Positions 1 through 64,000 of a DNA stretch of 64,000 bases are shown here, piece by piece. Location of the stretch: the NCBI GenBank assembly GCA_001189195.1, contig LFCQ01000006.1, forward strand, positions 56,841-120,840, read 5' to 3'. This stretch comes from Parcubacteria bacterium C7867-007. GTDB taxonomy: Bacteria > Patescibacteriota > Minisyncoccia > Phycocordibacterales > Phycocordibacteraceae. How positions within the stretch are numbered: the stretch's first letter is position 1; each line of letters begins with the position of its first letter. The position numbers were made by a program, and so were the translations under genes. The notes below the pieces were generated by a model. It searched no databases. It was not told where the DNA came from and saw nothing but the letters and a program-made list of their open reading frames with translations.

Positions 1-1
1 T

Positions 2-376
2 GCGATCTACGTCGCAGTTGCGTTGCTCCTGTTCACTAACGGAGGAGCTACGTTTGCTGGGTACGCTCTCTCGAGAGAACGCACTCGAGAGAAGTATATG
101 CACATGGAGATATGGGGAAGGACCTCCTTCATCTACAATCTTCTCCTGCTCATAGTGGTGGTGAGTGCGCAGTATGTCATCGTACAAGGCAGACCCTCGA
201 CGCTGTTCTGGGTGCTTCTTGGGTTTGCGACCATCACGGTGATCTTGTCGTCAGTCCTGGTGTTCTTCAAGAAGTGGGCGGATCGAAACCGTCTCCACAG
301 AAAAGTCGCTGTTCCCTATGCGCTCATTGCGCTTGTGGCGGCCATCACGGGAGTGATGTTTGCATACCGGCTCTGA
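2..376 (+). CDS. Hypothetical membrane protein, probably 5'-truncated by the window edge
   Basis: Frame open from the window start; about 4 hydrophobic segments; followed by a hairpin terminator. Confidence 0.6.
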   Translation, partial: AIYVAVALLLFTNGGATFAGYALSRERTREKYMHMEIWGRTSFIYNLLLLIVVVSAQYVIVQGRPSTLFWVLLGFATITVILSSVLVFFKKWADRNRLHRKVAVPYALIALVAAITGVMFAYRL

Positions 377-378
377 AA

Positions 379-409
379 GAAGCCGCCTGCGCGTAGCGCA
401 GGCGGCTTC
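379..409. terminator. Hairpin terminator between convergent genes
   Basis: GAAGCCGCCTGCGC-gta-GCGCAGGCGGCTTC perfect inverted repeat. Confidence 0.75.
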
Positions 410-426
410 AAATCATTTCATACTAC

Positions 427-825
427 TTACTTCTGCTCTTCTTCGGCAGCAGGTGCAATGATCTCCTCATTAATTGTTTTGCGGAGTTCATTAAATTCAT
501 GGGTTAGCATAGCGAGCTTTTCATCTGTGCCGTCTTCAATATCAATGAATTCATCACGTGCAGGACCACTAGCACGAATGATCTCATCAAGCTTTAGATG
601 AATGGCATGAGCATCACGGTTCTGTGTGTTCTGAATAAGGAACACCATAAGGAAGGTGAGTATGGTCGTTCCGGTGTTAATCACCAGTTGCCACGTATTT
701 GAGAAGTTGAACAACGGACCACTTGCTGCCCATATCAGAACAAACAGAATGGCAACAAAGAAGCCCATGGGCGAGCCGGCAATACGACTCGTCTTCTGTG
801 CAGCTCTCCGGAAGATGTCATTCAT
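427..825 (-). CDS. Low-affinity iron permease family protein
   Basis: GP.F.FS.TWQLVINTGTTI.TFLMVFLIQNTQNRD..AI.LKLDE signature; start placed at MNDIF. Confidence 0.88.
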   Translation of the reverse strand: MNDIFRRAAQKTSRIAGSPMGFFVAILFVLIWAASGPLFNFSNTWQLVINTGTTILTFLMVFLIQNTQNRDAHAIHLKLDEIIRASGPARDEFIDIEDGTDEKLAMLTHEFNELRKTINEEIIAPAAEEEQK

Positions 826-844
826 GATGTTGTCAGTACCGTGC

Positions 845-1057
845 TTAAGATCCGCGCTCGAAACACTTGCAGCTTCCTGCAAACAGCTTTGCCACACCAA
901 TCAAGATGATAAGGGTTGGCCAAACGATACGAATGATATCTGCACCAAGGTACCCCATGTTTCCTGCAAGGAAGGAACCTCCAAATAGGATGATAAGGAT
1001 TGGCTGTACTAAATGGTGAGGGCAGCGGCACGCAGAGGTCGTATTGAGATGGTTCAT
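845..1057 (-). CDS. Small membrane protein (DUF5668-like)
   Basis: Two TM segments with WP.L.I.IG motif; Cys pairs at both ends. Confidence 0.65.
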   Translation of the reverse strand: MNHLNTTSACRCPHHLVQPILIILFGGSFLAGNMGYLGADIIRIVWPTLIILIGVAKLFAGSCKCFERGS

Positions 1058-1199
1058 GAACTGAAATTATGTGGGTATACGCTAAGAATAGCAGGGTATG
1101 AGCTGCTGCTTCTGAATCAGGTGGATAGTCTTTAAGATTGAAAAAATGACGGAATTGGGTAGGATGAGCAGAACGGACCAAGTTGGTTCGTTTTCGTTC

Positions 1200-1271
1200 G
1201 CCGATGTAGCTCAGGGGTAGAGCAACTCCATGGTAAGGAGTAGGTCGGCAGTTCAATTCTGCCCATCGGCT
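1200..1271 (+). tRNA. tRNA-Thr(GGT)
   Basis: Cloverleaf GCCGATG/CATCGGC; anticodon arm ACTCC-ATGGTAA-GGAGT; T-loop GTTCAAT; CCA not encoded. Confidence 0.95.
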
Positions 1272-1276
1272 CTCGT

Positions 1277-1918
1277 ATGACAGAGCCTAAAACAAAGGAG
1301 CACCCATTCACTGGTAAGACTGGAAGGATCTTGGTGTTGGTATTCACCCTCCTCTATATAGCTGCAGCCGGTATCTATTTCTTTACGACCGGTGTGCAGG
1401 AATTTACTCTGTACCTTGCAGTGCTTCTTGCGCTGGTAGGACTTGTTGCATGGACACTTCCCAGAACTAAGTTGCCGGTATGGGCCCTCTGGTTACTCTC
1501 GATTCTAGGGCTTCTCCATGCACTTGGCGGAGGTGTGCAAGTGAACGGTGATGTACTTTATAACCTCATTCTCATTCCGATCATAGATAATGGTTTGAAT
1601 GGAATCACCATCTGGCGCTTTGATCAGCTGGTACACCCTTATGGCACTGCGGTCGGTGCACTCATTGCATACTTTTTCATAGCTCGACACGCAACCCTTC
1701 CGCGCCTCTGGATGGTACTTCTTGCCGTATTCGTTGCAATGGGTCTCGGTGCACTCAATGAGGTGATCGAATTCATCACCAAACTCAGCATCCCAAATAC
1801 CGATGTGGGAGGATATAACAACACGGCAATTGACCTCTGCACTAATGCCATCGGTGCGGTTATCGGTGCTGCGATAGCGGCACTTACGTGGGGAAAGAAA
1901 CCACCGCTTGATACTTAA
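1277..1918 (+). CDS. DUF2238-family membrane protein
   Basis: Multi-TM; H..GG, RFDQLVH, E.IEF, Y.NT..DL..N..GA motifs. Confidence 0.8.
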   Translation: MTEPKTKEHPFTGKTGRILVLVFTLLYIAAAGIYFFTTGVQEFTLYLAVLLALVGLVAWTLPRTKLPVWALWLLSILGLLHALGGGVQVNGDVLYNLILIPIIDNGLNGITIWRFDQLVHPYGTAVGALIAYFFIARHATLPRLWMVLLAVFVAMGLGALNEVIEFITKLSIPNTDVGGYNNTAIDLCTNAIGAVIGAAIAALTWGKKPPLDT

Positions 1919-1955
1919 GTATTTTCTCGGTACATTTTGAAAACACAGTAGATAT

Positions 1956-2031
1956 GCCGAGGTAGCTCAGTTGGTAGAGCAATTGCATCGTAAGCAATGG
2001 GTCGGGAGTTCAAGTCTCCCCCTCGGCTCCA
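1956..2031 (+). tRNA. tRNA-Thr(CGT)
   Basis: GCCGAGG/CCTCGGC-T-CCA; anticodon arm ATTGC-ATCGTAA-GCAAT. Confidence 0.95.
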
Positions 2032-2032
2032 G

Positions 2033-2068
2033 AAGAAAAACTGACTCTAATTAGAGTCAGTTTTTCTT
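2033..2068 (+). terminator. Intrinsic terminator after tRNA-Thr
   Basis: AAGAAAAACTGACTCTAA/TTAGAGTCAGTTTTTCTT palindrome. Confidence 0.8.
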
Positions 2069-2118
2069 TATCTCCACCACACCGTCCTCTGATCACTGTT
2101 CCGCTATTCTGCTTCTAC

Positions 2119-2187
2119 GCCGGTGGCAGGTTTGCAGTGGTCCCCCTCATCAAGGTACCTTTGAGGGTTCAATTCCCTCCACCGGCA
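2119..2187 (+). ncRNA. tRNA-like RNA 1 (acceptor stem and T-arm, non-canonical interior)
   Basis: GCCGGTG/CACCGGC stem; GAGGG-TTCAATT-CCCTC T-arm; no canonical D or anticodon arm; -10-like TATTCT at 2105-2110; paralog at 42282-42350. Confidence 0.75.
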
Positions 2188-2230
2188 CAAGAATGTTGAC
2201 GAATTTATCATTGAGCAATAATATTATTAG

Positions 2231-2298
2231 CGATGAGGGGCACCTGCAAATAAGCAAGAGTACTGGGAAAGGCGGCCGAAAGGTCGTTTTTCTTTTTT
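2231..2298 (+). ncRNA. Short transcript 1 carrying leaderless minigene MRGTCK* (2233-2253)
   Basis: TTGACG(2196)-17 bp-TAATAT(2219) promoter; ATG near the predicted TSS; terminator hairpin 2267-2298; complementary to tRNA-like RNA 1. Confidence 0.6.
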
Positions 2299-2312
2299 GC
2301 TATACTCACCCC

Positions 2313-3194
2313 ATGAGTCCTGAGGAACGCCTAGCAGAAATAGAAGAGCTAATGATGTCTCCAACTTTCTGGAGCGATAAGGAGGCTGCACAGAAAGTAG
2401 TACGTGAATACCAATCCCTTAAAGAGGGAGGTTCTGGTGATGGACATGATGGTGGTTCCGCAACCCTGGCTATTCTTGCGGGAGCAGGGGGTGATGATGC
2501 TGAAGACTTCGCACGCATGTTACGTGGGATGTATGAAGGCTATGCAGATGAAAAAGGATGGAGTGTACGTGAGCTCCATGCCAACGAGAATAATCATGGA
2601 GGGTACCGTAACCTACTCCTTGATATAGACGGGAGGGGTGCATACGGACGCTTGAAGCATGAGTCTGGGGTGCACCGTCTTGTACGTATCTCCCCCTTTA
2701 ATGCCAACGATAAACGACAGACATCTTTTGCGCTTGTGGAGGTCTTGCCCGTACTAGCACCAAACGAGCAGACAGCACTCAATCCAGAAGATCTTGAGGT
2801 CACCTTTGCACGTTCTGGTGGAGCGGGAGGACAGAATGTGAACAAACGAGAGACTGCTGTACGTATTACCCACACCCCAACAGGAATTTCTGTACACGTA
2901 TCTAGTGAGCGTAGTCAGCAAGCAAATAGGGACAAGGCTGTTTCACTTATCCAGGCAAAGATATTCGCACGCGAAGAAGAGAAACGTGATGCAGAAGCAA
3001 AGGGACGTTCTATCGCAGCAACCACAGCGAATGAGTGGGGCAGTCAGATACGTTCCTATGTATTGCACCCATACAAAATGGTAAAAGATCACATAACCGG
3101 CCACGAATCACATGATCCAGAGGCTGTTTTGGCGGGAGATCTGGATGCGTTTATTGACGCATCCACAAATTCTGGGCAAGAGGGTGAAGGGTAG
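2313..3194 (+). CDS. prfB: Peptide chain release factor 2 (shortened N-domain)
   Basis: [11 protein letters not shown] (SPF) and GGQ motifs, WGSQIRSYV; TATACT at 2301 just before ATG 2313. Confidence 0.93.
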
Positions 3195-3211
3195 GGTATA
3201 ATGACCCGGTC

Positions 3212-3892
3212 ATGATCTATTTCGACAAGGTGACCAAGCTATACCGAGACGGGACTCCCGCTCTTGAAGACATCACCCTATCGATTGCTCCTAAGGAATT
3301 CGTTTCTATCGTTGGTCACTCAGGCGCAGGCAAGACCACTCTCCTTAAAATGCTTCTTGCAGAAGACGCACCGACAGAAGGCACGGTCTATTTTGAATCA
3401 ACAGATGTGCACTCGCTCCCAAAGAGCCTTCTGCATCACTACCGTCGCAAGATTGGTATGGTCTTCCAAGACTTCCGTCTCATTCCAAACAAGACTGCGT
3501 ACGAGAACATTGCTTTTGCTATGGAAGCAGCAGGTCGTCATGATGATGAGATCGCTTCAGATGTACCTCATATTCTTGATCTGGTAGATCTTGGTAGCAA
3601 GGGAGGACACTTCCCGCACCAGCTTTCAGGAGGAGAGCAACAGCGTGTGGCTATTGGTCGTGCAATCGTAAACCAGCCAGATGTGATTGTGGCTGATGAG
3701 CCAACGGGGAACCTAGATCCGGTAAATACCTACGAGATCGTGGAGATTCTAAAGAAGGTTAACGAACTGGGAACAACGGTGCTTATCACCACACACAATA
3801 AAGGTGTGGTGGACGCGATGGGTAAGCGCGTTATTACTATGGAGCGTGGACGCATAACCCGTGATGATGCGCACGGCCAATATATTCTTTAG
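3212..3892 (+). CDS. ftsE: Cell division ATP-binding protein FtsE
   Basis: [33 protein letters not shown]; upstream of ftsX. Confidence 0.93.
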
Positions 3893-3895
3893 CGT

Positions 3896-4807
3896 ATGAT
3901 GATGACTCTTAAGCGAATCTTTTCAGCAGGCGCGACCTCCTTTACGCGCAGTGGTCTCGTATCCTTCGCGACAGTGCTCATCATGACGGTGACACTCATC
4001 ATAATTGGGTCACTTGTTCTTCTCTCAGCCGTGCTTAGCGACACCCTCAGTTCTATTCAAAAGAAGGTAGATGTAAACATATATTTTCTAACTACCGCAG
4101 AAGAAAGTCAGGTGCTTGCCGTAAAGACTCGTCTTGAACAGCGCCCCGAAGTAGATGAGGTTACCTATACTTCCCGAGACCAGTCTCTTCTAGATTTCCG
4201 TAATGATAATAAAGATGATGTTCTCACCCTCCAGGCACTTGATCAGCTGGGAGACAATCCACTCGGCGCAGCCCTCGCTGTACGTGCAAAGGATCCTACC
4301 CAATACGCAGCACTCGTACAATTCCTTGCAGATGATGCAGCCGCAAACAGTATTATTGATCGTATTAATTACGGTAGGAACAAGGTAGTTATCGAAAGAC
4401 TCAGCAATGCAATAGATGCAACGCAGACGGCAGGTTTTGCAATTGTTCTCCTCTTTGTGATCTCTTCAGTAATCATCGCGCTTGCGACCGTTCGTCTCGC
4501 TATATATAGTGCCCGTGATGAAATTGCTGTCATGAGACTCGTGGGTGCTTCAAATATGTACATCCGTGGCCCATTTATTGTTGCCGGAATTATTGCTGGC
4601 CTTATCTCTGGCCTCATTGCACTTGCATTCTTCTTCCCAGTTTCCTGGTATGTGGGGCAGGCCTCTGTTGGTTGGCTTGATGGATTCAATCTCTTCACGT
4701 ACTACGTGGTTAACTTCCCGTTCCTCTTCTTCGTTATCGTAGGTTCTGGACTAGGGCTTGGTGCAGTTGCTTCATTCTTAGGAGTGCGTAGGTATTTGCA
4801 GGTGTAA
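3896..4807 (+). CDS. ftsX: Cell division permease FtsX
   Basis: 4-TM ABC permease; EI.VMRLVGA...IRGPF motif. Confidence 0.92.
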   Translation: MMMTLKRIFSAGATSFTRSGLVSFATVLIMTVTLIIIGSLVLLSAVLSDTLSSIQKKVDVNIYFLTTAEESQVLAVKTRLEQRPEVDEVTYTSRDQSLLDFRNDNKDDVLTLQALDQLGDNPLGAALAVRAKDPTQYAALVQFLADDAAANSIIDRINYGRNKVVIERLSNAIDATQTAGFAIVLLFVISSVIIALATVRLAIYSARDEIAVMRLVGASNMYIRGPFIVAGIIAGLISGLIALAFFFPVSWYVGQASVGWLDGFNLFTYYVVNFPFLFFVIVGSGLGLGAVASFLGVRRYLQV

Positions 4808-4810
4808 GGT

Positions 4811-6454
4811 ATGGCACTCGAAGGACACAAATACATATTCGTTCTCGGTGGCGTCATGTCGGGCGTTGGTAAGGGGGTCGCCACCTCAAGCATGGGACTT
4901 ATCCTGCAGCAGCGTGGATACGGTGTGAACCTCGTAAAGATCGACCCGTATCTAAACGTAGACGCGGGTACCATGAATCCAACAGAGCACGGAGAGGTGT
5001 TTGTACTCAAGAGTGGTCTTGAGACAGATCAGGACATGGGTAACTATGAGCGCTTCCTTAACCGTGATCTAGGGCCGGAAGACTATATGACCTCAGGTAT
5101 GGTGTACCAGACGGTTATCAACCGTGAACGGGCACTGGGATATCACGGAAAGTTTGTTGAAACTATCCCCCATGTTCGAGATGAAATCATTGATCGCCTA
5201 ACCACAGCTGCGGCACATAACGGAAGCCGTATCTCTGTGATCGAGATTGGAGGAACCGTGGGTGATTTTCAGAATGCTCTTTTCATTGATGCTGCTCGTG
5301 TGATGCGTCTCAAGAATCCTAACGATGTTCGCTTTGTCCTTGTTTCGTACCTTCCGGTACCAAACACCATTGGTGAAATGAAGACCAAACCAACACAGAG
5401 TGCAGTGCGTGAACTGAACTCATATGGGGTGCAGCCAGATTTCATCGTTGCTCGATCTAATCATGCGATGGACGAGAAACGCAAAGAGAAACTAGCTATA
5501 TGGTGCAACGTGCAGCCTAACCACATAATCTCTGCGCCGGATGTGGACTCTATCTATGATGTACCACTCAACTTTGAGCAGGATAACCTAGGAGACCTCC
5601 TTCTAGATGCGCTCTCTCTTTCCAAAGAGAAGGTTGCTGATTTCACTGAATGGAATAAGTTTGTCGCAGGAACAAAGGTAAAGGACGCAGAGGTTAAGAT
5701 AGGAATTGTTGGTAAGTATTTTGATACGGGAGACTATATTCTTTCTGATGCATATCTCTCAGTTATTGAGGCACTTAAATTCTCTGGTGCAGAACTAAAA
5801 GTGAAACCAAAGATTGAGTGGATCAATGCAAAGAAGCTTGAAAGCGATGAGGATCTTGAACAGCTCAGCCAATACGATGGCATTATCGTTCCCGGTGGAT
5901 TCGGGGAGACTGGTATTGAAGGGAAGATTCGTGCAGCTCGGTTCTGCCGCGAGAAAAAGATTCCATACTTTGGCCTTTGCTATGGAATGCACATGTTAGT
6001 GATTGAATATGCACGCAATGTTCTGGGTCTTGAGGGTGCACATACGGTAGAGATCAACGCAGAGACAAATTATCCTGTGGTGGATGTGATGCCGGATCAG
6101 AAGGCGCATATCTCTGAAGGGAAGTACGGAGGTACCATGCGTCTTGGCTCATATACAGCAAAGCTTGGTGAAGGAACCATTGCACGTGAGGCATATGGAG
6201 CCGATGCTGTTGAGGAGAGACATCGTCACCGATACGAAATCAATCCTGAATACGTACCACAACTCATTGAGAAAGGTCTGGTGTTCTCTGGTACTAGTCC
6301 CGATGGGGTGCTTATGGAAATTGCTGAACTCCCAAAGAGTGAACACCCGTTCATGCTTGGGTGTCAGTTCCATCCTGAACTCCAGGCTCGTCCTCTTGCA
6401 CCGCACCCACTCTTCACTGCCTTCCTAAGGGCATCCATAGAGAAGAAAGGGTAG
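4811..6454 (+). CDS. pyrG: CTP synthase
   Basis: GGVMSGVGKG, KIDPYLNVDAGTMNP, GLCYG, ERHRHRYE, QFHPE. Confidence 0.98.
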   Translation: MALEGHKYIFVLGGVMSGVGKGVATSSMGLILQQRGYGVNLVKIDPYLNVDAGTMNPTEHGEVFVLKSGLETDQDMGNYERFLNRDLGPEDYMTSGMVYQTVINRERALGYHGKFVETIPHVRDEIIDRLTTAAAHNGSRISVIEIGGTVGDFQNALFIDAARVMRLKNPNDVRFVLVSYLPVPNTIGEMKTKPTQSAVRELNSYGVQPDFIVARSNHAMDEKRKEKLAIWCNVQPNHIISAPDVDSIYDVPLNFEQDNLGDLLLDALSLSKEKVADFTEWNKFVAGTKVKDAEVKIGIVGKYFDTGDYILSDAYLSVIEALKFSGAELKVKPKIEWINAKKLESDEDLEQLSQYDGIIVPGGFGETGIEGKIRAARFCREKKIPYFGLCYGMHMLVIEYARNVLGLEGAHTVEINAETNYPVVDVMPDQKAHISEGKYGGTMRLGSYTAKLGEGTIAREAYGADAVEERHRHRYEINPEYVPQLIEKGLVFSGTSPDGVLMEIAELPKSEHPFMLGCQFHPELQARPLAPHPLFTAFLRASIEKKG

Positions 6455-6533
6455 CCGTTGATTTTAATAAATATAGTGTTATAGTTACGTTAGAGTCGTA
6501 TCAGTTCGATACGAAGTATTTGGGGAGAGTGTC

Positions 6534-6914
6534 TTGGACGAAATTGATATCAACCTCGGTCGTCGTTTGCGTCGCCGTCGCCGTCTGTTGGGTCTGACCC
6601 AACAAGAACTCGCACATGCAAGTGGGGTTCGATTTCAGCAGATCCAGAAGTATGAGTGTGCCGCGAACCGCATGAGTGCCGCTCGTCTCTGGCAACTCGC
6701 TGAAGTTCTGGAGGTCCCGGTCTCCTACTTCTACGAGGGCCTCACCCGTAATCAACGGGAAGCTCTGGAACAGGAGACGGTCTCGTCAGCGAACGCAGCC
6801 ATGGCTAGCAAGGAGACGCAGGACCTGATCCATGCGTACTACAAGCTCGGAGAACGTCCTCGGCGACGCCTCCTCGATCTTGCTAAAGCCATGAACGGCG
6901 AGGTCGAAGCGTAG
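6534..6914 (+). CDS. XRE-family HTH transcriptional regulator (alphaproteobacterial type)
   Basis: GVRFQQIQKYE..ANR.SAARL...A..L.VPVSYFYEG; TTG start after GGGGAG SD. Confidence 0.9.
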   Translation: MDEIDINLGRRLRRRRRLLGLTQQELAHASGVRFQQIQKYECAANRMSAARLWQLAEVLEVPVSYFYEGLTRNQREALEQETVSSANAAMASKETQDLIHAYYKLGERPRRRLLDLAKAMNGEVEA

Positions 6915-6934
6915 AACACCCAGAAAGAAACACA

Positions 6935-6964
6935 CCGGCGGCCCCAAGGGTCGCCGGTTCTTTT
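6935..6964 (+). terminator. Terminator, identical copy at 7332-7361
   Basis: CCGGCGGCCCCAAGGGTCGCCGGTTCTTTT. Confidence 0.85.
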
Positions 6965-7059
6965 GTGAAAAGAAGGAATCATTGCTTTGAGCAAGAAAAG
7001 TGTTACAGTCCATTCAGGTTTTACATCAGTTCGATGTGACGAATGAGCGGGAGAGTGTT

Positions 7060-7308
7060 TTGGAAGATATCAATTTGCATGTCGGAAGGCGTATGCGCAT
7101 ACGCCGTCGTCTGGCAGGTTTCTCTCAGCAACAGGTTGGGGCTAAGTGTGGGGTGACCTTCCAGACGGTCCAAAAGATGGAATCTGGTCAGGTCGACATT
7201 TCGATAAAGCGACTCTGGAAACTCAGTGAGGTATTGGGTGTCCCCATAACCTACTTCTTCGATGGATACGGTGAAACTGATGACGGTTCTCCAGTAACCT
7301 CCTCGTAA
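7060..7308 (+). CDS. XRE-family HTH regulator, paralog of 6534-6914
   Basis: GVTFQTVQKMESG...L.VPITYFFDG; TTG start after GGGAGAG, same leader as the paralog. Confidence 0.85.
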   Translation: MEDINLHVGRRMRIRRRLAGFSQQQVGAKCGVTFQTVQKMESGQVDISIKRLWKLSEVLGVPITYFFDGYGETDDGSPVTSS

Positions 7309-7331
7309 CAGCGGTCTTCAAGAAGACTGTG

Positions 7332-7361
7332 CCGGCGGCCCCAAGGGTCGCCGGTTCTTTT
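7332..7361 (+). terminator. Terminator, identical copy of 6935-6964
   Basis: 30-bp exact repeat; hairpin plus T tract. Confidence 0.85.
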
Positions 7362-7485
7362 TATGGGTAACAAACCCCTCCCACATACGTCTTATACAGT
7401 GGATCCCCATAATGGGGGATAATCCAAACTTCATAGTTCACATTGCTATACTTATTAGTATTAAAAGGTTTTAACAGAATCATCC

Positions 7486-7746
7486 ATGTCTCAGAACACC
7501 AAGGTAGCGGTGGCGATAGCAGTGATAGTAGTGCTCGGGGTTGGTGCCTATTATTGGTACCAGCAAATGATGCCGCAGGAGGACAGTACGTTCACCACGG
7601 CAACCAGTACCGCTCCTTCAGGTACGAGCACCACCGATGACAGTCTTCTTGAAGACACCGCTGCTATTGATGCCGAACTTAAGGGTCTCACCGCAGACCA
7701 AGCAACGGTAGAGAGTTCAGTGGATGATTCAGAGAAAACCTATTAG
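7486..7746 (+). CDS. Hypothetical single-TM protein
   Basis: N-terminal TM, Thr/Ser/Asp-rich tail. Confidence 0.75.
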   Translation: MSQNTKVAVAIAVIVVLGVGAYYWYQQMMPQEDSTFTTATSTAPSGTSTTDDSLLEDTAAIDAELKGLTADQATVESSVDDSEKTY

Positions 7747-7770
7747 CAGTCGCTAATCCACATTCTATAT

Positions 7771-8688
7771 ATGAAAAACATAACCACTCCTGCAGTAGCG
7801 CTCGCGGTACTTATTGCCGCAACTCCATTCGCTGCATTTGCAGAAAGCATGGTAGTAGAGGGTAGTGCGGGCGGAGATCTGCGCATAGACCAGCCGATTA
7901 AAGGTGAAAACATTGCCCCGCTATATATACAGGGGAAGCCAATTATAAAGGTTCGTGAGGGCGCATCTTCAACCATTCAGATACGAGGTGCAGAGAAAGT
8001 TGAACAGAAGCGTCCAGAGCCTGCGATGGTAAAAGCAAAGGTTGCTGCAGCTGCAGATACTGGAATCGATGCACGTATTCAGAAGCTCAATGATGTACTT
8101 ATCCGTTTAGATAAGACTGAACGTCTTTCAGACAGTGCACGTGCATCTATTAAAGCAGCCGTAACTGGCCAGATTCAATCATTGAAAGATGTGAAAGTTA
8201 AGATTGAGACAAACAGCACTAGCACGGTGAAGGAAAGGATGAATACCGCCAATCAACCCTTCCGTGCTGCGGGCCTCATCCTGCCAAAGGCAGCAATCAC
8301 CGCTGCAGCAGATCGCATCATGACGATCGCAGGACAGATGGAAGTATTCTCAGCAAAGATCGAAGCACGTATTGATGCTGCGTCTGCTGCAGGTACCGAT
8401 GTATCAGCGGCACGTACGGCACTTGCAAACTTTGATGCAAAGGTTGCTAGCGCAAAGGTGAATGCACAAGCAGCTGCAAAACTCGTTGCCACTGTTTCTG
8501 CGGACAAAGAAGCGGATGAAGCGACCTTCAAAGCAAATGTTGCAGCACTTAGAGAGGCAAAGTTAAAGATTGATGCGGCACAAGCAGACCTAAAGGCTGC
8601 GCGTACTGAGATCGGTAACCTCCTTAAGAGTATTAAGGGCAAGGGAGAAGTACGTGCTGATGCGTCGGTTAAAGCATCCGCTCAATAA
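7771..8688 (+). CDS. Hypothetical secreted coiled-coil protein
   Basis: Signal peptide ending AFA; Ala/Lys-rich helical body. Confidence 0.8.
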   Translation: MKNITTPAVALAVLIAATPFAAFAESMVVEGSAGGDLRIDQPIKGENIAPLYIQGKPIIKVREGASSTIQIRGAEKVEQKRPEPAMVKAKVAAAADTGIDARIQKLNDVLIRLDKTERLSDSARASIKAAVTGQIQSLKDVKVKIETNSTSTVKERMNTANQPFRAAGLILPKAAITAAADRIMTIAGQMEVFSAKIEARIDAASAAGTDVSAARTALANFDAKVASAKVNAQAAAKLVATVSADKEADEATFKANVAALREAKLKIDAAQADLKAARTEIGNLLKSIKGKGEVRADASVKASAQ

Positions 8689-8700
8689 CCCCACTCATCC

Positions 8701-9144
8701 ATGTTGGACCTCGCCATAAACTACTACGCGGTACTCGGTGCAGGAATTCTGGGAGTCGTGCTAGGTATGCTTTGGTATGGTCCAATCTTTGGAAAGACCT
8801 GGATGAAAGAAATGGGCGTAACTCCTGAAGAGGTGGCGGCATTCCGTTCAGACAAGAAGAAGATGAACGAGATGAATCGCAACTATGTTATTGTTGCAAT
8901 CTCATCATTCGTACTAGCGTTTGTCTTGAATCTCATCCTTATACTCACCGCTGCATATACGCAAACCTTAAGTCTAACGATTGGTTTGACCGTGTCTTTC
9001 TGGGTATGGATAGGGTTTATTGTCCCCGTTACGCTTAACGGAGTGCTCTGGGAGGGGAAGAGTATTAAATACTGGATCATTGTATCTGGGTATTACCTCG
9101 TCTCGCTCACTCTCATGAGCATGATTCTTGCGTACTGGATGTAG
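8701..9144 (+). CDS. DUF1761-family membrane protein
   Basis: INY.AVL, G.LWYGP.FGK.W motif; 4 TM. Confidence 0.85.
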   Translation: MLDLAINYYAVLGAGILGVVLGMLWYGPIFGKTWMKEMGVTPEEVAAFRSDKKKMNEMNRNYVIVAISSFVLAFVLNLILILTAAYTQTLSLTIGLTVSFWVWIGFIVPVTLNGVLWEGKSIKYWIIVSGYYLVSLTLMSMILAYWM

Positions 9145-9217
9145 TGCGGGTGGCTTGAAAAACAGACCTTTTTCAAGTATCGTCTGTATACCTTCGCGGC
9201 TTCGGCCGCGTTGGCAT

Positions 9218-9291
9218 TGCGGGATCGTCTAATGGTAGGACTACGGTTTCTGGTACCGTCTATCTAGGTTCGAGTCCTAGTCCCGCAGCCA
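9218..9291 (+). tRNA. tRNA-Gln(CTG)
   Basis: TGCGGGA/TCCCGCA-G-CCA; anticodon arm ACGGT-TTCTGGT-ACCGT; T-arm CTAGG-TTCGAGT-CCTAG. Confidence 0.95.
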
Positions 9292-9314
9292 GTGTTTAGT
9301 GCTACTCTTACAGC

Positions 9315-10085
9315 ATGGAAATTGATCAGCACAAGAATAAGTTCGGGAGCCAGGCTGAGAACTATACAAAATATCGACGACCATACATGAGTGAAGTGTA
9401 TGATCTTCTTTTCTCATTAGTACCAGAAGACAGTAAAAGGATTCTCGATATCGCATGCGGTACCGGTAAATCAACTGAGCCACTATTACGCTCGGGCCTT
9501 GCAGTTGATGGGGTCGATATTGATCCGTTGATGATCGACGAAGCAAAGGGTCAGGCTAAGGTAAAGAATTTAGATATTACGTATGCGGTTTCAGAAGTTG
9601 AGCACCTTCCATATGAAGACGGAAGCTTTGACGTGGTAACGGTTGGCACCGCATTCCACTGGTTTGTAAACGAGACGGCAATGAATGAGATAAAACGAGT
9701 ATTGAAAAAGGACGGTCTGCTGTTCGTGTACTGGACTCTCACCACCAAGGATGTACCAGAAGAGGATGCGATACCTGCTGCAATCTTTAGGGAATTTAAT
9801 TGGGAGAAAGTTCCATCGGAATTACGTGATCTTGAATACATATCATCTTTTTTCAAGGAACAAGACATGCAGAATGTTTCCACTGAACGCCTCCCATTTA
9901 CGCACAATGATTCAGTAGAAGACCAGGTCGGACTTATGAAGACTGCCTCAAGCTATGAGGTATTGCCCGAGGAAGACAAAGAACGCTTCATAGCAGCAAT
10001 TCAGGCAGCTCTTACTGAACAGTTGGGAAGTCGTCCCTATTTTATCTATGAGGAAGAAATACAGGTTTGCTACGGGTACAGGTAG
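9315..10085 (+). CDS. Class I SAM-dependent methyltransferase
   Basis: Y.KYRRPY, ILDIACGTG, FDVVTVGTAFHWF. Confidence 0.92.
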   Translation: MEIDQHKNKFGSQAENYTKYRRPYMSEVYDLLFSLVPEDSKRILDIACGTGKSTEPLLRSGLAVDGVDIDPLMIDEAKGQAKVKNLDITYAVSEVEHLPYEDGSFDVVTVGTAFHWFVNETAMNEIKRVLKKDGLLFVYWTLTTKDVPEEDAIPAAIFREFNWEKVPSELRDLEYISSFFKEQDMQNVSTERLPFTHNDSVEDQVGLMKTASSYEVLPEEDKERFIAAIQAALTEQLGSRPYFIYEEEIQVCYGYR

Positions 10086-10092
10086 ATAAAAA

Positions 10093-10121
10093 GATCCCCA
10101 CGTCGTACCAAACCCCACAGC
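10093..10121 (+). repeat. Cassette junction repeat 1
   Basis: GATCCCCACGTCGTACCAAACCCCACAGC. Confidence 0.85.
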
Positions 10122-10201
10122 TCGCTAACTATAGTCATCACATTTAAATAAAAAGAAGCCGCCCGGAGCGTGGCGGAGATACTCCGGACGCTTCCAAGCG
10201 G

Positions 10202-10462
10202 CTAATCAAAATCATTCTTCAGCCACCCATCTTGTTCGCTGAGGAATTCGAATTCTTCCACACCGACTCCGATGGTGACCTCAATGTGTGGGTTTTCTTC
10301 ATCAAATTCAAGGTGGTGTGCAATGGCCTCAACCAGCCACCCAATGATGCCCTTGAGAAAGATCGTATCTCCTACCCGAGGCAGAACGGGCCACGAGTAG
10401 TCTTTGGTGAGATAGCGATCCGAACCCTCAGGATCCGGAACAACGAGAACGAATTTAATCAT
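10202..10462 (-). CDS. Hypothetical protein (cassette gene)
   Basis: 86 aa with P.LPRVGD.I motif; own promoter, SD and terminator. Confidence 0.7.
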   Translation of the reverse strand: MIKFVLVVPDPEGSDRYLTKDYSWPVLPRVGDTIFLKGIIGWLVEAIAHHLEFDEENPHIEVTIGVGVEEFEFLSEQDGWLKNDFD

Positions 10463-10541
10463 GGGTCAGACCCTTTGTTTCCTAAATAATTTATACACTA
10501 TTTAAACTAATAAGTCAAATACAGCCTAGATACTTGATTTT

Positions 10542-10569
10542 GGTTCGAATATCGTCCTAGACTGCCAGC
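10542..10569 (+). repeat. Cassette junction repeat 2 (closest to the tRNA-Gln 3' end)
   Basis: GGTTCGAATATCGTCCTAGACTGCCAGC vs tRNA GGTTCGA-----GTCCTAGTCCCGCAGC. Confidence 0.75.
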
Positions 10570-10620
10570 TCGTATTTTTCATACCTTTATGTTTAGATTC
10601 CTTTAGAAAGGAACCATACG

Positions 10621-10788
10621 ATGCACACACCTCCCGAGTTTGACGAAGCTATGGTTGAGGCACCAAAGCCGGAAAAGTCGCCGGAGCCCGGGTCTGACGA
10701 ATATTACGCAGTGCTCGGAAGAGAGATCGACAAGGGCCCGATCGGTGTTCCTCACCACCGAGGTCCGTTATCGGGCCCAATAGATTGA
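10621..10788 (+). CDS. Small hypothetical protein, 55 aa (MHTPPEFDEAMVEAPKPEK...GPID)
   Basis: Read by hand, below the ORF-track cutoff; AAAGGA SD upstream and terminator right after. Confidence 0.55.
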   Translation: MHTPPEFDEAMVEAPKPEKSPEPGSDEYYAVLGREIDKGPIGVPHHRGPLSGPID

Positions 10789-10839
10789 ACTAGGAGCCGC
10801 CAGTACCGAAAGGGAACGGCGGCTCTGCTACTTAAGCAA

Positions 10840-10866
10840 GGTTCCCACGTCGTACCAACCCCCAGC
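10840..10866 (+). repeat. Cassette junction repeat 3
   Basis: GGTTCCCACGTCGTACCAACCCCCAGC. Confidence 0.9.
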
Positions 10867-10891
10867 ACGTCATCTGTGTCATAATCTTTTA

Positions 10892-11398
10892 ATGCGTGTA
10901 ACCATTCTCGGACTTCCTGGAAGCGGCAAGTCCACTTTGGCTCGAAAGATTTCAGAAAAGCTAAATATTCCATATATACATATAGATCGTTTCTGGCTTG
11001 AAGCGGGAGGTGGGCACAATAGCAAAACTACACCTGATCCTGAAAAGGCACATGCAAATGTACGAGAGAAAGTCCTTGAAGCGATACAAGCTGAGTCGTG
11101 GGTATCAGATGGGGTATATCGCCTTGTACAGCCAGAGATAGCAAATAGGGCAGATGCAGTTGTATTTCTTGATATTCCGCTTTGGGAACGATTACTTAAT
11201 CACGCGGCCCGCACCATACACAGAAAGAGTCGACATGATGAGATGACTTTCTGGGGCGATATGAGTTTCTTTCTTGAAATAGTAAGTCGTGATTTACGGA
11301 AGAAAGGGAAAATACAGAGTCTGGTTGAAAGCTATAAGTCTAAGGCAATCATTCTGAAATCCCGTAAGGCGATAGCAAACTACCTTGGAACTCTTTGA
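10892..11398 (+). CDS. Adenylate-kinase-like P-loop protein (FlaR/topology modulation family)
   Basis: ILGLPGSGKSTLA, HID..W, WV.DG.Y, AD.VVFLD. Confidence 0.85.
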   Translation: MRVTILGLPGSGKSTLARKISEKLNIPYIHIDRFWLEAGGGHNSKTTPDPEKAHANVREKVLEAIQAESWVSDGVYRLVQPEIANRADAVVFLDIPLWERLLNHAARTIHRKSRHDEMTFWGDMSFFLEIVSRDLRKKGKIQSLVESYKSKAIILKSRKAIANYLGTL

Positions 11399-11402
11399 TT
11401 AG

Positions 11403-11430
11403 GGTTCCCACGTCGTGCCAAACCCCCAGC
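11403..11430 (+). repeat. Cassette junction repeat 4
   Basis: GGTTCCCACGTCGTGCCAAACCCCCAGC. Confidence 0.9.
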
Positions 11431-11507
11431 ACTTGACTTTTAATGCATTTAGTGCTATTAATAATACAGATCAATCGGCTCGTTGAGCCCACTACTGGAG
11501 ACTTCAA

Positions 11508-11804
11508 ATGAATCCTCGAAATACAACGCTTCTTGCGCTCTCGGCAGTTGCAGCGGCGGTGTTTGCTCTGGTCCCGATCATCGGCATCATGTACAACGGA
11601 GCTACGGCCCAGCTTCTCGAGATGTTCGGTGAAGCTATGGGCTGGGAGTGGCTCGATCACCGCCATCCACACAGCCTTGCCGTCGCTTGGGTGATCTTCA
11701 CCCTGATCTTCTTCTTCGCCCTCAAGCTGTGGTTGAAGTTCGGGAAGCGAGAAGACCCTCTCGTTCGCCTCTTTCGGGAGGCAGGCGGGGAAAAGCGTCA
11801 GTAG
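11508..11804 (+). CDS. Hypothetical 2-TM protein (cassette gene)
   Basis: TTGACT promoter at 11433, GGAG SD, terminator about 11853-11881. Confidence 0.7.
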   Translation: MNPRNTTLLALSAVAAAVFALVPIIGIMYNGATAQLLEMFGEAMGWEWLDHRHPHSLAVAWVIFTLIFFFALKLWLKFGKREDPLVRLFREAGGEKRQ

Positions 11805-11892
11805 CGCGAATCCACCAGCTAGCATCAAACGGCTCACCCAATATGCCGAAATGGGAGCCCCGCACCAGTATGCGGGGTTTTACATACATCAG

Positions 11893-11920
11893 TGCTCGAG
11901 TATCGTACCAAACCCCCAGC
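11893..11920 (+). repeat. Cassette junction repeat 5
   Basis: TGCTCGAGTATCGTACCAAACCCCCAGC. Confidence 0.85.
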
Positions 11921-11996
11921 AATTGACTTTTATATAATATCGTGTTATTTAAATAGAACCAGTTCTTTGCGTATCAAAAAGAGAAGGAAATAGACC

Positions 11997-12791
11997 ATGT
12001 CAAAAGACATGCTCGGCCCGCTTCCGCGGGCTCTCGTTCAGGTGCCGAACAGGCATCACGGTCTCGTACTGGACATTCTCCACAAGCTCGCAGGTGGGCA
12101 GGGGGATTCCGTGCGAAGTAATCTGAGTGCGGCACTTCGGGCACCATCTGAACCTGTGCGGCAGCAAGCTCCGCCGGTCGTACCTATTACGGATGTACCT
12201 GCGGAGTATCGAGCGTTTTTCGAAGCTCTGCCGCCGCTGGATCGTCAGTGGGTGCTCGAGAATCCCCGTACTGCCGTTCCGCTATTCGCACGAGCTGTTG
12301 CTACGGCGCATATCGAGAGCTATCCCTTGGTGCTTGTCGGGACCGCCGACTTTGCTGAAATCAGTGAATTCCGTCCTGCTGAGAAATATCAGCCAGGACA
12401 GCAAATCGACGGCATTCTAATATCACCGCAAATGCATAAGAGCTTCAAGGAGCTTTGCCAGACGGTTGAGCACAACACGCCTGCTGCGACACTGAGATTC
12501 CATTCCTCAAATACCAAGGCCAAAGCATCCAGAATTCTGAGTAGCTTCGGCGACAAGGCAGACACCACGCTCGGCCAGCTCTGGGAATTGATCCAACGGG
12601 AAGAGAAGGATGATCTCCTTCAGGCCAGCCTGCACACGACCATCTACATGTGTTTCCGTAAGGCCGACGGCAACCGTTGTTACGTCTCTGCTTCGTACGC
12701 ACCAGACGGCTGGTACTTCCGGGTGAGGTTTGGTGAGACTGGCTACCATGGGAGGCCCCCGAATAAGGTCGACCGCTTTATCACTCACTGA
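11997..12791 (+). CDS. Hypothetical protein (cassette gene)
   Basis: 264-aa ORF; TTGACT promoter, AAGGA SD, terminator 12796-12829. Confidence 0.75.
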   Translation: MSKDMLGPLPRALVQVPNRHHGLVLDILHKLAGGQGDSVRSNLSAALRAPSEPVRQQAPPVVPITDVPAEYRAFFEALPPLDRQWVLENPRTAVPLFARAVATAHIESYPLVLVGTADFAEISEFRPAEKYQPGQQIDGILISPQMHKSFKELCQTVEHNTPAATLRFHSSNTKAKASRILSSFGDKADTTLGQLWELIQREEKDDLLQASLHTTIYMCFRKADGNRCYVSASYAPDGWYFRVRFGETGYHGRPPNKVDRFITH

Positions 12792-12843
12792 ACAAGGAGC
12801 CGCCTGTTTCCGAAAGGGAACGGCGGCTCTTCTACTTAATATA

Positions 12844-12871
12844 GGTTCCCACGTCGTACCACACCCCCAGC
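12844..12871 (+). repeat. Cassette junction repeat 6
   Basis: GGTTCCCACGTCGTACCACACCCCCAGC. Confidence 0.9.
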
Positions 12872-12948
12872 TCGCAAACTATAGTCATCGTAGGTAAAAA
12901 GAAACCGCCCGAACCGTAAGGAACGGGCAGTTCCTTTGGTTCGGGCAG

Positions 12949-13359
12949 TCATGGTGCCGGATCGGCAAGTGCCTTAGGTACCCCATACATGTTCCACTTG
13001 TCGTCGAAGCGGATGGCGAGGTTCGTCGTCTGTTCGGGATACGCTCTGTGGACGGACCACTTCAGCATCTCGAACAGTATCGGGGTCATCACGTGATTTC
13101 GGAAGTGAGCGAAATTCACGTATGGGTTGATCCCCATGGGCATGTCGTTCGCTTCGTGCATCCCCTCATGTTCAGTCTTCACCTGATCGTAGAGGATAGC
13201 GATCGCTTTCTGTTCAGTCGTCGCCACGCCGATCAGGACGGAGTTCGGCTGACGCTCCAGCAGACGCTTCGGGGGCGGACCCAGTATGTGCCTAGAGGAC
13301 ATGAGCCCCGATAGGCGCTCATGCATCTCTGCAGTGATTAGTTGCATATCTTCTGCCAA
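12949..13359 (-). CDS. Hypothetical protein (cassette gene)
   Basis: 136 aa, GGGAG SD before a TTG start, reverse terminator about 12896-12932. Confidence 0.7.
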   Translation of the reverse strand: MAEDMQLITAEMHERLSGLMSSRHILGPPPKRLLERQPNSVLIGVATTEQKAIAILYDQVKTEHEGMHEANDMPMGINPYVNFAHFRNHVMTPILFEMLKWSVHRAYPEQTTNLAIRFDDKWNMYGVPKALADPAP

Positions 13360-13444
13360 CGTACTCTCCCTAATTCAAATTCAACCTAAGTGTATTTTAA
13401 CATCTATTGTATAAAAATCAAATATGGCCTAGACACTCGATTTC

Positions 13445-13471
13445 GGTTCGAATATCGTACCACACCCCACC
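13445..13471 (+). repeat. Cassette junction repeat 7
   Basis: GGTTCGAATATCGTACCACACCCCACC. Confidence 0.85.
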
Positions 13472-13499
13472 TCGTCATCGTAGCTGTATAATTTAGGAT

Positions 13500-13865
13500 A
13501 TGAACAAAACATCTAAACTTATTCTCGTCGCAGTAATTGGAATAATCGTTGGTGCCGGAGGTACTTTGGCTCTATCACCAAAGAATAATACTCAACCTGA
13601 AATGATTTCTCATGGAAACATGAATATGCAGGGAGAAATGGGGAGAATGGCTCAGGTCCTCGAAGGGAAGACCGGTGATACGTTCGACCAAGCATTTTTA
13701 AGCGAGATGATCGTACATCACCAGGGCGCTGTTCAGATGGCTCAAGCTGCACTTCAGAACGCAAAGCATCAGGAGATTAAAGATCTCGCTACAAAGATTA
13801 TCTCGGCACAAGAGTCAGAGATTATCGAAATGCAGGGTTGGCAGAAGAGCTGGTACGGACAGTAG
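13500..13865 (+). CDS. DUF305 (CopM-like) protein
   Basis: FD.AFL.EMI.HHQGAV.MA...I...Q..EI..M..W. Confidence 0.9.
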   Translation: MNKTSKLILVAVIGIIVGAGGTLALSPKNNTQPEMISHGNMNMQGEMGRMAQVLEGKTGDTFDQAFLSEMIVHHQGAVQMAQAALQNAKHQEIKDLATKIISAQESEIIEMQGWQKSWYGQ

Positions 13866-13930
13866 GAGAGATTCCCAAGGGTAAGGCCGTCTCAAATGAG
13901 ACGGCCCACGTACGCTTTGGTTTGTACTTG

Positions 13931-14458
13931 CTACTCGATACGGATTGGTCGAACAATAGGTATTCGAATCCGTAGCATATTCTCTGCACGTGCACCGAAC
14001 TGAGTTCGAAGTCCACTCACGCCATCGGTGAAATACTTAGCATACACATTCACGGCATTGAAGTTGAGTGCATATGCCCACACCACAAAGGTGAGATGGC
14101 TTTCAATCCGATCGTTGCTTTCCTTCGTCCACGTCAGGAGTGCCTGCATGCATTCCTGTATGAGACGTGGAGCAAGTCCTTTGCCTTGGTGTGCGGGAAG
14201 GATGCCGATCTGATCCAGCTCTATAACTGGTTCAGCACGGTGGAATCCTCCATGCAGTTGCCAACCTGCGTATCCCACCACCACGTCATCTTCTTCAACC
14301 ACAAAGTACTGGTAGAGGGGGAATGCATTGAACCAGCACGTAGCCCATCGCTGGGCTCCATCAAACTGGTCACGATCTCCCAGGAAGACGCTTCCGTTGA
14401 TGAGGCCAATGGCCTCGAGGTCCCGTTCTTCGGCACGCCGAATATTGATGGTGCTCAT
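13931..14458 (-). CDS. GNAT-family N-acetyltransferase
   Basis: IRRA...DL, VVGYA, HQGKGLA motif A. Confidence 0.85.
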   Translation of the reverse strand: MSTINIRRAEERDLEAIGLINGSVFLGDRDQFDGAQRWATCWFNAFPLYQYFVVEEDDVVVGYAGWQLHGGFHRAEPVIELDQIGILPAHQGKGLAPRLIQECMQALLTWTKESNDRIESHLTFVVWAYALNFNAVNVYAKYFTDGVSGLRTQFGARAENMLRIRIPIVRPIRIE

Positions 14459-14581
14459 GATTCTTCTCCCTGCTTCTATTCTCTAGAACCGCACATACAC
14501 CTTTTGGTTACTATAAATAAAAAACCGCCCCCTCGCGCCAACGAAGGGGTTAGGCTTCGTTGCAACAAAGTGACGGATACG

Positions 14582-14911
14582 CTATCTCATTGCTGAGGGC
14601 ACCAAGGACACAAGGTCCTGGGCGGTCATGCCCAGAGCGTTGGCGAGGTTGAGTGTGTTGACCAACATCTTCGTAGTCGCCATGCGCAGAGCTTCTGGAT
14701 CAAGCTCGCCGCCGTGGTCGTAGTTCTCAGCCTGCGCAGCAATTATGCCTCCGGTCTTGGCTATGTGCGCACTGCTGTGCCGTACAGCGAAGGCCAATGT
14801 CTTTTCAGGTGTGCTGAGATCCCCATTTGGGTACTTCTCTTGGGTGAAGGGGAATCCATCCCCGATCACCTGCATCAACGAAGTGAGATCGGTAGTTGGT
14901 GTCATGGTCAT
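14582..14911 (-). CDS. Hypothetical protein
   Basis: 109-aa helical ORF with AGGAG SD. Confidence 0.7.
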   Translation of the reverse strand: MTMTPTTDLTSLMQVIGDGFPFTQEKYPNGDLSTPEKTLAFAVRHSSAHIAKTGGIIAAQAENYDHGGELDPEALRMATTKMLVNTLNLANALGMTAQDLVSLVPSAMR

Positions 14912-15040
14912 GGAACGCTCCTTGTCTGGATGGAAGGTACCACAAAACTATCTAAGCCTCCAACATAGATAAACAGGGATGATGGTGTCGTCTCTGTGCA
15001 TGTATTCGCACATGCATTGCGGAGGATATACACTAACACT

Positions 15041-15430
15041 ATGCCTGCAGAACTGCGTAAAGCGCTTACTCTAAATCCTAGAGCAAAAGTGAAGTGGGAT
15101 CTCCTTACCCCAATTAGCAAAAGAGACTTCATCACCTGGATAGAGTCTGCAAAACAGGATGCTACTCGTGTTCGTAGAGTGAGCAAGGCAGTGGACATAC
15201 TTATAAAAGGAAAGCGTCGTCCTTGTTGTTATGCAGTGGTGCCGATGAATCTGTACAAGACTCTTAATGAGCTCCCAAAAGCAAAGGCACAATGGAAAGA
15301 TCTCACTCCCGATGAGAAACGAGACTTTGTTGCCTGGATAGACTCTGGAAAGGACGCAGGGGTACGTGCACAGCGTATTGAGAAAACAAGCATTCTGCTC
15401 CTTAAAGGGAAACGACGAGCATCTATATAA
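15041..15430 (+). CDS. YdeI/OmpD-associated family protein (two repeats)
   Basis: Two copies of W..LTP..KRDF..WI.S.K...R..R. Confidence 0.85.
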   Translation: MPAELRKALTLNPRAKVKWDLLTPISKRDFITWIESAKQDATRVRRVSKAVDILIKGKRRPCCYAVVPMNLYKTLNELPKAKAQWKDLTPDEKRDFVAWIDSGKDAGVRAQRIEKTSILLLKGKRRASI

Positions 15431-15491
15431 AAGAAATCGCCTGGCGTGTGAGGATGCAATCCTCACACGCCAGGCGATCAGTCCCAACTCC

Positions 15492-16187
15492 CTATTTCGG
15501 AGTACAGATGTGGATGTAGTCTCCATAGCCGGAATCGTGATCCGGCCAGGGTTGAATGGTGATCACACTGCCGAAGTGGCGTTGAAGCGGCTCAAGCCGT
15601 TGCTTGAGTGATGTCTTGAACTCTTCCTTCAGGACATCGTTGTACAGGATATCTATCGTCCACTTGATGACTTGATCGGTGGCGCCATTCCTGATGGCTT
15701 CAAGCAGATACTCGTACCCCAGCCTGCTAGCAGCGAGCCTCCGTTCAGTTTCCGTGTTGAAGTCTTCGACGTAGCAGTCGGAGATCACCACCACGCCACC
15801 CGGCTTAACCATGCTGGCGATATTGGCGATTGCCGCTTCCTGTTGCGCATACGGTACATGATGCAGAGAGCCCGTGCAGACCACGGTGTCGAAGAGTCTC
15901 CGGGGTTGCCAGTTGAGTACGTCACCGACGAAAAACTCAACTCCCAGATACCGATCTCTTCCGAAACGGACGTATCGCTTGTCCAGATCCATGCCTGTCA
16001 ACCACAGATCCGAACGACCCTCCTGGAGCTTTCCAAGCAGATAGCCGGGTCCGCACATAATATCGAGTACGCTTCCGTTCAAGGGAGTACGTTCCAAGAC
16101 CTTCGCGGTGACAAGTTCTAGCGAGAGCCTATAGGGCCAATACCCAAGACTTTCTTCGTACAGTTCGGCTTCTGGTAGGGGATTCAT
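15492..16187 (-). CDS. Class I SAM-dependent methyltransferase
   Basis: VLDIMCGPG, FD.VV..G.LHH, KPGG; start MNPLP after GAGGAGG SD. Confidence 0.85.
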   Translation of the reverse strand: MNPLPEAELYEESLGYWPYRLSLELVTAKVLERTPLNGSVLDIMCGPGYLLGKLQEGRSDLWLTGMDLDKRYVRFGRDRYLGVEFFVGDVLNWQPRRLFDTVVCTGSLHHVPYAQQEAAIANIASMVKPGGVVVISDCYVEDFNTETERRLAASRLGYEYLLEAIRNGATDQVIKWTIDILYNDVLKEEFKTSLKQRLEPLQRHFGSVITIQPWPDHDSGYGDYIHICTPK

Positions 16188-16294
16188 TTGGGGACCCTCC
16201 TCAGGTCTTACTATGAATGACAAATAACGTTCGAGTGCAGAATACCACTTATTTCAGATATATCCAGATTATTAAGAATTGCTATAGTTTCACT

Positions 16295-16723
16295 ATGAAG
16301 CAGCAGGATTTCACAAAGCGACTCACCATAGTAGTTCGTACGGATATTGAGTCATGGCAGGGAGCAAATACTATTGCCCACATTGCGGGATATGTAGGAA
16401 ATAAGTTAGGAGAAGCTTTTGATACAGGAACGTATTTCATCACCGCAGATGGTGTGGAGCTTCCAAGAAATTCTCAGTATCCAATGATAATTAAAGCTGC
16501 TCAATGCGCTACAGATATACGGGATGCGTATGACATTATTCGTACTCACGATCTAATACACATCGGATTCATACGGGAAATGATAGAAACTAGTGATGAT
16601 TCTGAAATAGAAACCATCCTTAAGGATAAGAAGCATAAAGATATTGAGTTGCTAGGTTTCGGGGTCTTTGGAGAGAATGAGACCGTGAAAGAACTTACCA
16701 AACAATTTACGCTTTGGAAGTAG
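16295..16723 (+). CDS. DUF2000-family protein
   Basis: IVVR.D...WQ..N..AH; E.LG.GVFG....V..LT..F.LW. Confidence 0.7.
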   Translation: MKQQDFTKRLTIVVRTDIESWQGANTIAHIAGYVGNKLGEAFDTGTYFITADGVELPRNSQYPMIIKAAQCATDIRDAYDIIRTHDLIHIGFIREMIETSDDSEIETILKDKKHKDIELLGFGVFGENETVKELTKQFTLWK

Positions 16724-16760
16724 TTGTTCAATTTTCCTAAAATCAAGCTATAGTGCATCT

Positions 16761-17378
16761 ATGATAAAGGCAGTCATATTTGATTCAGACGGGATGCTCT
16801 CGCACGGCCCAAGGTTTAGCGATACGTATGCGAGAGAACAGAATATTCCTATTGAGGAAATGATCCCTTTCTTCACAGGCCCTTTCAAAGACTGTCTTAT
16901 CGGAAAAGCAGACCTAAAAGACGAGCTTGAAAAGGGAGACTGGCTCCAAAAGTGGGGTTGATCAGACTCCGTTGATGCGTTTCTTGCATACTGGTTTTCG
17001 GTCGGGGACCAACTAGATGAGAAGGTGTTTGCTTCCATTCAAGAACTCCGTAGTGCGGGGGTTATGGTGGTGCTTGCAACGAATCAAGAGAAATACCGCA
17101 CCGCATATCTTTCTGAGAAGTTTAATTACGAATCTGCGTTCAACAGAATATTCTCTTCGGCACATACCGGACACAAGAAACCAAGTGCGGAATTCTTTCA
17201 GAAGATTCTTGAATATCTCCAAGAGCAAGATGCTTCAATCACTAAGGACAATATTCTCTTTTGGGATGATGATATAGAAAATGTAGAGGGAGCTGCTATG
17301 TTCGGTATTGTGTCTGAGCAGTTTCTAGATGAAAAGGGGTATCGAACCAAAATGGCTGAGTACGGAATACTTAATTAG
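16761..17378 (+). pseudogene. HAD-family hydrolase interrupted by an in-frame TGA at 16959-16961
   Basis: IKAVIFDSDG motif I, then the same frame continues to ATNQ, KP, FWDD..ENV motifs. Confidence 0.75.
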
Positions 17379-17911
17379 GTTTTAAATTTGAATAGAGGTT
17401 TCTTAAGAAGGTACATAACTAGAATCGCACTGACTATTCCAACAACACCCCCTGCAATCATATCGGAAGGGTAGTGAACGCCTGCAGCAACTCGGGCTGC
17501 ACAAACGAGGACCGTACAGATATAGAACACAATACCGAGGGTTCGGTTATAGAAAAAGACTATGGTTGAAAATCCAAACAGGAACGATGCGTGTCCTGAT
17601 GGGAAGGAGGGTGCTTCGATAATAAAGAGATGCGTTATATCCATTGCTGCTAAAGGGCGGTCCCGAGGAAAGAAGAATCGTATGGGACTCGTAACAGCAA
17701 AGCGAGCAATACTGCCAGCAAGTAGTGCAAGTAAAAAGGCGACTATCTTCGATCGATGTGAAAGTTCCTTTTTATATACAAGATAGAGTGCAAACCACCC
17801 CACCAGAATAAAGGGAAGGTATGTAGCAAAGAAGACAATAACAGCATCAGATACCGGACCTTGCCCAGCAAAGGAGTTTAATACATTGAACACATATAGA
17901 TCCAAAGACAT
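17375..17911 (-). CDS. PAP2-family phosphatase (BcrC-like)
   Basis: R.RP, SFPSGH, ARV.AGVHYPSD. Confidence 0.92.
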   Translation of the reverse strand: MSLDLYVFNVLNSFAGQGPVSDAVIVFFATYLPFILVGWFALYLVYKKELSHRSKIVAFLLALLAGSIARFAVTSPIRFFFPRDRPLAAMDITHLFIIEAPSFPSGHASFLFGFSTIVFFYNRTLGIVFYICTVLVCAARVAAGVHYPSDMIAGGVVGIVSAILVMYLLKKPLFKFKT

Positions 17912-17984
17912 AAATGCAGCGTACTACAGATTTGTGTATGAGTATGCCTGTATAACAAAACACCCCGCTGTGCGGGGTGTTTTG

Positions 17985-18200
17985 TTATGAGTGTGCCGGT
18001 ACCGGTTTACGAACGCTTGTGGCGTACGGCCCTTTCAGGCTCTTCGTAACGAGGAAGGCGAGCTTGTCACCGATGCGTAGATCCGTGAAGGAAACATCAA
18101 TGAGATCGCTTGCGTCGAAGAATAGTTCTTCGTCTGAGCCCTCCTGCTTTATGAAGCCAGAACTCCGTTCACTGAAACTTGAAATGGTTCCTGTGCGCAT
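17985..18200 (-). CDS. Cold-shock domain protein
   Basis: MRTGTI...GFI...ELFF...KGP.A..V. Confidence 0.8.
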   Translation of the reverse strand: MRTGTISSFSERSSGFIKQEGSDEELFFDASDLIDVSFTDLRIGDKLAFLVTKSLKGPYATSVRKPVPAHS

Positions 18201-18255
18201 GAGATGAGCATTACACTGATAAGAGAATAAAAAGCGTCCATGAGGACGCTTTTTA

Positions 18256-18462
18256 TTAAACCTTGCTAACGTTTACTGCGTTCTTCTTTGCAGGATCGTT
18301 CTTGCTTGGAGCGATCTCGAATTCGAGAGTGTCCCCAGGGTTGAGGTCATCAATACGAACGTTTACGAGCTCGTTAGCGTGAAAGAAGAGATCTGGCTCT
18401 CCTTCGATCTTGATAAAGCCGAAGCCTTTTGGATTAATTCCTGCGATAGTTCCTGTTTGCAT
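18256..18462 (-). CDS. Cold-shock domain protein
   Basis: KGFGFI (RNP1), DLFFH (RNP2), A.NV. Confidence 0.9.
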   Translation of the reverse strand: MQTGTIAGINPKGFGFIKIEGEPDLFFHANELVNVRIDDLNPGDTLEFEIAPSKNDPAKKNAVNVSKV

Positions 18463-18638
18463 AATATGTATGAGCGATGCACCTGATAACAATCAAGTGC
18501 AGGAGGTTCAACTCGACGAGTTAGACTCATACCGATACTGCCCAGCGCTGCGATTGATATTCCCAATTTACCATTTCAGAGATCGATTGTCAATTTAGGG
18601 TCGTACTCCAGTCTTTGTTTTGCTATAGTGTGCACATT

Positions 18639-19526
18639 ATGACCTATCAGGTGCTGCTTTTCTATAAGTACATAACCATTGAAGATCCAGCAGCTCTGGC
18701 GGATCATGTGCGTTCCCTTGCGCAGAAACATTCACTTCTTGGTCGTGCACTTATTGCAGAAGAAGGTATCAATGCCACTTTTGAGGGAGAGGTCTCAGCT
18801 ACCGAGGCATTCGCTGCAGAGTTTCTCACAGACCCACGTTTTGCAGACATGCAGATAAAGCGGAGCGAAGGGGATGGTGCTGCTTTCCCAAAGCTTGCGG
18901 TGAAGGTACGTGAGCAAATCGTAGGAACACGTTTTTCAAAGGAGAAAGCAGATCCTCGTGTACAGACTGCACCACGTATTCAGCCTGAAGAACTTAAACG
19001 GTGGTTTGAAGAAGCAGAGGACTTCACTATCATTGATATGCGCAACGACTACGAGTATCGTTCCGGTCATTTTAAGGGATCGATAAACCCTGAGCTTGAG
19101 AATTCACGTGATCTTCCCGATGCGATGCCAAAACTCATGCCACTTAAAGAAAAGAAAGTCCTCACCGTGTGTACCGGGGGAGTACGCTGTGAATCAATGA
19201 GCGCATACCTTATGAGTGAAGGCTTCACTGATGTGTATCAGCTTGAGAATGGGATGCATGGCTATATGGAGAAGTACCCTGGAGAGGATTTCCTAGGAAC
19301 GCTCTATACTTTTGATCGTCGCAAGGTGATGGACTTCGGTGGTGAGAGAGAAGTGATTGGTACTTGTCATCGTTGCCAGGGGAAAACAGAGAAGTATACA
19401 AACTGTGCAAATGATCTGTGTCACCTACATTTCCTGGTGTGTGACGATTGTTCCCGCGAGGACGGAACGTATTGTTCTGAGAGCTGTGAGAAGATGCTTT
19501 CATCAGCTGGAAAACTCGAGTCTTAG
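18639..19526 (+). CDS. trhO: Rhodanese-related tRNA uridine(34) hydroxylase (TrhO/YceA family)
   Basis: LLFYKY, GR.LIA.EGIN, D.RNDYE..GHF, CTGGVRCE, C-terminal Cys cluster. Confidence 0.88.
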   Translation: MTYQVLLFYKYITIEDPAALADHVRSLAQKHSLLGRALIAEEGINATFEGEVSATEAFAAEFLTDPRFADMQIKRSEGDGAAFPKLAVKVREQIVGTRFSKEKADPRVQTAPRIQPEELKRWFEEAEDFTIIDMRNDYEYRSGHFKGSINPELENSRDLPDAMPKLMPLKEKKVLTVCTGGVRCESMSAYLMSEGFTDVYQLENGMHGYMEKYPGEDFLGTLYTFDRRKVMDFGGEREVIGTCHRCQGKTEKYTNCANDLCHLHFLVCDDCSREDGTYCSESCEKMLSSAGKLES

Positions 19527-19555
19527 CCCTTTAGCAAGTATGTTAGTCTGAAAAT

Positions 19556-20101
19556 ATGAAAAGGGTATTTATAGTACTCATAGCCTCTCTACTACTTTTA
19601 GTACTCGGTTTCTTTGTTATTAGCTCGTATATCTACAATAAGAAGCAGGATCCGAGTGAGTCTTCAGGGAACACCTCATTATCTGAGGGGTGCCCTTATG
19701 GAGATTACTACACTCTTACAAAAGGGAATGAAGAGTATAAAAACAGCAAGCGGGGCTACAGTCTTGTGTTGCCAAAGGATTATTATTTTCCTACAAATGA
19801 AGAGAACGAGAACGAATCAGACCCGCACTTCTACGATTGCGTAGCAGGAATTGGCTTTGAGTTACAAGACGGTACACGCTCATTTGAAGAGCTTAGCGCA
19901 AGGCAGGATACAGAAACAATAATCACTACCTCTGTATTTCCGGGAGCAACAATATCAGGTGGTAAATACACAGGAGATTATACGAAAGGATGGGATTATA
20001 TCTACACAGTTGTATATTCAAACGAAAAGAGAGGCTTTGTTTTTGCATCAAATCGTCCAATTAGTGAGTATGTCTTTTTAAGTACATTCAAGATTTTCTA
20101 A
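19556..20101 (+). CDS. Hypothetical membrane-anchored protein
   Basis: N-terminal TM; lower GC; followed by a cassette-type repeat. Confidence 0.75.
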   Translation: MKRVFIVLIASLLLLVLGFFVISSYIYNKKQDPSESSGNTSLSEGCPYGDYYTLTKGNEEYKNSKRGYSLVLPKDYYFPTNEENENESDPHFYDCVAGIGFELQDGTRSFEELSARQDTETIITTSVFPGATISGGKYTGDYTKGWDYIYTVVYSNEKRGFVFASNRPISEYVFLSTFKIF

Positions 20102-20109
20102 ATTAATCT

Positions 20110-20137
20110 AGTTCCCACTTCGTACAAAACCTCAAGC
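20110..20137 (+). repeat. Degenerate, distal copy of the cassette junction repeat
   Basis: AGTTCCCACTTCGTACAAAACCTCAAGC. Confidence 0.65.
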
Positions 20138-20148
20138 TTAACTAACCT

Positions 20149-20925
20149 CTAATACAAAACAAGGAAGAAAAATACTCCCGCAAGCACGATACGATACACA
20201 CCAAACGGTATAAAGGTATATCGTTTAATAAAGCTGAGGAAGAGACGGAGTACTAACAGTGCGGTGATAAAGGCGGTGACCATTCCGATTGCAAGAACAC
20301 CAATGTCTGCATCCACAAATGATTCGTAATTCTTAAGCAGATCGTAACTAGTTGCAGCACCCATCGTTGGTACCGCAAGAAGGAAAGAGAACTCAACGAT
20401 CGCGGTACGACGAATACCCAGAAGCAAGCCACCCATAATAGTTGCTGCAGAACGTGATACCCCGGGGATCACTGCAATGGACTGGAAGAGTCCAACCAGG
20501 AATGCTTTCCTATACGGAATAGTTGCAAAGGAATCTGTTTCAGTTGGTTGCACAGGTTCCTTGTGCAAGAGTTCAAATATAATGAGCAGAATACCTCCAA
20601 CAAACAATGCGATAACCACGGTGAGTTCGCTCTTGAGGAGCACATCTTTAATGAGCGGGTAGAGTGTGAACCCAATAACTGCAGTGGGGAGGAAGGCAAC
20701 GAAGAGTCGTTTCAAGACCTCAATGTTTAGGAAGGATTTCCAATACGTAATAAGCACTGCAGCAATAGCGCCAAACTGAATGGCAATAATAAAACTAGTG
20801 AGGAAGGCAGAGTCTGGAATCGCTAGGAGATCACTGGCTAGAATAAGGTGCCCTGTTGAAGAAATGGGGAGGAACTCAGCAGCTCCCTCCAAAAGACCAA
20901 GGATTATAGCGTCTAAGGCAGTCAT
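20149..20925 (-). CDS. uppP: Undecaprenyl-diphosphatase
   Basis: EFLPISSTGHL and PGVSRS motifs. Confidence 0.96.
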   Translation of the reverse strand: MTALDAIILGLLEGAAEFLPISSTGHLILASDLLAIPDSAFLTSFIIAIQFGAIAAVLITYWKSFLNIEVLKRLFVAFLPTAVIGFTLYPLIKDVLLKSELTVVIALFVGGILLIIFELLHKEPVQPTETDSFATIPYRKAFLVGLFQSIAVIPGVSRSAATIMGGLLLGIRRTAIVEFSFLLAVPTMGAATSYDLLKNYESFVDADIGVLAIGMVTAFITALLVLRLFLSFIKRYTFIPFGVYRIVLAGVFFFLVLY

Positions 20926-20972
20926 GCACCCATTCTAATCTATCCTTCAGGATCTGTTGCTATACTTTACGT

Positions 20973-21368
20973 ATGAAAGGATATGTTGGAAATATAGAGC
21001 AATTGAGCCTAGAGAACGAACTCTTCAGAAAGGTACTGTATACCTCAAAGCACCTGCAGCTCGTACTTATGAGTATTCCAGTAGGGGAGGAGATTGGGTC
21101 AGAGACCCATGAGCTAGACCAGTTTATACGTATAGAGGAAGGAGAGGGGCAAGCAGTCCTTAATGGAGTTGAACATCCACTTGAGGATGGTAGTGCGGTG
21201 GTAATTCCTGCAGGTGTGCTGCACAACATCATCAACACCTCTTCTGACGCACCCCTTAAACTCTACTCACTATATGGTCCTCCCGAACATAAGGATGGAA
21301 TCATTCATGCAACCAAAGAAGAAGCTGAAGCACACGAAGAGCATTTTGATGGAGTCACCAGCGAGTAA
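20973..21368 (+). CDS. Cupin domain protein
   Basis: QLVLMSI..GEEIG.ETH..DQF, PAG..HN, LY.PP.H. Confidence 0.9.
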   Translation: MKGYVGNIEQLSLENELFRKVLYTSKHLQLVLMSIPVGEEIGSETHELDQFIRIEEGEGQAVLNGVEHPLEDGSAVVIPAGVLHNIINTSSDAPLKLYSLYGPPEHKDGIIHATKEEAEAHEEHFDGVTSE

Positions 21369-21612
21369 TTCATACTTTGTATACATACTGGAGTGCGCAG
21401 ATGGAACTCTCTATACCGGGAGTACGAATGATATAGAGCGAAGAATGAAAGCACACAATGGTGATGGACCAGGTGGCGCACGGTATACCCGTGGGAGACG
21501 ACCGGTGGTGCTTAGGTATCAAGAGGTATGTGACGGACGCGGCGTTGCACTTACTCGTGAGCATGAGCTGAAGCAATTGAGCCGTATACAGAAGCTTGCC
21601 TTGTGTAAATAA
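21349..21612 (+). CDS. GIY-YIG nuclease family protein (UPF0213)
   Basis: YFVYILECADGTLYTG.T.D..RR...HN, GARYTRGRRPV; start uncertain. Confidence 0.88.
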   Translation: MESPASNSYFVYILECADGTLYTGSTNDIERRMKAHNGDGPGGARYTRGRRPVVLRYQEVCDGRGVALTREHELKQLSRIQKLALCK

Positions 21613-21697
21613 CTTCAGCATTTCTTTATCTTCTCCTTACGCTCCTCATATCACCCTGTGCGTATAGTACGTGGGTTCCTACTATATACTTTCACTT

Positions 21698-22432
21698 ATG
21701 GAACAAACCTACGTAATGACCAATCATGATCTACTCCTTGATGGTAGCGGGAAGCGCTATGAGCTTCGTGTACGTGACTTGCCGCAAGAAGAGAAACCAC
21801 GTGAGCGCCTTAGTGCGGAAGGTCCTGCTGCACTTTCCGTGCAAGAACTTCTTGCGATAGTGCTCACCACAGGAACGAAGAAAGAAGAAGTTCTTTCTAT
21901 GGCAACACGCATTGTTAATGAGTATGGAGATCGTAATGCTCTTATGGCAAGCGATGCCAAAGTACTTGCTGCGGATCTCGACATACCGCTAGTGAAAGCG
22001 ATGCAGATTGTTGCGGTAGGGGAACTCGGGCGCCGCTTCTTCCGAAAGCAGAAGAATGGAGCTGCAATAATCCGTACCGCTCGTGATGTATATGACTACA
22101 CCGTGGATATGCGTACCCTGCCAAAGGAACATCTGCGCGGCCTATACTTGGATGCACACTATCAGGTGATTCATGACGAGACACTATCTATTGGAACAAT
22201 CGATGCAAACCTGATTCACCCACGTGAAGTGTTTCGCCCAGCACTCGCACATGCGGCAGCTGCAGTAGTACTCGTTCACAATCATCCCTCAGGTGTTGTT
22301 ACGCCAAGCGAAGCAGATTGTATGGTCACTCAACAAATTGCTGCAGCAGGAAGAATTCTTGGAATTGAACTTGTGGACCACGTTGTTATTACGGAGGATA
22401 CCTTTACCAGCATATCTACTGAATTCTCATGA
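21698..22432 (+). CDS. radC: RadC-family JAB domain protein
   Basis: PRERL...G..ALS..ELLAI, HPREVF, HNHPSG..PS..D, DHV. Confidence 0.93.
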   Translation: MEQTYVMTNHDLLLDGSGKRYELRVRDLPQEEKPRERLSAEGPAALSVQELLAIVLTTGTKKEEVLSMATRIVNEYGDRNALMASDAKVLAADLDIPLVKAMQIVAVGELGRRFFRKQKNGAAIIRTARDVYDYTVDMRTLPKEHLRGLYLDAHYQVIHDETLSIGTIDANLIHPREVFRPALAHAAAAVVLVHNHPSGVVTPSEADCMVTQQIAAAGRILGIELVDHVVITEDTFTSISTEFS

Positions 22433-22722
22433 AGACTCTTCAAACACAGTCTCGTACCTATCACCGGGGTTTGTATTCTCAGGCATCCGTTACAGCACTG
22501 TATCCAAGTACCCACCTCTTCATTCATGATCGCGGAGTATGGGAAACCTTTGATCGCACAGATCTCACCAACTATCTATTTGATGGCGCAAGCAAAGCCG
22601 CAGCACAGATAGAACGCATTGCGTATCTGGACCAGCCATACACCAAGCAGGATGAGGAGAATCTTGCTTTCATGGTGGAAGCTCTGTTGTACGCTCGTGG
22701 TGTTGCAGACGAAGTCAAGTGA
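22429..22722 (+). CDS. Hypothetical protein
   Basis: ATGA overlap with the radC stop. Confidence 0.6.
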   Translation: MKTLQTQSRTYHRGLYSQASVTALYPSTHLFIHDRGVWETFDRTDLTNYLFDGASKAAAQIERIAYLDQPYTKQDEENLAFMVEALLYARGVADEVK

Positions 22723-22764
22723 TTAGTGATGTGATAAAAGAGACCTATCACTGATAGGTCTCTT

Positions 22765-23433
22765 TTATTCTTCCATCCGGTATCCACGTCCAGGAACGGT
22801 ATAGATAAGCTTCTTCCATTCTGGTCTTTCAATCTTCTTTCGAAGACTCAACATGTGTGACTCAATGGTGTTAGAGAATGGATCACTCGTCATGTCCCAC
22901 ACGTGCTCCATGATCATAGATCGTGAGAGTACGCTGCCCCGGTTACGCATCAGGTACTCAAGCAGCATGTATTCCTTCTTCGTAAGGTGAATCTGTATTT
23001 CACTGCGGCGTACCACTTGCTTCTTGGTGTCGAGCGAAAGGGTATCAACGGCAAGAAGATCTCCTTCCATTACGTGCGGCCTACGCAGAAGTGCACGTAT
23101 GCGTGCCATAACTTCTTCAAAGGAGAATGGTTTAATCATGTAGTCGTCTGCACCTGCGTTTAGGAGTTCAACCTTTCTCCAAGAATCAGAGAGTACTGAA
23201 AGTACGAGTATAGGGGTAGTTCGTCCGGTGCGGCGAATATCCTCGCAGACCGCGTACCCATTCTTCTCAGGAAGCATATTGTCTAGGATGATGATGTCGT
23301 ACGCATTAGTGCGTGCGAGGTACGAACCTTGTGTGCCATCGTCTGCAGTGTCAACGACAAATGCCCGAGCACGTAGGTTCTCCGCCAGAGCTTCACGAAT
23401 ATCTGGCTCGTCTTCAATCACCAGTGCGCGCAT
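22765..23433 (-). CDS. OmpR-family response regulator
   Basis: LVIED, LD.MLP, GADDY..KPF, LTKKEY.LL, TVPGRGY. Confidence 0.95.
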   Translation of the reverse strand: MRALVIEDEPDIREALAENLRARAFVVDTADDGTQGSYLARTNAYDIIILDNMLPEKNGYAVCEDIRRTGRTTPILVLSVLSDSWRKVELLNAGADDYMIKPFSFEEVMARIRALLRRPHVMEGDLLAVDTLSLDTKKQVVRRSEIQIHLTKKEYMLLEYLMRNRGSVLSRSMIMEHVWDMTSDPFSNTIESHMLSLRKKIERPEWKKLIYTVPGRGYRMEE

Positions 23434-23581
23434 ATATGTTCATCGTACCAATGCAATTCTTGGAGGTGGCCTTATCGAATAGAAATCGGGGAAAACAAGA
23501 AGCCGGTATGCCTTCAAAAGAGGCATACCGGCTTCTTACGTTGATTTCCTTCACTCAAATATGAAGAAAATCTAGAGGCTT

Positions 23582-23929
23582 CTAGAAGTCTTTTCCGTTT
23601 AATTTGGTAGGGGAGAGGGAATCTATATCAACACTTTCAACACAACGGAGATTGATACCACACATTGCGGTTCCTTCTGGACCATTTCCGTACGCATATG
23701 GCTGCACACCACAAACACTGCAGAACTGATGGTGGATACTTTTCTTATTAAAGAGATATTCCGTGAGAGGTGCTTCTGGAGTCAGGAGAGTGAAGTTATC
23801 CTTTGGTACAAATACCAGTATCAATCCCTTCATCTGGCAGTGTGAACAATTACAAGAAACCGCCGTTGATAGGTCTGCTTCGGCCTCAAACTTAACCGCC
23901 CCGCAATGACATGCTCCGTTGTACTTCAT
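23582..23929 (-). CDS. GFA-family (CENP-V/glutathione-dependent formaldehyde-activating) protein
   Basis: G.CHCGAV, CNCS.C, FC..CG. Confidence 0.9.
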   Translation of the reverse strand: MKYNGACHCGAVKFEAEADLSTAVSCNCSHCQMKGLILVFVPKDNFTLLTPEAPLTEYLFNKKSIHHQFCSVCGVQPYAYGNGPEGTAMCGINLRCVESVDIDSLSPTKLNGKDF

Positions 23930-24009
23930 GAAGGCAGTGTACCACCTCAAAGATAAGAAAGTAGCCCCACTCTGGGGAGCGAGGCTACTGTGCTTGGACG
24001 ACCTTCGCA

Positions 24010-24687
24010 TTACGCGAAGGGTAAGAGTCCGTTCAATTCCATGATCGACTGACGGGCTTGTTCTGTGTGTACACCGGTGTCGCGTAGATGTTCCAAGTTG
24101 CGAACTCCCCAAGTTAGGGCAGCTCGGCTTTTCTGTGCCCGCGCACGCTTGGCAATGAACGTTACTGCCTCAGGGATCTCGACGGCTGTAACTACTGCCA
24201 ACCCGTCCACACAGGCAAGCTTCACCGCAGCAGACCTTCCATCCACTACATAGATGAAAGTATCCTCGGGTATTTCATACATCTGCTGCCGTTGAGGAGA
24301 GCCATTTTTCCCTGCTTGCCTGAACGGCTGTATCTCTCCGTCACCGCCTGGCCGAAGTGTCAAACCTTCTGCAAGAGGCTCTATTCCTTCGAATAGAAGA
24401 TTTTCACTGCGTATGTGAAGAATCAGACTCCTCACTTCATCTGATGCATGTACCAGTCGTTCGCCGTTACTCAAAGTGTCTTTAAGTCTTGCGCGCATAA
24501 CTCGTCCACCCAGCATGCCAGGATAACCATGAATATCGCGTCGATTTCCGAGGAGCACTCTGCAGTCAGGTGCCAGAACTACTGCCGGAGGACCTTCATT
24601 CATGACTGCGCCTATGCCGGATTCCATAGGGACTCCATTCGTAAAGCGGTACCCGGCAGCGATTGTGAGACAGTTAGCAAGGGGCAT
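24010..24687 (-). CDS. Hypothetical protein
   Basis: Long ORF; start MPLANC after GGAGG SD. Confidence 0.65.
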   Translation of the reverse strand: MPLANCLTIAAGYRFTNGVPMESGIGAVMNEGPPAVVLAPDCRVLLGNRRDIHGYPGMLGGRVMRARLKDTLSNGERLVHASDEVRSLILHIRSENLLFEGIEPLAEGLTLRPGGDGEIQPFRQAGKNGSPQRQQMYEIPEDTFIYVVDGRSAAVKLACVDGLAVVTAVEIPEAVTFIAKRARAQKSRAALTWGVRNLEHLRDTGVHTEQARQSIMELNGLLPFA

Positions 24688-24787
24688 GTCTGCCTCCCAT
24701 TCAAGAGCGCTTCCACAATTAGGAATTGCATTAGTAATACGACAGGGGAGATAGGGAGTCAATTTCAGTCCTGTACACAGGCTACTG

Positions 24788-24817
24788 TTGACGTTCGAAC
24801 AATTGTTCGACTATACT
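24788..24817 (+). promoter_or_regulatory. lexA promoter with an SOS-box-like operator CGAAC-AATT-GTTCG (24796-24809)
   Basis: TTGACG...TATACT flank a perfect palindrome matching the Gram-positive CGAAC-N4-GTTCG box. Confidence 0.8.
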
Positions 24818-24823
24818 GTTTCT

Positions 24824-25390
24824 ATGGAAATGAGCCGACACAGGAAGGTATTGTCCTTCTATAAGAAACATAAGCGTATGCCCTCTATAACGGAGATTAT
24901 GGCTATATTTGGCCTCTCTTCACGCAGTAGCGGGTTCTATGTAACAAACCAGTTAGTGCGCGAAGGTATTGCAGAGAAGGATAGTACCGGAAAGCTCATT
25001 CCTGGCCCGGACCTATTTACGCTTCCGGTACTCGGTCACATTCGTGCCGGATTTGCTGCACCTGCAGAAGAAGAACTTGCAGACACTATTACCATCGGTG
25101 ATTACCTCCTAGGACGACCTGAAGCGAGCTACCTACTAAAAGTGGAAGGTGACTCCATGCAAGATGCCGGTATACAGGAAGGAGACATGGTGGTGTTTGA
25201 GCGCACCAATGATTACAAACCAGGGGACATTGTTGTTGCTCTCACAGAAGATGGATACACCCTCAAGTATCTGCGCAAGAAACCGAATGGATATTATCTG
25301 GAGGCAGCTAACGATAAGTATCCAGATATACATCCGCGAGAAGGTTCTATTATTGGTGTCGTCGTATCAACATTTCGTACCTATGGCTAA
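24824..25390 (+). CDS. lexA: LexA-family repressor / S24 peptidase
   Basis: MPS..EI wHTH, I.AG cleavage site, V.GDSM catalytic Ser, TLK catalytic Lys. Confidence 0.88.
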   Translation: MEMSRHRKVLSFYKKHKRMPSITEIMAIFGLSSRSSGFYVTNQLVREGIAEKDSTGKLIPGPDLFTLPVLGHIRAGFAAPAEEELADTITIGDYLLGRPEASYLLKVEGDSMQDAGIQEGDMVVFERTNDYKPGDIVVALTEDGYTLKYLRKKPNGYYLEAANDKYPDIHPREGSIIGVVVSTFRTYG

Positions 25391-25580
25391 ACTCTCTACC
25401 TTCGATCCGTTCTTCAGCATGTATCTACGTACACCCGCGCGTCATACCACTACACGCCACACATCACAGTTTGCATCCTTCACAGAACGGGAACGGCGAT
25501 ACCTCTCTCCTAAACGTATGATCCCACTATCTCTGCGTTCTGAACGTGTGTCCGCACGTCAATCAGTGGTTCATGAGTGA
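25383..25580 (+). CDS. Small basic hypothetical protein between lexA and the Y-family polymerase
   Basis: 65 aa; overlaps the lexA stop and the polymerase start. Confidence 0.45.
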   Translation: MAKLSTFDPFFSMYLRTPARHTTTRHTSQFASFTERERRYLSPKRMIPLSLRSERVSARQSVVHE

Positions 25581-26886
25581 TCTGCTTTCAACACGATCCT
25601 TTCCACGCGCAATCGTACACTTTGATGGTGACTCCTTCTTTGCATCAGTAGAGCAAATCATGAATCATGAGTTGCGTGGCAAGCCGGTAATCACCGGTGG
25701 AGAGCGTGGCGCTGCGACATCTCTTTCGTATGAAGCAAAGCGTATGGGTGCACATCGCGGTATGACAATGCGTGAAATTAAAAAGATATGTCCAGACGCA
25801 ATCATTGTTGCTTCGGACTATCTTTCATATTCCATATATGCACGACGCATGTATACGATCGTTCGTTCCTTCACACCCGATGTGGAGGAATACAGTATTG
25901 ATGAATGTTTTGCAGACATAACCGGACTCAGACAGAAATACCGTATGTCCTATGCACGCATCACACAAATGATTCAGGAGAAGCTCCATGCAGATCTTGG
26001 TATCACCTTTAGTGCAGGACTCGGTCCCAACAAGAGTCTTGCAAAGATTGCGTCAAAACATCGTAAACCAGCAGGCTTCACCTCTATTCCTGCAAAAGAA
26101 GCACATCTGTTTCTTAAAGATCTTCCCATAAGCAATATCTGGGGCATGGGAGGAAGTACCAGCTTGTATCTAGAGAAGTTGGGGGTACGCACTGCACTCG
26201 AGTTTGCACAAAAGGATGAGTACTGGCTTGCAACAAATAAGATTAGCAAGCCGTATCGTGATATATGGCTTGAGATGCGAGGCTCTTTTGTTAAGAAGCT
26301 GAACACTGAGACCGATGATTCAATTGGCTCAATCATGAAGACACAAACCTTCACACCCCCTTCGAGTGATCGTGCGTATGTACTCTCACAGCTTGCTCGA
26401 AACATAGAGGGTGCCTGTGCAAAAGCACGCAGGCATCAAGTAAGAGCACGGTCGGCATCATTCTACTTAAAGACACAAGATTTCACCTATGGTGGTCTTT
26501 CTATAGAGCTTTCAGTGCCGCTTGCAGATCCACGAGAATTCCAGAGACTCGTAGAAATAGAGTTCGATCGTGTATTTGAACCAGGAACACTCTATCGTGC
26601 CACGGGATTCACTCTTCGATCCATCACTGCAGAGTATGCAGCCACAAACGATCTGTTCGGAGACATAGAGCGCGCACAGACTAAGGAACGTATTCTAGAA
26701 ACAGTAGATGGGCTTAATCATAAATTCGGAAATGGTACCGTGCATTTCGCCTCCAGCTTCACTGCGCGTAAAGAGGGCGAGGAGCGTGCAAAAGAAAGGG
26801 CACGTAAAGCTCGTCCAAAGATTGGACTCTCTGTTGAGAAGAAACGAAAGTCTCTCAACATCCCATACCTAGGTATTGTTCGGTAG
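25573..26886 (+). CDS. dinB: Y-family DNA polymerase (DinB/UmuC-like)
   Basis: H.D.DSFFASVE, SYEAK, YSIDE.F.D, LAK.AS...KP; UmuC-like tail (D.LN.KFG). Confidence 0.88.
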   Translation: MSDLLSTRSFPRAIVHFDGDSFFASVEQIMNHELRGKPVITGGERGAATSLSYEAKRMGAHRGMTMREIKKICPDAIIVASDYLSYSIYARRMYTIVRSFTPDVEEYSIDECFADITGLRQKYRMSYARITQMIQEKLHADLGITFSAGLGPNKSLAKIASKHRKPAGFTSIPAKEAHLFLKDLPISNIWGMGGSTSLYLEKLGVRTALEFAQKDEYWLATNKISKPYRDIWLEMRGSFVKKLNTETDDSIGSIMKTQTFTPPSSDRAYVLSQLARNIEGACAKARRHQVRARSASFYLKTQDFTYGGLSIELSVPLADPREFQRLVEIEFDRVFEPGTLYRATGFTLRSITAEYAATNDLFGDIERAQTKERILETVDGLNHKFGNGTVHFASSFTARKEGEERAKERARKARPKIGLSVEKKRKSLNIPYLGIVR

Positions 26887-26890
26887 TGCG

Positions 26891-29800
26891 TTAAGGAGTC
26901 TGTGTTTCAGAGAACTTTGCACGAACACTCTTTCCTGGCCAGCGGTAGTAGAGCATAGGGATGAGTACCAGAGTGAGAAGAAGAGAGAAGGCCAGACCGA
27001 ACATAATTGCAATTGCTAGCGGACCAAAGAATGCAGAGGAGAGTGCCAGTGGAAGCATACCCACTACGGTAACTACCGTTGTAAGAAGAATAGGACGAAG
27101 ACGCGTTGATGCGGCATCAATCACCACCTCTTCAAGCGTGTGATTTGGGTTCTCACGATGGATGCGTGCAATAGAGTCCATCAGAATAATGGCGTGGTTA
27201 ATGATCACCCCAGCCAAAGCAATCACTCCTAACATTGATGTGAGAGACAATGGTTGGTTCACAATGGCCAGACCAAAGAACACACCAATCAGTGACAGTG
27301 GGATGATAAGAAGGAGATAGAACGAGTGACGGAATGAGTTGAACTCAAGTACAAGAATCGCAAGCATAAGGGCTGCGCCTGCGATAAGGGCGAGGAACAT
27401 TTCTGTGAAGGACTGCGCGATATCCTCCGTGGCACCTCCTTGTTTCTTCACCACCCCCTTGCCAAGCATGTCGTCTGTAAAGCGCCTTTCGAATTCGTTT
27501 GTTACTTCAACCACGTTTGCCGTAGGTGCAACGTCTGCTGAAACAGTAGTGATGCGATCACCTGCCTCATGATTTATAGAAGACTGGGCTGATTCATACG
27601 TAATGGTTGCAATAGAGGAAAGGGGAACTGGACCCTTTGTTCCCACAACGGTGAGGTTACGAACGGCGTCGATAGTGGCATGTCGTGTTTCAGACGGATC
27701 TGCATAGGCAGGATTAAGATCAAGCTTGGTGAGTACTTCAATATCATCGGTACCTGTACGGATTGATGTTGCCTTGGTGCTAAATAGAGCAGTGCGCAGT
27801 GTATCTGCAACGGTAAGGGGTGATACTCCAAGCTCGGTTGCCTTAGCGCTATCAAGAGACACAACGAATTCAGCACTAGAATTCTTAGTACTTGAATTAA
27901 TATTCACCACACCAGGGATATCTGAAAGTATATGTGCCGCACGATCTGCGGTTGCACTAAGCTCATCTAAATCATCGCCAGAGAAAGTCACACTAACTGC
28001 TGAAGACGCAGGAGGACCGCCGGCAGGTTCACCCACCGTAACGAGTGCTGAGGTGATACCAGAGAACTCCTCACGCAGTTCTGTTACAAACCCTGCACTG
28101 GTTTGTGCATTGTTCTTAGGCATGTTCACCGTGATGTTTGCCACATTGCTTCCTGAACTTGGACCTGTGAAGCCACCCGCGAACAAACTACCTGAACCCA
28201 CCTCGCTAACGAACGATTCAACATTCTTATTTACATACAGAATCTCTTCTACCTCACGAACAGAAAGATCTGTTACAGCCAGATCAGTCCCTTGAGGCTT
28301 CTCAATCTGCACGTACACATAATCCATGTCCTCACTAGGGAAGAAGATTGACTTCACAATACCGGTTGCAGGAAGTGCCAGTGCTATGAAGAACAGTACG
28401 ATCATGCTGATAAGGAAGCGCTTCTGATCTTTCTTGTTGTGCAAGAACTTCTTAAGGAAGGCACGATACTTTTCATGCGCAACACGGTTGTAGTGCTCCT
28501 GCTTCTGTTCAAGGGGTGAGAGCTTTGCTTTCACGAAGAAGACTGAAAGGATTGGCACAAAACCAAGCGCTACGAAGATCGATGCAAGCAGTACGAAGAT
28601 AACGGTGAACGGAATAGAGAAGAGGAACTTGCCAATGATTCCAGAGAGGAAGAAGAGGGGTACGAACACCACAATTGTGGTGAATGTTCCTGCAATAAGT
28701 GGCCATGCGTATTCACGAATTGCGGCAATAGCTGCATCCATCTTTCTTCCATGCTTTAGCAGATGCGTATGATACGCCTCCACCATCACAATGCCGGAGT
28801 CCACAAGAATGCCGATTGCAAGAATAAGTGCGAAGAGCGACACGTTGTTAAGTGTGTTTCCAGAAGCTTGAAGACCGATGAACGCAATAAGGAAGGAAAG
28901 AGGGATGGATGCTGCAGCAACTAATGATTCACGCCACCCAAGAGTTATGAGAAGCACGAGCAGGACAAGAATAACGGTTTCAATACCCACACGTGAAAGC
29001 TCTACGAGACTTTTATTCACTTCCTCCGCACCGTTATACGAAACAACGATATCCGTACCCGTGAGGGTGGTCGCCTTTAGGTCCTCAAGTTTCTTCTCTA
29101 CGGCCTGCCCGGTTTGTACAATGTTGCCCCCACGAGACTTAAATATGGAAAGGGTTAGAGAAGGGTTTGCAGGTTCACCGTCTACCGATACTCGTGAATA
29201 GCTGGATGCGTCAGCAAGACCATCAACTACATCAGCGACATCACGCACGTGCAGTGCCACCCCACCAGGGCCGGCAATCGCAACACCCGCTACTTCGTCC
29301 GTAGTGGCAACACCTGATTCAAAACGTACGGCATAGTTCACACCATCAACGGTGATAGCTCCAGCAGGTGACGCAACACCTGCAGAACGTATAGCAGCCG
29401 TTACTTCTGAGAGGGAAAGATTGTACTGTTGAAGACGATCCGCTTTTACAATCACCTGTACCTCACGTGCGCGTACACCAGATACGGCTACCCGTGAGAC
29501 CCCAGGAACACGCTTCACTTCTTCAGATACTGTTTCGCTGAGCGCAGTCAGCTCGCTTGGTGCAAGGTTGCCAGAAACAGAAACGATAAGGATCGGTTGA
29601 TCAGCAAAGTTAACATCGGTAACAGTTGGTGCGAGCGCTTCGGTAGGAAGTTCGGGACGCACCTTATCAACTGCATCCTTTAAGAGTTGAATAGATTTAT
29701 CAATATCAGCATTTGCATCGAACTCAACAGATACACTTGATACTCCATCACCAGACGTGGAAGTGACTTTTGATACACGCTCAACACCCAGAACCCCACT

Positions 29801-30007
29801 TTCAATCTTGTCTGTGATAAGACGCTCTACGTCTGCAGACGATGCTCCGGGGAGGATGGTGGTGACAATACCCAAAGGGATCTTAATTTCGGGAGTCGAT
29901 TCCTTTGGAATAGCGTTCACGGCAAATAGCCCCGCCGCAAACAGCACGATCATGAGAAATACCGTGAAGTGTTGCTTGTGAAGGAAGAAGCTCCAGAATT
30001 TGGTCAT
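26891..30007 (-). CDS. RND-family efflux transporter permease (AcrB/AcrD/AcrF)
   Basis: 1038 aa; GILVD..I, RLRPILLT; 12-TM layout. Confidence 0.95.
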   Translation of the reverse strand: MTKFWSFFLHKQHFTVFLMIVLFAAGLFAVNAIPKESTPEIKIPLGIVTTILPGASSADVERLITDKIESGVLGVERVSKVTSTSGDGVSSVSVEFDANADIDKSIQLLKDAVDKVRPELPTEALAPTVTDVNFADQPILIVSVSGNLAPSELTALSETVSEEVKRVPGVSRVAVSGVRAREVQVIVKADRLQQYNLSLSEVTAAIRSAGVASPAGAITVDGVNYAVRFESGVATTDEVAGVAIAGPGGVALHVRDVADVVDGLADASSYSRVSVDGEPANPSLTLSIFKSRGGNIVQTGQAVEKKLEDLKATTLTGTDIVVSYNGAEEVNKSLVELSRVGIETVILVLLVLLITLGWRESLVAAASIPLSFLIAFIGLQASGNTLNNVSLFALILAIGILVDSGIVMVEAYHTHLLKHGRKMDAAIAAIREYAWPLIAGTFTTIVVFVPLFFLSGIIGKFLFSIPFTVIFVLLASIFVALGFVPILSVFFVKAKLSPLEQKQEHYNRVAHEKYRAFLKKFLHNKKDQKRFLISMIVLFFIALALPATGIVKSIFFPSEDMDYVYVQIEKPQGTDLAVTDLSVREVEEILYVNKNVESFVSEVGSGSLFAGGFTGPSSGSNVANITVNMPKNNAQTSAGFVTELREEFSGITSALVTVGEPAGGPPASSAVSVTFSGDDLDELSATADRAAHILSDIPGVVNINSSTKNSSAEFVVSLDSAKATELGVSPLTVADTLRTALFSTKATSIRTGTDDIEVLTKLDLNPAYADPSETRHATIDAVRNLTVVGTKGPVPLSSIATITYESAQSSINHEAGDRITTVSADVAPTANVVEVTNEFERRFTDDMLGKGVVKKQGGATEDIAQSFTEMFLALIAGAALMLAILVLEFNSFRHSFYLLLIIPLSLIGVFFGLAIVNQPLSLTSMLGVIALAGVIINHAIILMDSIARIHRENPNHTLEEVVIDAASTRLRPILLTTVVTVVGMLPLALSSAFFGPLAIAIMFGLAFSLLLTLVLIPMLYYRWPGKSVRAKFSETQTP

Positions 30008-30016
30008 GACGTGTGG

Positions 30017-31567
30017 CTAGAGAGTTGCTTCAGGAGCTACCTGTACTTTTTGTCCTTCTGCGAGTCCACGTGCATCGGTAACAATACGCATGTCAGTGGT
30101 GATACCACTCAGGATCTCAATACGATCACCACGCACGTCACCGATTTGCACCTGGTGCGCAACCAGACGACTTTCTTCACCAACCGTGAACACAATGCGT
30201 TGCTTTGCACTCAATTTCACACTTGCAAGCGGAAGGAGGATTGGACCAGCAACTACCGGTTCTGAAGGTGCTGCGGCAATAGCATCAGGGAAACTGATAC
30301 GTACGGACTGTCCGTTCACCACGTCTACCGCATCATCTGAAACCGCAACATGCACCTCAATCTGTTTGGTAACAGGGTCAAGAGCAGGAGCGATGGTGGT
30401 AATCACACCATCATACGTATCCTCTACACGAACCTTCATACCTGCAGAAATGTTTTCACGATCGCTTTCTGATACATAGGTAACAATCTCCAAGGTTCCG
30501 TTGTTTGCCACTGTCGCTACGTGCTGGAGCGTAGTTACGTAATCACCCACATGGATAGGGAGGAAGTTAACGGTTCCGCCAATCGGTGCACGTACATACG
30601 TCTTCTCAAGATTTGCCTGTGCAAGACGAAGTGTTCCAAGGGCAGACTTTACTCCTGCATCAACACTTGCTGTTGAGGTCGTGCGCTTTGCACGGTATGC
30701 CTCACGAGCACTTGCCACTGCAGCAATCAACGTATCAAGACTAGTGCGTGCTGAAGTGAGTGCTGCAATCTGGGCTGTCGTCTCACCCGAACCCTCACGA
30801 TTTGCCGCCTCAGAAATATCATTAAGGAGAGCGTCAATAGTATCTAGATCTGCCTGTGCTTCAGAGAGGAGGGTGTCTGGACTACGTGATTCAAGAGTTG
30901 AGAGTTGAGCACGACGAGCATCGAATGTATCTTCAATCCCATCACGTCGTCGGGACATCTGATCAAGAGGGACACGGCTTTCATTCAACAGGAAGCGAGG
31001 GCCGATTGGTGTGTTATCTCCATAGAATGCATCGAGATCAGTATGAAGGAGGCTATCTAGTGATGAATATACGGAGCGATAGGTATTGCGTACGGTTGCG
31101 GTTGCATCCGTAGGTGATACTGCGTTGCGTGAAGCAAGAGCAGATTCATATGCCCCCTGTGCTTGGAGTACCTGAGCACGCTCAGTTGCATTATCAAGTT
31201 CTGCAATCACCGTTCCTGCAGCAACAACGCTGCCAATCTTTGCACGAAGCGCACGTACCGTTCCTCCTGCCTGTGCAAGGAGATCTGCCTGAGTTACTGA
31301 GCGTACAGTACCTATGATACTTACCGAATCTCCTGTTCCACTAAGGCTCGCAACAGACTCCACTGTTACTGTCCGAAGCTGGTTCTCCTGAGTTGTTTTG
31401 TTTCCTGAGCGCGCAAGTGCAATGGCACCGAAAAGCAACGCAATGATCAGGGCTACTATTACAATCTGTTGCCAGCGCTTACGACCCTTAAACCAGGACC
31501 ATCCAGCAGCGACGCGAGTGCGCAGGCCTTTCATTGTTCGCTTTACCCACGTACTAAAAGGTTTCAT
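30017..31567 (-). CDS. RND periplasmic adaptor (MFP/HlyD family)
   Basis: TM anchor, lipoyl half-motifs (G..V.AG; RAPIGG.V), long helical hairpin. Confidence 0.88.
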   Translation of the reverse strand: MKPFSTWVKRTMKGLRTRVAAGWSWFKGRKRWQQIVIVALIIALLFGAIALARSGNKTTQENQLRTVTVESVASLSGTGDSVSIIGTVRSVTQADLLAQAGGTVRALRAKIGSVVAAGTVIAELDNATERAQVLQAQGAYESALASRNAVSPTDATATVRNTYRSVYSSLDSLLHTDLDAFYGDNTPIGPRFLLNESRVPLDQMSRRRDGIEDTFDARRAQLSTLESRSPDTLLSEAQADLDTIDALLNDISEAANREGSGETTAQIAALTSARTSLDTLIAAVASAREAYRAKRTTSTASVDAGVKSALGTLRLAQANLEKTYVRAPIGGTVNFLPIHVGDYVTTLQHVATVANNGTLEIVTYVSESDRENISAGMKVRVEDTYDGVITTIAPALDPVTKQIEVHVAVSDDAVDVVNGQSVRISFPDAIAAAPSEPVVAGPILLPLASVKLSAKQRIVFTVGEESRLVAHQVQIGDVRGDRIEILSGITTDMRIVTDARGLAEGQKVQVAPEATL

Positions 31568-31645
31568 ATTTTTACAGTAAATTCAAAGCAGTACTAAGTC
31601 AATTATGAGTATATCGGTACACGACCCCTCATACCTATTTAACTA

Positions 31646-32275
31646 ATGGAGCGTACACTAAAGAGTATGAAGAAAACCTATGTGATCTGCAGCGTTTTAC
31701 TATTTATATTGCTTGTCGCGTCTGCGCTATATGCGTTCCTGCACTTAAAATCAACACCCACGGAAGTAGTTGAAATAGATACTAATGTGAAAACATTCAC
31801 TGAACCCAGCAAAACGTTTCGGTTTATGTATCTGGATACATACATTCTTTCAAATACCGATACAGGGTATAGCACTGATTGGATGAACGGATCAGTTGAG
31901 ATGGGTCGTGTGCTTGCTCGTGTAACTATCCCAAAGAGCTTCCAGCCCAACACGAACTTCTCTGATGCCCGATTCACTGTTGGAACCAGTGCAGATCTCA
32001 CGGCACTGAAGAATTGTCTGGTTGGTGGAACCAATCAAGTGGATATAAACGGTACACCCTTTACCGTATTCATCATGGCAGATGCTGGGGCGGGGAATCG
32101 ATATGACACAACCAGCTACCGTACGGTGCGGAATGATCAGTGCTACGTTGTCGAATATACGATTCACTCCACCAATATAGGTAACTATCCACCTGAACTT
32201 GGGATAACTGAGTTCGATGAGGTCCAGATACAGTCCGCACTTGAGGCTATGGTGCATAGTTTCGCATTCCTTTAA
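31646..32275 (+). CDS. Hypothetical membrane-anchored protein
   Basis: N-terminal TM; DAGAGNRY...YR...CY motif. Confidence 0.75.
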   Translation: MERTLKSMKKTYVICSVLLFILLVASALYAFLHLKSTPTEVVEIDTNVKTFTEPSKTFRFMYLDTYILSNTDTGYSTDWMNGSVEMGRVLARVTIPKSFQPNTNFSDARFTVGTSADLTALKNCLVGGTNQVDINGTPFTVFIMADAGAGNRYDTTSYRTVRNDQCYVVEYTIHSTNIGNYPPELGITEFDEVQIQSALEAMVHSFAFL

Positions 32276-32284
32276 TATAGGTGT

Positions 32285-32923
32285 ATGAAACAACTATATT
32301 CATTCCTGATCGTTGGTGCGCTAATCGTTCTTGCGCAGCCTGTTTCTGCGGACACCCTTGCAGGCTGCCCGGTTCTATCACGTGATCTATCTATAGGTAT
32401 GACTGATAGCGCGACATTGATGGATGTGACGGCACTGCAGAAGTACCTCACTGATACCGGGTACCTAACTCCAGGAACGGCAAATGGTACCTTTGGTCCC
32501 AAAACACACGCCGCAGTACAAGCCTTTCAGCGTAAGAATGGACTCTCTGCACAGGGATACTTTGGTCCACGCAGTCGAGCAATACTTCAAACCCTTGGTT
32601 GTTCCTCTGTAGCAACGAACGACTCGCTCGCATTTGTTGCCCTCGATGTACCGGACAGCCTTTCGTTTGGTGAAAATGGTGTATGGATCCTACAATTCTC
32701 ACCTCGCTCTGTTGCACCAAACACTCTCGACTTTAACGCTGACTGGGGTGACGGTACTACCTCTTCGGGACCCATCGTAACGACCGCAGGTTCAGCAACC
32801 ACCACGGTTGCATACTTCAACCACAAGTATAAGAGGAGTGGTGGATATAAAACGACATTCACTATCGTGCCAGAGAAGGGTGATGTTGTTCGGGTACAGG
32901 GAAGTATTCGGGTTTCTCGTTAA
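32285..32923 (+). CDS. Peptidoglycan-binding domain protein with PKD-like domain
   Basis: DV.ALQ.YL, G.FGP.T.AAV..FQ; DWGDG and H.Y...G.Y. Confidence 0.85.
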   Translation: MKQLYSFLIVGALIVLAQPVSADTLAGCPVLSRDLSIGMTDSATLMDVTALQKYLTDTGYLTPGTANGTFGPKTHAAVQAFQRKNGLSAQGYFGPRSRAILQTLGCSSVATNDSLAFVALDVPDSLSFGENGVWILQFSPRSVAPNTLDFNADWGDGTTSSGPIVTTAGSATTTVAYFNHKYKRSGGYKTTFTIVPEKGDVVRVQGSIRVSR

Positions 32924-32978
32924 CCTGGAATTCATACCTCTCGTGTTTTCATACGGACGTTACCCATAACGATCCCGT

Positions 32979-33518
32979 ATGAAGAAATTTACCGTTGGCA
33001 TATTCGAGAACCGAGAGGATGCAGAGAAAGCAATCAACCGTACACATAATGAGTTGAATATCCCCACGAGTGATCTTTCATTCGTCTATCGCAATAGCGA
33101 AGGAGAAGTGAGAGAGGTACAGGCGGCGGACATTGCAACCTCTACACCCGCAGAAGGTGCAGGAAAAGGTGCTGCTGTAGGTGCAACCATTGGTGCTATT
33201 GCGGGGCTCGCTACCGTTGCTGGAGTGATTCCAGTAATTGGCCCACTCTTTGCAGCTGGTCCGCTTGCTGTGGCACTTGGTCTTACCGGTGCGGTTGGCG
33301 CCACTGCCGCAGCCGCCGCTACCGGTGCAATTGCCGGTGGTCTGATTGGTGCACTCACCAATCTTGGTGTGGGAGAAGAGAATGCCAAGCGCTATGCAGA
33401 TCGCGTGCAGGCAGGTGATGTGCTTGTTGCTGCATACGCAGAAGAAGAGGTTGATGTGCGCACACTCTTCCTAGATGCAGGTGCAATCGAAACAGAAGGA
33501 TACGCACTAAAAGTGTAA
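32979..33518 (+). CDS. General stress protein 17M-like / glycine-zipper membrane protein
   Basis: VG.F.....AE.A; IP.IGP..AAGP; GGL.GAL..LG..E..A..Y. Confidence 0.82.
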   Translation: MKKFTVGIFENREDAEKAINRTHNELNIPTSDLSFVYRNSEGEVREVQAADIATSTPAEGAGKGAAVGATIGAIAGLATVAGVIPVIGPLFAAGPLAVALGLTGAVGATAAAAATGAIAGGLIGALTNLGVGEENAKRYADRVQAGDVLVAAYAEEEVDVRTLFLDAGAIETEGYALKV

Positions 33519-33582
33519 CGAGGTTGAAAGAATTCGCAGTGGATCACGTCTGTATAGATACAGACGTTTTCACTTTTCTTTC

Positions 33583-33738
33583 ATGACCCTTCCTATATTG
33601 TATCGAGGTATGATGTACCGAACCGCAAACAGACACAGTGTCCGCTTTATTGTGCGTCGCCTAGCTCGTAAACTAAAGATCACCCTTAGTGAGTTGCTTT
33701 CTGACATTACTGCATCTGCAAGAAGTACGTTCGCATAA
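33583..33738 (+). CDS. Possible small protein (51 aa), HTH-fragment-like
   Basis: Read by hand; ...IVRRLARKLKITLSELLSD...; start uncertain. Confidence 0.35.
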   Translation: MTLPILYRGMMYRTANRHSVRFIVRRLARKLKITLSELLSDITASARSTFA

Positions 33739-33782
33739 TGCATCCACAGTTTGTGTGTATGCGTAGATGCTAAAATGCATTA

Positions 33783-34751
33783 ATGCCTACATGGGTGCGG
33801 GTGCTCCTTATTTCAATTGGGACAATTATCGTATGCGGACTTCTGTACGCATGGCTCTTTGGTCCTACGCAACCTACCGCCGCACGTGAGGAATTTCTGG
33901 TACAACCAGGTGAGACAACAGAGCAAGTTGCTTCCAATCTAAAAAACAAAGGGTATATACGTAGCAGTATTGCGTTCCGTCTTGCACTTATAGGCAAGGT
34001 GACTGATCGTGGTATTCGTCCAGGTGGCTATGAAATAGCACGAAGTATGGATACGCTATCTCTTGCAGACACTCTTACGCATCCTCCGTACCTTCGGTTT
34101 GTCACCTTCCCGCAAGGGGCACGAAAGGAGCAGATTGCAGATATTCTTGCAGAAGAATTATTTTGGACGGATGCACAGAAGCAGGAATGGATACAAGTAG
34201 ATACTGCCGCAAGTGGGACCCTCGCTGAGGGTGTGTACTATCCAGATACGTATCTGATTCCTTCAGATCAAGCACCAGCGCAGATTGCTGCGCGACTCAG
34301 AGGTCGATTCACTGATGTATTTGCTCCCTATGTACAGCAAGCGGAGGAAAAAGGGCTCGAGTGGAGTGATGTGTTAACTCTCGCATCTATTGTTGAACGT
34401 GAATCAGCAAAGAATGACCGACATCTTGTCGCGGGTATTCTGTGGAATCGCTTGAATGATGGTATGAAGCTACAGGCAGATGCAACGTTGCAATATGTGA
34501 AAGGAAAATCAGGGAACTGGTGGCCCGTACCAAAGAGTGAGGACAAGTATCTGGATTCGCCATTTAACACATACAAACATGTGGGACTTCCACCGCACCC
34601 CATTGCAAACCCAAGTCCCGAATCAGTGGCTGCAGTTCTGAACCCTGACAAAACTGACTGCATCTACTATCTCCATGATGAGGATCATGTGATCCATTGC
34701 TCCATTACATACGCAGGGCAGAAGAAGAATGTGCAGAAGTATTTAAAATAG
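33783..34751 (+). CDS. mltG: Endolytic transglycosylase MltG
   Basis: EG..YPDTY, LASIVERE, LQADAT, SPFNTY...GLPP.PI.NP. Confidence 0.94.
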   Translation: MPTWVRVLLISIGTIIVCGLLYAWLFGPTQPTAAREEFLVQPGETTEQVASNLKNKGYIRSSIAFRLALIGKVTDRGIRPGGYEIARSMDTLSLADTLTHPPYLRFVTFPQGARKEQIADILAEELFWTDAQKQEWIQVDTAASGTLAEGVYYPDTYLIPSDQAPAQIAARLRGRFTDVFAPYVQQAEEKGLEWSDVLTLASIVERESAKNDRHLVAGILWNRLNDGMKLQADATLQYVKGKSGNWWPVPKSEDKYLDSPFNTYKHVGLPPHPIANPSPESVAAVLNPDKTDCIYYLHDEDHVIHCSITYAGQKKNVQKYLK

Positions 34752-35402
34752 AGAAGCAATTGTTTTTGCCAGTGAAGGTGAAACAATAGTCGTTACCGAA
34801 TCATTCATGAATAGAGCAGTGGTGTCGTCAAAAATCACTAGAGAAGCGGCTGCATCTTTCTTTGTTTGAACATGCACGTTCACGCCCCGTTGCTTTGCAT
34901 CAGAAACACGTGAACCGTCCGCATCAAATCGCTTTAAGAATTCAGAAGAGGTTGCGAGTATGTAGCATTCCTTTGATCGTGGATAAAGAGCAAGGTCAAA
35001 CATAGTTTGCATATTCTTAGTACCCGCATAGCTTGTTACAACAATATCCTGGGTACTTGAGGGAGTGTGTGTGGCCAGTTCAGCAATCAACTTTTGAACA
35101 CCATCTTCTTTCTGTGCAAACTCCTCACGCTGACGATCGAGCCACCCTAAGAGACGGGCTGGAGGCTCCATATGGAAGTGAATCTTGCCGGTGCGGTGTT
35201 GTTCAGTTACCAATCCTTTTTCCGTTAGGGTGTGCAGCGCGTGATAGATGGTTGGACGCTTAATACCCGTTTCTTTTCCTAATTCCTGCACAGTGACGGC
35301 ATCATGCTGAATACCATACCTATATAGGTGTGCTTCGGTCTCGGTTAGTCCAACCTCCTCCAACAGGTTTTGGGTGCTTTTATCTGATCCAGCAGTACTC
35401 AT
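34743..35402 (-). CDS. TrmB-family transcriptional regulator
   Basis: GLTE.EA..Y, GI.RPT.Y..L..L..KGLV. Confidence 0.85.
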   Translation of the reverse strand: MSTAGSDKSTQNLLEEVGLTETEAHLYRYGIQHDAVTVQELGKETGIKRPTIYHALHTLTEKGLVTEQHRTGKIHFHMEPPARLLGWLDRQREEFAQKEDGVQKLIAELATHTPSSTQDIVVTSYAGTKNMQTMFDLALYPRSKECYILATSSEFLKRFDADGSRVSDAKQRGVNVHVQTKKDAAASLVIFDDTTALFMNDSVTTIVSPSLAKTIASLF

Positions 35403-35514
35403 GCGTGTACTAATTATAACTCTGTGTTGACACTTATTGACGCAAAGGCCTTTTAAAGGTATTTTAGAACTATCAGCCCGAGGGGCATTTTTATTTTCAA
35501 TCGCCACCCTTAGT

Positions 35515-37305
35515 ATGGAAATTCGTAACATCGCAATCATCGCACACGTGGACCACGGCAAGACCACGCTCACTGACGCTCTTATGCGCCAGACGGGTGC
35601 TGTTGCCGATGGTGTCTCCATGGACTCCAATAAGCTTGAGCAGGAGCGCGGTATCACAATCTACTCAAAGAACACCTCAATTGAGTACAAGGGAACCAAG
35701 ATCAACATTGTTGATACTCCCGGACACGCCGACTTCGGTTCAGAAGTGGAGCGTGTGCTTCGCTCAATCGATTCAGTGCTTCTTGTGGTGGACGCACAGG
35801 AAGGTCCGATGCCTCAGACTCGTTTCGTTCTTAAGAAGTCTCTTGAACTTGGTATCAAGCCAATCGTGGTACTCAACAAGATCGATAAGCCAGCCGCAGA
35901 TGCAGATCGCGCTGAAGAGCAGGTACTTGAACTCTTCCTTGAGCTCGGTGCTTCAGATGAACAAGCAGACTTCACCTCGGTGTATGCCATTGGTCGTGAA
36001 GGTGTTGCAATGAAGAAGCTAGAGGATCCTCGTGTGGACCTAACTCCGCTTCTCGATACCATTCTTGAACTCGTACCTCCTGCAACCACTCCAGAGGCGC
36101 TTGCAAAGCCGGCAAAGCTTCAGGCATTCAATCTTGCGTACGACAACTTCCTTGGCCGTCTTGCTATCTGTCGTGTATACGAAGGTGTTATAAAGGCGAA
36201 TGATAACGTAACAGTTAAGAAGCCCGATGGCTCTACCCGCACTGGCAAGCTCACCAAGATCTTCACCTTTAAAGGTATTGAGCGTAGCGACGTAGCAGAA
36301 GCACAGGCAGGAGACATTGTGATTGTTGCCGGTCTTCCAGACATTTTCATTGGTGAAACTATCACCATGGATCCAAATACTGAACCAATGACGGCTATCG
36401 CTATTGATGAACCAACCATCACTGTTAACTTCTTGGTTAACAACTCACCATTCGCTGGACGCGAGGGCAAGTATGTAACCAGTCGTCAGCTTCGTGAGTA
36501 TCTTGAACGCGAACTCGAAGTGAACGTTGGTCTTAAGATCGACTTCGTTTCGCCAGACTCATTCAAAGTATCTGGTCGTGGCGAACTTCACATCGCTATT
36601 CTTCTTGAGAACATGCGTCGTTCTGGCTATGAACTTCAGGTATCTCAGCCACAGGTAATTATCCGTGAGGAGGAGGGACAGAAGATGGAGCCATTCGAAG
36701 AGGTGATCATCGACACTCCAAGCGCATACCAGGGAGCTATTATCGAACGTCTCGGTACACGTGCATTCGTAATGCAGAATCTGGTGCAGCATGACGATTC
36801 AGTACGCCTCACCTTCGAAGGTCCAACACGTGGTCTTCTTGGATACCGCAACCAGTTTGTTATTGATACAAAGGGTGAAGGTATTCTTTCCTCTCGCGTT
36901 CTAGACTTCAAGCCATTTGCTGGTGAGATCAAGAAGCGTCAGGTTGGTTCAATGATCTCTATGGCAACCGGCAAAGCACTTGGTTATGCACTCTGGGCTA
37001 TGCAGGAGCGCGGCGTGCTCTACATCATCCCTGCTACAGAAGTGTATGAAGGTATGGTGGTGGGCAACACAAGCAAGGGAGAGGAAATGGTGGTTAACCC
37101 AACCAAGGGAAAGAACCTCACTAACGTTCGTTCTTCAGGTAACGATGAGGCAATCACGCTCGTACCTGCATACGAACTCTCTATCGAGCGTGGTCTAGAA
37201 GTGATGGCAGAGGATGAATACCTCGAGATCACTCCACAGAGCGTACGTCTCCGTAAGCAGCATCTCACTGAGAGTGCTCGTGCGAAGAATAAAGGGAAGG
37301 GATAA
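35515..37305 (+). CDS. typA: Translational GTPase TypA/BipA
   Basis: [40 protein letters not shown]. Confidence 0.97.
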
Positions 37306-37407
37306 TAATTCCAATAAAAGAATGAGGGCGGCTCTCCGGAGCCGCCCTCATTCTTTCTTCAGCATACAAAGTGCATCATCTATGGATTAATCCATAAACC
37401 GCTATCC

Positions 37408-37557
37408 ATGCTCTATACCATTGCTGTCATTCTGCTTGTCCTTTGGGCTCTAGGTCTCCTCACGTCATTCACCCTAAACGGATTTATCCATCTCCTCATT
37501 GTGGCAGCGGTCGTACTTGTGTTGGTGCGCATCATTCAGGGGAGAAAGATTCTTTAG
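37408..37557 (+). CDS. lmo0937/DUF5670-family small membrane protein
   Basis: MLYTIAVILLVLWALG...GFIHLL...RIIQGRK, read by hand. Confidence 0.85.
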   Translation: MLYTIAVILLVLWALGLLTSFTLNGFIHLLIVAAVVLVLVRIIQGRKIL

Positions 37558-37604
37558 TTTGGTGAGTGTAAGAATACAGAACCTGTGAACGTCTACGGTA
37601 CAAT

Positions 37605-38183
37605 ATGGATATGAAAAAGATTGCCCTTGGATTGGTTCTAGGAATCGCGGTGCTTATTCTTGGATTCTTTGCTCTCAATTCATACATTTATAATGAGAAG
37701 CAGGGAGATCAAAATACTCCAACACAGATTCTTAGTTTTGAGGATTGTGAAAGGGCAGGGTATCCCGTGATGGAAAGCTATCCACGCCAGTGCCGGGTAC
37801 CTGATGGCAGGGTGTATGCAGAAGAAATTCTTGTATCTCCAACCTATCAAAACGCTTCTGCAAACCTTATTGTTGTGGACACGCCACAACCGGGATCTGT
37901 AACAGGGAAGGAGGTTGTGGTTAAGGGTAAGGCACGTGGGTATTGGTACTTTGAAGCATCCTTCCCTGTAGAACTCCGGGATGCTAATGGAAAGGTACTT
38001 CAAGTGCTTCCGGCACAAGCAATGGGTGAATGGATGACTGAAGAGTTTGTTCCATTCAGTATTACGCTTAAAGCGCCTCAGTCTTATATTGGTCCTGCAA
38101 CGCTTGTACTCATGAAAGACAATCCTTCGGGACTTCCTGAAAACGACGCATCGATCAGCATCCCCATAACGATCGAGTATTAA
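37605..38183 (+). CDS. Gmad2 Ig-like domain protein
   Basis: SF.DC..AG.PVMESYPRQC; G.ARG.WYFEASFP; KDNPSG. Confidence 0.85.
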   Translation: MDMKKIALGLVLGIAVLILGFFALNSYIYNEKQGDQNTPTQILSFEDCERAGYPVMESYPRQCRVPDGRVYAEEILVSPTYQNASANLIVVDTPQPGSVTGKEVVVKGKARGYWYFEASFPVELRDANGKVLQVLPAQAMGEWMTEEFVPFSITLKAPQSYIGPATLVLMKDNPSGLPENDASISIPITIEY

Positions 38184-38398
38184 ACAGAAAGAGCGCACAT
38201 TTGCGCTCTTTCTGTTTATTTGGCATACTGACCCCACAACCGTTTTCTAGTTTATTCGTCTTGAGAGGGTAAAAGCCACTGCTTAAGACCGGGTTCAATT
38301 GGTTTCCAAGGAACGACCCCGAAACTCTCGAGACGCTTGTTTTACTTCTCCGGCTCCATGCATAGGCGTTCCAGCCGGGACCCAAAACACAACAATAA

Positions 38399-39709
38399 AT
38401 GACCACAGTATATATGCGGCGCAATGACGGCCGCCGTAACCCGTTCGACCGCGATGCGAGTCGTTCATCGGGCCGTCCTAATCGTTCAAGTTCTTCAAAC
38501 CGCTCTTCAGGCGGCCGCCCTTCACGTGGCGGTGATCGTTTCTCTTCAAACCGTTCATCAGGTAGTCGTCCTTCTCGTGGAGGTCGTAACTTCCAGGAAA
38601 TGGCGGTTGACCTTTCGAAGCTTATTAACAAGGCAGTAGAGGGATTTGTTGCAGAGGTATACGTACCAAAGCACCAGTTCATCGATTTCCCAGTGGATGA
38701 GAAGCTTAAGGCAAACATTATTTCTAAGGGCTATGTCACCCCAACTCCTATTCAGGATCAGTCGATCCCGGTAGTACTTGAAGGGAAGGATGTGGTTGGT
38801 ATAGCTAACACCGGTACAGGAAAGACCGCATCATTCCTCATCCCTCTTATCGACAAGGTACTCAAGATGCGTGCTGCTGGTATCGAAGAGCGTGTACTCA
38901 TCATGGTTCCAACCCGTGAGCTCGCTATTCAGATTGAGCAGGAATTCTATGGATTCGCTCGTCAGCTCGGTATTAACTCCGTAGTAGTAGTGGGTGGTGC
39001 AGGCATGGAGCCACAGGTTCGTGGCCTACGTCGCAAGCCAAACTTCGTGATCGGTACTCCCGGTCGTCTTAAGGATCTTATGGAGCGCCGTGAACTGGAT
39101 CTTTCGAAGTTCCAGACCGTGGTTCTCGATGAAGCAGACCGCATGCTCGACATGGGGTTCATCCAGGACATGCGTCACATCATGAGTTTCATGATGGATG
39201 ATCGTCACACCCTCTTCTTCTCTGCAACGCTTTCACGCGACATTGAGAAGCTGATCGGTGAATTCCTTCATGACCCCGTGCGTGTTTCGGTTAAGACCCG
39301 TGACACTGCCGCTACCGTTGATCAGGACGTGATTCGCGTTCCTTCAAGCGAGAAGCTCAACACCCTTATCGACATGCTCAAGCAGCCTGAATACGATAAG
39401 GTACTTGTTTTCGGGCGTACGAAGCATGGTGTTGAACGTCTTGCTCGTGACCTTAACCAGGCAGGTATCAAGGCCGACTCTATTCACGGAGACAAGACCC
39501 ATGGCAAGCGCCAGAAGGCCCTTGGACTCTTCAAGCAGAGTCACGTAACGGTACTTGTCGCTACTGACGTTGCTGCTCGCGGCCTCGACATTAGTGGTGT
39601 ATCGCACGTGATCAACTATGATCTTCCTGCGACGTATGAGGACTACACTCACCGCATTGGCCGTACAGGCCGTGCAGGAAAGACAGGAAAGGCACTTACG
39701 TTCATTTAA
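38399..39709 (+). CDS. DEAD/DEAH-box RNA helicase
   Basis: TPIQ, TGTGKT, PTRELA, TPGR, DEAD, SAT, ARGLD, HRIGRTGR. Confidence 0.96.
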   Translation: MTTVYMRRNDGRRNPFDRDASRSSGRPNRSSSSNRSSGGRPSRGGDRFSSNRSSGSRPSRGGRNFQEMAVDLSKLINKAVEGFVAEVYVPKHQFIDFPVDEKLKANIISKGYVTPTPIQDQSIPVVLEGKDVVGIANTGTGKTASFLIPLIDKVLKMRAAGIEERVLIMVPTRELAIQIEQEFYGFARQLGINSVVVVGGAGMEPQVRGLRRKPNFVIGTPGRLKDLMERRELDLSKFQTVVLDEADRMLDMGFIQDMRHIMSFMMDDRHTLFFSATLSRDIEKLIGEFLHDPVRVSVKTRDTAATVDQDVIRVPSSEKLNTLIDMLKQPEYDKVLVFGRTKHGVERLARDLNQAGIKADSIHGDKTHGKRQKALGLFKQSHVTVLVATDVAARGLDISGVSHVINYDLPATYEDYTHRIGRTGRAGKTGKALTFI

Positions 39710-39768
39710 TTGAACGAGTAATACAAAAGGGCCGGCTGTGAAGCCGGCCCTTTGCCGTATACGGTGAA

Positions 39769-40140
39769 CTACGCTGCGGCAGCCATCGGTTCTGCCAACT
39801 GTTGCTTGATGAACGCGATGATTTCTCCACGGATGAAAGACTTTGGCATGTCGTCACCCGCGACCCATCGAGCGAATAGTTCAGGGGTGAGTCCCCACCG
39901 ATCAAGAAAGCGGTTGGTGGTCATGCCGCAGAACAACGCGAATCGGAGGATCAGGCTGAACGTAGCGCGATCGATCTGCCCGGGATCAATTTCCGACCTC
40001 TCGAGCAGACCTCTGTAGAAGTGAATGGACTGCGTTGCGATCGCCTCAAGTCCCTTGGCGAACGTTGCGGTATTCAGACGTTCAGATTCAGACATCACCA
40101 GACTCCTTTGCGGTAACGCGAGAAATGATGTGAGTTCCAT
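39769..40140 (-). CDS. Hypothetical protein, possible C-terminal HTH
   Basis: 123 aa; AGGAG SD before the internal Met (MSESE); terminator 39726-39753. Confidence 0.6.
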   Translation of the reverse strand: MELTSFLALPQRSLVMSESERLNTATFAKGLEAIATQSIHFYRGLLERSEIDPGQIDRATFSLILRFALFCGMTTNRFLDRWGLTPELFARWVAGDDMPKSFIRGEIIAFIKQQLAEPMAAAA

Positions 40141-40259
40141 TACTCAAAGTACGCCCATTATAAAAAATGTCGAGGGTGATAAGGATAACAACAAGTATAA
40201 AAGAAATCGGCCGCACGAGGTGTGCGACCGACCATTTCTTGTGGGACTGGCCCAAATGC

Positions 40260-40445
40260 TTACGCGGCGACGAGTTCCTTGACCTCGACAACTTCCAAGC
40301 TACAAACTGGACAGGTCGCGAAGAATCCACGACCGGTACAGGTGCAGAGGATAGGTTTCCTTCGGGGGTTTTCCGTTTCCGAGAGAACAGGCCTCTCAGG
40401 CTCACGCGCAGATCTAGATCCAACGGTGATCGGAATGCATATCAT
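40260..40445 (-). CDS. Small Cys-rich hypothetical protein
   Basis: CTC...CPVC; AAGGAG SD; hairpin 40201-40240 downstream. Confidence 0.5.
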   Translation of the reverse strand: MICIPITVGSRSAREPERPVLSETENPRRKPILCTCTGRGFFATCPVCSLEVVEVKELVAA

Positions 40446-40573
40446 TCGGAGCTCCTTCTGTTGCAGTCTGTTGGCAATAATGCGCTATACAGCGCCTTCA
40501 GTCAACGTTCATATAGTGGGGATAGAGGAGCTTGTAAGCTCAGAAAATCGTTATACTTAAAGGGCGAAGGCTC

Positions 40574-40852
40574 ATGGATCCATTCCTTCAGATGCATATC
40601 TTTTTTCTGGTCACCACGATCGTCGTGGTGGTACTTGGCGTACTTTCGTGCGTCGCGTTGGTGTATGTAATCCTGCTCATTCGTACTGTGGAGCGCATTG
40701 CGAGCCATGTGAACGAAGAAGCAGAAGAGATACGCGCAGATATAGATGATGTGCGAAGGAAAGCGAAACGTGAGGGGCTTCGTCTCAAGCATTTGATTAC
40801 GTTCTTTGGGAAAACTGCAAAGCGCACAAAGAAGCGCGCCGCAGCAGATTAA
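40574..40852 (+). CDS. Hypothetical single-TM protein
   Basis: IFF.VTTI.VVV TM followed by a coiled coil. Confidence 0.75.
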   Translation: MDPFLQMHIFFLVTTIVVVVLGVLSCVALVYVILLIRTVERIASHVNEEAEEIRADIDDVRRKAKREGLRLKHLITFFGKTAKRTKKRAAAD

Positions 40853-40871
40853 TTATTTTTGTAACTCATGT

Positions 40872-41366
40872 ATGGCAACTAAGAAAACTGTTAAGAAGAC
40901 TGTAAAGAAGGGGAAGAAGCAGAGCGATGTAATGCTTGCTGCAGAAATTGGTGCAGGTGTACTCGCAGCCGGAGCCGCTGCAGGTGCTGCGTACTACTTC
41001 TATGGAGACAAGAAGGCAAAGAAGCATCGTCAGGCTGCTGCTAAGTGGGCAAAGGGTATGAAGGCACAGGTGATTAAGGAAGCAAAGGTTGTTGCAAAGA
41101 TTGATCAGAAAGCAATGGCAGCAATTGTAGACAAGGCAGCTGCAGCATATGCAGGTGTACGTTCTGTTGATGCACAGGACCTTAAGAATGCTGCTGCTGA
41201 ACTCAAGCGCAACTGGAAGGAGGTAGAGCGCGAAGTTGAGAGCGCTCGTCGCAAGGCAAAGAGCACAGGGAAGAAGGTGGTAAAGAAGGCGACTAAGGTG
41301 GTAAACAAGGCGGCAAAGAAGGTTGTTAAGAAAACAACCCCAAAAAAGGCCTCAAAGAAGCGTTAA
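40872..41366 (+). CDS. Lys/Ala-rich hypothetical protein
   Basis: Histone H1-like termini, AAGAAYYFYG hydrophobic core. Confidence 0.8.
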   Translation: MATKKTVKKTVKKGKKQSDVMLAAEIGAGVLAAGAAAGAAYYFYGDKKAKKHRQAAAKWAKGMKAQVIKEAKVVAKIDQKAMAAIVDKAAAAYAGVRSVDAQDLKNAAAELKRNWKEVEREVESARRKAKSTGKKVVKKATKVVNKAAKKVVKKTTPKKASKKR

Positions 41367-41392
41367 ATTAGGGTGTGATAGGATAGACCAAT

Positions 41393-42109
41393 ATGGAAAA
41401 CACAAAAAGCGCATTTATGGACCGATACCTTACTCCGTTAGCAGTATTGCTTGCGGCAGTAATTATCGCTCTTGCAATGATTTATGGTCAGGGTCTTGGT
41501 TCAGGCAACAAAGGGGCTGATGGTAAGGCTGCAGTAGCAGTAGACATCAAAGATGTTAAGACGGACAACAGTCCGTATATTGGAGACAAGAATGCACCTA
41601 CCACCGTTGCAGTCTTCTATGATTACCAGTGCCCATTCTGCAAGCAGTTTGAGGAGGCAGTAACTCCTAAACTCATCGATGCGTATGTGAAGGAAGGAAA
41701 GACAAAGATTGTCTTCAAGGACTTCCAGTTCCTCGGTGAGGACTCAACCACTGCAGCACTATTCGGTCGTGCCCTTTGGGAGGCACATCCTGATAAGTTC
41801 CATGACTGGTTCGTTGCAATGGCTGGTGCTCAAGATGATGAAGGTGATCAGGGCTTCGGAGATCTTGCATCTATCCAGAAACTATCGGCAGGTATTCCTG
41901 GGATCGATGTTGCAAAGGTAACCAAGCTCATGACTGATAAGAAGGCTGACTACATGAAGGCAATTGAAGCTGATCGTGCAGAAGGTGCCGCTCTCGGTAT
42001 CAACGGTACACCAAGCGTTATTGCAGGTACTAAGCTCTTCTCAGGCATGTCTCCTGATGCATTCTTCACTGGAATCTCGGCACAGCTTGATGCACAGCTG
42101 AAGAAGTAA
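41393..42109 (+). CDS. DsbA-family thioredoxin domain protein
   Basis: G..NAP, DYQCPFC, GINGTP; N-terminal TM. Confidence 0.92.
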   Translation: MENTKSAFMDRYLTPLAVLLAAVIIALAMIYGQGLGSGNKGADGKAAVAVDIKDVKTDNSPYIGDKNAPTTVAVFYDYQCPFCKQFEEAVTPKLIDAYVKEGKTKIVFKDFQFLGEDSTTAALFGRALWEAHPDKFHDWFVAMAGAQDDEGDQGFGDLASIQKLSAGIPGIDVAKVTKLMTDKKADYMKAIEADRAEGAALGINGTPSVIAGTKLFSGMSPDAFFTGISAQLDAQLKK

Positions 42110-42142
42110 TTGACATGTCATAGCAATTTGCTACGATTGTCT

Positions 42143-42220
42143 ATGACAGTTACCCTCTGGTGAAAACCAAACGAGAGTGGAAGAAAAACACCGACCCATA
42201 AAGTCGGTGTTTTTCTTTTT
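42143..42220 (+). ncRNA. Short transcript 2 carrying leaderless minigene MTVTLW* (42143-42163)
   Basis: TTGACA(42110)...TG-C-TACGAT(42132) promoter; ATG at the predicted TSS; terminator 42181-42220; complementary to tRNA-like RNA 2. Confidence 0.6.
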
Positions 42221-42281
42221 CAGTTGTATTTGATTTTCTTCTTACGCCCTCCATATCACTATTTTTCTATAGTAATCCTGC

Positions 42282-42350
42282 GCCGGTGGTTTCGGTGACG
42301 AGAGGGTAATTGTCACTCCACTCTTGAGGGTTCAACTCCCTCCACCGGCT
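42282..42350 (+). ncRNA. tRNA-like RNA 2 (acceptor stem and T-arm, non-canonical interior)
   Basis: GCCGGTG/CACCGGC; GAGGG-TTCAACT-CCCTC; 37-nt interior as in copy 1; TATAGT at 42268. Confidence 0.75.
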
Positions 42351-42369
42351 AAGGATATATACTGAATAC

Positions 42370-42870
42370 ATGAAAATAGTCACGGCACATGATCCCATGC
42401 AGCCGGGATACTGCTATGAATTAACGGCACCAGAAGGGGAAGGCTTTGATTCAGAGTTCAAACCAGATCTCACACCCAAAGATATGTTTGAACGCGGCGT
42501 CTTTGGAGGAAACTATTTTGAAGGACATCTCGACGAGTTCCCCAAAGATTGGCTAAAGAACGCAAAGATCTCTACGGTACACGACAAGAGCTTGAACTAC
42601 TTTGGTATCGACGCATCACAACCTTATGAAGTCTGGAAGGCAAAAGGATGGATATACAAAGATGATCCACGGGGGTGGTTCCAGTGGTATTGCCGATACT
42701 ATAGGGGGCGACGTATCCCCGAAGAAGATGCACGCCAAATAAAGCGCTGGAAGCAAATGGTTCGCCATGTTGCTCAGGTACGGTATGGATGCCGCAAAGG
42801 TGATTTCACCTGCCGAACACGCCAGCGACAAGCTCTGTTACACTGGGCATACGATAGCGCAGCACTCTAA
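42370..42870 (+). CDS. Conserved hypothetical protein
   Basis: F.P.LTP..M...GVFGG.Y, W..KGWI..DPRGWFQWYCRY..GRR, RQALLHWAYD. Confidence 0.85.
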   Translation: MKIVTAHDPMQPGYCYELTAPEGEGFDSEFKPDLTPKDMFERGVFGGNYFEGHLDEFPKDWLKNAKISTVHDKSLNYFGIDASQPYEVWKAKGWIYKDDPRGWFQWYCRYYRGRRIPEEDARQIKRWKQMVRHVAQVRYGCRKGDFTCRTRQRQALLHWAYDSAAL

Positions 42871-42880
42871 TTATCTACCC

Positions 42881-43117
42881 ATGAATATCCCCACACCTGG
42901 TATCTACTATCACTTCAAACACCCAGAACAACACTACCAAGTCCTTGGAGTTGCATTTCATACCGAAACTGAAGAAGACATGGTGGTGTATAAGGCTCTG
43001 TATGGAGAAGAAAAACTCTATGTACGTCCACTAGCTATGTTTTTGGAGTATGTTGAAAAACCAGAATTTGGCTATAGTGGCCCGCGCTTTGTACGTATTG
43101 AGGCCACTCATGGTTGA
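42881..43117 (+). CDS. DUF1653 domain protein
   Basis: G.Y.HFK, HTET.E.MVVY.ALYG, VRP..MF. Confidence 0.9.
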   Translation: MNIPTPGIYYHFKHPEQHYQVLGVAFHTETEEDMVVYKALYGEEKLYVRPLAMFLEYVEKPEFGYSGPRFVRIEATHG

Positions 43118-43541
43118 AGAAGAACGATTCAAAGTACTTGTTGCTGAGGCATGGGAGCATGTTCCTGAACACTGGCGTGCTCAAGTACAAAACGTTGCAC
43201 TGTTGGTTGAAGATGAGCCAAGTGATGATGTGCGTGCAGAGGAAGGACTTGGGCCAGAGGATACTCTTCTTGGGTTATATCATGGTGTACCAAATACCGA
43301 ACGAGGTGAAGGGTATGGAGTGGGATCTGTACTTCCAGATACCATCACGTTGTACCGCATACCAATTCTTGAAGAAGCACGGCATCACCTAGGAGAATCA
43401 GATTCTCCCGAAGTATTTGAAATGATTGTACGCACTGTTATACAGGAAACTTTATGGCACGAGATAGGCCACTACTTTGGTCTTTCAGAAGGAGCGATAG
43501 ATGAACGAGAACAAGAAGGGACAAATTGGTTCGAACCTTAG
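43110..43541 (+). CDS. Zincin-like metallopeptidase (DUF1025)
   Basis: LLGLY.G.P, PD.ITLYR.PI, HEIGHYFG. Confidence 0.9.
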   Translation: MVEEERFKVLVAEAWEHVPEHWRAQVQNVALLVEDEPSDDVRAEEGLGPEDTLLGLYHGVPNTERGEGYGVGSVLPDTITLYRIPILEEARHHLGESDSPEVFEMIVRTVIQETLWHEIGHYFGLSEGAIDEREQEGTNWFEP

Positions 43542-43599
43542 TGTCTAAATATAAAGCACGTGTTACACGCTTTGAAGCATCAAGTAGTGCGCTGTAATA

Positions 43600-44064
43600 C
43601 TATTGCTCCACATTAGAAAATACTTCGTTTGATCCATAGGCTTCACTAAAATCACCAAAACGAACCCATGTTGGGACAAGCTTAAATAATAGTGGCATCG
43701 CTGAATCCATGTGTGTTATTGGAGCGGATGGTTCTCCCTTAGGGAAGAGTCGCGCAGTGAGATCGGAGAGGACGGGACCAAAGGTGGCGGTGTCGGTAAT
43801 TTCTTCAAACACACCCTCTATCTGCAGTGTCTGGTTTCCCTCCAAATCAGTTACTACAAACGCTGCATGAGGATTTGAGTGGATATCATTCACTTTGCGT
43901 GTGTTCGCCAGCGTCAAGAAATATACGGACAGTGCATCATCGCATGCGTAATATAGCGTGCGTACGCGTGGAGTTCCTTCTACAGAGACTGTTGCAAGAG
44001 AGCCATGAGAGTGTGCTTTAAGAAAGGCGACGGCGTCAGATTTTTGCATTTTGGATGTTTCCAT
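43600..44064 (-). CDS. Pyridoxamine 5'-phosphate oxidase family protein
   Basis: LATV...G.P.VR, RKV..I..NP..AFV, LQIEG. Confidence 0.85.
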   Translation of the reverse strand: METSKMQKSDAVAFLKAHSHGSLATVSVEGTPRVRTLYYACDDALSVYFLTLANTRKVNDIHSNPHAAFVVTDLEGNQTLQIEGVFEEITDTATFGPVLSDLTARLFPKGEPSAPITHMDSAMPLLFKLVPTWVRFGDFSEAYGSNEVFSNVEQ

Positions 44065-44114
44065 TGCATAAGTATACACCCTGCAAGAGCGAAGGATAAT
44101 GCTACCATTTCTTC

Positions 44115-44708
44115 ATGTTCGACCTTAAGATTCTACTAGTCATAATAGCCTCTATCCTAGCGGTCATTGGTAACGCCTCTTATCTTAAAGATGCGATTAC
44201 GGGCAAGGTGAAGCCTCACCCCTACACCTGGTTCATATGGTCCATTGTGTCGATGACTACATTCTTTGGTGGACTCTCTAAGGGTTCTGGGATTGGAGCA
44301 ATACCCACAGGAATAGCTGAGGTATTCACCATCATTATTTTTCTTCTATCGCTCAAATACTTTTTTAAGGATCGTACTCTACATATACGACCAATTGATA
44401 ATTACTTCCTCGCCGCAGCGTTGCTAGGACTTATTCCTTGGGTGCTCACTAAGGACCCGACTATTTCTGTGGTTATAGTGGTCGCAATCGATATTGTGGC
44501 CTTCCTCCCGACGCTTCGAAAGACATGGATGCATCCTGAAACAGAGAAGCCACTTCTCTACGGTATGAACGTTGGACGCCATGTGCTCACGCTACTGTCT
44601 CTGGGTTCATATAATATCGCCACAACCATACACTCAATTGCGATGATTATTACAAATACGCTAATGGTACTTTTTATACAAAAGAAAGGTCATCGCTCGA
44701 AGCTATAG
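44115..44708 (+). CDS. Hypothetical membrane protein
   Basis: KPH.YTW.IW and PT.RK.W..PETE motifs; 7 TM. Confidence 0.8.
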   Translation: MFDLKILLVIIASILAVIGNASYLKDAITGKVKPHPYTWFIWSIVSMTTFFGGLSKGSGIGAIPTGIAEVFTIIIFLLSLKYFFKDRTLHIRPIDNYFLAAALLGLIPWVLTKDPTISVVIVVAIDIVAFLPTLRKTWMHPETEKPLLYGMNVGRHVLTLLSLGSYNIATTIHSIAMIITNTLMVLFIQKKGHRSKL

Positions 44709-44718
44709 AGAGACTTAG

Positions 44719-45555
44719 TTAGTCCTGAACTAGAACCGGTGTGCCCAAAGGAGTCCATTCATACAGCGCCTTGGCAACATCGGGAGGAAGGTTCACACAT
44801 CCGTGAGACCGCTGCTTGCCGAACATATCATGCCAGTATGTGCCGTGTATGGCACCACCTTCTTCAGTAAAATAGAGATTCCATGGCACCCCAGGAAGAT
44901 CGTAGTACTGATCCGATATGCTTGGAAGCGGCCCTTGCATGTAACGACTGGGTGTCTTTCGGTACACTATGAAATTTCCTCGGGGAGTTGGAGTAAGATC
45001 AAGTCCTGTCGACACCTGTGTATCAAGAAAAAGTTCATCGCCGTCATAGGCATAGAGCATTTGTTCAGAACGGTCGATACGAATACGCTTTGTCGTTGCA
45101 GGAACCACATCATCGGATAGTTCTTGAGCCTGCTCACTCAGGAATGAGTTCGTACCATCGGTGGCCACATACCAGTCGCGTTGCATTCGTTCTGGGTACC
45201 GTAGCCATTCACTGAAGACGACCTTGTTCCATTCTCGCCCGGTACTATCGATTGTCGTGGTAGCAGCAACGGCGAGCACTACACCGGATCGGAGCTTTTC
45301 GAGTACAGGAGCCGTTGTTGTGGGGGCTGCCCGAACGTTCACACACCCTCCTTGGAAATACGCATCGCAACCGGCAGTCACCTCAACGTATCGAACGGTT
45401 GAGGTGGATATCTCTTCGCTCACAAAAGCATTGTTGAACTCTTCCAGTACATCTGACTCTTCTGAAGCTTCTTGTAGTGCGGAGTATCCAATAGCGATTG
45501 CAAAGGCGAGCAGAATAAAAATCACCCAGCGGACTGTTAGGGAAAAGGCACTCAT
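44719..45555 (-). CDS. L,D-transpeptidase family protein
   Basis: VSTG...TPTP.G.F, AIHGTYWH..FG...SHGCVNL; SH3-like N-domain. Confidence 0.92.
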   Translation of the reverse strand: MSAFSLTVRWVIFILLAFAIAIGYSALQEASEESDVLEEFNNAFVSEEISTSTVRYVEVTAGCDAYFQGGCVNVRAAPTTTAPVLEKLRSGVVLAVAATTTIDSTGREWNKVVFSEWLRYPERMQRDWYVATDGTNSFLSEQAQELSDDVVPATTKRIRIDRSEQMLYAYDGDELFLDTQVSTGLDLTPTPRGNFIVYRKTPSRYMQGPLPSISDQYYDLPGVPWNLYFTEEGGAIHGTYWHDMFGKQRSHGCVNLPPDVAKALYEWTPLGTPVLVQD

Positions 45556-45637
45556 ACCTAGACTATACTCTGCGGCCCCGTTTTTGCGATATACTCTATA
45601 CAACCAGATCTCTGGCAAGTAAAGAACCACAGAAACT

Positions 45638-46117
45638 ATGGACAATGATACAAAACTAACGCGCTCCTTCACGGGATACGTCGCCACGCTTTTATTCTTC
45701 GGTGTCGGGGCAATAACCACTATTGGTATGGAGTGGTATGACGGCCTGGTGCTGCCTGCGTGGACGCCACCAGAGCTACTGGTCGCATTAATTTGGTTCG
45801 TGCTCTTTGTTCTCACGGCATGTTCTGTGGCAGTGTTTTGGGAGAGATCTAAACGAAACGAGCGATCGTTCGCCTCAATTCTCGTGCTCTACATGGAGAA
45901 CGCCATGCTGGTTCTTCTCTGGAACTACGTCTTCTTTGGCCTCCACAATCTAAGTATTGCTTTCGGTGTAGCAATTCTTATTGGTGCCCTTGTAGTTATA
46001 ATTATGGCAAAGGTGTGGAATGAGGTTCGTCTTGCGGCCTTGCTACTCATTCCATACTTGCTATGGATGCTGGTGGCACTTGCACTCACGTACCAGATCA
46101 TGCTCCTAAATCCCTAG
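45638..46117 (+). CDS. TspO/MBR-family protein
   Basis: WY..L..P.WTPP, LW...FFG, LL.PY..W. Confidence 0.9.
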   Translation: MDNDTKLTRSFTGYVATLLFFGVGAITTIGMEWYDGLVLPAWTPPELLVALIWFVLFVLTACSVAVFWERSKRNERSFASILVLYMENAMLVLLWNYVFFGLHNLSIAFGVAILIGALVVIIMAKVWNEVRLAALLLIPYLLWMLVALALTYQIMLLNP

Positions 46118-46265
46118 TTCAGCTTATATAAAAGGATCGGGGACAAATATGTAAGGGGTTGTTGTATACCAGGAAATATCATCAGATCGCGCCCAAATAG
46201 CCTGTCTAGGTGATACTTGTATTTTTATCATTTAGTGATATAATCAACATCACTAACATATTCTC

Positions 46266-46754
46266 ATGCCTGACTACAAGAACAACAGCCGTTTTAAGAA
46301 ACCCTTTACCAGTGGTGGTCCGAGTCGTGGACCTGCCCGTTTTGGTCGCCCAAACACCGATGGACCTCGTGAAATGCACACTGCAGAATGCAGTAAGTGC
46401 CACAAGTCCTGCCAGGTACCGTTCCGTCCAAACGGAACAAAGCCGGTATTCTGTGGAGACTGCTTCACCCGTGATGGTGATTCTCGCGACTCTCGCGATA
46501 CCCGCGGCTCATACCAGAAAAAGGAATATGGTGCTCCTCGCACAGCAGCTCCCACTGAGGATCGTCGTATAGACGAGCTCAAGCGCCAGCTTATTCAGAT
46601 GGACAGCAAGCTTGATCGTCTCGTACAGATGATTGATGCAGCAAACCGTGCACCTGCAACAAAGACAAAGACTGCTGCTCCTGCTGAAGCACCTGCAAAG
46701 GCAAAGAAAGTAGCAGTGAAGAAAGTTGTTGCTAAGAAAGCAAAGAAAGCCTAA
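46266..46754 (+). CDS. CxxC-x17-CxxC domain protein
   Basis: MH.A.CS.C...CQVPFRP...KPVFC..CF. Confidence 0.9.
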   Translation: MPDYKNNSRFKKPFTSGGPSRGPARFGRPNTDGPREMHTAECSKCHKSCQVPFRPNGTKPVFCGDCFTRDGDSRDSRDTRGSYQKKEYGAPRTAAPTEDRRIDELKRQLIQMDSKLDRLVQMIDAANRAPATKTKTAAPAEAPAKAKKVAVKKVVAKKAKKA

Positions 46755-46802
46755 CGGTACCTTTGACGTAACGAAGCCCAGACGATGTCTGGGCTTTTGC
46801 GT

Positions 46803-47033
46803 TTAACGGATGATGTTGGTGGCACGGGGTAGGGTAAGTGGATCAGACGAACCCGGGATAGTGCCAGAGATAGAACCTGCGGAGCCAGCTAGTTGTGAAC
46901 CGACAGTCGCAGAGATTTCAGCAGCGTTCAAGAATGCGATAATCGTACTTTGAAGCTGGAGAAATATAGTAGGAACGAGAAGCTGAAGAATAAGGATGAG
47001 AATACCGAGTCCTAATGCGCGAAAGATAGGCAT
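46803..47033 (-). CDS. Hypothetical small membrane protein
   Basis: MPIFRALGLGILIL... hydrophobic N-terminus. Confidence 0.55.
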   Translation of the reverse strand: MPIFRALGLGILILILQLLVPTIFLQLQSTIIAFLNAAEISATVGSQLAGSAGSISGTIPGSSDPLTLPRATNIIR

Positions 47034-47156
47034 AAGGGTGGTAGTTATTTGATAAACGTGGACTCTAACAGAGCACACACGTGAGACGATGCGGGTCTCA
47101 ATCAAATCCTTCCTAAGCTCCTTCCATCTCCTATAACCACATCCCCTAAATCCAGG

Positions 47157-47699
47157 TTACACAACCTTCTCTTTGAGAAGTTGTGCATACTTCTCCTGCA
47201 CCTTCTGGAGCTTTGGCGCAATGATGACTTGGCAGTATCCCTGCATCTTATTCTGTGCGTAATAGTCTTTGTGGTATTCCTCAGCAGGGTAGAAGGTGGC
47301 CCCTTCTTCAATCGTGGTGACGATAGGATCACCCTCACTAGATGAATCACTCAGCTCTTTGATAAAGGCTACTGTCTCCTCCTTCTGTTCTGGAGTGGTG
47401 GGGAACACCACGGAACGATACTGCGTCCCAACATCGTTACCCTGACGATTTAATTGAGTTGCATCATGAGAACCGAAGAAGACGGTAAGGAGATCACGAT
47501 AGGCAACTTGTGAAGGATCAAACTCAATCTTAATCACTTCTGCGTGACCAGTATCTCCACCGCACACCTGCTGGTACGTAGGGTTAGCTGATTTCCCACC
47601 GGCATACCCCGGCTCAACGCCAGATACCCCTTTAAGCATTTTAAATACTGCTTCAGTGCACCAGAAGCACCCACCTCCAAATATTGCTGTTTCTGTCAT
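47157..47699 (-). CDS. msrA: Peptide-methionine (S)-S-oxide reductase
   Basis: GGGCFWC, GYAGG, GHAEV, QG.D.GTQYRS, AE.YH..Y. Confidence 0.97.
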   Translation of the reverse strand: MTETAIFGGGCFWCTEAVFKMLKGVSGVEPGYAGGKSANPTYQQVCGGDTGHAEVIKIEFDPSQVAYRDLLTVFFGSHDATQLNRQGNDVGTQYRSVVFPTTPEQKEETVAFIKELSDSSSEGDPIVTTIEEGATFYPAEEYHKDYYAQNKMQGYCQVIIAPKLQKVQEKYAQLLKEKVV

Positions 47700-47881
47700 A
47701 TGAGTAAGTATATCAAGTATCTATTTTTGACGTAATTCCAAATATAATCCCAAATATGTTATGAACAGGTATTTCTCGCTACTGTGTCCACCGCAGGCAT
47801 ATACTCCGAGCAGGTGCATCGAACTTTGATACAAAAGCACCTTGCGAATCATCGCATCATCAGTTAATCAAGGGGTCGATC

Positions 47882-48409
47882 ATGGGTTGGACAGACGAAC
47901 GTATTGAACTGCTCAAGAATCTCTGGAGAGATGGTCTCTCCGCCTCGCAGATCGCCAAGCAGTTGGGTGGTGTCACCCGCAACGCTGTGATCGGCAAGGT
48001 TCATCGCCTTGGACTATCTGGGCGTGCGACACCCTCGAAGCCGCAACGCACCTTCTTCAAGGCGCCGCGGCCTGCGAGACCGGTCACGGCAGCTCCGTCA
48101 GCACCGCGTCGGATATATGAGTCGGTTGAAGTGCCGACTCCCGCAAAGAAGTGCGGCACGGTGGTCGCACCCACACCCGTTCACTACGTGGACGAGTCGC
48201 CTGGAACGGCGACGATCACCACCCTCGGCAACCACATGTGCAAGTGGCCGATCGGTGACCCGTCACGCGAGAACTTCACGTTCTGTGGCAACAGAGCAGA
48301 GAACGGCCCGTACTGCTACAGACATGACGCTTTGGCGCATCAACCAGCCCAGGCCAAGAAGAAGTCTGCTGCGGCTGAACTTGCTCGCTCACTTCGCCGC
48401 TACATCTAG
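47882..48409 (+). CDS. gcrA: GcrA-family cell-cycle regulator
   Basis: WT.ER..LK.LW.DGLSASQIA..LGGVTRNAVIGKVHRLGL; CKWPIGDP....FCG...PYC..H; ELARSLRRYI. Confidence 0.92.
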   Translation: MGWTDERIELLKNLWRDGLSASQIAKQLGGVTRNAVIGKVHRLGLSGRATPSKPQRTFFKAPRPARPVTAAPSAPRRIYESVEVPTPAKKCGTVVAPTPVHYVDESPGTATITTLGNHMCKWPIGDPSRENFTFCGNRAENGPYCYRHDALAHQPAQAKKKSAAAELARSLRRYI

Positions 48410-48472
48410 AATCTATCCCTCGGGATATCAAACGGGCCCCTCCAGAACAGAGGGGCCCGTGATCTATTTTCC

Positions 48473-48859
48473 TTATTGTTTCTCGAACTCTAAACAGACT
48501 GAGTTAATACAGTATCTCTTTCCACCTTTGTCCTCAGGGCCGTCATCAAATACATGACCAAGGTGACTATTGCAGTGCTTGCAGAATACTTCAGTACGGC
48601 GCATGCCATGCGCGTCATCTGAACGGGTACCTACATTTTCAGCTACAGCAGGATCTGTAAACGAAGGCCAACCACTCTTGGAATCAAACTTTGCATCCGA
48701 AGAGAAGAGCTCATTGCCGCAAACCTTGCAGCGATACATCCCGTGGTCGTGGTTATCAACGTAGGCACCTTTCCAAGGAGCTTCAGTACCGCCTTCGCGG
48801 AGAACAGCATATTCTTCAGGGGTCAATTTGGCACGAATTTCGTCTTCATTTATATCCAT
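48473..48859 (-). CDS. msrB: Peptide-methionine (R)-S-oxide reductase
   Basis: KF.S.SGWPSF, HLGHVFDDGP, RYCINS. Confidence 0.97.
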   Translation of the reverse strand: MDINEDEIRAKLTPEEYAVLREGGTEAPWKGAYVDNHDHGMYRCKVCGNELFSSDAKFDSKSGWPSFTDPAVAENVGTRSDDAHGMRRTEVFCKHCNSHLGHVFDDGPEDKGGKRYCINSVCLEFEKQ

Positions 48860-48917
48860 ATATGAGAATTATACCCCTATGACAAAGCGTTGCCGATAGG
48901 CTAGGATTAAGAGACGT

Positions 48918-49400
48918 ATGACCCGAACAGCCCTGCTGTCACTCCTTCTCGTGCTTACCTTCCTAGGCCTTGCAGATTCTTGGTATCTTGCCCAAACCGC
49001 ACTAGATGGCGCCTCTCTTGCCTGCAGCATTGATGGTCTTGAAAGCTTAAATGGTTGTAACCAGGTCGCACAGAGTGCGTATTCCAAGGTTATGGGAGTA
49101 CCGCTTGCACTATACGGTGTCTTCTTTTACGGGGTGCTGTTTGTTATCGCATCAGTACTCTTTGCTATGCCCTGGCGTGTACTCTACCGAGCATCAATTG
49201 TACTTGGAGTGATTGGTATGCTTCTTTCACTGTATTTCGTCTTCCTGCAGTTCTTCGTTATTAAAGCACTCTGCATATACTGCATGGCATCCATGGTCAT
49301 CTCCATTTTGATTTTCTTTGTCACACTACGACTGTGGAACCAATTCGCGGTTGTGCGTGTAGTGGAGCCCGTTACACCGGTGATACCACTTGTTTCCTAA
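48918..49400 (+). CDS. Vitamin K epoxide reductase (VKOR) family protein
   Basis: C...GC..V..S.YS loop; LCIYC redox motif; 4 TM. Confidence 0.9.
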   Translation: MTRTALLSLLLVLTFLGLADSWYLAQTALDGASLACSIDGLESLNGCNQVAQSAYSKVMGVPLALYGVFFYGVLFVIASVLFAMPWRVLYRASIVLGVIGMLLSLYFVFLQFFVIKALCIYCMASMVISILIFFVTLRLWNQFAVVRVVEPVTPVIPLVS

Positions 49401-49406
49401 CGTTTC

Positions 49407-50573
49407 ATGCCTATGCCACGCATCATCTCACTCGCACTTCTCACCCTGATGCTTCCGATACTCGCGCACGCAGCAACGTTTGCTGAAGATAAGACATTGG
49501 TCCTCTCAGATGCGCCTCCTGATAACACGTATCTTGCGGGCGTAACGGTAACGGTGAGTGCACCATTGCCTGCAGATCTTGCTGCAACCGGGGGTACCGT
49601 AACAACCTATTCTCCTATTACGGGTGATGCCCTTATCGCTGCAGGCACCATTCACATGCAAGAGCGAGTGGAGGGGGACGTGCGTGCAATGGGACTTCGT
49701 GTGTTGATTGATGGTGCTGTTAGAGGCGACGTAGTGGCAGCAGGCGCAACGGTTAAGGTTACTGCACCAGCACGTGATGTTCGTCTTTTTGGACTACAGG
49801 TACTTGCTACCGGAGGAGCAGAAGGACCGGTAACGATATACGGCACCGATGTAACGCTGGCTGGTGAGTATGCGGGTGATGTTGAGATAATTGCATCAGA
49901 CCGGCTCACCATTGGTCCAGATACCCGTATTCACGGCACGCTTCGCTATAACGCACCGCAACAGGTGGAGATACCTGCATCCTCGCTGGTTGATGGAGGA
50001 ATAACCTATACCGGATCGTATGCGTATGTCCCAACGAATGAAGAGGTTAAAAAGTTTGCGATTGCCGGTGCCGGCATCTTCTTTATGGTACGTGCACTTG
50101 CGGTGATGGTTGCTGCAGGTCTACTCGCAGGATTGTTCCCAATGTTTAGCACACCACTTGCTGCACGCGTATTCACACGCCGATACTCTCGTCTTAGTCT
50201 CATAGCACTGCTTGGTTTCGGTATCCTCATTGCTGCACCTGTCCTAATTCTTCTCTTAAGTGTTTCATTTGTCGGTGCAGCCATCGCTCTGCTTCTTGGA
50301 TCTGCATATATTCTTCTGCTTATCCTTTCATATCTCTACGCAGGTATTTTGGTTGGTGGGGCAGTGAGGCACTTTGCAACTAAGCGCTCGGCAACCCTCA
50401 TCTACTGGCAAGACGCGCTTGTTGGTATGCTCCTGCTCTTCATTGCAGGAAGTATCCCCTATGTCGGCTGGATTATTACACTCCTTGCGGTGTGTATCAC
50501 TCTTGGAGCGCTTGTTTCAAATCTATACCTCTTCGCGTTCCGCCGCACCACCTCTTGGCATACTGAATTCTAA
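49407..50573 (+). CDS. Membrane protein with bactofilin-like beta-helical N-domain
   Basis: Repeated GD..A.G..V motifs followed by 5-6 TM. Confidence 0.75.
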   Translation: MPMPRIISLALLTLMLPILAHAATFAEDKTLVLSDAPPDNTYLAGVTVTVSAPLPADLAATGGTVTTYSPITGDALIAAGTIHMQERVEGDVRAMGLRVLIDGAVRGDVVAAGATVKVTAPARDVRLFGLQVLATGGAEGPVTIYGTDVTLAGEYAGDVEIIASDRLTIGPDTRIHGTLRYNAPQQVEIPASSLVDGGITYTGSYAYVPTNEEVKKFAIAGAGIFFMVRALAVMVAAGLLAGLFPMFSTPLAARVFTRRYSRLSLIALLGFGILIAAPVLILLLSVSFVGAAIALLLGSAYILLLILSYLYAGILVGGAVRHFATKRSATLIYWQDALVGMLLLFIAGSIPYVGWIITLLAVCITLGALVSNLYLFAFRRTTSWHTEF

Positions 50574-50577
50574 TCCT

Positions 50578-51051
50578 ATGGCTATTCCACATGTTGGTTC
50601 TGTTGCGCCCGCCTTCACTCTTCCTGATCAGGATGGAGCTCAACATACGCTCTCAGAAGCAAAAGGGAAGTATGCGCTTGTATACTTCTATCCAAAAGAT
50701 GATACCGGTGGGTGTACCAAGGAAGCCTGTTCTCTAGGAGAGTATTTCCCTGACTTCTCAAAAAGCGGTGCGGTGATATATGGAATCTCTCCGGATAGTG
50801 TGAAGAGCCACAAGAAGTTTGCAGAGAAATACAACCTGCCATTCACTCTCCTTGCAGATCCCGAGCACCAAGCCATAAAAGCATACGATGTGTGGGGAAA
50901 GAAGAAATTCATGGGACGTGAATATGATGGGGTGTACCGTACCTCATTCCTCATTGCACCAGATGGCACTATTGCGAAGGTATACGAGAGCGTAAAACCT
51001 GAATCACATGCACAGGAAGTACTGAACGACCTGAAAGAACTTGGTGCGTAA
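50578..51051 (+). CDS. bcp: Thioredoxin-dependent peroxiredoxin BCP
   Basis: YFYPKDDT.GCTKEAC, GISPD, LL.D. Confidence 0.94.
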   Translation: MAIPHVGSVAPAFTLPDQDGAQHTLSEAKGKYALVYFYPKDDTGGCTKEACSLGEYFPDFSKSGAVIYGISPDSVKSHKKFAEKYNLPFTLLADPEHQAIKAYDVWGKKKFMGREYDGVYRTSFLIAPDGTIAKVYESVKPESHAQEVLNDLKELGA

Positions 51052-51053
51052 CT

Positions 51054-51719
51054 ATGAATAGTAAACAGGAAGAACGGAAACTACGTGCAAAGAAGATACT
51101 CACTTATCTTAAGAAAACGTATCCGGAACCAAAGACAGAACTTGCCTATAAGACACCGGTACAACTTACCGCTGCTGTCATGCTTTCTGCGCAGTCTACA
51201 GACAAACGTGTGAATCAGGTTACAGAAACTCTCTGGAAGAAGTACAAGACCGTGAACGATTTCGCTGATGCTGATCTTGCAACTTTCACAAAGGAAATCT
51301 CAAGCATCACGTTCTATCGTAATAAGGCTAAAGCAATCATTGGTATGGCACAGCGTGTACGTAGTGAATATGGAGGAACGATTCCCAAGACTGAAACAGA
51401 ACTTGTTACTCTTCCCGGTATCGCGTACAAGTCCGCTCACGTGATTATGGGTGAGCTATACAACATATACGAAGGTATCCCCACAGACACACATGTACGT
51501 CGCTTTGCCCTTCGATTTGATCTCACTGATAGCAAGGATCTCACAAAGATTTCAAAAGATCTTGAAGCGCTGATTCCAAAAGGGGACTGGAAGTATGTAA
51601 ACAACGGACTGGTGTTGTATGGTCGCTATCTCTGCAAAGCGCTTCCACACGACTGTGATGGCCATCCTCTCACCAAGATCTGGCCACCTGCAGCAGAGCG
51701 TTGGCCGAAGAGCAAATAG
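51054..51719 (+). CDS. nth: Endonuclease III
   Basis: LSAQ.TD..VN, F.RNKAK, LPG...K.A, DTHV.R; only two C-terminal Cys. Confidence 0.9.
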   Translation: MNSKQEERKLRAKKILTYLKKTYPEPKTELAYKTPVQLTAAVMLSAQSTDKRVNQVTETLWKKYKTVNDFADADLATFTKEISSITFYRNKAKAIIGMAQRVRSEYGGTIPKTETELVTLPGIAYKSAHVIMGELYNIYEGIPTDTHVRRFALRFDLTDSKDLTKISKDLEALIPKGDWKYVNNGLVLYGRYLCKALPHDCDGHPLTKIWPPAAERWPKSK

Positions 51720-51755
51720 TTGCGTATTTGATATGTGGGTATATAGTGCCCCCTA

Positions 51756-51953
51756 GGTTCGGTTCCTTGAAGCCTGTAAGGTCAGATGAGTCCTGAGGGG
51801 ACGATTCGTAGACACACCTGTGTGTTCCTCGTTGCAGTTAACCAAATGTCAGTTTGGTCCAACGCTCTGCGGCCTAATGGTGTGCGAGTCGTCAGGATAT
51901 AGCGCAGCTTGCTGCGCACTAACGTCACCCTAGTAGTCTAGAGGGATCGAACC
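51756..51953 (+). ncRNA. Structured ~198-nt ncRNA, candidate 6S RNA
   Basis: Terminal 12-bp stem GGTTCGGTTCCT/AGGGATCGAACC, inner stem GACGATTCGTA/TGCGAGTCGTC; own promoter and terminator (about 51985-52016). Confidence 0.55.
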
Positions 51954-52061
51954 AACCCTTTCTGTATTTCGTAGCCGCCACTTCGCGCGTCGCCCTCCCA
52001 GCGACGCGCTCTTTTTATACCTTCCCCTTTCATATCCACAGGATAGACTGTTGATATTGCT

Positions 52062-52871
52062 ATGGATTCTAGGAAGTTCAGGAAAATCATATGGGACTTT
52101 TATAAAAAACAAGGAAGGCATGATCTTCCTTGGAGAAACACCACTGACCCCTACCGCATCCTTGTCTCAGAGGTAATGCTGCAACAAACTCAGGTTGAGC
52201 GTGTTCGCGGATATTACGCTGCATGGCTCAAAAGGTTTCCAACAGTACGTGCGCTTGCCAAAGCACCCCTCGCTGAGGTCCTCACCCTGTGGCAGGGTCT
52301 TGGATATAATCGTCGTGCAAAGATGTTGCATGATGCAGCGAAGAAGGTGGTTATTGAATACAAAGGAAAAATGCCCACTGATCCAGATACTCTTGTATCT
52401 CTGCCCGGTGTTGGGCCATACACTGCACGTGCCGTAGCGGCATTCTCAATGAATGCAGACGTAGTGTTTATTGAGACAAACCTACGAACAGTAGTACTGC
52501 ACCATTTCTTCTCAGACAAGAAGCAGGTCTCAGATGCAGAAATATTGGAAGTACTAAGCAAATCACTTCCAAAAGGAAGATCACGAGAGTGGTATGCCGC
52601 ACTTATGGACTACGGTTCCTATCTAAAGCGCAGCGGTATACGTGTGAACACAAAGAGCATGAGTTATACAAAACAGACTGCTTTCAGTGGTTCTGGAAGA
52701 CAAGCACGGGGTGCCATTCTTAAAGAACTTGCACGAAACTCAGTAACGAAGAAACGCCTCCTCGTATTACTTGGTGACGATCGTATTGAACAGATGGAAA
52801 CACAGCTCAAGAAGCTTATATTGGAAGGAATGGTTGAGAAAACAGGAACATACTATACGTTGCCGAGTTAA
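52062..52871 (+). CDS. mutY: A/G-specific adenine glycosylase (short MutY-like)
   Basis: R.DLPWR...PY.ILVSEVMLQQTQV, W.GLGY.RRA, LPGVG.YTA. Confidence 0.88.
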   Translation: MDSRKFRKIIWDFYKKQGRHDLPWRNTTDPYRILVSEVMLQQTQVERVRGYYAAWLKRFPTVRALAKAPLAEVLTLWQGLGYNRRAKMLHDAAKKVVIEYKGKMPTDPDTLVSLPGVGPYTARAVAAFSMNADVVFIETNLRTVVLHHFFSDKKQVSDAEILEVLSKSLPKGRSREWYAALMDYGSYLKRSGIRVNTKSMSYTKQTAFSGSGRQARGAILKELARNSVTKKRLLVLLGDDRIEQMETQLKKLILEGMVEKTGTYYTLPS

Positions 52872-54061
52872 GCAGGATCTACACCGGAGCTGATAGCGAC
52901 CTGCTTAAGACGCATGCCTTGAATCGAGTTAGCTGCAATGACCCCGCCAACCGCAATAAGGATTCCCGTAACGATAAAGAATATAGTGAAGTTGCTGATC
53001 ATTAGAATGATGGTGCCCACGAGAGGTGCGATGAGTGCGCCTAATGGACGCATCATACGAAATATACTGACCGTGTTGATGTCTTGTTCAGATACCCTAC
53101 GAAAGAAGTGACCCTCTACCATTGCTTCAACAAGTGCAGCACCGATACGGGTTAGCAGAAGGATGCTCAGGATAATTAAGATAGAAGTTTCTGCAGTGAT
53201 GAATCCGATAAACGCAAAGGAAATACCGGTGCAGATGAATCCAGCAATGAGTAGTATGCGATCTCCAAATTTAGTGTCTGCGAGTACTCCTGCGGGGTAC
53301 TCAAGTACCACAAATGGAATCAACATCACCGCAAAGACCCACCCAAGTTGAGACCACGGAATACCTAATACGGTGTGAAGGTATAGAGGAATATACAGTG
53401 GTGCGAGATGGAAGAAGAATTGGAGAATACCCATCGCGATTGCTACGGCTCGTAGATCCTTATCCTTTGCAATGCATGCGCAGGCTTCCGTGACATTGTG
53501 TATGCCAAGAATATGCTTAGAGGGTAGTTTGCGAAGGAACATCAAGAGTATGACTGGTATGAGGGAGAGTGACGCAACCAAGAAGACTCTATCGTAATGG
53601 ACATCTCCATCAAGAAGTAGGCCAATGATAAGGGGCGCAATCACCAACATAATATTGCCCGCAGTGAGGAATGCTGTGCGTACACGGCCCGTTTCATCTT
53701 CGCTCTCAACAGTAGCTTCAAGAAGAATATCCAGCTGATACACCAGTAGGGGAGAAACGGCACAAGCAAGTGCTGCAAGTAGTACCGCACCGACTGCCGT
53801 TGGAATAAGTGCGAGCCATAGCAGGATGCACATCTCTACCAATGCAAAAAAGATCACAAGACGCTGAGCACCATGCTGCGCCACAAGCTTTGGCATGAAA
53901 GGGAAGACACCGAGTGTTACCAATGCACCCAAAGCGACCACCAAACCAGTGCTCTCTTTGGGCATGAATATCGCCAGATATGGCGTGAGTATATATATAA
54001 TGAGGAAAAAGTGCGCTGCAGCAAAGAAATTGCTTAGTGAAAGAATACGGCGCGCTTGCAT
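52868..54061 (-). CDS. MFS transporter
   Basis: About 12 TM; G.LAD.KFG motif A. Confidence 0.88.
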   Translation of the reverse strand: MQARRILSLSNFFAAAHFFLIIYILTPYLAIFMPKESTGLVVALGALVTLGVFPFMPKLVAQHGAQRLVIFFALVEMCILLWLALIPTAVGAVLLAALACAVSPLLVYQLDILLEATVESEDETGRVRTAFLTAGNIMLVIAPLIIGLLLDGDVHYDRVFLVASLSLIPVILLMFLRKLPSKHILGIHNVTEACACIAKDKDLRAVAIAMGILQFFFHLAPLYIPLYLHTVLGIPWSQLGWVFAVMLIPFVVLEYPAGVLADTKFGDRILLIAGFICTGISFAFIGFITAETSILIILSILLLTRIGAALVEAMVEGHFFRRVSEQDINTVSIFRMMRPLGALIAPLVGTIILMISNFTIFFIVTGILIAVGGVIAANSIQGMRLKQVAISSGVDPA

Positions 54062-54137
54062 AGTGATACGAATTGTACCATTTGCATAAAAGAAACGGCC
54101 GCACATAATGCGGCCGTTTCTTTGTAAAACTACGTTG

Positions 54138-56111
54138 CTACACTCCAATCAGTACCGGAATAACCATCGGTGCTTTATTGGTGCGGTTGAAGAGGTACCC
54201 ACTCATAACGTCTGTAAGATTGTTCTTCACATAGTCGAGATCTACCGGATTCATACCATGGGTAGAATCTTCCACTGTCTTCTTAATGAGCAGGCGGGCC
54301 TGGTTAAGAAGATCTTGGCTTTCACGTAGATATACGAAGCCACGAGAGATGATATCGGGAGACTTGCGCAGCTTTCCTGTCTTCAAGTTCACGGTAGCGA
54401 TGATGACGAACATACCATCCTTTGCGAGGGCCTGACGATCACGGATCACCACCTCCTGCATATCACCGATTGCAAAGCCATCTACGATAAGTGGGGAAGA
54501 GGGAACCTTCTCTTTGTGAATATCAAGGCGCTCTCCATCAATGATGTCGATCACCATACCGTTATCAGCAACGATGATGGAATCACGAGCACGTCCCGCC
54601 TGTTCCATTGCCTTTGCGTGTGATGCGGTCATCGAGTAGTACCCGTATGCAGGCATGAAGAAGGTTGAGTTAACTTTCTTATTGATCCAGATTAGCTCAC
54701 CCGTGTTGCCGTGACCGGTTGAGTGCACGTCACTTGAACGATAGTGGATGAGGGTAACCCCATTACGGTATAGATTGTCCTTCAGCTTCTGTACGGCAAT
54801 CTCATTTCCAGGAATAACTGAAGAGGAAAGAACGATGGTGTCGCGTGGGTTAAGCTGGACATTCTTATGCTGCTTCGTTGCGATACGCATGAGTGCTGCA
54901 AACTCCTCACCTTGTGCACCAGTAGAAAGAATAACAATCTTGTCTGGTGAGTAGTCACCAATTTCCTGTGCAGGGATAATTGTATCTTTCTTGATGTTGA
55001 TAAGATTGGTCTTCTGAGCAATCTCAAGGTTCGTCTTGATAGAACGACCCTCTGTTACCACCTTCTTTCCAAGCTTCTCGCAAGTCTCGATGATGTGAAT
55101 CATACGTTCGAACTGAGAAGCGAAGGTACCAATGATAAGACGTCCATGTACATTCTTGATGATTTCCTCAAGCGTTTCATGCACTTTACGTTCTGGCATA
55201 GAGAAGCCATCACGCTCAGCGTTAGTTGAGTCTGCGATAAAGAAGAGATTCTTCTGTGCAGCGAGTACACCCCAGGTCTTCTCTTCTTTTGCGGTTGGAA
55301 CACCGTTGTCATGATCCAGCTTAAGATCTCCCGTTACCACTACATTGCCGTATGGAGTCTCAATAGCGATACCCATGGAATCAGGAATCGAGTGAGTAAC
55401 ACCGAAGAACTGAACCTTGGTGGATCCAATGGTCATAGTCTGACCCGCTTCAACCACCACAATGTTTGGCTTAGGCACATCAGGATACTCTTCCTGACGC
55501 TTCTGAATCATCACCGCAGTGAGGTTCTGGGTGTAGATCGGTGGATTGCCGAAACGATTCATCAAGAATGGAATACCGCCGATGTGGTCGAGGTGACCGT
55601 GGGTGATGAACACACCACGTACACGATCGGTGTTCTTCTCAAGGTATGCCGTGTTTGGAAGCATGTAGTCCACTCCAGGATTGGAATCCTCAGATACGAA
55701 CTGGAAGCCTACGTCGAAGACGAAGATATCTCCGTTCGTTTCAACGCAGAACATGTTGCGTCCCACTTCCTCCACACCACCGAGCGGAATCACACGAACT
55801 ACGTTTGATGCCGGAGCAGCAGGGAAGTAGTCCGCACCACGCTTTGGGGTGCTGTTTGGGGCAGGGCGGCGCATACGCATGCGGTCGCGAGATGACCCAC
55901 GACTTGCTCCACGCGGCCCAGCAGGGCGGTTGTTGCGGGGTCCTTCAGCGCGTGGCGCGCTTCCTTCAGGACGCGGTCCACGATTTTGACCACCGCGTCG
56001 TACGGGACGACGTGATGCACCCTCAGGACGTGGGGTGCGTGCTGGGGAATCCTGACGAGGACCATCGTGCGGAGTACGAGGTGCCGGAGCAGGTGCTGGT
56101 GCTGATGCCAT
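54138..56111 (-). CDS. rnj: Ribonuclease J
   Basis: PLGG.EEVGRNM, THGHLDHIG, THSIPD, TGAQGE, H.TGH; disordered N-extension. Confidence 0.96.
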   Translation of the reverse strand: MASAPAPAPAPRTPHDGPRQDSPARTPRPEGASRRPVRRGGQNRGPRPEGSAPRAEGPRNNRPAGPRGASRGSSRDRMRMRRPAPNSTPKRGADYFPAAPASNVVRVIPLGGVEEVGRNMFCVETNGDIFVFDVGFQFVSEDSNPGVDYMLPNTAYLEKNTDRVRGVFITHGHLDHIGGIPFLMNRFGNPPIYTQNLTAVMIQKRQEEYPDVPKPNIVVVEAGQTMTIGSTKVQFFGVTHSIPDSMGIAIETPYGNVVVTGDLKLDHDNGVPTAKEEKTWGVLAAQKNLFFIADSTNAERDGFSMPERKVHETLEEIIKNVHGRLIIGTFASQFERMIHIIETCEKLGKKVVTEGRSIKTNLEIAQKTNLINIKKDTIIPAQEIGDYSPDKIVILSTGAQGEEFAALMRIATKQHKNVQLNPRDTIVLSSSVIPGNEIAVQKLKDNLYRNGVTLIHYRSSDVHSTGHGNTGELIWINKKVNSTFFMPAYGYYSMTASHAKAMEQAGRARDSIIVADNGMVIDIIDGERLDIHKEKVPSSPLIVDGFAIGDMQEVVIRDRQALAKDGMFVIIATVNLKTGKLRKSPDIISRGFVYLRESQDLLNQARLLIKKTVEDSTHGMNPVDLDYVKNNLTDVMSGYLFNRTNKAPMVIPVLIGV

Positions 56112-56194
56112 AATATATTTTGAATTTAGAATAATGTGTTTAGTAAAAACAAACAGTGAGAAGTAGGTGACGCGTGCGTCCTGCCTACTACTTT

Positions 56195-57853
56195 CTACTT
56201 ATTTTTAGCGAAGATGGGCCATACCAGTTCCGTATTGCGATACCAGTGTGCTACATCATCGAAACGATCAGATGGTGCTGCAATCTCCGTGATATGAACA
56301 CCACGAAGTCCTGCAGGAATCGTGTACACGAAGTCGGGGGTGTGGGTGAATGCTGCAGGATAGTCCGCAGCAATCAACACATTCAAGCTCGCAAGGTCTG
56401 CAGGATCAGGGGTCTTCTCTTGGCGAAGTTTCTCCAATAATGCATCCACCTCTTTATTAGAATAGTCTGCAATATTAAGACCTGGATTTGTGCGCTCTGT
56501 TGAACTCCAGAATGCGAACAAGTCTGGAGTACGTCCAATCACTTCTCCGAAGAGGAGTGCGCCATACGCACGAGGTCGTATCACTTCCTGGGTAAGAACA
56601 CTTGCATCATGTAGCTCAATTGATACAGGCACACCGAGTGTCTGCCAATCCTCCTGAATCTGTGTGGCGACGGCTTTTAGTTCGGGCACGTTTGATGTCG
56701 TGAGAGTTACCTCAAGCGTCACACCACCTTTAGACCAACGCTGACTCGCTTCATCATACAGCCATTTACCTTCTGAAAGAACCTGTCTGGCATCTGCAAT
56801 GCGTGTTTCTGCTGGGGGCAGGGGAACTGCTGCAATTTCATTGTTTGGAGGTAATGGTCCTGCAATGGGTGTTGCATACCCTCCCAAGGCCTCATTAACA
56901 ATTGCCTGACGATTAATCGCAACAGAAAGTGCTTTACGCACACTTATATCTGCAAACAGAGGATCCTCACTTGGATTGAAGAATATACCGAACACACGAC
57001 TATACGGAATGTTGATTGCACGAGCCGATGCAACACCGTATGCGCTCTGGACCTCACCTTTCCGCACCGCTTCTGTTAGTTCACTCTGATCTGAATAGAA
57101 TACAAACCGAATACTGTTCAGATACGGGCGACCCCCAGCATACCCTTTGAATGCACTTAGTTCGTATGAAGATATTGAACCATCACTCTTGCGGGTCATA
57201 TTTGAAACTTGGAAGGGTCCTGCTCCGACCGGATTAATCTGGCGAGAAGAGAAAGGGAACTCCGCATTCGAAACGTTCTTCCAGATATGCGATGGAAGAA
57301 TACCGAGGGTGGCGTCTTCAATAAAGGGTGTGTATGCCTTTGGAAGGGTAAAACGAACTGTACGAGCATCTACCACTTCCGCACGGATATTCGCCCAGTT
57401 TGCCAGTGCAGGACTACGTAGTGCAGGATCCTGTGCCTTTGAAACGGTAAACACCACATCACTTGCCGTTACCGATGTATTGTCTGAGAACTTCGCATTC
57501 GAACGAAGAATAAAGGTATACGTCTTTCCATCCGGAGAAATCTCATAGGACTCAGCAAGAATCGGTACCAATGCACCGTTTGCGTCATGACCCATAAGGC
57601 CTGCGAAGGTGAGTGCGGCAAGGTCTCGGTCTGTATCAGAAATGGCAAGGAGCGGATTTATGAATCGTGGTGTCCCCACAACTCCTTCTGTGAACGATCC
57701 GCCGTATGCAGGCTGCTCTATTAGAAAGCGTAGCTGAAAACCATACAGTGCAATGATGCACGCAAGTACAAGGAATCCACCCAGGATACTCGCAATGAGC
57801 CGGTCACCAGGGGAAAGGGTACGTAAATAGCGTAGGGGAGACGGAAAAGTCAT
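56195..57853 (-). CDS. Peptide ABC transporter substrate-binding protein (family 5)
   Basis: G.PRFINP.L, LAESY.IS.DGK.YTF.LR, PVG.GPF. Confidence 0.9.
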   Translation of the reverse strand: MTFPSPLRYLRTLSPGDRLIASILGGFLVLACIIALYGFQLRFLIEQPAYGGSFTEGVVGTPRFINPLLAISDTDRDLAALTFAGLMGHDANGALVPILAESYEISPDGKTYTFILRSNAKFSDNTSVTASDVVFTVSKAQDPALRSPALANWANIRAEVVDARTVRFTLPKAYTPFIEDATLGILPSHIWKNVSNAEFPFSSRQINPVGAGPFQVSNMTRKSDGSISSYELSAFKGYAGGRPYLNSIRFVFYSDQSELTEAVRKGEVQSAYGVASARAINIPYSRVFGIFFNPSEDPLFADISVRKALSVAINRQAIVNEALGGYATPIAGPLPPNNEIAAVPLPPAETRIADARQVLSEGKWLYDEASQRWSKGGVTLEVTLTTSNVPELKAVATQIQEDWQTLGVPVSIELHDASVLTQEVIRPRAYGALLFGEVIGRTPDLFAFWSSTERTNPGLNIADYSNKEVDALLEKLRQEKTPDPADLASLNVLIAADYPAAFTHTPDFVYTIPAGLRGVHITEIAAPSDRFDDVAHWYRNTELVWPIFAKNK

Positions 57854-57891
57854 GGAAGCACAGATGTCGGTACGCGTACGTACCGCACTCC

Positions 57892-58452
57892 TTATCCGAC
57901 GAGGAATCCAGCTATAGCACTGATCACGAAGAGAATTGCGATAACAACGGTTGCGTTGAATAGGAACTTCTCCGCGCCACGGCGCTTATAGAATGTCGAT
58001 GCGAAGTTGTCGCCTCCGAATGCACCTCCTAGACCAGCACCGCGCTGTTGAAGCACGATTCCGATGATAAGGAGGAGGGAGAGAACCAGCTCCGCGTATG
58101 GCAATATCGCCTTGAGTGTCTCCATCTCACGAACGCCGGCGCAAATGGCCAGGGCTGCGCCGCTGAGTCCGATGATCAGCAGCGCTTCGTCGCTGAACCC
58201 TGGGACCGTCACCAACGTGATGATGCAGCCGACCATGAGTGTCGACATCAGGCCGGTCAGGATCCCGCTGGTGAGCGACCTTTCCTTCAGGAACATGAAG
58301 GTCGCAAAAGCATAGCTGATCGCACTGACGCACAGTAGCGGTACTGCGATCGTCATGAGGCCTGGAAAGTCCTGACGGTAGAAAATGATGCCGGGTATGA
58401 ACCCGCACAGAGCGAGCACGATACCGATGAAGAAAAAGATTGTGCGGAACAT
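57892..58452 (-). CDS. secG: SecG (57892-58125) preceded in frame by an extra 109-aa multi-TM region
   Basis: LQQRGAGLGGAFGG...RRG.EK.L...T SecG motif from Met110; no stop between the two parts. Confidence 0.8.
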   Translation of the reverse strand: MFRTIFFFIGIVLALCGFIPGIIFYRQDFPGLMTIAVPLLCVSAISYAFATFMFLKERSLTSGILTGLMSTLMVGCIITLVTVPGFSDEALLIIGLSGAALAICAGVREMETLKAILPYAELVLSLLLIIGIVLQQRGAGLGGAFGGDNFASTFYKRRGAEKFLFNATVVIAILFVISAIAGFLVG

Positions 58453-58571
58453 GGCTTAATCTCCCCAAAGCCGTTTAATACTAAATACATTATAACCCAC
58501 AAATAGCATATTAGTCAAATAGTTTGACGCTATTTTTCTATTTCTGGTAAACTAAATGTAATTCCACTACC

Positions 58572-58580
58572 TGTGGATAA
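58572..58580 (-). promoter_or_regulatory. Single DnaA-box consensus upstream of groES
   Basis: TGTGGATAA = reverse complement of TTATCCACA. Confidence 0.4.
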
Positions 58581-58668
58581 CTTTTCGGCAGTGGGGAAGA
58601 CTCACGTCGGAAAAGGCAAGAAACAAATCGTTATAAGCGTTCTTCATTTATCTAAAGAGCGTATTTCT

Positions 58669-58971
58669 ATGGCTACATCAAAGGTCTCTATTTCACCATT
58701 GGCAGATCGTGTCGTGGTTCAACCCTTCCCTAAGGAGGAAATCTCGGCTTCGGGCATTATTATCCCGGACACGGCAAAACAAGATAAGCCAGAACGTGGC
58801 ACGGTAGTAGCCGTTGGTCCCGGCAAGTATGACGGTGATGAATTATCCTCTATGACCGTAAAGGTTGGTGACGTCGTACTGTTCTCTAAGTATGGATACA
58901 CAGACATTAAGATTGATGGAAAGGATTACCTTATCCTTTCTGAATCAGATATCCTCGCAAAAATAGCGTAA
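58669..58971 (+). CDS. groES: Co-chaperonin GroES
   Basis: PL.DRVVV, SGIIIPDTA, VVAVGPG, VKVGD.V.F.KY. Confidence 0.97.
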   Translation: MATSKVSISPLADRVVVQPFPKEEISASGIIIPDTAKQDKPERGTVVAVGPGKYDGDELSSMTVKVGDVVLFSKYGYTDIKIDGKDYLILSESDILAKIA

Positions 58972-60654
<1,683 letters not shown>

Positions 60655-60727
60655 ACAGTTTCACTTCCCTACTACGCAAGATATAAAATGAGGCCCCGTC
60701 GATCTTCCAGATCGGCGGGGTTTCTCG

Positions 60728-60931
60728 TTAATGGTCACAGGGCTGATGTTCGTTCGGGTCAATCACGGTGCACCCAAAGCCTGACGCGCGCGCTACTGAG
60801 CCAAGCTTTACCTGGGGTTGTGCATCCCGTGTTTCTCGACGCACATGCAGCACGTATGCCACGCTGCAGGCACCAAAGGGTAGGGATACGAGAAATGCGT
60901 CCAGAAGCGTTCTCGCTACGATTTCAAGCAT
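60728..60931 (-). CDS. Possible small hypothetical protein
   Basis: AAGGAG SD upstream; N-terminal hydrophobic stretch; converges on the groEL terminator. Confidence 0.4.
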   Translation of the reverse strand: MLEIVARTLLDAFLVSLPFGACSVAYVLHVRRETRDAQPQVKLGSVARASGFGCTVIDPNEHQPCDH

Positions 60932-61037
60932 GGGAATGCTCCTTTATTCCTCTTGCACAGTACGCATGAATACATGCTTTTGCAACTATTGAGTGCTTTT
61001 GGCAATGCAGTATACTTAGTACATAACCGCAACCTTT

Positions 61038-61598
61038 ATGATGACTCTCTACATTGTGCTCGGCATTCTTGCACTCGTTGTTCTTTGGGTGGTATTTGCA
61101 TTCAACGGCTTTGTATCTCGTGTTAACCGTACCAAGGAAGCCTGGGCAGATATTGATGTTCAGCTCAAGCGTCGCTATGACCTTATCCCTAACCTCGTTG
61201 AAACGGTTAAGGGATATGCAACCCATGAAGCAGCAGCATTTGAAAACGTAACCAAGGCACGTGCAGCAGCTATGGGTGCAACAGATCCTTCTGCAAAGGC
61301 AGAGGCTGAAAACATGCTCTCAAGCACTCTTAAGAGTCTCTTTGCAGTGTCTGAAGCGTATCCAGACCTTAAAGCGAATGAGAACTTCGTTCAGCTTCAG
61401 AAGGAGCTTGCTGATACTGAAGACAAGATTCAGGCAGCACGCCGTTTCTACAACAGCAACGTGCAGGAACTCAACACCGCTGTTGAATCCTTCCCAGGAA
61501 ACGTTATTGCGTCTTCATTTAACTTTAAGAAGATGGATCTCTTCCAGCTCACTGACGCAGATGCTGCAGCACGTGAACCCGTAAAGGTGGGATTCTAG
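61038..61598 (+). CDS. lemA: LemA-family protein
   Basis: AW.DIDVQLKRR.DLIPNLVETVKGYA.HE, E.YP.LKA. Confidence 0.96.
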   Translation: MMTLYIVLGILALVVLWVVFAFNGFVSRVNRTKEAWADIDVQLKRRYDLIPNLVETVKGYATHEAAAFENVTKARAAAMGATDPSAKAEAENMLSSTLKSLFAVSEAYPDLKANENFVQLQKELADTEDKIQAARRFYNSNVQELNTAVESFPGNVIASSFNFKKMDLFQLTDADAAAREPVKVGF

Positions 61599-61633
61599 TG
61601 TATTTATAGGGTTTTCTAAGGCCCAATCTCTGT

Positions 61634-62533
61634 ATGGCAACGCTCTATCAAGAACGATCGAATAATGTGTGGCGAACGGTATTACTCATGTCGTTCTTCT
61701 TGGTGCTTGTTATCGCTATTGGATACGCTTTTAGCTGGTATTACGGCGCACCAGAGATTCTGTATGTGGCTGTTGGATTTGCTCTCATCATGAATTTCTG
61801 GAGCTACTGGTTCTCTGATAAGACCGTACTTGCCCTTACCGGTGCTCGCCCTGCAACCCGTGAAGAGTTCTTTGACCTCTACACCGTTACGGAAAACCTC
61901 ACCATCACTGCTGGGCTTCCTATGCCAAAGCTCTATGTACTTGATGATCCTGCACCGAATGCCTTTGCCACAGGACGTGATGAAAAGCATGCGGTAGTGT
62001 GTGCAACCACAGGACTTCTCTCAATGATGACTCGTTCTGAGCTAGAGGGAGTGATTGGACATGAACTGTCGCATATTAAGAATCGAGACATACTTATTAT
62101 GACGGTGGCAGTGGTGCTTGCTGGATTCCTTGCGATTGTCTCAGACATGTTTGTTCGCATGTCTCTTTTTGGAGGTGGTAATAGCGACAACGGTCGTGCA
62201 AACATCCTCTTTATGGTGCTTGGATTGGTTGCAATTATACTTGCACCAATTGCGGCACAACTCATTCAGATGGCTATCTCACGTCGTCGTGAATACCTTG
62301 CAGATGCCTCTGGTGCGCTCCTCACCCGATACCCTGAAGGATTAGCTTCAGCGCTTCAGAAGATTGGTAGCTATGGCCAGCCTATGCAGCATGCGTCACA
62401 CGCAACTGCCCATCTATTTATTGGAGATCCGTTTGGTGAGAAGGAGGGTAAGACAGGACAGTGGATCAACGGTCTCTTTGCAACACATCCACCGGTTGAG
62501 GAGCGTATCAAAAGACTGCTCGGTCAGAGCTAG
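61634..62533 (+). CDS. htpX: Zinc metalloprotease HtpX (M48)
   Basis: PNAFATGR, HELSH, SRRREY.AD, THPP..ERI. Confidence 0.95.
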   Translation: MATLYQERSNNVWRTVLLMSFFLVLVIAIGYAFSWYYGAPEILYVAVGFALIMNFWSYWFSDKTVLALTGARPATREEFFDLYTVTENLTITAGLPMPKLYVLDDPAPNAFATGRDEKHAVVCATTGLLSMMTRSELEGVIGHELSHIKNRDILIMTVAVVLAGFLAIVSDMFVRMSLFGGGNSDNGRANILFMVLGLVAIILAPIAAQLIQMAISRRREYLADASGALLTRYPEGLASALQKIGSYGQPMQHASHATAHLFIGDPFGEKEGKTGQWINGLFATHPPVEERIKRLLGQS

Positions 62534-62557
62534 GAACCGTGCTATAACAGTGCAATT

Positions 62558-62644
62558 GGAGGCGTCGCATAGCGGTCTAGTGCACCACCTTGGAAAGGTG
62601 GCAGGCTCGAAAGGGTCTCGAGAGTTCGAATCTCTCCGCCTCCG
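62558..62644 (+). tRNA. tRNA-Ser(GGA)
   Basis: GGAGGCG/CGCCTCC-G; CCACC-TTGGAAA-GGTGG; long variable arm. Confidence 0.95.
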
Positions 62645-62653
62645 CTACGTTGT

Positions 62654-63037
62654 TTAAGAAATAACAGTGCTTGCGCCCTTAACCACACGTTGCTTGCTGT
62701 TTACCTCAAGGATACACGCAACCTCACCGTCTGAGAGAGTTACGTTTGTAGATCCAGGACCATCGATTGTTACCGTACCTCCGCTATCATTTACCACTTC
62801 GCATTCAAACCCGTTTGCGAGCGTTCCTAGAGCAGGAACGGTAATAGTGATTGCAGCAGTTGCAACAATACGCTGGCTGTTGTTTGCAGCAGTTAGGGTG
62901 TATCCAGTACCTTTGGTTGATTCAACAAGTTTGCCACCAACATTATTTCCGTCAGCATCGTGTCCAACAAGCAAATAAGTATTAAGGGTGTCTCCCCAGG
63001 TTCCTGAGTCTGCGCCCGGTGTTGGTAGGTTTGCCAT
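62654..63037 (-). CDS. Hypothetical beta-rich protein
   Basis: LPTPG.D.GTWG..LN.YL...H..DG N-motif; T.TVP...GF...V.N resembles tail-fibre/adhesin domains. Confidence 0.7.
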   Translation of the reverse strand: MANLPTPGADSGTWGDTLNTYLLVGHDADGNNVGGKLVESTKGTGYTLTAANNSQRIVATAAITITVPALGTLANGFECEVVNDSGGTVTIDGPGSTNVTLSDGEVACILEVNSKQRVVKGASTVIS

Positions 63038-63116
63038 ACATCAGCAGTATAGCAAAGATATTTCACACGCACTCCTGATTATTGTAGATGTAGTAGATAT
63101 GGTCTAAAATTACCCA

Positions 63117-63296
63117 ATGAACTTCTTCGGCCTAGGTATCCCCGAGATACTGCTCATCCTCTTTATTCTCCTATTATTCTTCGGTAAGGATAAGCTACCT
63201 GAACTCGCAAAGAGTATCGGGCACTCATTCAAGGAGCTTCGTGAAGGATTTGAGGGTGGCACAAAGGGCGAACAGAATGGAACCAAGAAAAAGTGA
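63117..63296 (+). CDS. tatA: Twin-arginine translocase TatA
   Basis: G.PE.LLIL...LL.FG..KLPELAKSIG...KE.R, read by hand. Confidence 0.92.
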   Translation: MNFFGLGIPEILLILFILLLFFGKDKLPELAKSIGHSFKELREGFEGGTKGEQNGTKKK

Positions 63297-64000
63297 TGAA
63301 GAGCTGAGTCTCTGGCAACATCTTGCAGAGCTCAGGAATTACTTCTTCATATCCCTTACCGCACTGATTATTGGTGCAGTAGTCACTCATAACTTCAATA
63401 AAGAGATAATTGAGCTTTTGTTTGCGCCCCTGGGCACACAATCTCTGGTATTCCTCTCCCCACTGGACCCACTTCTCTTTATATTTAAAGTCGACTTCTT
63501 CGGCGGCTTTCTGCTATCCCTCCCCGTTATAGCGTTCTGCGCATTCAGGTTCATTGCTCCTGCGCTTGGAAAGCGTAGTAATTGGCACGTAATAGCATTT
63601 TTGATGATCTGTACCGTGCTGGTACTAGTGGCGAGTATATACACCTACCTACTCCTTTTGCCCCTTAGTATTGGATTTCTGCTCTCAATTCAAGTACCTG
63701 GTGTAGAGAATTTCTTTACCGCAGACCGTTATATGGACTTTGCTCTCATGCAATTGACCATAATGATCGGTATATTCCAGATCCCCTGCATTATTGCTGC
63801 TCTAGCGTATACTCGCGTACTTGATCCTGGTGTCATTGCCCGACGGCGTGGTCTGGCCTATCTCGTGGCCATCATTGCACTCTCCATACTTACTCCAACC
63901 AGTGATCTCTATACGCTAGGACTCTTTCTAGTACCAACACTTCTCCTCTTCGAGATTAGTCTCATCATTGGAAGGGCGGTATACTCAATACGAACTAGTG
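63277..64000 (+). CDS. tatC: Twin-arginine translocase TatC (runs off the window)
   Basis: L..HL.ELR N-motif, F..P.L, FQ.P, TP..D, L.EI; overlaps the tatA stop. Confidence 0.88.
   Translation, partial: MEPRKSDEELSLWQHLAELRNYFFISLTALIIGAVVTHNFNKEIIELLFAPLGTQSLVFLSPLDPLLFIFKVDFFGGFLLSLPVIAFCAFRFIAPALGKRSNWHVIAFLMICTVLVLVASIYTYLLLLPLSIGFLLSIQVPGVENFFTADRYMDFALMQLTIMIGIFQIPCIIAALAYTRVLDPGVIARRRGLAYLVAIIALSILTPTSDLYTLGLFLVPTLLLFEISLIIGRAVYSIRTS

What the first reader, a model, noticed from the sequence alone, without database searches (positions are those of the whole stretch)
2078..2298. tRNA-shaped RNA paired with a leaderless minigene RNA: candidate new all-RNA system (locus 1 of 2)
Seen: 2119-2187 has a perfect acceptor stem (GCCGGTG/CACCGGC) and T-arm (GAGGG-TTCAATT-CCCTC), but its 37-nt interior forms no canonical D or anticodon arm. 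Just downstream on the same strand is a separate unit: TTGACG-17-TAATAT promoter, ATG AGG GGC ACC TGC AAA TAA (MRGTCK*, 2233-2253) and a terminator. The interior is complementary to that RNA: CCCCTCATC(2143-2151) with GATGAGGGG(2232-2240), covering the AUG; TTTGCAG(2131-2137) with CTGCAAA(2244-2250); GGTACCTTTG(2154-2163) with CAAGAGTACT(2255-2264), 9/10 counting G-U. Known precedents: P1 C4 and P4 CI are RNase P-processed tRNA-like antisense RNAs; lambda bar minigenes and CreT are toxic by sequestering tRNA. Inference: a tRNA scaffold presents a variable antisense loop that neutralises or regulates a minigene RNA.
Basis: partly seen in the sequence, partly recalled or inferred. Interest (0 to 1): 0.92.

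Follow-up and report, generated by a model that had tools for sequence, protein, structure and literature searches.

The report
tRNA mimic with antisense antidote RNA
Some ultra-small bacteria carry a tiny two-gene cassette: a misshapen tRNA whose anticodon often does not fit the amino acid it seems built to carry, and a separate small RNA that pairs with it and would switch it off; it looks like a protein-free poison-and-antidote pair of a kind I could not find described.

Summary
The sequence features are real; the minigene is not the point. The 69-nt RNA is one of 72 distinct members of a Patescibacteria family (four copies in this genome) missed by ARAGORN and Rfam. Members form a compact cloverleaf: acceptor, 3-bp D stem, roughly 9-bp arm, T arm. 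All four helices co-vary, and A18 goes with G55 in 6 of 6. The arm ends in an 8-9-nt loop Y-Y-R-N-N-A with Asp, Thr, Val or Gly triplets. All 17 members with the alanine identity pair G3:U70 carry non-alanine triplets. The neighbour is a promoter-to-terminator RNA that co-varies with its own shell (own partner ranks first in 47 of 63; paralogs are orthogonal). Its ORF is not conserved: 39 of 63 partners have no closed ORF. The cassette is missing from 29 of 29 same-genus prfB loci. Expression, charging and toxicity are untested. The scan noted a similar pair earlier in a prophage of another genome (e1-3622085). Not found in the literature searched.

The parts
2119..2187 (+). tRNA-like RNA ('shell'): 7-bp acceptor, mini D arm, long anticodon-like arm, T arm, discriminator A2187; no encoded CCA
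   Evidence: (61.7 bits with family model R1, which was built with it)
2126..2135 (+). mini D arm: 3-bp stem directly after the acceptor, 4-nt loop with GG (G18/G19 equivalent)
   Evidence: (helix 2: 3 of 3 pairs with changes on both sides, 82.7% of cells paired)
2136..2162 (+). anticodon-like arm; weak at this locus, 8-9 bp in 47 of 69 members
2147..2153 (+). conserved loop Y32-Y33-[A-T-C]-A37-N38; triplet 2149-2151 would read Asp GAU (one step 5', the triplet is CAT)
   Evidence: register inferred
2163..2179 (+). T arm
2105..2110 (+). -10-like hexamer of the shell, 8 nt before G1, no good -35; a TA-n-n-n-T hexamer lies 6-9 nt upstream in 45 of 72 members
   Evidence: function inferred
2196..2224 (+). 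sigma-70-type promoter of the partner RNA
2231..2298 (+). partner antisense RNA (start inferred at 2231-2233): 5' tail matches the shell loop, then the 5' arm and D arm, then the 3' arm; ends in the terminator
2233..2253 (+). six-codon ORF; present but not conserved in the family
2265..2298 (+). intrinsic terminator of the partner; the first terminator-like site after the shell, so a shell precursor would also carry the partner in cis
   Evidence: cis pairing inferred
2033..2068 (+). terminator-like hairpin after tRNA-Thr; left border of the inserted cassette
   Evidence: (read from the sequence)
1956..2031 (+). tRNA-Thr(CGT), ordinary left neighbour
2313..3194 (+). release-factor gene (prfB-like), right neighbour with its own -10 hexamer at 2301-2306 that relatives keep without the cassette
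42282..42350 (+). second shell (loop triplet GTC, discriminator T)
42110..42220 (+). promoter, partner RNA and terminator of the second cassette, here upstream of its shell

Best explanation
A self-contained RNA-only toxin-antitoxin-like cassette of about 235 bp. The shell is a non-canonical tRNA made from a weak promoter, trimmed and CCA-tailed by host enzymes (inferred), charged by a host synthetase that reads the acceptor end (AlaRS for the G3:U70 branch; ThrRS, LeuRS or MetRS are guesses for the GCC branch, which includes this locus), and able to enter the ribosome, where it puts the wrong amino acid at Asp, Val or Gly codons and/or shifts frame through its 8-9-nt loop (inferred). The partner, made from a near-consensus promoter, is the antidote: its 5' tail pairs with the anticodon loop and then unzips the anticodon arm, D arm and in some members the T arm (pairing shown by covariation; order of events inferred). 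Loss or shut-off of the partner would free the stable mimic (inferred). Shown: structure, specific pairing, orthogonal paralogs, patchy insertion. Not shown: expression, charging, decoding, toxicity.
For: Cloverleaf with compensatory changes in 23 of 24 pairs, 92% of cells paired versus 36-52% in slid controls (alignment fitted to the structure). Elbow contact: A18 with G55 in 6 of 6, GG with T/C55 in 66 of 66, C56 and A58 in 72 of 72. Loop Y-Y-R-N-N-A in 30 of 30 shells found by a pattern that ignored the loop; position 34 toggles G/A between synonymous triplets; A37 stays where the partner has C or A opposite, as at this locus. 17 of 17 G3:U70/A73 members have non-Ala triplets: GTC 6, ATC 5, GAC 3, ACC 2, GCC 1; G3:U70 is described as sufficient for AlaRS (PMC11415595, passage). 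Modal loop 8 nt with the extra base 5' of position 32 (31 of 69), the build of frameshift suppressor SufJ (PMC4238358, passages); a natural 8-nt-loop tRNA is threonylated and reads Leu codons (PMC3113583, passages). Natural dual-identity tRNAs with A34 are toxic in E. coli (PMC10404621, passages). Partner specificity -12.7 versus -1.0 kcal/mol, diagonal matrices within G000 and G382. One shell without its own partner (L283, next to an integrase gene) is matched by another partner of the same genome, -15.0. Up to six copies per genome, 15 of 150 genus genomes, unrelated neighbours, empty site in 29 of 29 relatives. Host has RNase P RNA and a CCA-enzyme-family gene.
Against: No expression data: the RNA runs laid covered almost only tRNA-Thr of other organisms. 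Toxicity is inferred from genetics alone. For the GCC branch (52 of 69) the charging enzyme is unclear: 14 members have Thr triplets, 12 of them with U73 as in this genome's tRNA-Thr, and would not missense-read; the link between loop class and discriminator (ATC with A73 in 9 of 11) may have one origin. The acceptor plus T arm are in the global minimum-energy fold in only 39 of 72 members, and not at this locus. Predicted net binding is near zero for some own pairs (L082, L273, L276, L221 upstream copy). No U8/A9 connector or variable loop; whether EF-Tu and the ribosome accept the shape is unknown. 17 Ala-type members form one clade, so they are not 17 independent cases. No recombinase or target duplication was identified, so the mode of spread is unknown.
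Confidence: 0.5

Rival explanations
1. Same antidote logic, but the mimic acts as a decoy rather than a decoder: it binds and blocks a synthetase (AspRS, ThrRS, ValRS read these anticodons; recalled) or sits uncharged in the A site and triggers RelA.
For: Loop triplets are limited to a few types; a RelA/SpoT gene is present; unusual core may not suit EF-Tu; only 8 of 72 encode CCA (most ordinary tRNA genes of this genome also lack it).
Against: G3:U70 with A73 is kept in all 17 members of one branch, which points to charging; G34/A34 toggling between synonymous codons fits decoding better than synthetase binding (inference).
Confidence: 0.18
2. The shell is a C4-like antisense guide on a stable tRNA scaffold that acts on unknown phage or host mRNAs; the partner is a sponge.
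Against: The loop is base-paired on both sides and constrained like an anticodon loop, not free; 12-mer complements of the four G000 interiors elsewhere in the genome are few, scattered and not shared; no match in the phage or plasmid collections; downstream genes are unrelated and on the opposite strand in 38 of 65 cassettes. Unknown phages were not testable.
Confidence: 0.12
3. Regulated, useful mistranslation or a stress switch kept by the host rather than a selfish addiction module; the partner sets when the mimic is free.
For: Five of six genomes of one family carry it; DnaA-box-like sites precede the partner promoter in 19 of 72 cassettes versus 0 of 71 control windows; some sites are shared between relatives; mistranslation can be used adaptively (PMC10404621 abstract).
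Against: Patchy presence (15 of 150 in the genus, 0 of 150 in a phylum-wide draw) and several orthogonal copies per genome fit selfish modules better.
Confidence: 0.1
4. One reading: the shell neutralises a toxic leaderless minigene RNA (CreT- or bar-like).
For: ATG-AGG start in the ATC class; AGG is rare in G000 (2.6 per 1000 codons); five ATC-class partners have exactly six codons; start is near the inferred 5' end.
Against: 39 of 63 partners lack a closed ORF; the whole Thr-triplet class mostly lacks a start codon; registers differ; the AUG is the forced complement of the loop; the five six-codon cases belong to one related group. CreT needs two consecutive rare codons (PMC8501985 passages); there is one here. 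A secondary role of translation on the partner in this one class is not excluded.
Confidence: 0.06
5. DNA-level inverted repeats or tRNA-derived integration scars with no RNA function.
For: tRNA 3' halves are common attachment sites (recalled); the top half is 28 of 32 identical to this genome's tRNA-Leu(CAA).
Against: Pairing is better on the transcribed strand in 56 of 63 (G-U tolerance); four co-varying helices and a tertiary covariation; own promoters and terminators.
Confidence: 0.03

Closest known systems
Type VIII toxin-antitoxin SdsR/RyeA (PMC8610362, passages)
   Same: RNA effector masked by an antisense RNA; no protein.
   Different: SdsR and RyeA overlap on opposite strands and SdsR represses mRNAs; here two separate same-strand genes with imperfect, co-evolving pairing, and the effector is tRNA-shaped. 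Toxicity untested here.
tRNA-ProX dual-identity mistranslating tRNAs of Streptomyces/Kitasatospora (PMC10404621, passages)
   Same: Acceptor identity of one amino acid with anticodons of others; A34; several anticodon variants in one family.
   Different: ProX are normal cloverleafs with a companion ProRSx gene; the word antisense does not occur in that paper's main text. Here the core is non-canonical, the loop enlarged, no synthetase travels with it, and there is an antisense partner.
C4 antisense RNA of P1/P7 (Rfam C4; PMC5320573, passages) and P4 CI (recalled)
   Same: About 70-nt tRNA-like RNA that pairs with a nearby target RNA and diversifies in specificity.
   Different: No Rfam C4 hit; C4 uses two loops to block a ribosome-binding site on a phage mRNA; here one anticodon-like loop, a full T arm, a stand-alone non-coding partner, chromosomal intergenic sites.
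CreTA (PMC8501985, passages)
   Same: Tiny all-RNA toxin-antitoxin aimed at translation.
   Different: CreT is a mini-ORF with two rare codons that drains a tRNA; CreA is a crRNA-like guide using Cascade. Here no conserved ORF and direct RNA-RNA pairing.
tRNA-SufJ (PMC4238358) and yeast mitochondrial tRNA-Thr with 8-nt loop (PMC3113583), passages
   Same: 8-nt anticodon loop; SufJ has the extra base 5' of position 32 and a GGU anticodon, as in the Thr-triplet class.
   Different: Both have ordinary D arms and 5-bp anticodon stems and no antisense partner.
tmRNA tRNA-like domain; mascRNA
   Same: Ala-branch acceptor GGGGGTG/CACCTCC equals that of this genome's tmRNA pieces; weak mascRNA-model match with a short D stem (23.6 bits).
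   Different: No tag-coding domain; helix ends in an anticodon-like loop; the genome has its own tmRNA pieces and SmpB.

Membership tests
Canonical tRNA | ARAGORN call or Rfam RF00005 at gathering score | tested here: not met
   (20.7 of 29 bits); no shell called in 60 loci or in 12 loci by Rfam
Canonical tRNA | U8/A9 connector, 4-bp D stem, 5-bp stem with 7-nt loop, variable loop | tested here: not met
Canonical tRNA | 7-bp acceptor, 5-bp T stem, elbow bases 18/19/55/56/58, purine 37 | tested here: met
Canonical tRNA | Aminoacylation and decoding | not testable with these tools
   needs in vitro charging and reporter assays
C4 antisense RNA | Match to the Rfam C4 model | tested here: not met
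C4 antisense RNA | Two loops (a', b') pairing with an mRNA and covering its ribosome-binding site | tested here: not met
   partner is a terminated RNA without conserved ORF; downstream genes unrelated
C4 antisense RNA | Cut from a longer transcript by RNase P | not testable with these tools
   RNase P RNA present; -10-like site 6-9 nt upstream in 45 of 72 suggests a very short or no leader
C4 antisense RNA | Phage immunity context | tested here: not met
   housekeeping neighbours; strict patterns found 0 viral contigs; no phage record match
CreTA | Mini-ORF with two consecutive rare codons and efficient start | tested here: not met
   one AGG here; ORF not conserved
CreTA | crRNA-like antitoxin within a cas locus | tested here: not met
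   no Cas family among Pfam hits of 112 flanking ORFs; whole-genome cas content not searched
Type VIII TA (SdsR/RyeA kind) | Both parts are small RNAs and one masks the other by antisense pairing | tested here: met
   by covariation and folding only
Type VIII TA (SdsR/RyeA kind) | Overlapping genes on opposite strands | tested here: not met
   separate same-strand genes
Type VIII TA (SdsR/RyeA kind) | One RNA toxic, the other rescues | not testable with these tools
   needs expression test
tRNA-ProX / dual-identity tRNAs | Acceptor identity and anticodon of different amino acids | tested here: met
   17 of 17 G3:U70 members; inconclusive for the GCC branch that includes this locus
tRNA-ProX / dual-identity tRNAs | Pro identity, A33, companion ProRSx gene | tested here: not met
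tmRNA (one- or two-piece) | Tag reading frame and match to the tmRNA model | tested here: not met
   only a 17-nt T-arm match at 13.7 bits for one copy; no conserved ORF; permuted tmRNA models were covered only by the all-Rfam scans

The most novel reading that the evidence does not exclude
A new class of protein-free toxin-antitoxin system in which the toxin is a compact, chargeable non-canonical tRNA that rewrites the code (Ala or another residue at Asp, Val or Gly codons, or +1 frameshifts) and the antitoxin is a dedicated anti-tRNA RNA that invades its anticodon arm; spread through Patescibacteria in orthogonal copies, with sister forms in phages.
Probability: 0.45. Interest if true: 0.95.

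Novelty: categorically new. Interest (0 to 1): 0.86.

Why it matters
It would be a natural tRNA controlled by its own antisense RNA and a toxin that works by miscoding, built from about 235 bp with no protein. The 68-nt scaffold (3-bp D stem, 9-bp anticodon arm, 8-nt loop, no connectors) tests how far tRNA shape can bend and still be charged and decoded, and offers switchable, mutually orthogonal tRNA-antidote pairs for code expansion. It also shows that tRNA finders and Rfam miss a whole RNA class in Patescibacteria. The main claims can be tested quickly in E. coli.

Tried and rejected
Relaxed ARAGORN (-ps70) gave thousands of false calls and timed out. The one genome-contig scan and the first viral scan were diluted by ordinary tRNAs, so GTDB-wide counts are not available. 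Expression: RNA runs shared at most 0.08 of the words and, when laid, covered tRNA-Thr of other organisms and one short T-arm piece: no information. Missing-tRNA substitute: rejected, the genome has tRNA-Asp(GTC), tRNA-Thr(GGT) and tRNA-Val(GAC). Two-piece tmRNA: rejected, see membership. Attenuator of the downstream gene: rejected. L285 and L277 were model hits that proved to be ordinary tRNAs and were dropped. The tree of 69 shells has 63 columns and is poorly resolved; it supports the Ala/GCC split (99/98) and repeated triplet changes but not the number of origins of the ATC-A73 link. A TadA-like deaminase was not found with PF14437 in G000, so A34 is probably unmodified. The E. coli mutA/glyV parallel (tRNA-Gly reading Asp codons) is recalled; one search showed only a reference title.

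Full report
Observation. ARAGORN finds four ordinary tRNAs in the window and not this RNA; Rfam finds the same four; at relaxed threshold the stretch scores 20.7 bits on the tRNA model (cut-off 29) and 23.6 on mascRNA (cut-off 42.5), with no C4 match among 14 listed. The interior-partner duplex (-32.0 kcal/mol) is reached by 1 of 1500 random genomic 45-mers; the three paralogs give 0, 0 and 1 of 1500.

Family. The genome (G000, 702 kb) holds four copies: window 2119 and 42282, C1:239258-239326 and C1:255289-255358. Pattern scans gave 30 distinct shells; named records among them are labelled Patescibacteria, Parcubacteria, one Saccharibacteria and one unclassified bacterium. A covariance model from them separates members (mostly 50 bits or more) from ordinary tRNAs (43 or less). 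Members were found in 15 of 150 other genomes of the genus, 1 of 150 of the order, 3 of 150 of the class after dropping one ordinary tRNA, 0 of 150 of the phylum, and with a refined model in 5 of 6 genomes of one family and 7 of 105 of another order. The large searches scored only 33-48 candidates per genome, so these are lower bounds. Copies per genome reach six (G382). After dropping duplicates and two ordinary tRNAs, 72 distinct shells of 66-70 nt remain. None was called by ARAGORN in 60 loci or by Rfam in 12 loci.

Structure of the shell. The interior folds as a 3-bp stem directly after the acceptor with a small GG loop, then a long hairpin that abuts the T arm. On 50 members, 23 of 24 pairs show changes on both sides and 92.2% of cells pair, against 36-52% for slid controls (the alignment was fitted to this structure, so it leans towards it; the third D pair fails in 22 of 50). 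The elbow co-varies: all 6 members with AG in the D loop have G55, all 66 with GG have T or C; C56 and A58 are invariant; the six lie in both main clades. The arm has 8-9 bp in 47 of 69; 3 + 9 pairs match the roughly 12 layers from elbow to anticodon of normal tRNA (rule recalled, not tested). Against this: the acceptor and T arm are part of the global minimum fold in only 39 of 72, and at this locus the arm has 6 predicted pairs.

The loop. All 30 shells found by patterns that ignored the loop show Y-Y-R-N-N-A at the tip (read by eye). In 69 of 72 (three missed my position filter but have the motif) the triplets are GTC 30, ATC 16, GGT 12, GAC 6, AGT 2, ACC 2, GCC 1 (model-found members may lean to the model's loop). 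Position 34 switches between G and A within Asp and within Thr. The loop is 8 nt in 31 and 9 nt in 13 of 69, with two bases 3' of the triplet in 48: the extra bases lie 5', as in SufJ, which binds the A site in frame and shifts +1 (PMC4238358, passages). A37 is kept where the partner has C or A opposite, this locus included, so the loop is constrained by something other than the partner.

Acceptor identity. Seventeen members form a clade (99/98) with G3:U70 and A73, the pair described as sufficient for AlaRS (PMC11415595, passage). Their triplets are Asp 11, Val 3, Gly 3 (one of these, L296, mismatches its partner and may be a fresh mutation) and never Ala: the three possible changes at the middle base of an Ala anticodon. 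Their acceptor often equals that of G000's tmRNA, whose ends lie on C2 and C7 next to and apart from smpB. The other 52 have GCC-type acceptors; most have U73 like this genome's three tRNA-Thr, while 9 of 11 ATC members have A73 and C33, so that a one-base shift reads CAT (Met) and the GTC class reads TGT/CGT (Thr). This suggests synthetase and ribosome may read the enlarged loop in different registers; it is speculation, and the ATC group may have one origin. The window's shell shares 28 of 32 top-half positions with tRNA-Leu(CAA). A natural precedent for ThrRS charging an 8-nt-loop tRNA that reads another amino acid's codons exists (PMC3113583, passages).

The partner. A rule independent of the shell sequence (sigma-70-type promoter, then hairpin and T run; three upstream partners were pointed to by hand) gave partners for 63 of 72. 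Net binding is -12.7 (sd 7.3) kcal/mol for own pairs and -1.0 (sd 2.4) for others; the own partner ranks first in 47 and in the top two in 56; matrices within G000 and G382 are diagonal. Weak cases: L082, L276, the upstream L221 copy, and L273, whose first rank is trivial (0.0). Pairing is better on the transcribed strand in 56 of 63, as expected for G-U pairs. Of the other nine, six have 11-21-bp runs over the loop, one has a partner in a longer copy, one ends at a contig edge, and one (L283) has an integrase gene where the partner would be but is matched by another partner in the same genome (-15.0). The partner's 5' end covers the loop, then the 5' arm and often the D arm; its 3' part takes the displaced strand or the T arm. 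This is the anatomy of an inhibitor that unfolds its target (inference). At this locus no terminator-like site separates the two genes, so the precursor may also fold back in cis; at locus 2 the partner is upstream with its own terminator, so pairing there is in trans.

The minigene. 19 of 63 partners have no start codon near the 5' end, 20 have no stop before the terminator, 24 have a closed ORF of 2-19 codons. G000's fourth copy has none. The AUG at 2233 is the complement of the loop. In favour: AGG is rare here (2.6 per 1000) and five ATC-class partners have six codons, but they are relatives. CreT needs two consecutive rare codons (PMC8501985, passages).

Context. Pfam hits of 112 flanking ORFs are unrelated housekeeping genes (rpoC, dnaK, prfA, gyrA, nusB and others); the downstream ORF is on the opposite strand in 38 of 65 cassettes (crude ORF calls). 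At 29 other prfB loci of the genus there is no shell; tRNA-Thr(CGT) lies within 1.5 kb upstream in 27 and within 100 nt in 12, and the prfB -10 site is kept. The cassette is therefore an insertion here. Strict patterns found nothing in viral contigs, nor did BLAST in phages or plasmids.

Mechanism and odds. Specific pairing of the two RNAs: about 0.9. Shell as effector on the translation apparatus with the partner as antidote: about 0.75 over three variants (miscoding toxin 0.5, decoy 0.18, host-regulated miscoding 0.1). Guide RNA with sponge 0.12; minigene toxin 0.06. Host RNase P RNA, a CCA-enzyme-family gene and RelA/SpoT are present. Nothing here shows expression, charging or toxicity; the RNA runs were uninformative.

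Known systems and novelty. It would work like a type VIII pair (PMC8610362, passages) with an effector like tRNA-ProX (PMC10404621, passages), but fails the membership features I could test for C4 (PMC5320573, passages), CreTA, tmRNA and ordinary tRNA. Searches returned no paper; listings 31, 59 and 91 (25 of 675 shown, none holding the tRNA terms) showed no description. The library lacks most subscription journals, and motif catalogues in supplements were not seen. An unchecked note of this scan describes the same kind of pair in an Anaerolineales prophage (e1-3622085); it is not independent evidence, and my reading was set before I saw it. Verdict: real, apparently undescribed, mechanism inferred; interest 0.86.

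Noticed in passing
L335, L339, L340, L347, L364, L366, L411, L415 (viral contigs): Compact phage tRNA-Ala(UGC)-type genes whose D stem starts right after the acceptor and whose anticodon stem has 6-7 bp: the same building plan with a matching Ala anticodon, hinting that the scaffold works in translation.
   Followed up: partly
L321, L377, L402, L355, L414 (viral contigs): G3:U70 tRNA-like RNAs with long arms and non-Ala loops; L414 has a 15-bp antisense neighbour, the other four showed no clear one.
   Followed up: partly
19 of 72 cassettes, first 40 nt after the shell; not at the window loci: DnaA-box-like 9-mer (at most one mismatch) just upstream of the partner promoter; 0 of 71 control windows.
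   Followed up: partly
G000:C2:1-270 (minus strand, after smpB) and G000:C7:62-100: The two ends of the genome's tmRNA lie on different contigs, which is why ARAGORN and Rfam miss it.
   Followed up: partly
L218 downstream, L213 upstream, L221, L031, L100, L286: Extra partner-like pieces without a shell in view (L218, L213) and tandem or close pairs of cassettes.
   Followed up: no
L296:565-632: Shell loop triplet GCC while its partner still matches GTC: possible fresh mutation or escape from the partner.
   Followed up: no
G000 whole genome: ARAGORN lists 37 tRNAs with no Ala or His, one Met, and a tRNA-Ile with TAT anticodon; the gaps may be assembly gaps.
   Followed up: no
window 6534-7308: Two short adjacent helix-turn-helix-looking ORFs (by eye) amid housekeeping genes.
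   Followed up: no

Follow-up and report, generated by a model that had tools for sequence, protein, structure and literature searches.

The closest known system to the locus analysed here is that of the tandem SCC islands. According to the available part of the source (PMC13739063), SCC composite islands rely on large serine recombinases (LSRs) of the Ccr type with a target at the 3' end of the host gene rlmH, and they consist of tandem elements split by internal att sites, including att-bounded units without a recombinase; the units span 1-200 kb, and composites made up 92 of 1,562 extractions. The att sites of A118/LI-type serine integrases, as far as the accessible portion of PMC3783163 describes them, have a P half-site of ~25 bp, a distal motif lying 5 bp further inward in the B half-site (a shift of the zinc-ribbon motifs between attP and attB) and a short shared core, and autonomous elements carry the LSR with its resolvase and recombinase domains. 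Integrons and CALINs, in the available sections of PMC4889954, resemble our locus in their arrays of one-ORF cassettes with one site each and a distinct head site, in likely polar insertion and in diverse, mostly unknown genes, and CALINs also in having no integrase beside the array. The tycheposons of Prochlorococcus, in the part of the preprint at hand (bioRxiv 10.1101/2020.12.28.424599), integrate successively at tRNA genes of a streamlined genome and push older elements outwards; they carry their own integrase, mostly a tyrosine enzyme, and are flanked by partial tRNAs.

The window, by which we mean the whole stretch of 64,000 nucleotides of Parcubacteria bacterium C7867-007 that was analysed (contig LFCQ01000006.1, positions 56,841 to 120,840), contains a row of one-gene units behind tRNA-Gln, and this row is likely a stack that collects genes in the manner of an integron but was built by another class of enzyme, the LSRs. 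Its features are given below, with units cut after the terminal CAGC and with P arm and B arm standing for the putative element-side and host-side half-sites.

9218..9291, + strand: intact tRNA-Gln(CTG), the anchor of the array (ARAGORN; Rfam RF00005)
9267..9289, + strand: B arm, the last 23 nt of the tRNA, GGTTC to CAGC
9286..9289, + strand: CAGC core, common to the tRNA end and the repeats, at which breakpoints between shared elements fall
9290..10121, + strand: cassette 1, 832 bp, class I SAM methyltransferase (PF08241), ORF 9315-10085 (256 aa)
10093..10121, + strand: repeat 1, P arm, 29 nt, one extra base
10122..10569, - strand: cassette 2, 448 bp, reverse ORF 10202-10462 (86 aa), no family
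10542..10569, + strand: repeat 2, P arm
10570..10866, + strand: cassette 3, 297 bp, doubtful 55-aa ORF 10621-10788, then a hairpin at 10794-10825
10840..10866, + strand: repeat 3, P arm, 27 nt, one base missing
10867..11430, + strand: cassette 4, 564 bp, P-loop kinase-like or 'DNA topology modulation protein' family (PF13207), ORF 10892-11398 (168 aa)
11403..11430, + strand: repeat 4, P arm
11431..11920, + strand: cassette 5, 490 bp, 98-aa hydrophobic ORF 11508-11804, no family, begins TTGAC
11893..11920, + strand: repeat 5, P arm, left end degenerate
11921..12871, + strand: cassette 6, 951 bp, 264-aa ORF 11997-12791
12844..12871, + strand: repeat 6, P arm
12872..13471, - strand: cassette 7, 600 bp, reverse ORF 12949-13359 (136 aa), no family
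13445..13471, + strand: repeat 7, P arm with the degenerate core CACC, at which the stack ends distally
13500..13865, + strand: DUF305/CopM-like gene, beyond the last repeat
20110..20137, + strand: eighth repeat, degenerate, in the same orientation

Compared with SCC, the units here are single-gene and 0.3-1.4 kb long; a stack has up to 15 of them and a genome up to 12 landing sites. The LSRs fall far short of the Ccr cut-offs (CcrB scores of 69 and 117 against 900), and the target is tRNA-Gln, not rlmH. Unlike A118/LI-type sites, only the left arms are conserved, the target would be regenerated and reused many times, the putative attP lies inside the 3' end of a recombinase gene, and most units have no recombinase. 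The 5-bp motif shift expected of serine integrases is present, and an LSR at the site occurs in relatives but not locally; a pseudo-palindromic site with a conserved right arm was not seen: apart from two A-rich bases, 300 P and 93 B contexts showed no conservation to the right of CAGC. The array works like an integron but fails integron membership: it is a single-ORF, one-site array that varies between genomes, but IntI, attC boxes with their folding and promoterless cassettes expressed from a Pc are missing, and it consists instead of promoter-bearing cassettes in both orientations, with a serine integrase arm at a tRNA as the site. In contrast to tycheposons, the units are minimal and without integrase, and what closes them is not a partial tRNA but the P arm, which exceeds the tRNA end by 5 nt.

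The seven same-strand repeats and the one-ORF units of 0.3-0.95 kb described in an earlier note on this DNA are real features of the sequence, as are both gene orientations (one main ORF per unit, five forward and two reverse). The genes of the units are unrelated to one another. The claimed extent to 13870 takes in the DUF305/CopM-like gene, which lies past the seventh repeat, is a candidate cassette at most and has homologues that mostly have no repeat nearby. The eighth repeat, which had been overlooked, may close an older 6.6-kb block (13472-20137). Profile searches of the array proteins found no integrase within the array, no attC-type RYYYAAC...GTTRRRY pair was present on either strand (0 matches), the repeats fold weakly (0 to -4.5 kcal/mol), and the Rfam search matched the tRNA only; the statements that the array has neither integrase nor attC and is not an integron are thus upheld. 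A promoter in most units and a terminator in several had also been proposed. Strict scans of this array were not above shuffles (5 promoters against 5.8, 4 terminators against 3.4), but over 324 cassettes promoter-like motifs were enriched ~4-fold at cassette ends (100 of 230 forward cassettes against 24 in shuffles, 69 of 94 reverse ones against 16). One contig of run X1, which may be the source sample, covers 9230-11932 with 0 differences, and an assembly artefact is excluded for this part; 11933-12144 is not bridged by any X1 piece among those listed. Two joints in X1 (9289-10543 and 10572-18472) were considered as excision products and rejected, since they match over 30-nt sides with unassigned sequence between and were read as another organism's contig.

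Cassettes 1, 4 and 7 are found elsewhere between other neighbours: a homologue of cassette 1 is the first cassette behind tRNA-Gln(TTG) in the relative G026, cassette 4 (whose match to PRK08118 is below cut-off) has a 79% homologue in locus L431 with a different downstream neighbour, and cassette 7 has an 82% homologue in G201 between different repeats and neighbours. Cassettes 2 and 7 have both end sequences in common, and the hairpin of cassette 3 is also in cassette 6, whose start recurs in a cassette on contig C1 and whose hairpin end recurs in unrelated cassettes of three relatives. The 264-aa protein of cassette 6 belongs to an unnamed family, mostly from Patescibacteria, and matched unnamed clusters in the ESM Atlas, where the 136-aa protein of cassette 7 had no match; a homologue search with the 55-aa ORF returned only itself. 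PADLOC gave generic methyltransferase and P-loop matches only and no defence assignment.

The repeat is part of a genome-wide system that the first reading had missed. With a matrix built from the seven repeats and iterated, 39 sites in the 0.7-Mb Patescibacteria-type genome scored above the cut-off of 14, compared with 0 in six Markov-shuffled genomes (shuffle maximum 13.4), the matrix having been trained on these very sites. The 39 copies form 15 groups, the window array being one, and 12 of the 15 are headed by the 23-nt tRNA-Gln end, as a real gene or as a stand-alone copy, with 10 stand-alone copies heading other arrays. At the tRNA-Gln loci of 40 relatives the upstream genes are kept and the downstream content varies. 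Repeats tend to score lower the farther they lie from the B arm (14 of 19 arrays; mean rho -0.41; 0 of 1000 permutations), a polarity that is missing from the window array (rho +0.43). Phylum-wide, 6 of 300 other genomes matched, against 4 control matches, and therefore an occurrence 'across all CPR' is unsupported for this repeat sequence. Viral contigs yielded at least 120 repeat matches; nearly all among the matches listed represent one conserved coding context unrelated to the arrays and were taken as chance.

What the repeat is becomes apparent from the LSR genes of relatives. Among 59 LSR ORFs, 10 run antisense into tRNA-Gln ends and 3 into stand-alone Gln-type B arms, and one (L196, 577 aa) stays in frame through a repeat, with the C-terminus LLAVWGDVGT. 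A 77% identical LSR, L388, terminates within the tRNA as LLRDLDSNQ, and DNA homology between the two starts at CAGC; taken by itself, L196 would fit either order of arrival of its two elements. In array L547 an LSR tail fragment reads through a repeat. The 402 repeats have 16 frequent variants, and in the LSR frame 10 of these are synonymous (26% expected), compared with 3-8 of the 16 in the other five frames. The repeat thus encodes the C-terminal tail of LSRs in relatives, and the tRNA end corresponds to it with 5 bp fewer (from GGTTC to CAGC, 23 nt against the 28 nt of the repeat), an offset that is the attP/attB half-site signature of serine integrases. Because of the LSR frame, the synonymous variation and this offset, the repeat is likely the P arm of attP, and the B arm presumably serves as the left arm of attB and the entry point for new cassettes.

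We therefore think it probable, on good grounds, that the array consists of seven self-contained one-gene cassettes inserted successively at the tRNA-Gln 3' end by an LSR likely acting in trans, each repeat being the likely P arm of attP. A circular cassette with one P arm would recombine with the B arm at CAGC and would leave tRNA and B arm intact, so that the site would be reusable and older cassettes would be pushed outwards. In the reverse reaction, the B arm would recombine with any downstream P arm and release the proximal cassette or block, and the stack would behave as last-in-first-out. With its own promoter and terminator on each cassette, gene orientation would be free. According to the available portion of PMC3783163, attL does not serve canonical serine integrases as a new attB, and relaxed right arms must therefore be assumed. 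The acting enzyme could be the genome's single intact LSR (440 aa) or could come from visiting autonomous elements. The former lies in an island behind tRNA-Ser, where neither the repeat nor a distal att arm was found. LSRs that in relatives end in tRNA-Gln or in B arms, or run through the repeat, support the proposed serine integrase acting in trans. A quick tree of the 56 rows (of 59) longer than 380 aa places those ending in tRNA-Gln in at least five lineages, so no single cognate enzyme can be named. A PF07508 search had no match in the repeat-rich relatives G020, G066 and G018, and an LSR search of viral contigs gave seven distant loci, one ending at a tRNA-Gln-type arm and none circular.

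Alternatively, larger autonomous LSR islands might have inserted and then shrunk, each unit being a remnant of one of them that was never mobile as a single gene. The recombinase codon structure kept in the repeats, the LSR tails or relics inside some arrays (L547, L197) and the 2-9 kb LSR islands behind tRNA-Gln in relatives speak for such a pile of scars, as does the lack of circles (no back-joint in two contig sets, no terminal repeat in 139 metagenome or viral loci). However, a given short unit can recur, with both its ends, across genomes and positions; one 363-bp cassette of this genome matches an L264 cassette at another array position with 93% identity over its full length. Sizes are tight (median 560 bp, 5-95% range 281-1357), near-identical promoter or terminator ends surround unrelated ORFs (11 and 23 pairs; controls, 0 of 20000), and a long open frame passes through just 15 of 993 repeat matches, overlapping loci included. 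We consider the scar pile unlikely; the recurring units and the variable content across relatives favour repeated site-specific capture of small non-autonomous units, as had been proposed. The 324 cassettes, 94 of them reversed, fall into 275 diverse gene families, mostly without known function.

The PeSL cassettes of T4-type phages are shuffled by homologous or short-homology recombination without a dedicated enzyme. That such recombination between repeats and shared ends made the present arrays would agree with the 45-80 nt ends common to unrelated cassettes and with the uniform repeat types within arrays, but it leaves the B-arm head, the 5-bp offset, the recombinase codon pattern and the polarity all unexplained, and we regard it as very improbable. 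Alongside LSR-driven capture, it may contribute by swapping genes and making repeats more uniform. Homologous cassettes can carry different repeat types (cassette 4 and its L431 homologue), which indicates that repeats were also altered after insertion.

Serine recombination at the central GT of the repeat, which would then combine the left arm of a cassette with a right arm resembling the tRNA, was the geometry first proposed, and it is already largely refuted, so that we give it hardly any credence. In its favour, the matches of the repeat to the tRNA end were recounted and are correct (11/16 for the consensus, 12/16 for repeat 2), repeats 2 and 7 are alike upstream and in the left half and differ on the right, and a rare CCCC variant upstream is common to some pairs of cassettes with a common 5' start. 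However, tRNA-Gln(TTG), which heads the longest arrays, has TC and not GT at that position, identical element starts occur behind CTG and TTG tRNAs that differ up to CAGC, and the LSR homology also switches there. Homology between shared elements begins directly after the terminal CAGC, and in cassettes with a common 3' end the right halves of their own repeats are alike (0.68 against 0.46 for random, 35 pairs), whereas the sequence after CAGC is not shared (0.31 against 0.29; the pairs are not independent). Where cassettes have a common 5' start, the similarity of the upstream repeat's right half was not significant (0.59, p 0.13, 8 pairs); of 22 such pairs, 10 have one member behind a B arm and the other behind a P arm. 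With a more stringent cut-off the boundary test reached p 0.06 on 13 pairs, a borderline result. Both repeat halves co-vary with the upstream cassette and the whole repeat corresponds to recombinase C-terminal codons, which speaks against a right half made of displaced tRNA end. The strand-exchange region is narrowed to the 4 nt CAGC, and we infer that exchange takes place there.

Action of a tyrosine recombinase, be it the IntI of integrons or the Xer-like enzyme of this genome, would suit the integron-like layout, and the genome encodes one such protein. This sole PF00589 protein, however, scores best as XerD/XerC and reaches 137 bits where the integron-integrase cut-off is 265, its gene adjoins housekeeping genes and the repeats have neither an attC pattern nor a stable hairpin, which makes its involvement very implausible.

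Set against successive capture by an LSR are the missing circle and empty site of the same strain, the missing distal decay in this array, the differing repeat types of homologous cassettes, the genome's own LSR without the repeat, and 5 relatives in which homologues of the genes of cassettes 1 and 4 stand without repeats. A more ambitious reading, which we hold to be evenly poised between right and wrong, is a serine-recombinase analogue of the integron in one genus of ultra-small bacteria: each genome would keep some twelve copied tRNA-Gln pads, and a shared pool of hundreds of promoter-bearing one-gene cassettes would be exchanged through an LSR that reads left half-sites only, with reversible stacks at the pad, at least two pad/cassette specificity classes, ORFs swapped into reusable promoter-terminator frames, and integration rewriting the LSR C-terminus as a possible switch. 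Our search of the openly accessible literature found no description of such a system. An LSR of this left-half-only, target-regenerating kind would test the structural model of serine integrase directionality and may be of use in iterative gene stacking. If true, the finding would represent a second, independently evolved route to integron-like gene cassettes, a dedicated gene-capture platform in tiny-genome bacteria, for which none is known among the papers that could be searched, and a concrete, testable source of the many orphan genes of these bacteria.

Stacking of serine integrase att sites is likely to be what yields this integron-like array, and the feature itself is real. The array is headed by a single tRNA gene:

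9218-9291, + strand: tRNA-Gln(CTG), head of the array

The seven repeats that the earlier note had placed at 10093, 10542, 10840, 11403, 11893, 12844, and 13445 were confirmed on the same strand as tRNA-Gln(CTG) and 3' of it, and cutting after their terminal CAGC gives units of 832, 448, 297, 564, 490, 951, and 600 bp (GC content 0.44-0.54). One main ORF per unit, as had been proposed, holds for all seven; the products are one SAM methyltransferase, one P-loop kinase-like protein, and five proteins without a family, and for the 55-aa ORF among these five no homologue was found. The attC pattern is absent from the array repeats, in agreement with the earlier note, and no stable hairpin was found in them. 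Window positions 9230-11932 match one contig of sequencing run X1 exactly. The array is followed by a 6.6-kb accessory block (13472-20137), closed by an eighth repeat and holding GNAT, OmdA, methyltransferase, DUF2000, PAP2, and two cold-shock-like ORFs, which is possibly an older island. At 24788-26886, a LexA/UmuD-like ORF adjoins a Y-family-polymerase-like ORF (recognised from translations only).

Translated from its reverse strand, the repeat gives L[AG]VW[DY]D[VI][GR]T; of the 16 variants frequent among 402 repeat copies, 10 are synonymous in that frame, versus 26% expected. A large serine recombinase (LSR) ORF runs antisense into the tRNA end in this same frame in 3 of 40 relatives' tRNA-Gln loci, which had been selected because their tRNA matched closely or their repeats were numerous. 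The fetched loci together gave 59 LSR ORFs, of which 10 end in tRNA-Gln, 3 end in stand-alone copies of its end, and 1 (locus L196) runs through the repeat; the latter is 77% identical to the tRNA-ending LSR of locus L388, and DNA homology between the two starts at CAGC. The span from GGTTC to CAGC is 28 nt in the repeat versus 23 nt in the tRNA, and PMC3783163 describes a 5-bp shift of the serine integrase zinc-ribbon motifs between attP and attB. Because of these LSR ends, the homology start, and the two spans set beside the 5-bp shift, we infer from sequence that the repeat would be the P half of attP (P arm) and the tRNA end the B half of attB (B arm). Many Patescibacteria LSR ORFs (L389-L416) end within tRNA 3' ends (His, Asp, Asn, Ser, Lys, Gly, Val, Thr, Leu), and thus integration may commonly rewrite the LSR C-terminus.

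A crossover at the central GT of the repeat, as the earlier note had suggested, was not supported, because tRNA-Gln(TTG) carries TC there, yet heads long arrays, and because CTG and TTG tRNAs, which differ up to CAGC, precede identical element starts. Cassettes sharing their 3' ends also share the right half of the repeat (0.68 versus 0.46 in 35 non-independent pairs; borderline at a stricter cut, 13 pairs), and the sequence beyond CAGC is not shared (0.31 versus 0.29, pairs again not independent). In 10 of 22 non-independent pairs of start-sharing cassettes, the B arm precedes in one genome and the P arm in the other. To the right of CAGC there are two A-rich bases and otherwise no conservation. 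An enzyme reading only left arms would turn B.x and P.y into B.y and P.x; the B arm would be unharmed by insertion, so that the stack would grow at the tRNA end, and the same reaction would remove proximal cassettes. In line with such growth, 14 of 19 arrays have lower repeat scores at greater distance from the head (rho averages -0.41; 0 of 1000 permutations); the window array, whose repeat type is in the minority for the matrix, has no such drop (rho +0.43). Promoter-like motifs are present in cassettes, which fits gene orientation in both directions; a strict promoter scan of the window array was not above shuffles.

The expectation that content varies across relatives was borne out: most CTG loci have conserved upstream genes (CTP synthase-like, DUF1761), and downstream content differs between them. 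A repeat lies at most 2.6 kb away in 18 of the 40 relatives' tRNA-Gln loci, and part of the array is matched in 41 of 221 other genus genomes, mostly the DUF305 gene. Cassette 7 recurs in one relative (G201) at 82% identity between other repeats, cassette 1 stands first behind the other tRNA-Gln in another (G026), and cassette 4 is followed by a different gene in locus L431. The genome also has a 363-bp cassette that matches, at 93% identity over its full length, a cassette of L264 with a different place in its array. Against mobility, homologues of the cassette 1 and 4 genes lack repeats in five relatives, and the repeat type of cassette 4 is not the same across genomes. Nor was a circular cassette form found, in two contig sets or in 139 metagenome or viral loci. 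Near-identical promoter or hairpin ends surround unrelated ORFs (window 10786-10866 and 12789-12871; 10122-10171 and 12872-12917; loci L280, L372, and L323), and the end common to cassettes 3 and 6 starts at the stop codon, which suggests that ORFs are swapped precisely into reusable frames.

The 702-kb genome (99% complete) holds 39 repeat copies by matrix search (6 shuffled genomes gave no site above score 14) in 15 groups. In ten groups the head is a clear copy, 23 nt long, of the tRNA-Gln end; 2 of these are real genes and 8 stand alone. Two further groups are headed by degenerate copies and 1 by tRNA-Trp, and 2 are lone. Copies of the tRNA-Gln end on contigs C1, C2, C3, and C8 are as follows:

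C1:84510, C1:118726, C2:3276, C2:41634, C3:71427, C3:84229, C3:67423, C3:19588, C8:7247: stand-alone 23-nt copies
After tRNA-Pro (C3), and before the C1:223739 array: degenerate copies

Four of the stand-alone copies lie at stop codons, no more than 2 nt off, and others are found 6-9 nt behind tRNA Ile, Lys, or Pro. At C1:20815 (minus strand), a repeat variant with a tRNA-Trp-like end closes a 592-bp unit behind tRNA-Trp, which is the same design at another tRNA. Among at least 80 loci listed that share the repeat, almost every named record is from Parcubacteria/Paceibacteria or other Patescibacteria. A looser pattern matched in 77 of 150 genus genomes, 23 of them with at least 4 copies (control hits, 9), and a stricter one in only 6 of 300 genomes phylum-wide (control hits, 4).

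The genome has one intact LSR, of 440 aa. It lies behind a tRNA-Ser, where no repeat was found; the other 10 sampled members of its clade lie 2-8 kb behind tRNA-Gln, the position by which they were chosen. The tRNA-Ser(CGA) island (C2:144270 onwards) also carries apparently metal-handling genes (judged by translations only), and an LSR fragment lies behind a stand-alone B arm at C2:41634-46550. In a quick tree, the LSRs ending in tRNA-Gln split into five or more lineages. The 75 B-headed arrays form two classes, although search patterns favoured D-type repeats and the genomes are related: GGTTCGA-TC B arms go with D-type repeats in 24 of 24, and Y- and R-type repeats predominate in 21 of the 51 arrays with other B arms and nowhere else. 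All three Y-type arrays of this genome have GT/AT arms. The two classes may reflect two recombinase specificities or in-array conversion.

Compared with integrons, as defined in PMC4889954, this array works alike, but it has neither IntI nor attC, and the cassettes bear promoter-like motifs. The closest system is the tandem SCC islands of Ccr LSRs, which are far larger than the window cassettes and rarely composite (PMC13739063). Tycheposons (bioRxiv 10.1101/2020.12.28.424599) are stacked at tRNAs as here, but carry integrases of their own, mostly of the tyrosine type. No description of such a system was found in the articles searched. For the genus, we regard as an evenly balanced proposition that this is a serine-recombinase analogue of the integron, with about a dozen copied tRNA-Gln pads per genome, a shared pool of hundreds of promoter-bearing one-gene cassettes, an LSR reading left half-sites only, reversible stacks, at least two specificity classes, ORF swapping, and C-terminus rewriting as a possible switch.

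Follow-up and report, generated by a model that had tools for sequence, protein, structure and literature searches.

We identified an intact gcrA gene within a 64,000-nucleotide stretch of a Patescibacteria genome; this whole stretch is referred to below as the window (Table 1). The open reading frame encodes 175 amino acids, splits the native gene msrA from the native gene msrB and runs on the strand opposite to both. The product ends in ELARSLRRYI and is placed in the GcrA family by PF07750 (179 bits against a cut-off of 26.9), with positions 1-154 of the 155 in the profile aligned and both domains covered. It also aligns end to end with the solved GcrA of Caulobacter crescentus (7YE1_G, E 7e-73). 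Against the GcrA equivalog model NF050816 it scores 268 bits, under the cut-off of 280 and thus outside the equivalog, while the sister copy scores 297, two further CPR copies 275 and 258, and two hosts 304-306.

Base composition sets the gene apart from its surroundings. Its GC content is 0.600 vs 0.477 and 0.465 in the flanking genes, ranking tenth among the 679 ORFs of the genome, and its GC3 is 0.66 vs a genome mean of 0.45. The carrier genome comprises 702 kb in 8 contigs and is 99% complete. An earlier, sequence-only reading of this DNA had described a full-length, two-domain GcrA, richer in GC than its neighbours, lying on the opposite strand between msrB and msrA with its own Shine-Dalgarno sequence and terminator, and all of these features were borne out. 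That reading had also named misassembly at the junctions and an alphaproteobacterial genome as possible errors. Misassembly was ruled out by a single public contig that crosses both junctions without a joint (although it may come from the same sample) and by the sister genome G004, which has the same gene order. An alphaproteobacterial genome was ruled out by the Patescibacteria-like RpoD and flanking-protein matches; a Ca. Paceibacterota record (L052) shares this neighbourhood, with 47-76% identity across 11 flanking proteins.

Table 1. Genes, domains and predicted signals in the window
Feature	Positions	Strand	Basis or remark
StaR-like XRE regulator	6534..6914	+	90% identical to a protein from the Phenylobacterium genome that is also the source of the nearest GcrA
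Second XRE regulator, same family, in tandem	7000..7308	+	profile/sequence match
msrA, native gene	47157..47699	-	profile matches; one flank of gcrA
Predicted -10 element TATACT upstream of msrA	47707..47712	-	7 nt before msrA start
Predicted -10 element TATACT upstream of gcrA, carrier's own promoter type	47800..47805	+	7.5-fold enriched upstream of the genome's genes
Shine-Dalgarno-like AAGGGG	47870..47875	+	sequence
gcrA, Phenylobacterium-type allele, 175 aa	47882..48409	+	intact ORF, profile and structure matches, trees
DNA-binding domain, aa 1-45	47882..48016	+	13/13 DNA and m6A contact residues kept
Sigma70-interacting CCCH zinc-finger domain	48200..48355	+	14/17 scored residues kept
G+C-rich hairpin, 11 pairs, predicted terminator, possibly bidirectional	48432..48460		between converging gcrA and msrB
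msrB, native gene	48473..48859	-	profile matches; other flank of gcrA

The expression signals around gcrA appear to be those of the carrier. A scan for the sigma70 consensus upstream of gcrA returned no promoters, and hexamers similar to the predicted TATACT element were seen by eye upstream of related CPR gcrA copies. Since the same hexamer lies so close to the start of msrA, that gene is likely to have its own leaderless transcript, which would have followed the splitting of the operon. A search for repeats or integron-like sites that might serve as insertion targets at gcrA found only chance-level repeats. A DnaA-box-like element, present upstream of 6/17 gcrA copies vs 85/793 background ORFs and absent from this copy, was dropped as a candidate. 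Elsewhere in the window, an ORF of 123 aa at 39769-40140 on the minus strand has a high GC3 (0.62) and matches nothing in Pfam or NCBIfam.

Carriage of gcrA is patchy. A gene above the Pfam cut-off is found in 31/259 genomes of the family: 30/222 in the genus, which we take to be the one named C7867-001, and 1/4 and 0/33 in the other two genera. Outside the family it occurs in 8/400 genomes of an order sample and 1/380 of a phylum sample. Loci were retrieved for 30 of the 31 carriers; 19 have gcrA tail-to-tail with msrB, seven at a site with RRM and DUF1360 genes and four elsewhere. Among 30 gcrA-less kin searched, the msrB locus was found in 25, with gcrA there in 0/25 and msrA directly abutting msrB in 6/25. 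All msrB-site carriers (19/19) fall inside one 99%-supported species clade of 38, interspersed with non-carriers, in a FastTree species tree of five proteins and 70 genomes, many of whose rows are partly filled. Between the near sisters G184 and G126, a single 688-bp module containing promoter, gcrA and terminator was cleanly lost or gained, and in G218 (L019) a frameshift splits gcrA at the msrB slot. The second slot, beside the RRM and DUF1360 genes (L016, L022, L023, L025, L027, L028, L029), holds divergent alleles that look non-Caulobacteraceae; a quick tree placing the divergent copies had long-branch joins, and their origins were not drawn from it.

The nearest named GcrA proteins, among the best 120 matches, are those of Phenylobacterium at 70-78% identity (the nearest about 77%), and NCBI holds one 77% identical GcrA named from a Parcubacteria bacterium. 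In trees that omitted the frameshifted copy and the most divergent ones, this gcrA falls with two other copies inside a Phenylobacterium subclade (99/96, then 98/91), a further two CPR copies lie within Brevundimonas (100/99), and the remainder scatter among other Caulobacteraceae. The two Brevundimonas-type copies also have the single extra HTH residue found in that genus, while the three Phenylobacterium-type copies may represent one event spread between CPR (90/79 clade). A single-clade origin of CPR gcrA was rejected with 17 CPR and 34 alphaproteobacterial rows (p-AU 1.8e-56) and still rejected at 4e-5 with 10 short-branch copies and 20 hosts under a mixture model; in the short-branch tree the starred branches force at least three donor changes. 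The nesting and the rejected monophyly together imply that one slot holds alleles of several donors. In phylogenetic terms, gcrA is shown to be derived from Caulobacteraceae. Thus the sequence-only reading of a host-derived, Caulobacter-like protein holds for the Caulobacteraceae derivation, with the donor lying in a Phenylobacterium subclade rather than in Caulobacter, and the single insertion that it supposed gives way to a slot recurrently refilled across a genus, at a shared site and from several donors. With gcrA and StaR copies taken together, the genus-level types are Phenylobacterium here and Brevundimonas, Asticcacaulis and Terricaulis in kin.

In most gcrA copies, blastn matches to hosts end at, or only a few bases from, the start and stop codons. 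Such ORF-only likeness was considered as proof of precise cassette exchange and rejected, because dS exceeds 1 and any likeness in non-coding DNA would have decayed anyway. A search for mosaic gcrA alleles gave one suggestive case (G189), with little signal.

A second regulator tells a similar story of descent. The first XRE gene in Table 1, which we presume to be StaR, belongs to a set whose monophyly was likewise rejected (p-AU 8e-48, with the best 17 of 42 StaR-type loci and 14 host copies). The donor of StaR equals the donor of gcrA in 5/5 resolved genomes, three of Phenylobacterium type and two of Brevundimonas type; a sixth genome has a gcrA of ambiguous donor. Three of the five matches may come from one fragment, since staR lies 3-6 kb from gcrA in 8/79 host loci (Phenylobacterium, Caulobacter); the host genes lying between the two have no homologue in the carrier genome. 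In one Brevundimonas genome, about 90 kb separate gcrA from staR, although both genes are of Brevundimonas type in CPR. Taken together, the many separate captures and the matching donors of the two genes support a Caulobacterales host indirectly.

It could be argued that the donors were neighbours rather than hosts, and that the genes came through Caulobacteraceae phages or DNA in a shared habitat. GcrA is found in 31 phage records, in line with the earlier statement that Caulobacter phages carry it, and on 8 viral contigs. On one of these (L332), a phage GcrA with a divergent N-terminus has a zinc-finger stretch nearly that of the CPR copy in G206, which suggests that phages too may refresh this domain from hosts. 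However, a comparison with Caulobacterales and phage GcrA, as the sequence-only reading had proposed, gave a cellular Phenylobacterium placement, the full-length phage copies being 28-52% identical to this GcrA vs 77% for Phenylobacterium. The gene is not of phage type, being nearer to cellular copies and having native CPR flanks; none of the genes near the slot was recognisable as a phage gene, and the Brevundimonas pair, so far apart in the host, also argues against this route. We regard it as very unlikely.

Other regulators of host type accompany gcrA in this group. Co-occurrence counts, which overstate the association because kin are not independent, give StaR-type XRE genes in 16/30 gcrA carriers of the genus vs 26/192 others, CtrA at 240 bits or more in 6/222 genomes (five of them gcrA carriers), and MucR in 3/31 carriers vs 0/32 others. 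SciP, a CtrA-binding protein, is found in 16/259 genomes, just five of which carry gcrA. The carrier genome itself has a SciP-like gene (97 bits, cut-off 100) beside a degenerate CtrA-like gene, and two more XRE genes.

We also noted several other loci of related interest. In the carrier genome (G000), at C2:30868-33208 (L135:4869-7209, before the window), the SciP-like gene and the degenerate CtrA-like gene, which has a C-terminal extension, stand side by side with a ParB-like gene, and C1:95803-96684 (L136:3807-4685) encodes a PEPxxWA-CTERM protein with the top GC3 of the genome (0.78), which is probably donor-derived too. Six CPR genomes (L145, L148, L152, L153, L154, L157) encode fusions of an OmpR/CtrA-type winged helix with SciP (DUF1153), in either order, four of them Pfam-confirmed; these are possibly reworked CtrA antagonists. 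In G152 (C1:46972-50643, L273) two near-intact CtrA genes lie in tandem beside such a fusion, and one of them has an extended C-terminus and Ser at the position that we take to be the phospho-acceptor Asp. MucR/Ros genes in three gcrA carriers (L304, L305, L306) have native CPR genes on both sides. Among gcrA-less kin (L219, L222, L224, L225, L227, L228), StaR is of Asticcacaulis type (89%) or Terricaulis type (78-89%), predicting further hosts.

The residues of GcrA were scored at contact positions taken from PMC5887438. The DNA and m6A contacts R33, N34, I37, G38, K39, H41 and R42 and the backbone contacts are kept in full. The CCCH finger is present (equivalents of C118, C133, C143 and H146), and the sigma-contact residues W120, F130, F132 and Y142 are retained. 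The sigma side differs by G129N (also found in host Phenylobacterium), V149L and Y151H; according to PMC5887438, Ala at Y151 disrupts GcrA binding. Across the family, the CCCH finger is retained in 28/29 scored copies, and in 10/29 the DNA-binding domain is decayed (0-9/13) with 12-16/17 sigma-side positions still in place.

Based on Nei-Gojobori estimates, which are rough since dS exceeds 1, dN/dS is 0.11 (bootstrap 0.06-0.18) between this gcrA and that of its sister and 0.15 on its own branch, and 0.11-0.19 between CPR gcrA copies at synonymous distances above 1. These ratios show purifying selection on gcrA, as far as such estimates go. The constraint is weaker than on msrA (0.055/1.64), and relative to the sister copy the sigma-binding domain has changed more quickly (dN 0.21) than the DNA-binding domain (dN 0.046). 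Selection bears on the possibility that gcrA is transient cargo, brought in by frequent recombination with host DNA, favoured there by homologous replacement of a resident copy and drifting to loss without a lasting role. The patchy carriage fits such a view, as do the long end branches, the one frameshift, partial copies and the loss or gain at sister level. Nevertheless, the dN/dS values over these long distances argue against it, as do the native-type promoter and terminator and the retention of the regulators where the adjoining host genes are absent, and we consider transient cargo quite unlikely.

The known partners of GcrA appear to be lacking in the carrier cell. According to PMC5887438, the protein docks in a groove formed by region 1.2 of sigma70 and the ends of the non-conserved region, and G133E and A136E diminish binding. 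The carrier RpoD lacks the non-conserved region: its anchor motifs in regions 1.2 and 2.1 are 37 residues apart, against 299-306 residues in the five alphaproteobacteria compared. It has Glu at both the G133 and A136 positions. Among 55 CPR RpoD rows, Glu is found at the G133 position in 54, and the A136 position has 46 Glu, 5 Asp, 2 Asn, 2 Gln and no Ala; the pattern is alike in gcrA carriers and non-carriers. RpoD was not found in 6/30 carriers and 1/30 non-carriers searched. The other two sigma factors of the carrier are frames of 183 and 205 aa. A complex prediction for the zinc-finger domain with domain 2 of the carrier RpoD scored 0.00, but its controls did not fold and it is given no weight here. 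One assembly, G088 (L183, L212), has two different full-length RpoD genes and is probably a contaminated bin.

The sequence-only reading had suggested checking for ccrM and GANTC methylation; searches for the methylase gene and counts of the motif in the sequence both gave negative results. Full-length CcrM was found in 0/31 carriers; 11 have some methylase match, the best in this genome at 28%. Two of these 11 carriers, G075 (L308) and G081 (L309), encode CcrM/HinfI-like methylases consisting of the catalytic domain only (46-47% over that domain, 248 bits vs a cut-off of 830). By sequence counts, the observed/expected ratio of GANTC is 1.01 in the carrier vs 0.69 in Caulobacteraceae loci, and no GANTC or YGAKTCG skew was found in the carrier's intergenic DNA. 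Judged from its genomic setting, the protein belongs to the GcrA family but does not form a GcrA/CcrM module with partners in its own cell.

It is therefore highly improbable, in our estimate, that GcrA serves as a sigma70 cofactor of the carrier's own RNA polymerase. The carrier RpoD does keep L128, L129, K139, R140 and A143 of the contact surface, and the carrier promoters look sigma70-like. Against this are the missing region and the blocking residues just described, an RpoD no different between carriers and non-carriers, and the lack of CcrM among the 31 carriers; even the sigma2 domain of E. coli does not bind GcrA, as stated in PMC4647560. Use with the carrier's own sigma70 would also make repeated refreshing from hosts pointless.

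Alternatively, GcrA may act inside the Patescibacteria cell free of sigma through its DNA-binding domain, either marking or sorting imported, GANTC-methylated host DNA or as a plain repressor. This is unlikely, although the DNA-binding domain of this copy is fully intact and better conserved than the sigma-binding domain, ComEC is encoded and no export would be necessary. The copies with a decayed DNA-binding domain keep the zinc finger and most of the sigma-side residues; co-captured SciP and the winged-helix-SciP fusions would be left unexplained, and the carrier's intergenic DNA is free of GANTC or YGAKTCG skew.

As the carrier sigma70 is predicted not to bind GcrA, the likely target of the protein is instead a Caulobacter-like host cell. 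We lean, with slightly better than even confidence, towards a host-matched regulator that is acquired anew from host DNA time and again and enters a Caulobacteraceae host by delivery, as part of a kit with StaR, CtrA, SciP and MucR. The donors of the gcrA alleles would then be the hosts, and the carrier would live on Caulobacteraceae cells. Natural competence would take up host DNA, which would recombine into the resident gcrA, so that the slot could be refreshed after host switches. GcrA might reach the host through a relaxase-free type IV secretion system (T4SS) or direct contact, dock on the host sigma70-RNA polymerase and alter the transcription of the host's cell-cycle genes. In C. crescentus about 200 such genes are activated by GcrA (PMC5887438), so a copy with an intact DNA-binding domain, as here, would act as extra GcrA and favour a sessile, DNA-replicating host state, while copies reduced to the zinc finger would be competitors of the host protein.

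The carrier genome encodes a VirB4-like ATPase (382 bits vs a cut-off of 325), a coupling-protein-like ATPase ORF and ComEC. VirB4 is reported in 2,417/3,035 Patescibacteria assemblies (bioRxiv 10.1101/2025.01.22.634366) and is therefore not specific evidence for delivery. No secretion signal was identified in GcrA; visual inspection showed a basic C-terminus in GcrA and in some of the SciP copies, but none in StaR or CtrA. The strongest points against delivery to a host are the lack of a recognised route by which a monoderm-type T4SS would cross a Gram-negative envelope, Y151H together with the faster-changing sigma-binding domain of this copy, and the patchy carriage of gcrA. In addition, a different host guess comes from PMC12931201, in which C7867-001 is linked to Desulfobacterota in some OTUs by co-occurrence.

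A wider proposal, to which we give a little less than even credence, is that one clade of Patescibacteria lives on dimorphic Alphaproteobacteria, as epibionts or as parasites. Fixed slots for GcrA, StaR, CtrA, SciP and MucR would be refilled from the current host, some of the regulators would be reworked to antagonists and injected to set the cell-cycle stage, and the slots would name the host genus. According to PMC11665869, hosts are known for hardly any Paceibacteria and the function of the T4SS in Patescibacteria is unsettled; the slots would give a genus-level host prediction for each genome. The hosts so predicted are related to the model C. crescentus and can be cultured, making baited enrichment a direct test, and the regulators in the slots offer concrete candidates for effectors, with solved structures available for their targets. 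If delivery does occur, one bacterium would reprogram the cell cycle of another with that host's own transcription factors. To our knowledge, such reprogramming of a cell's cycle by a parasite is otherwise known only from phages.

In conclusion, parasite-borne host regulators are already known from phages, and annotation tables may list the genes described here, as NCBI already does. The present analysis adds the test of many donors at one slot, the donor agreement of two genes and the mismatch with the carrier sigma70. A search of openly available full texts found no work pairing GcrA with Patescibacteria or candidate phyla. The Patescibacteria T4SS (bioRxiv 10.1101/2025.01.22.634366; PMC11665869) has a counterpart in the carrier's VirB4 cluster, which lies near a gene read by eye as dnaA; the review grades the role of this system as unknown and effector delivery as speculative (PMC11665869), and GcrA and StaR would be candidate substrates. 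Compared with C. crescentus GcrA (PDB 7YE1, 5YIX, 5YIU; PMC4647560, PMC5887438), the protein has the same two-domain layout, DNA/m6A contacts, CCCH finger and basic tail; unlike it, this copy scores 268 where the NCBIfam equivalog model requires 280, carries Y151H, and belongs to a cell that has no docking groove on its sigma70 and yielded no CcrM. A closer functional parallel may be phage phiCbK, whose host-like XRE protein TgrL regulates host genes on host promoters (PMC10688885). Like the phiCbK-like phages, the carrier would be a parasite of Caulobacteraceae with copies of host transcription factors from the same two families, GcrA and XRE. Phage GcrA, however, forms a separate clade about 31% identical to this GcrA, whereas the carrier alleles are close copies of host genes (mostly 70-88% over aligned residues) from several genera. 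The carrier is also, unlike a phage, a cell with its own cytoplasm, so its protein would have to be exported to reach the host.
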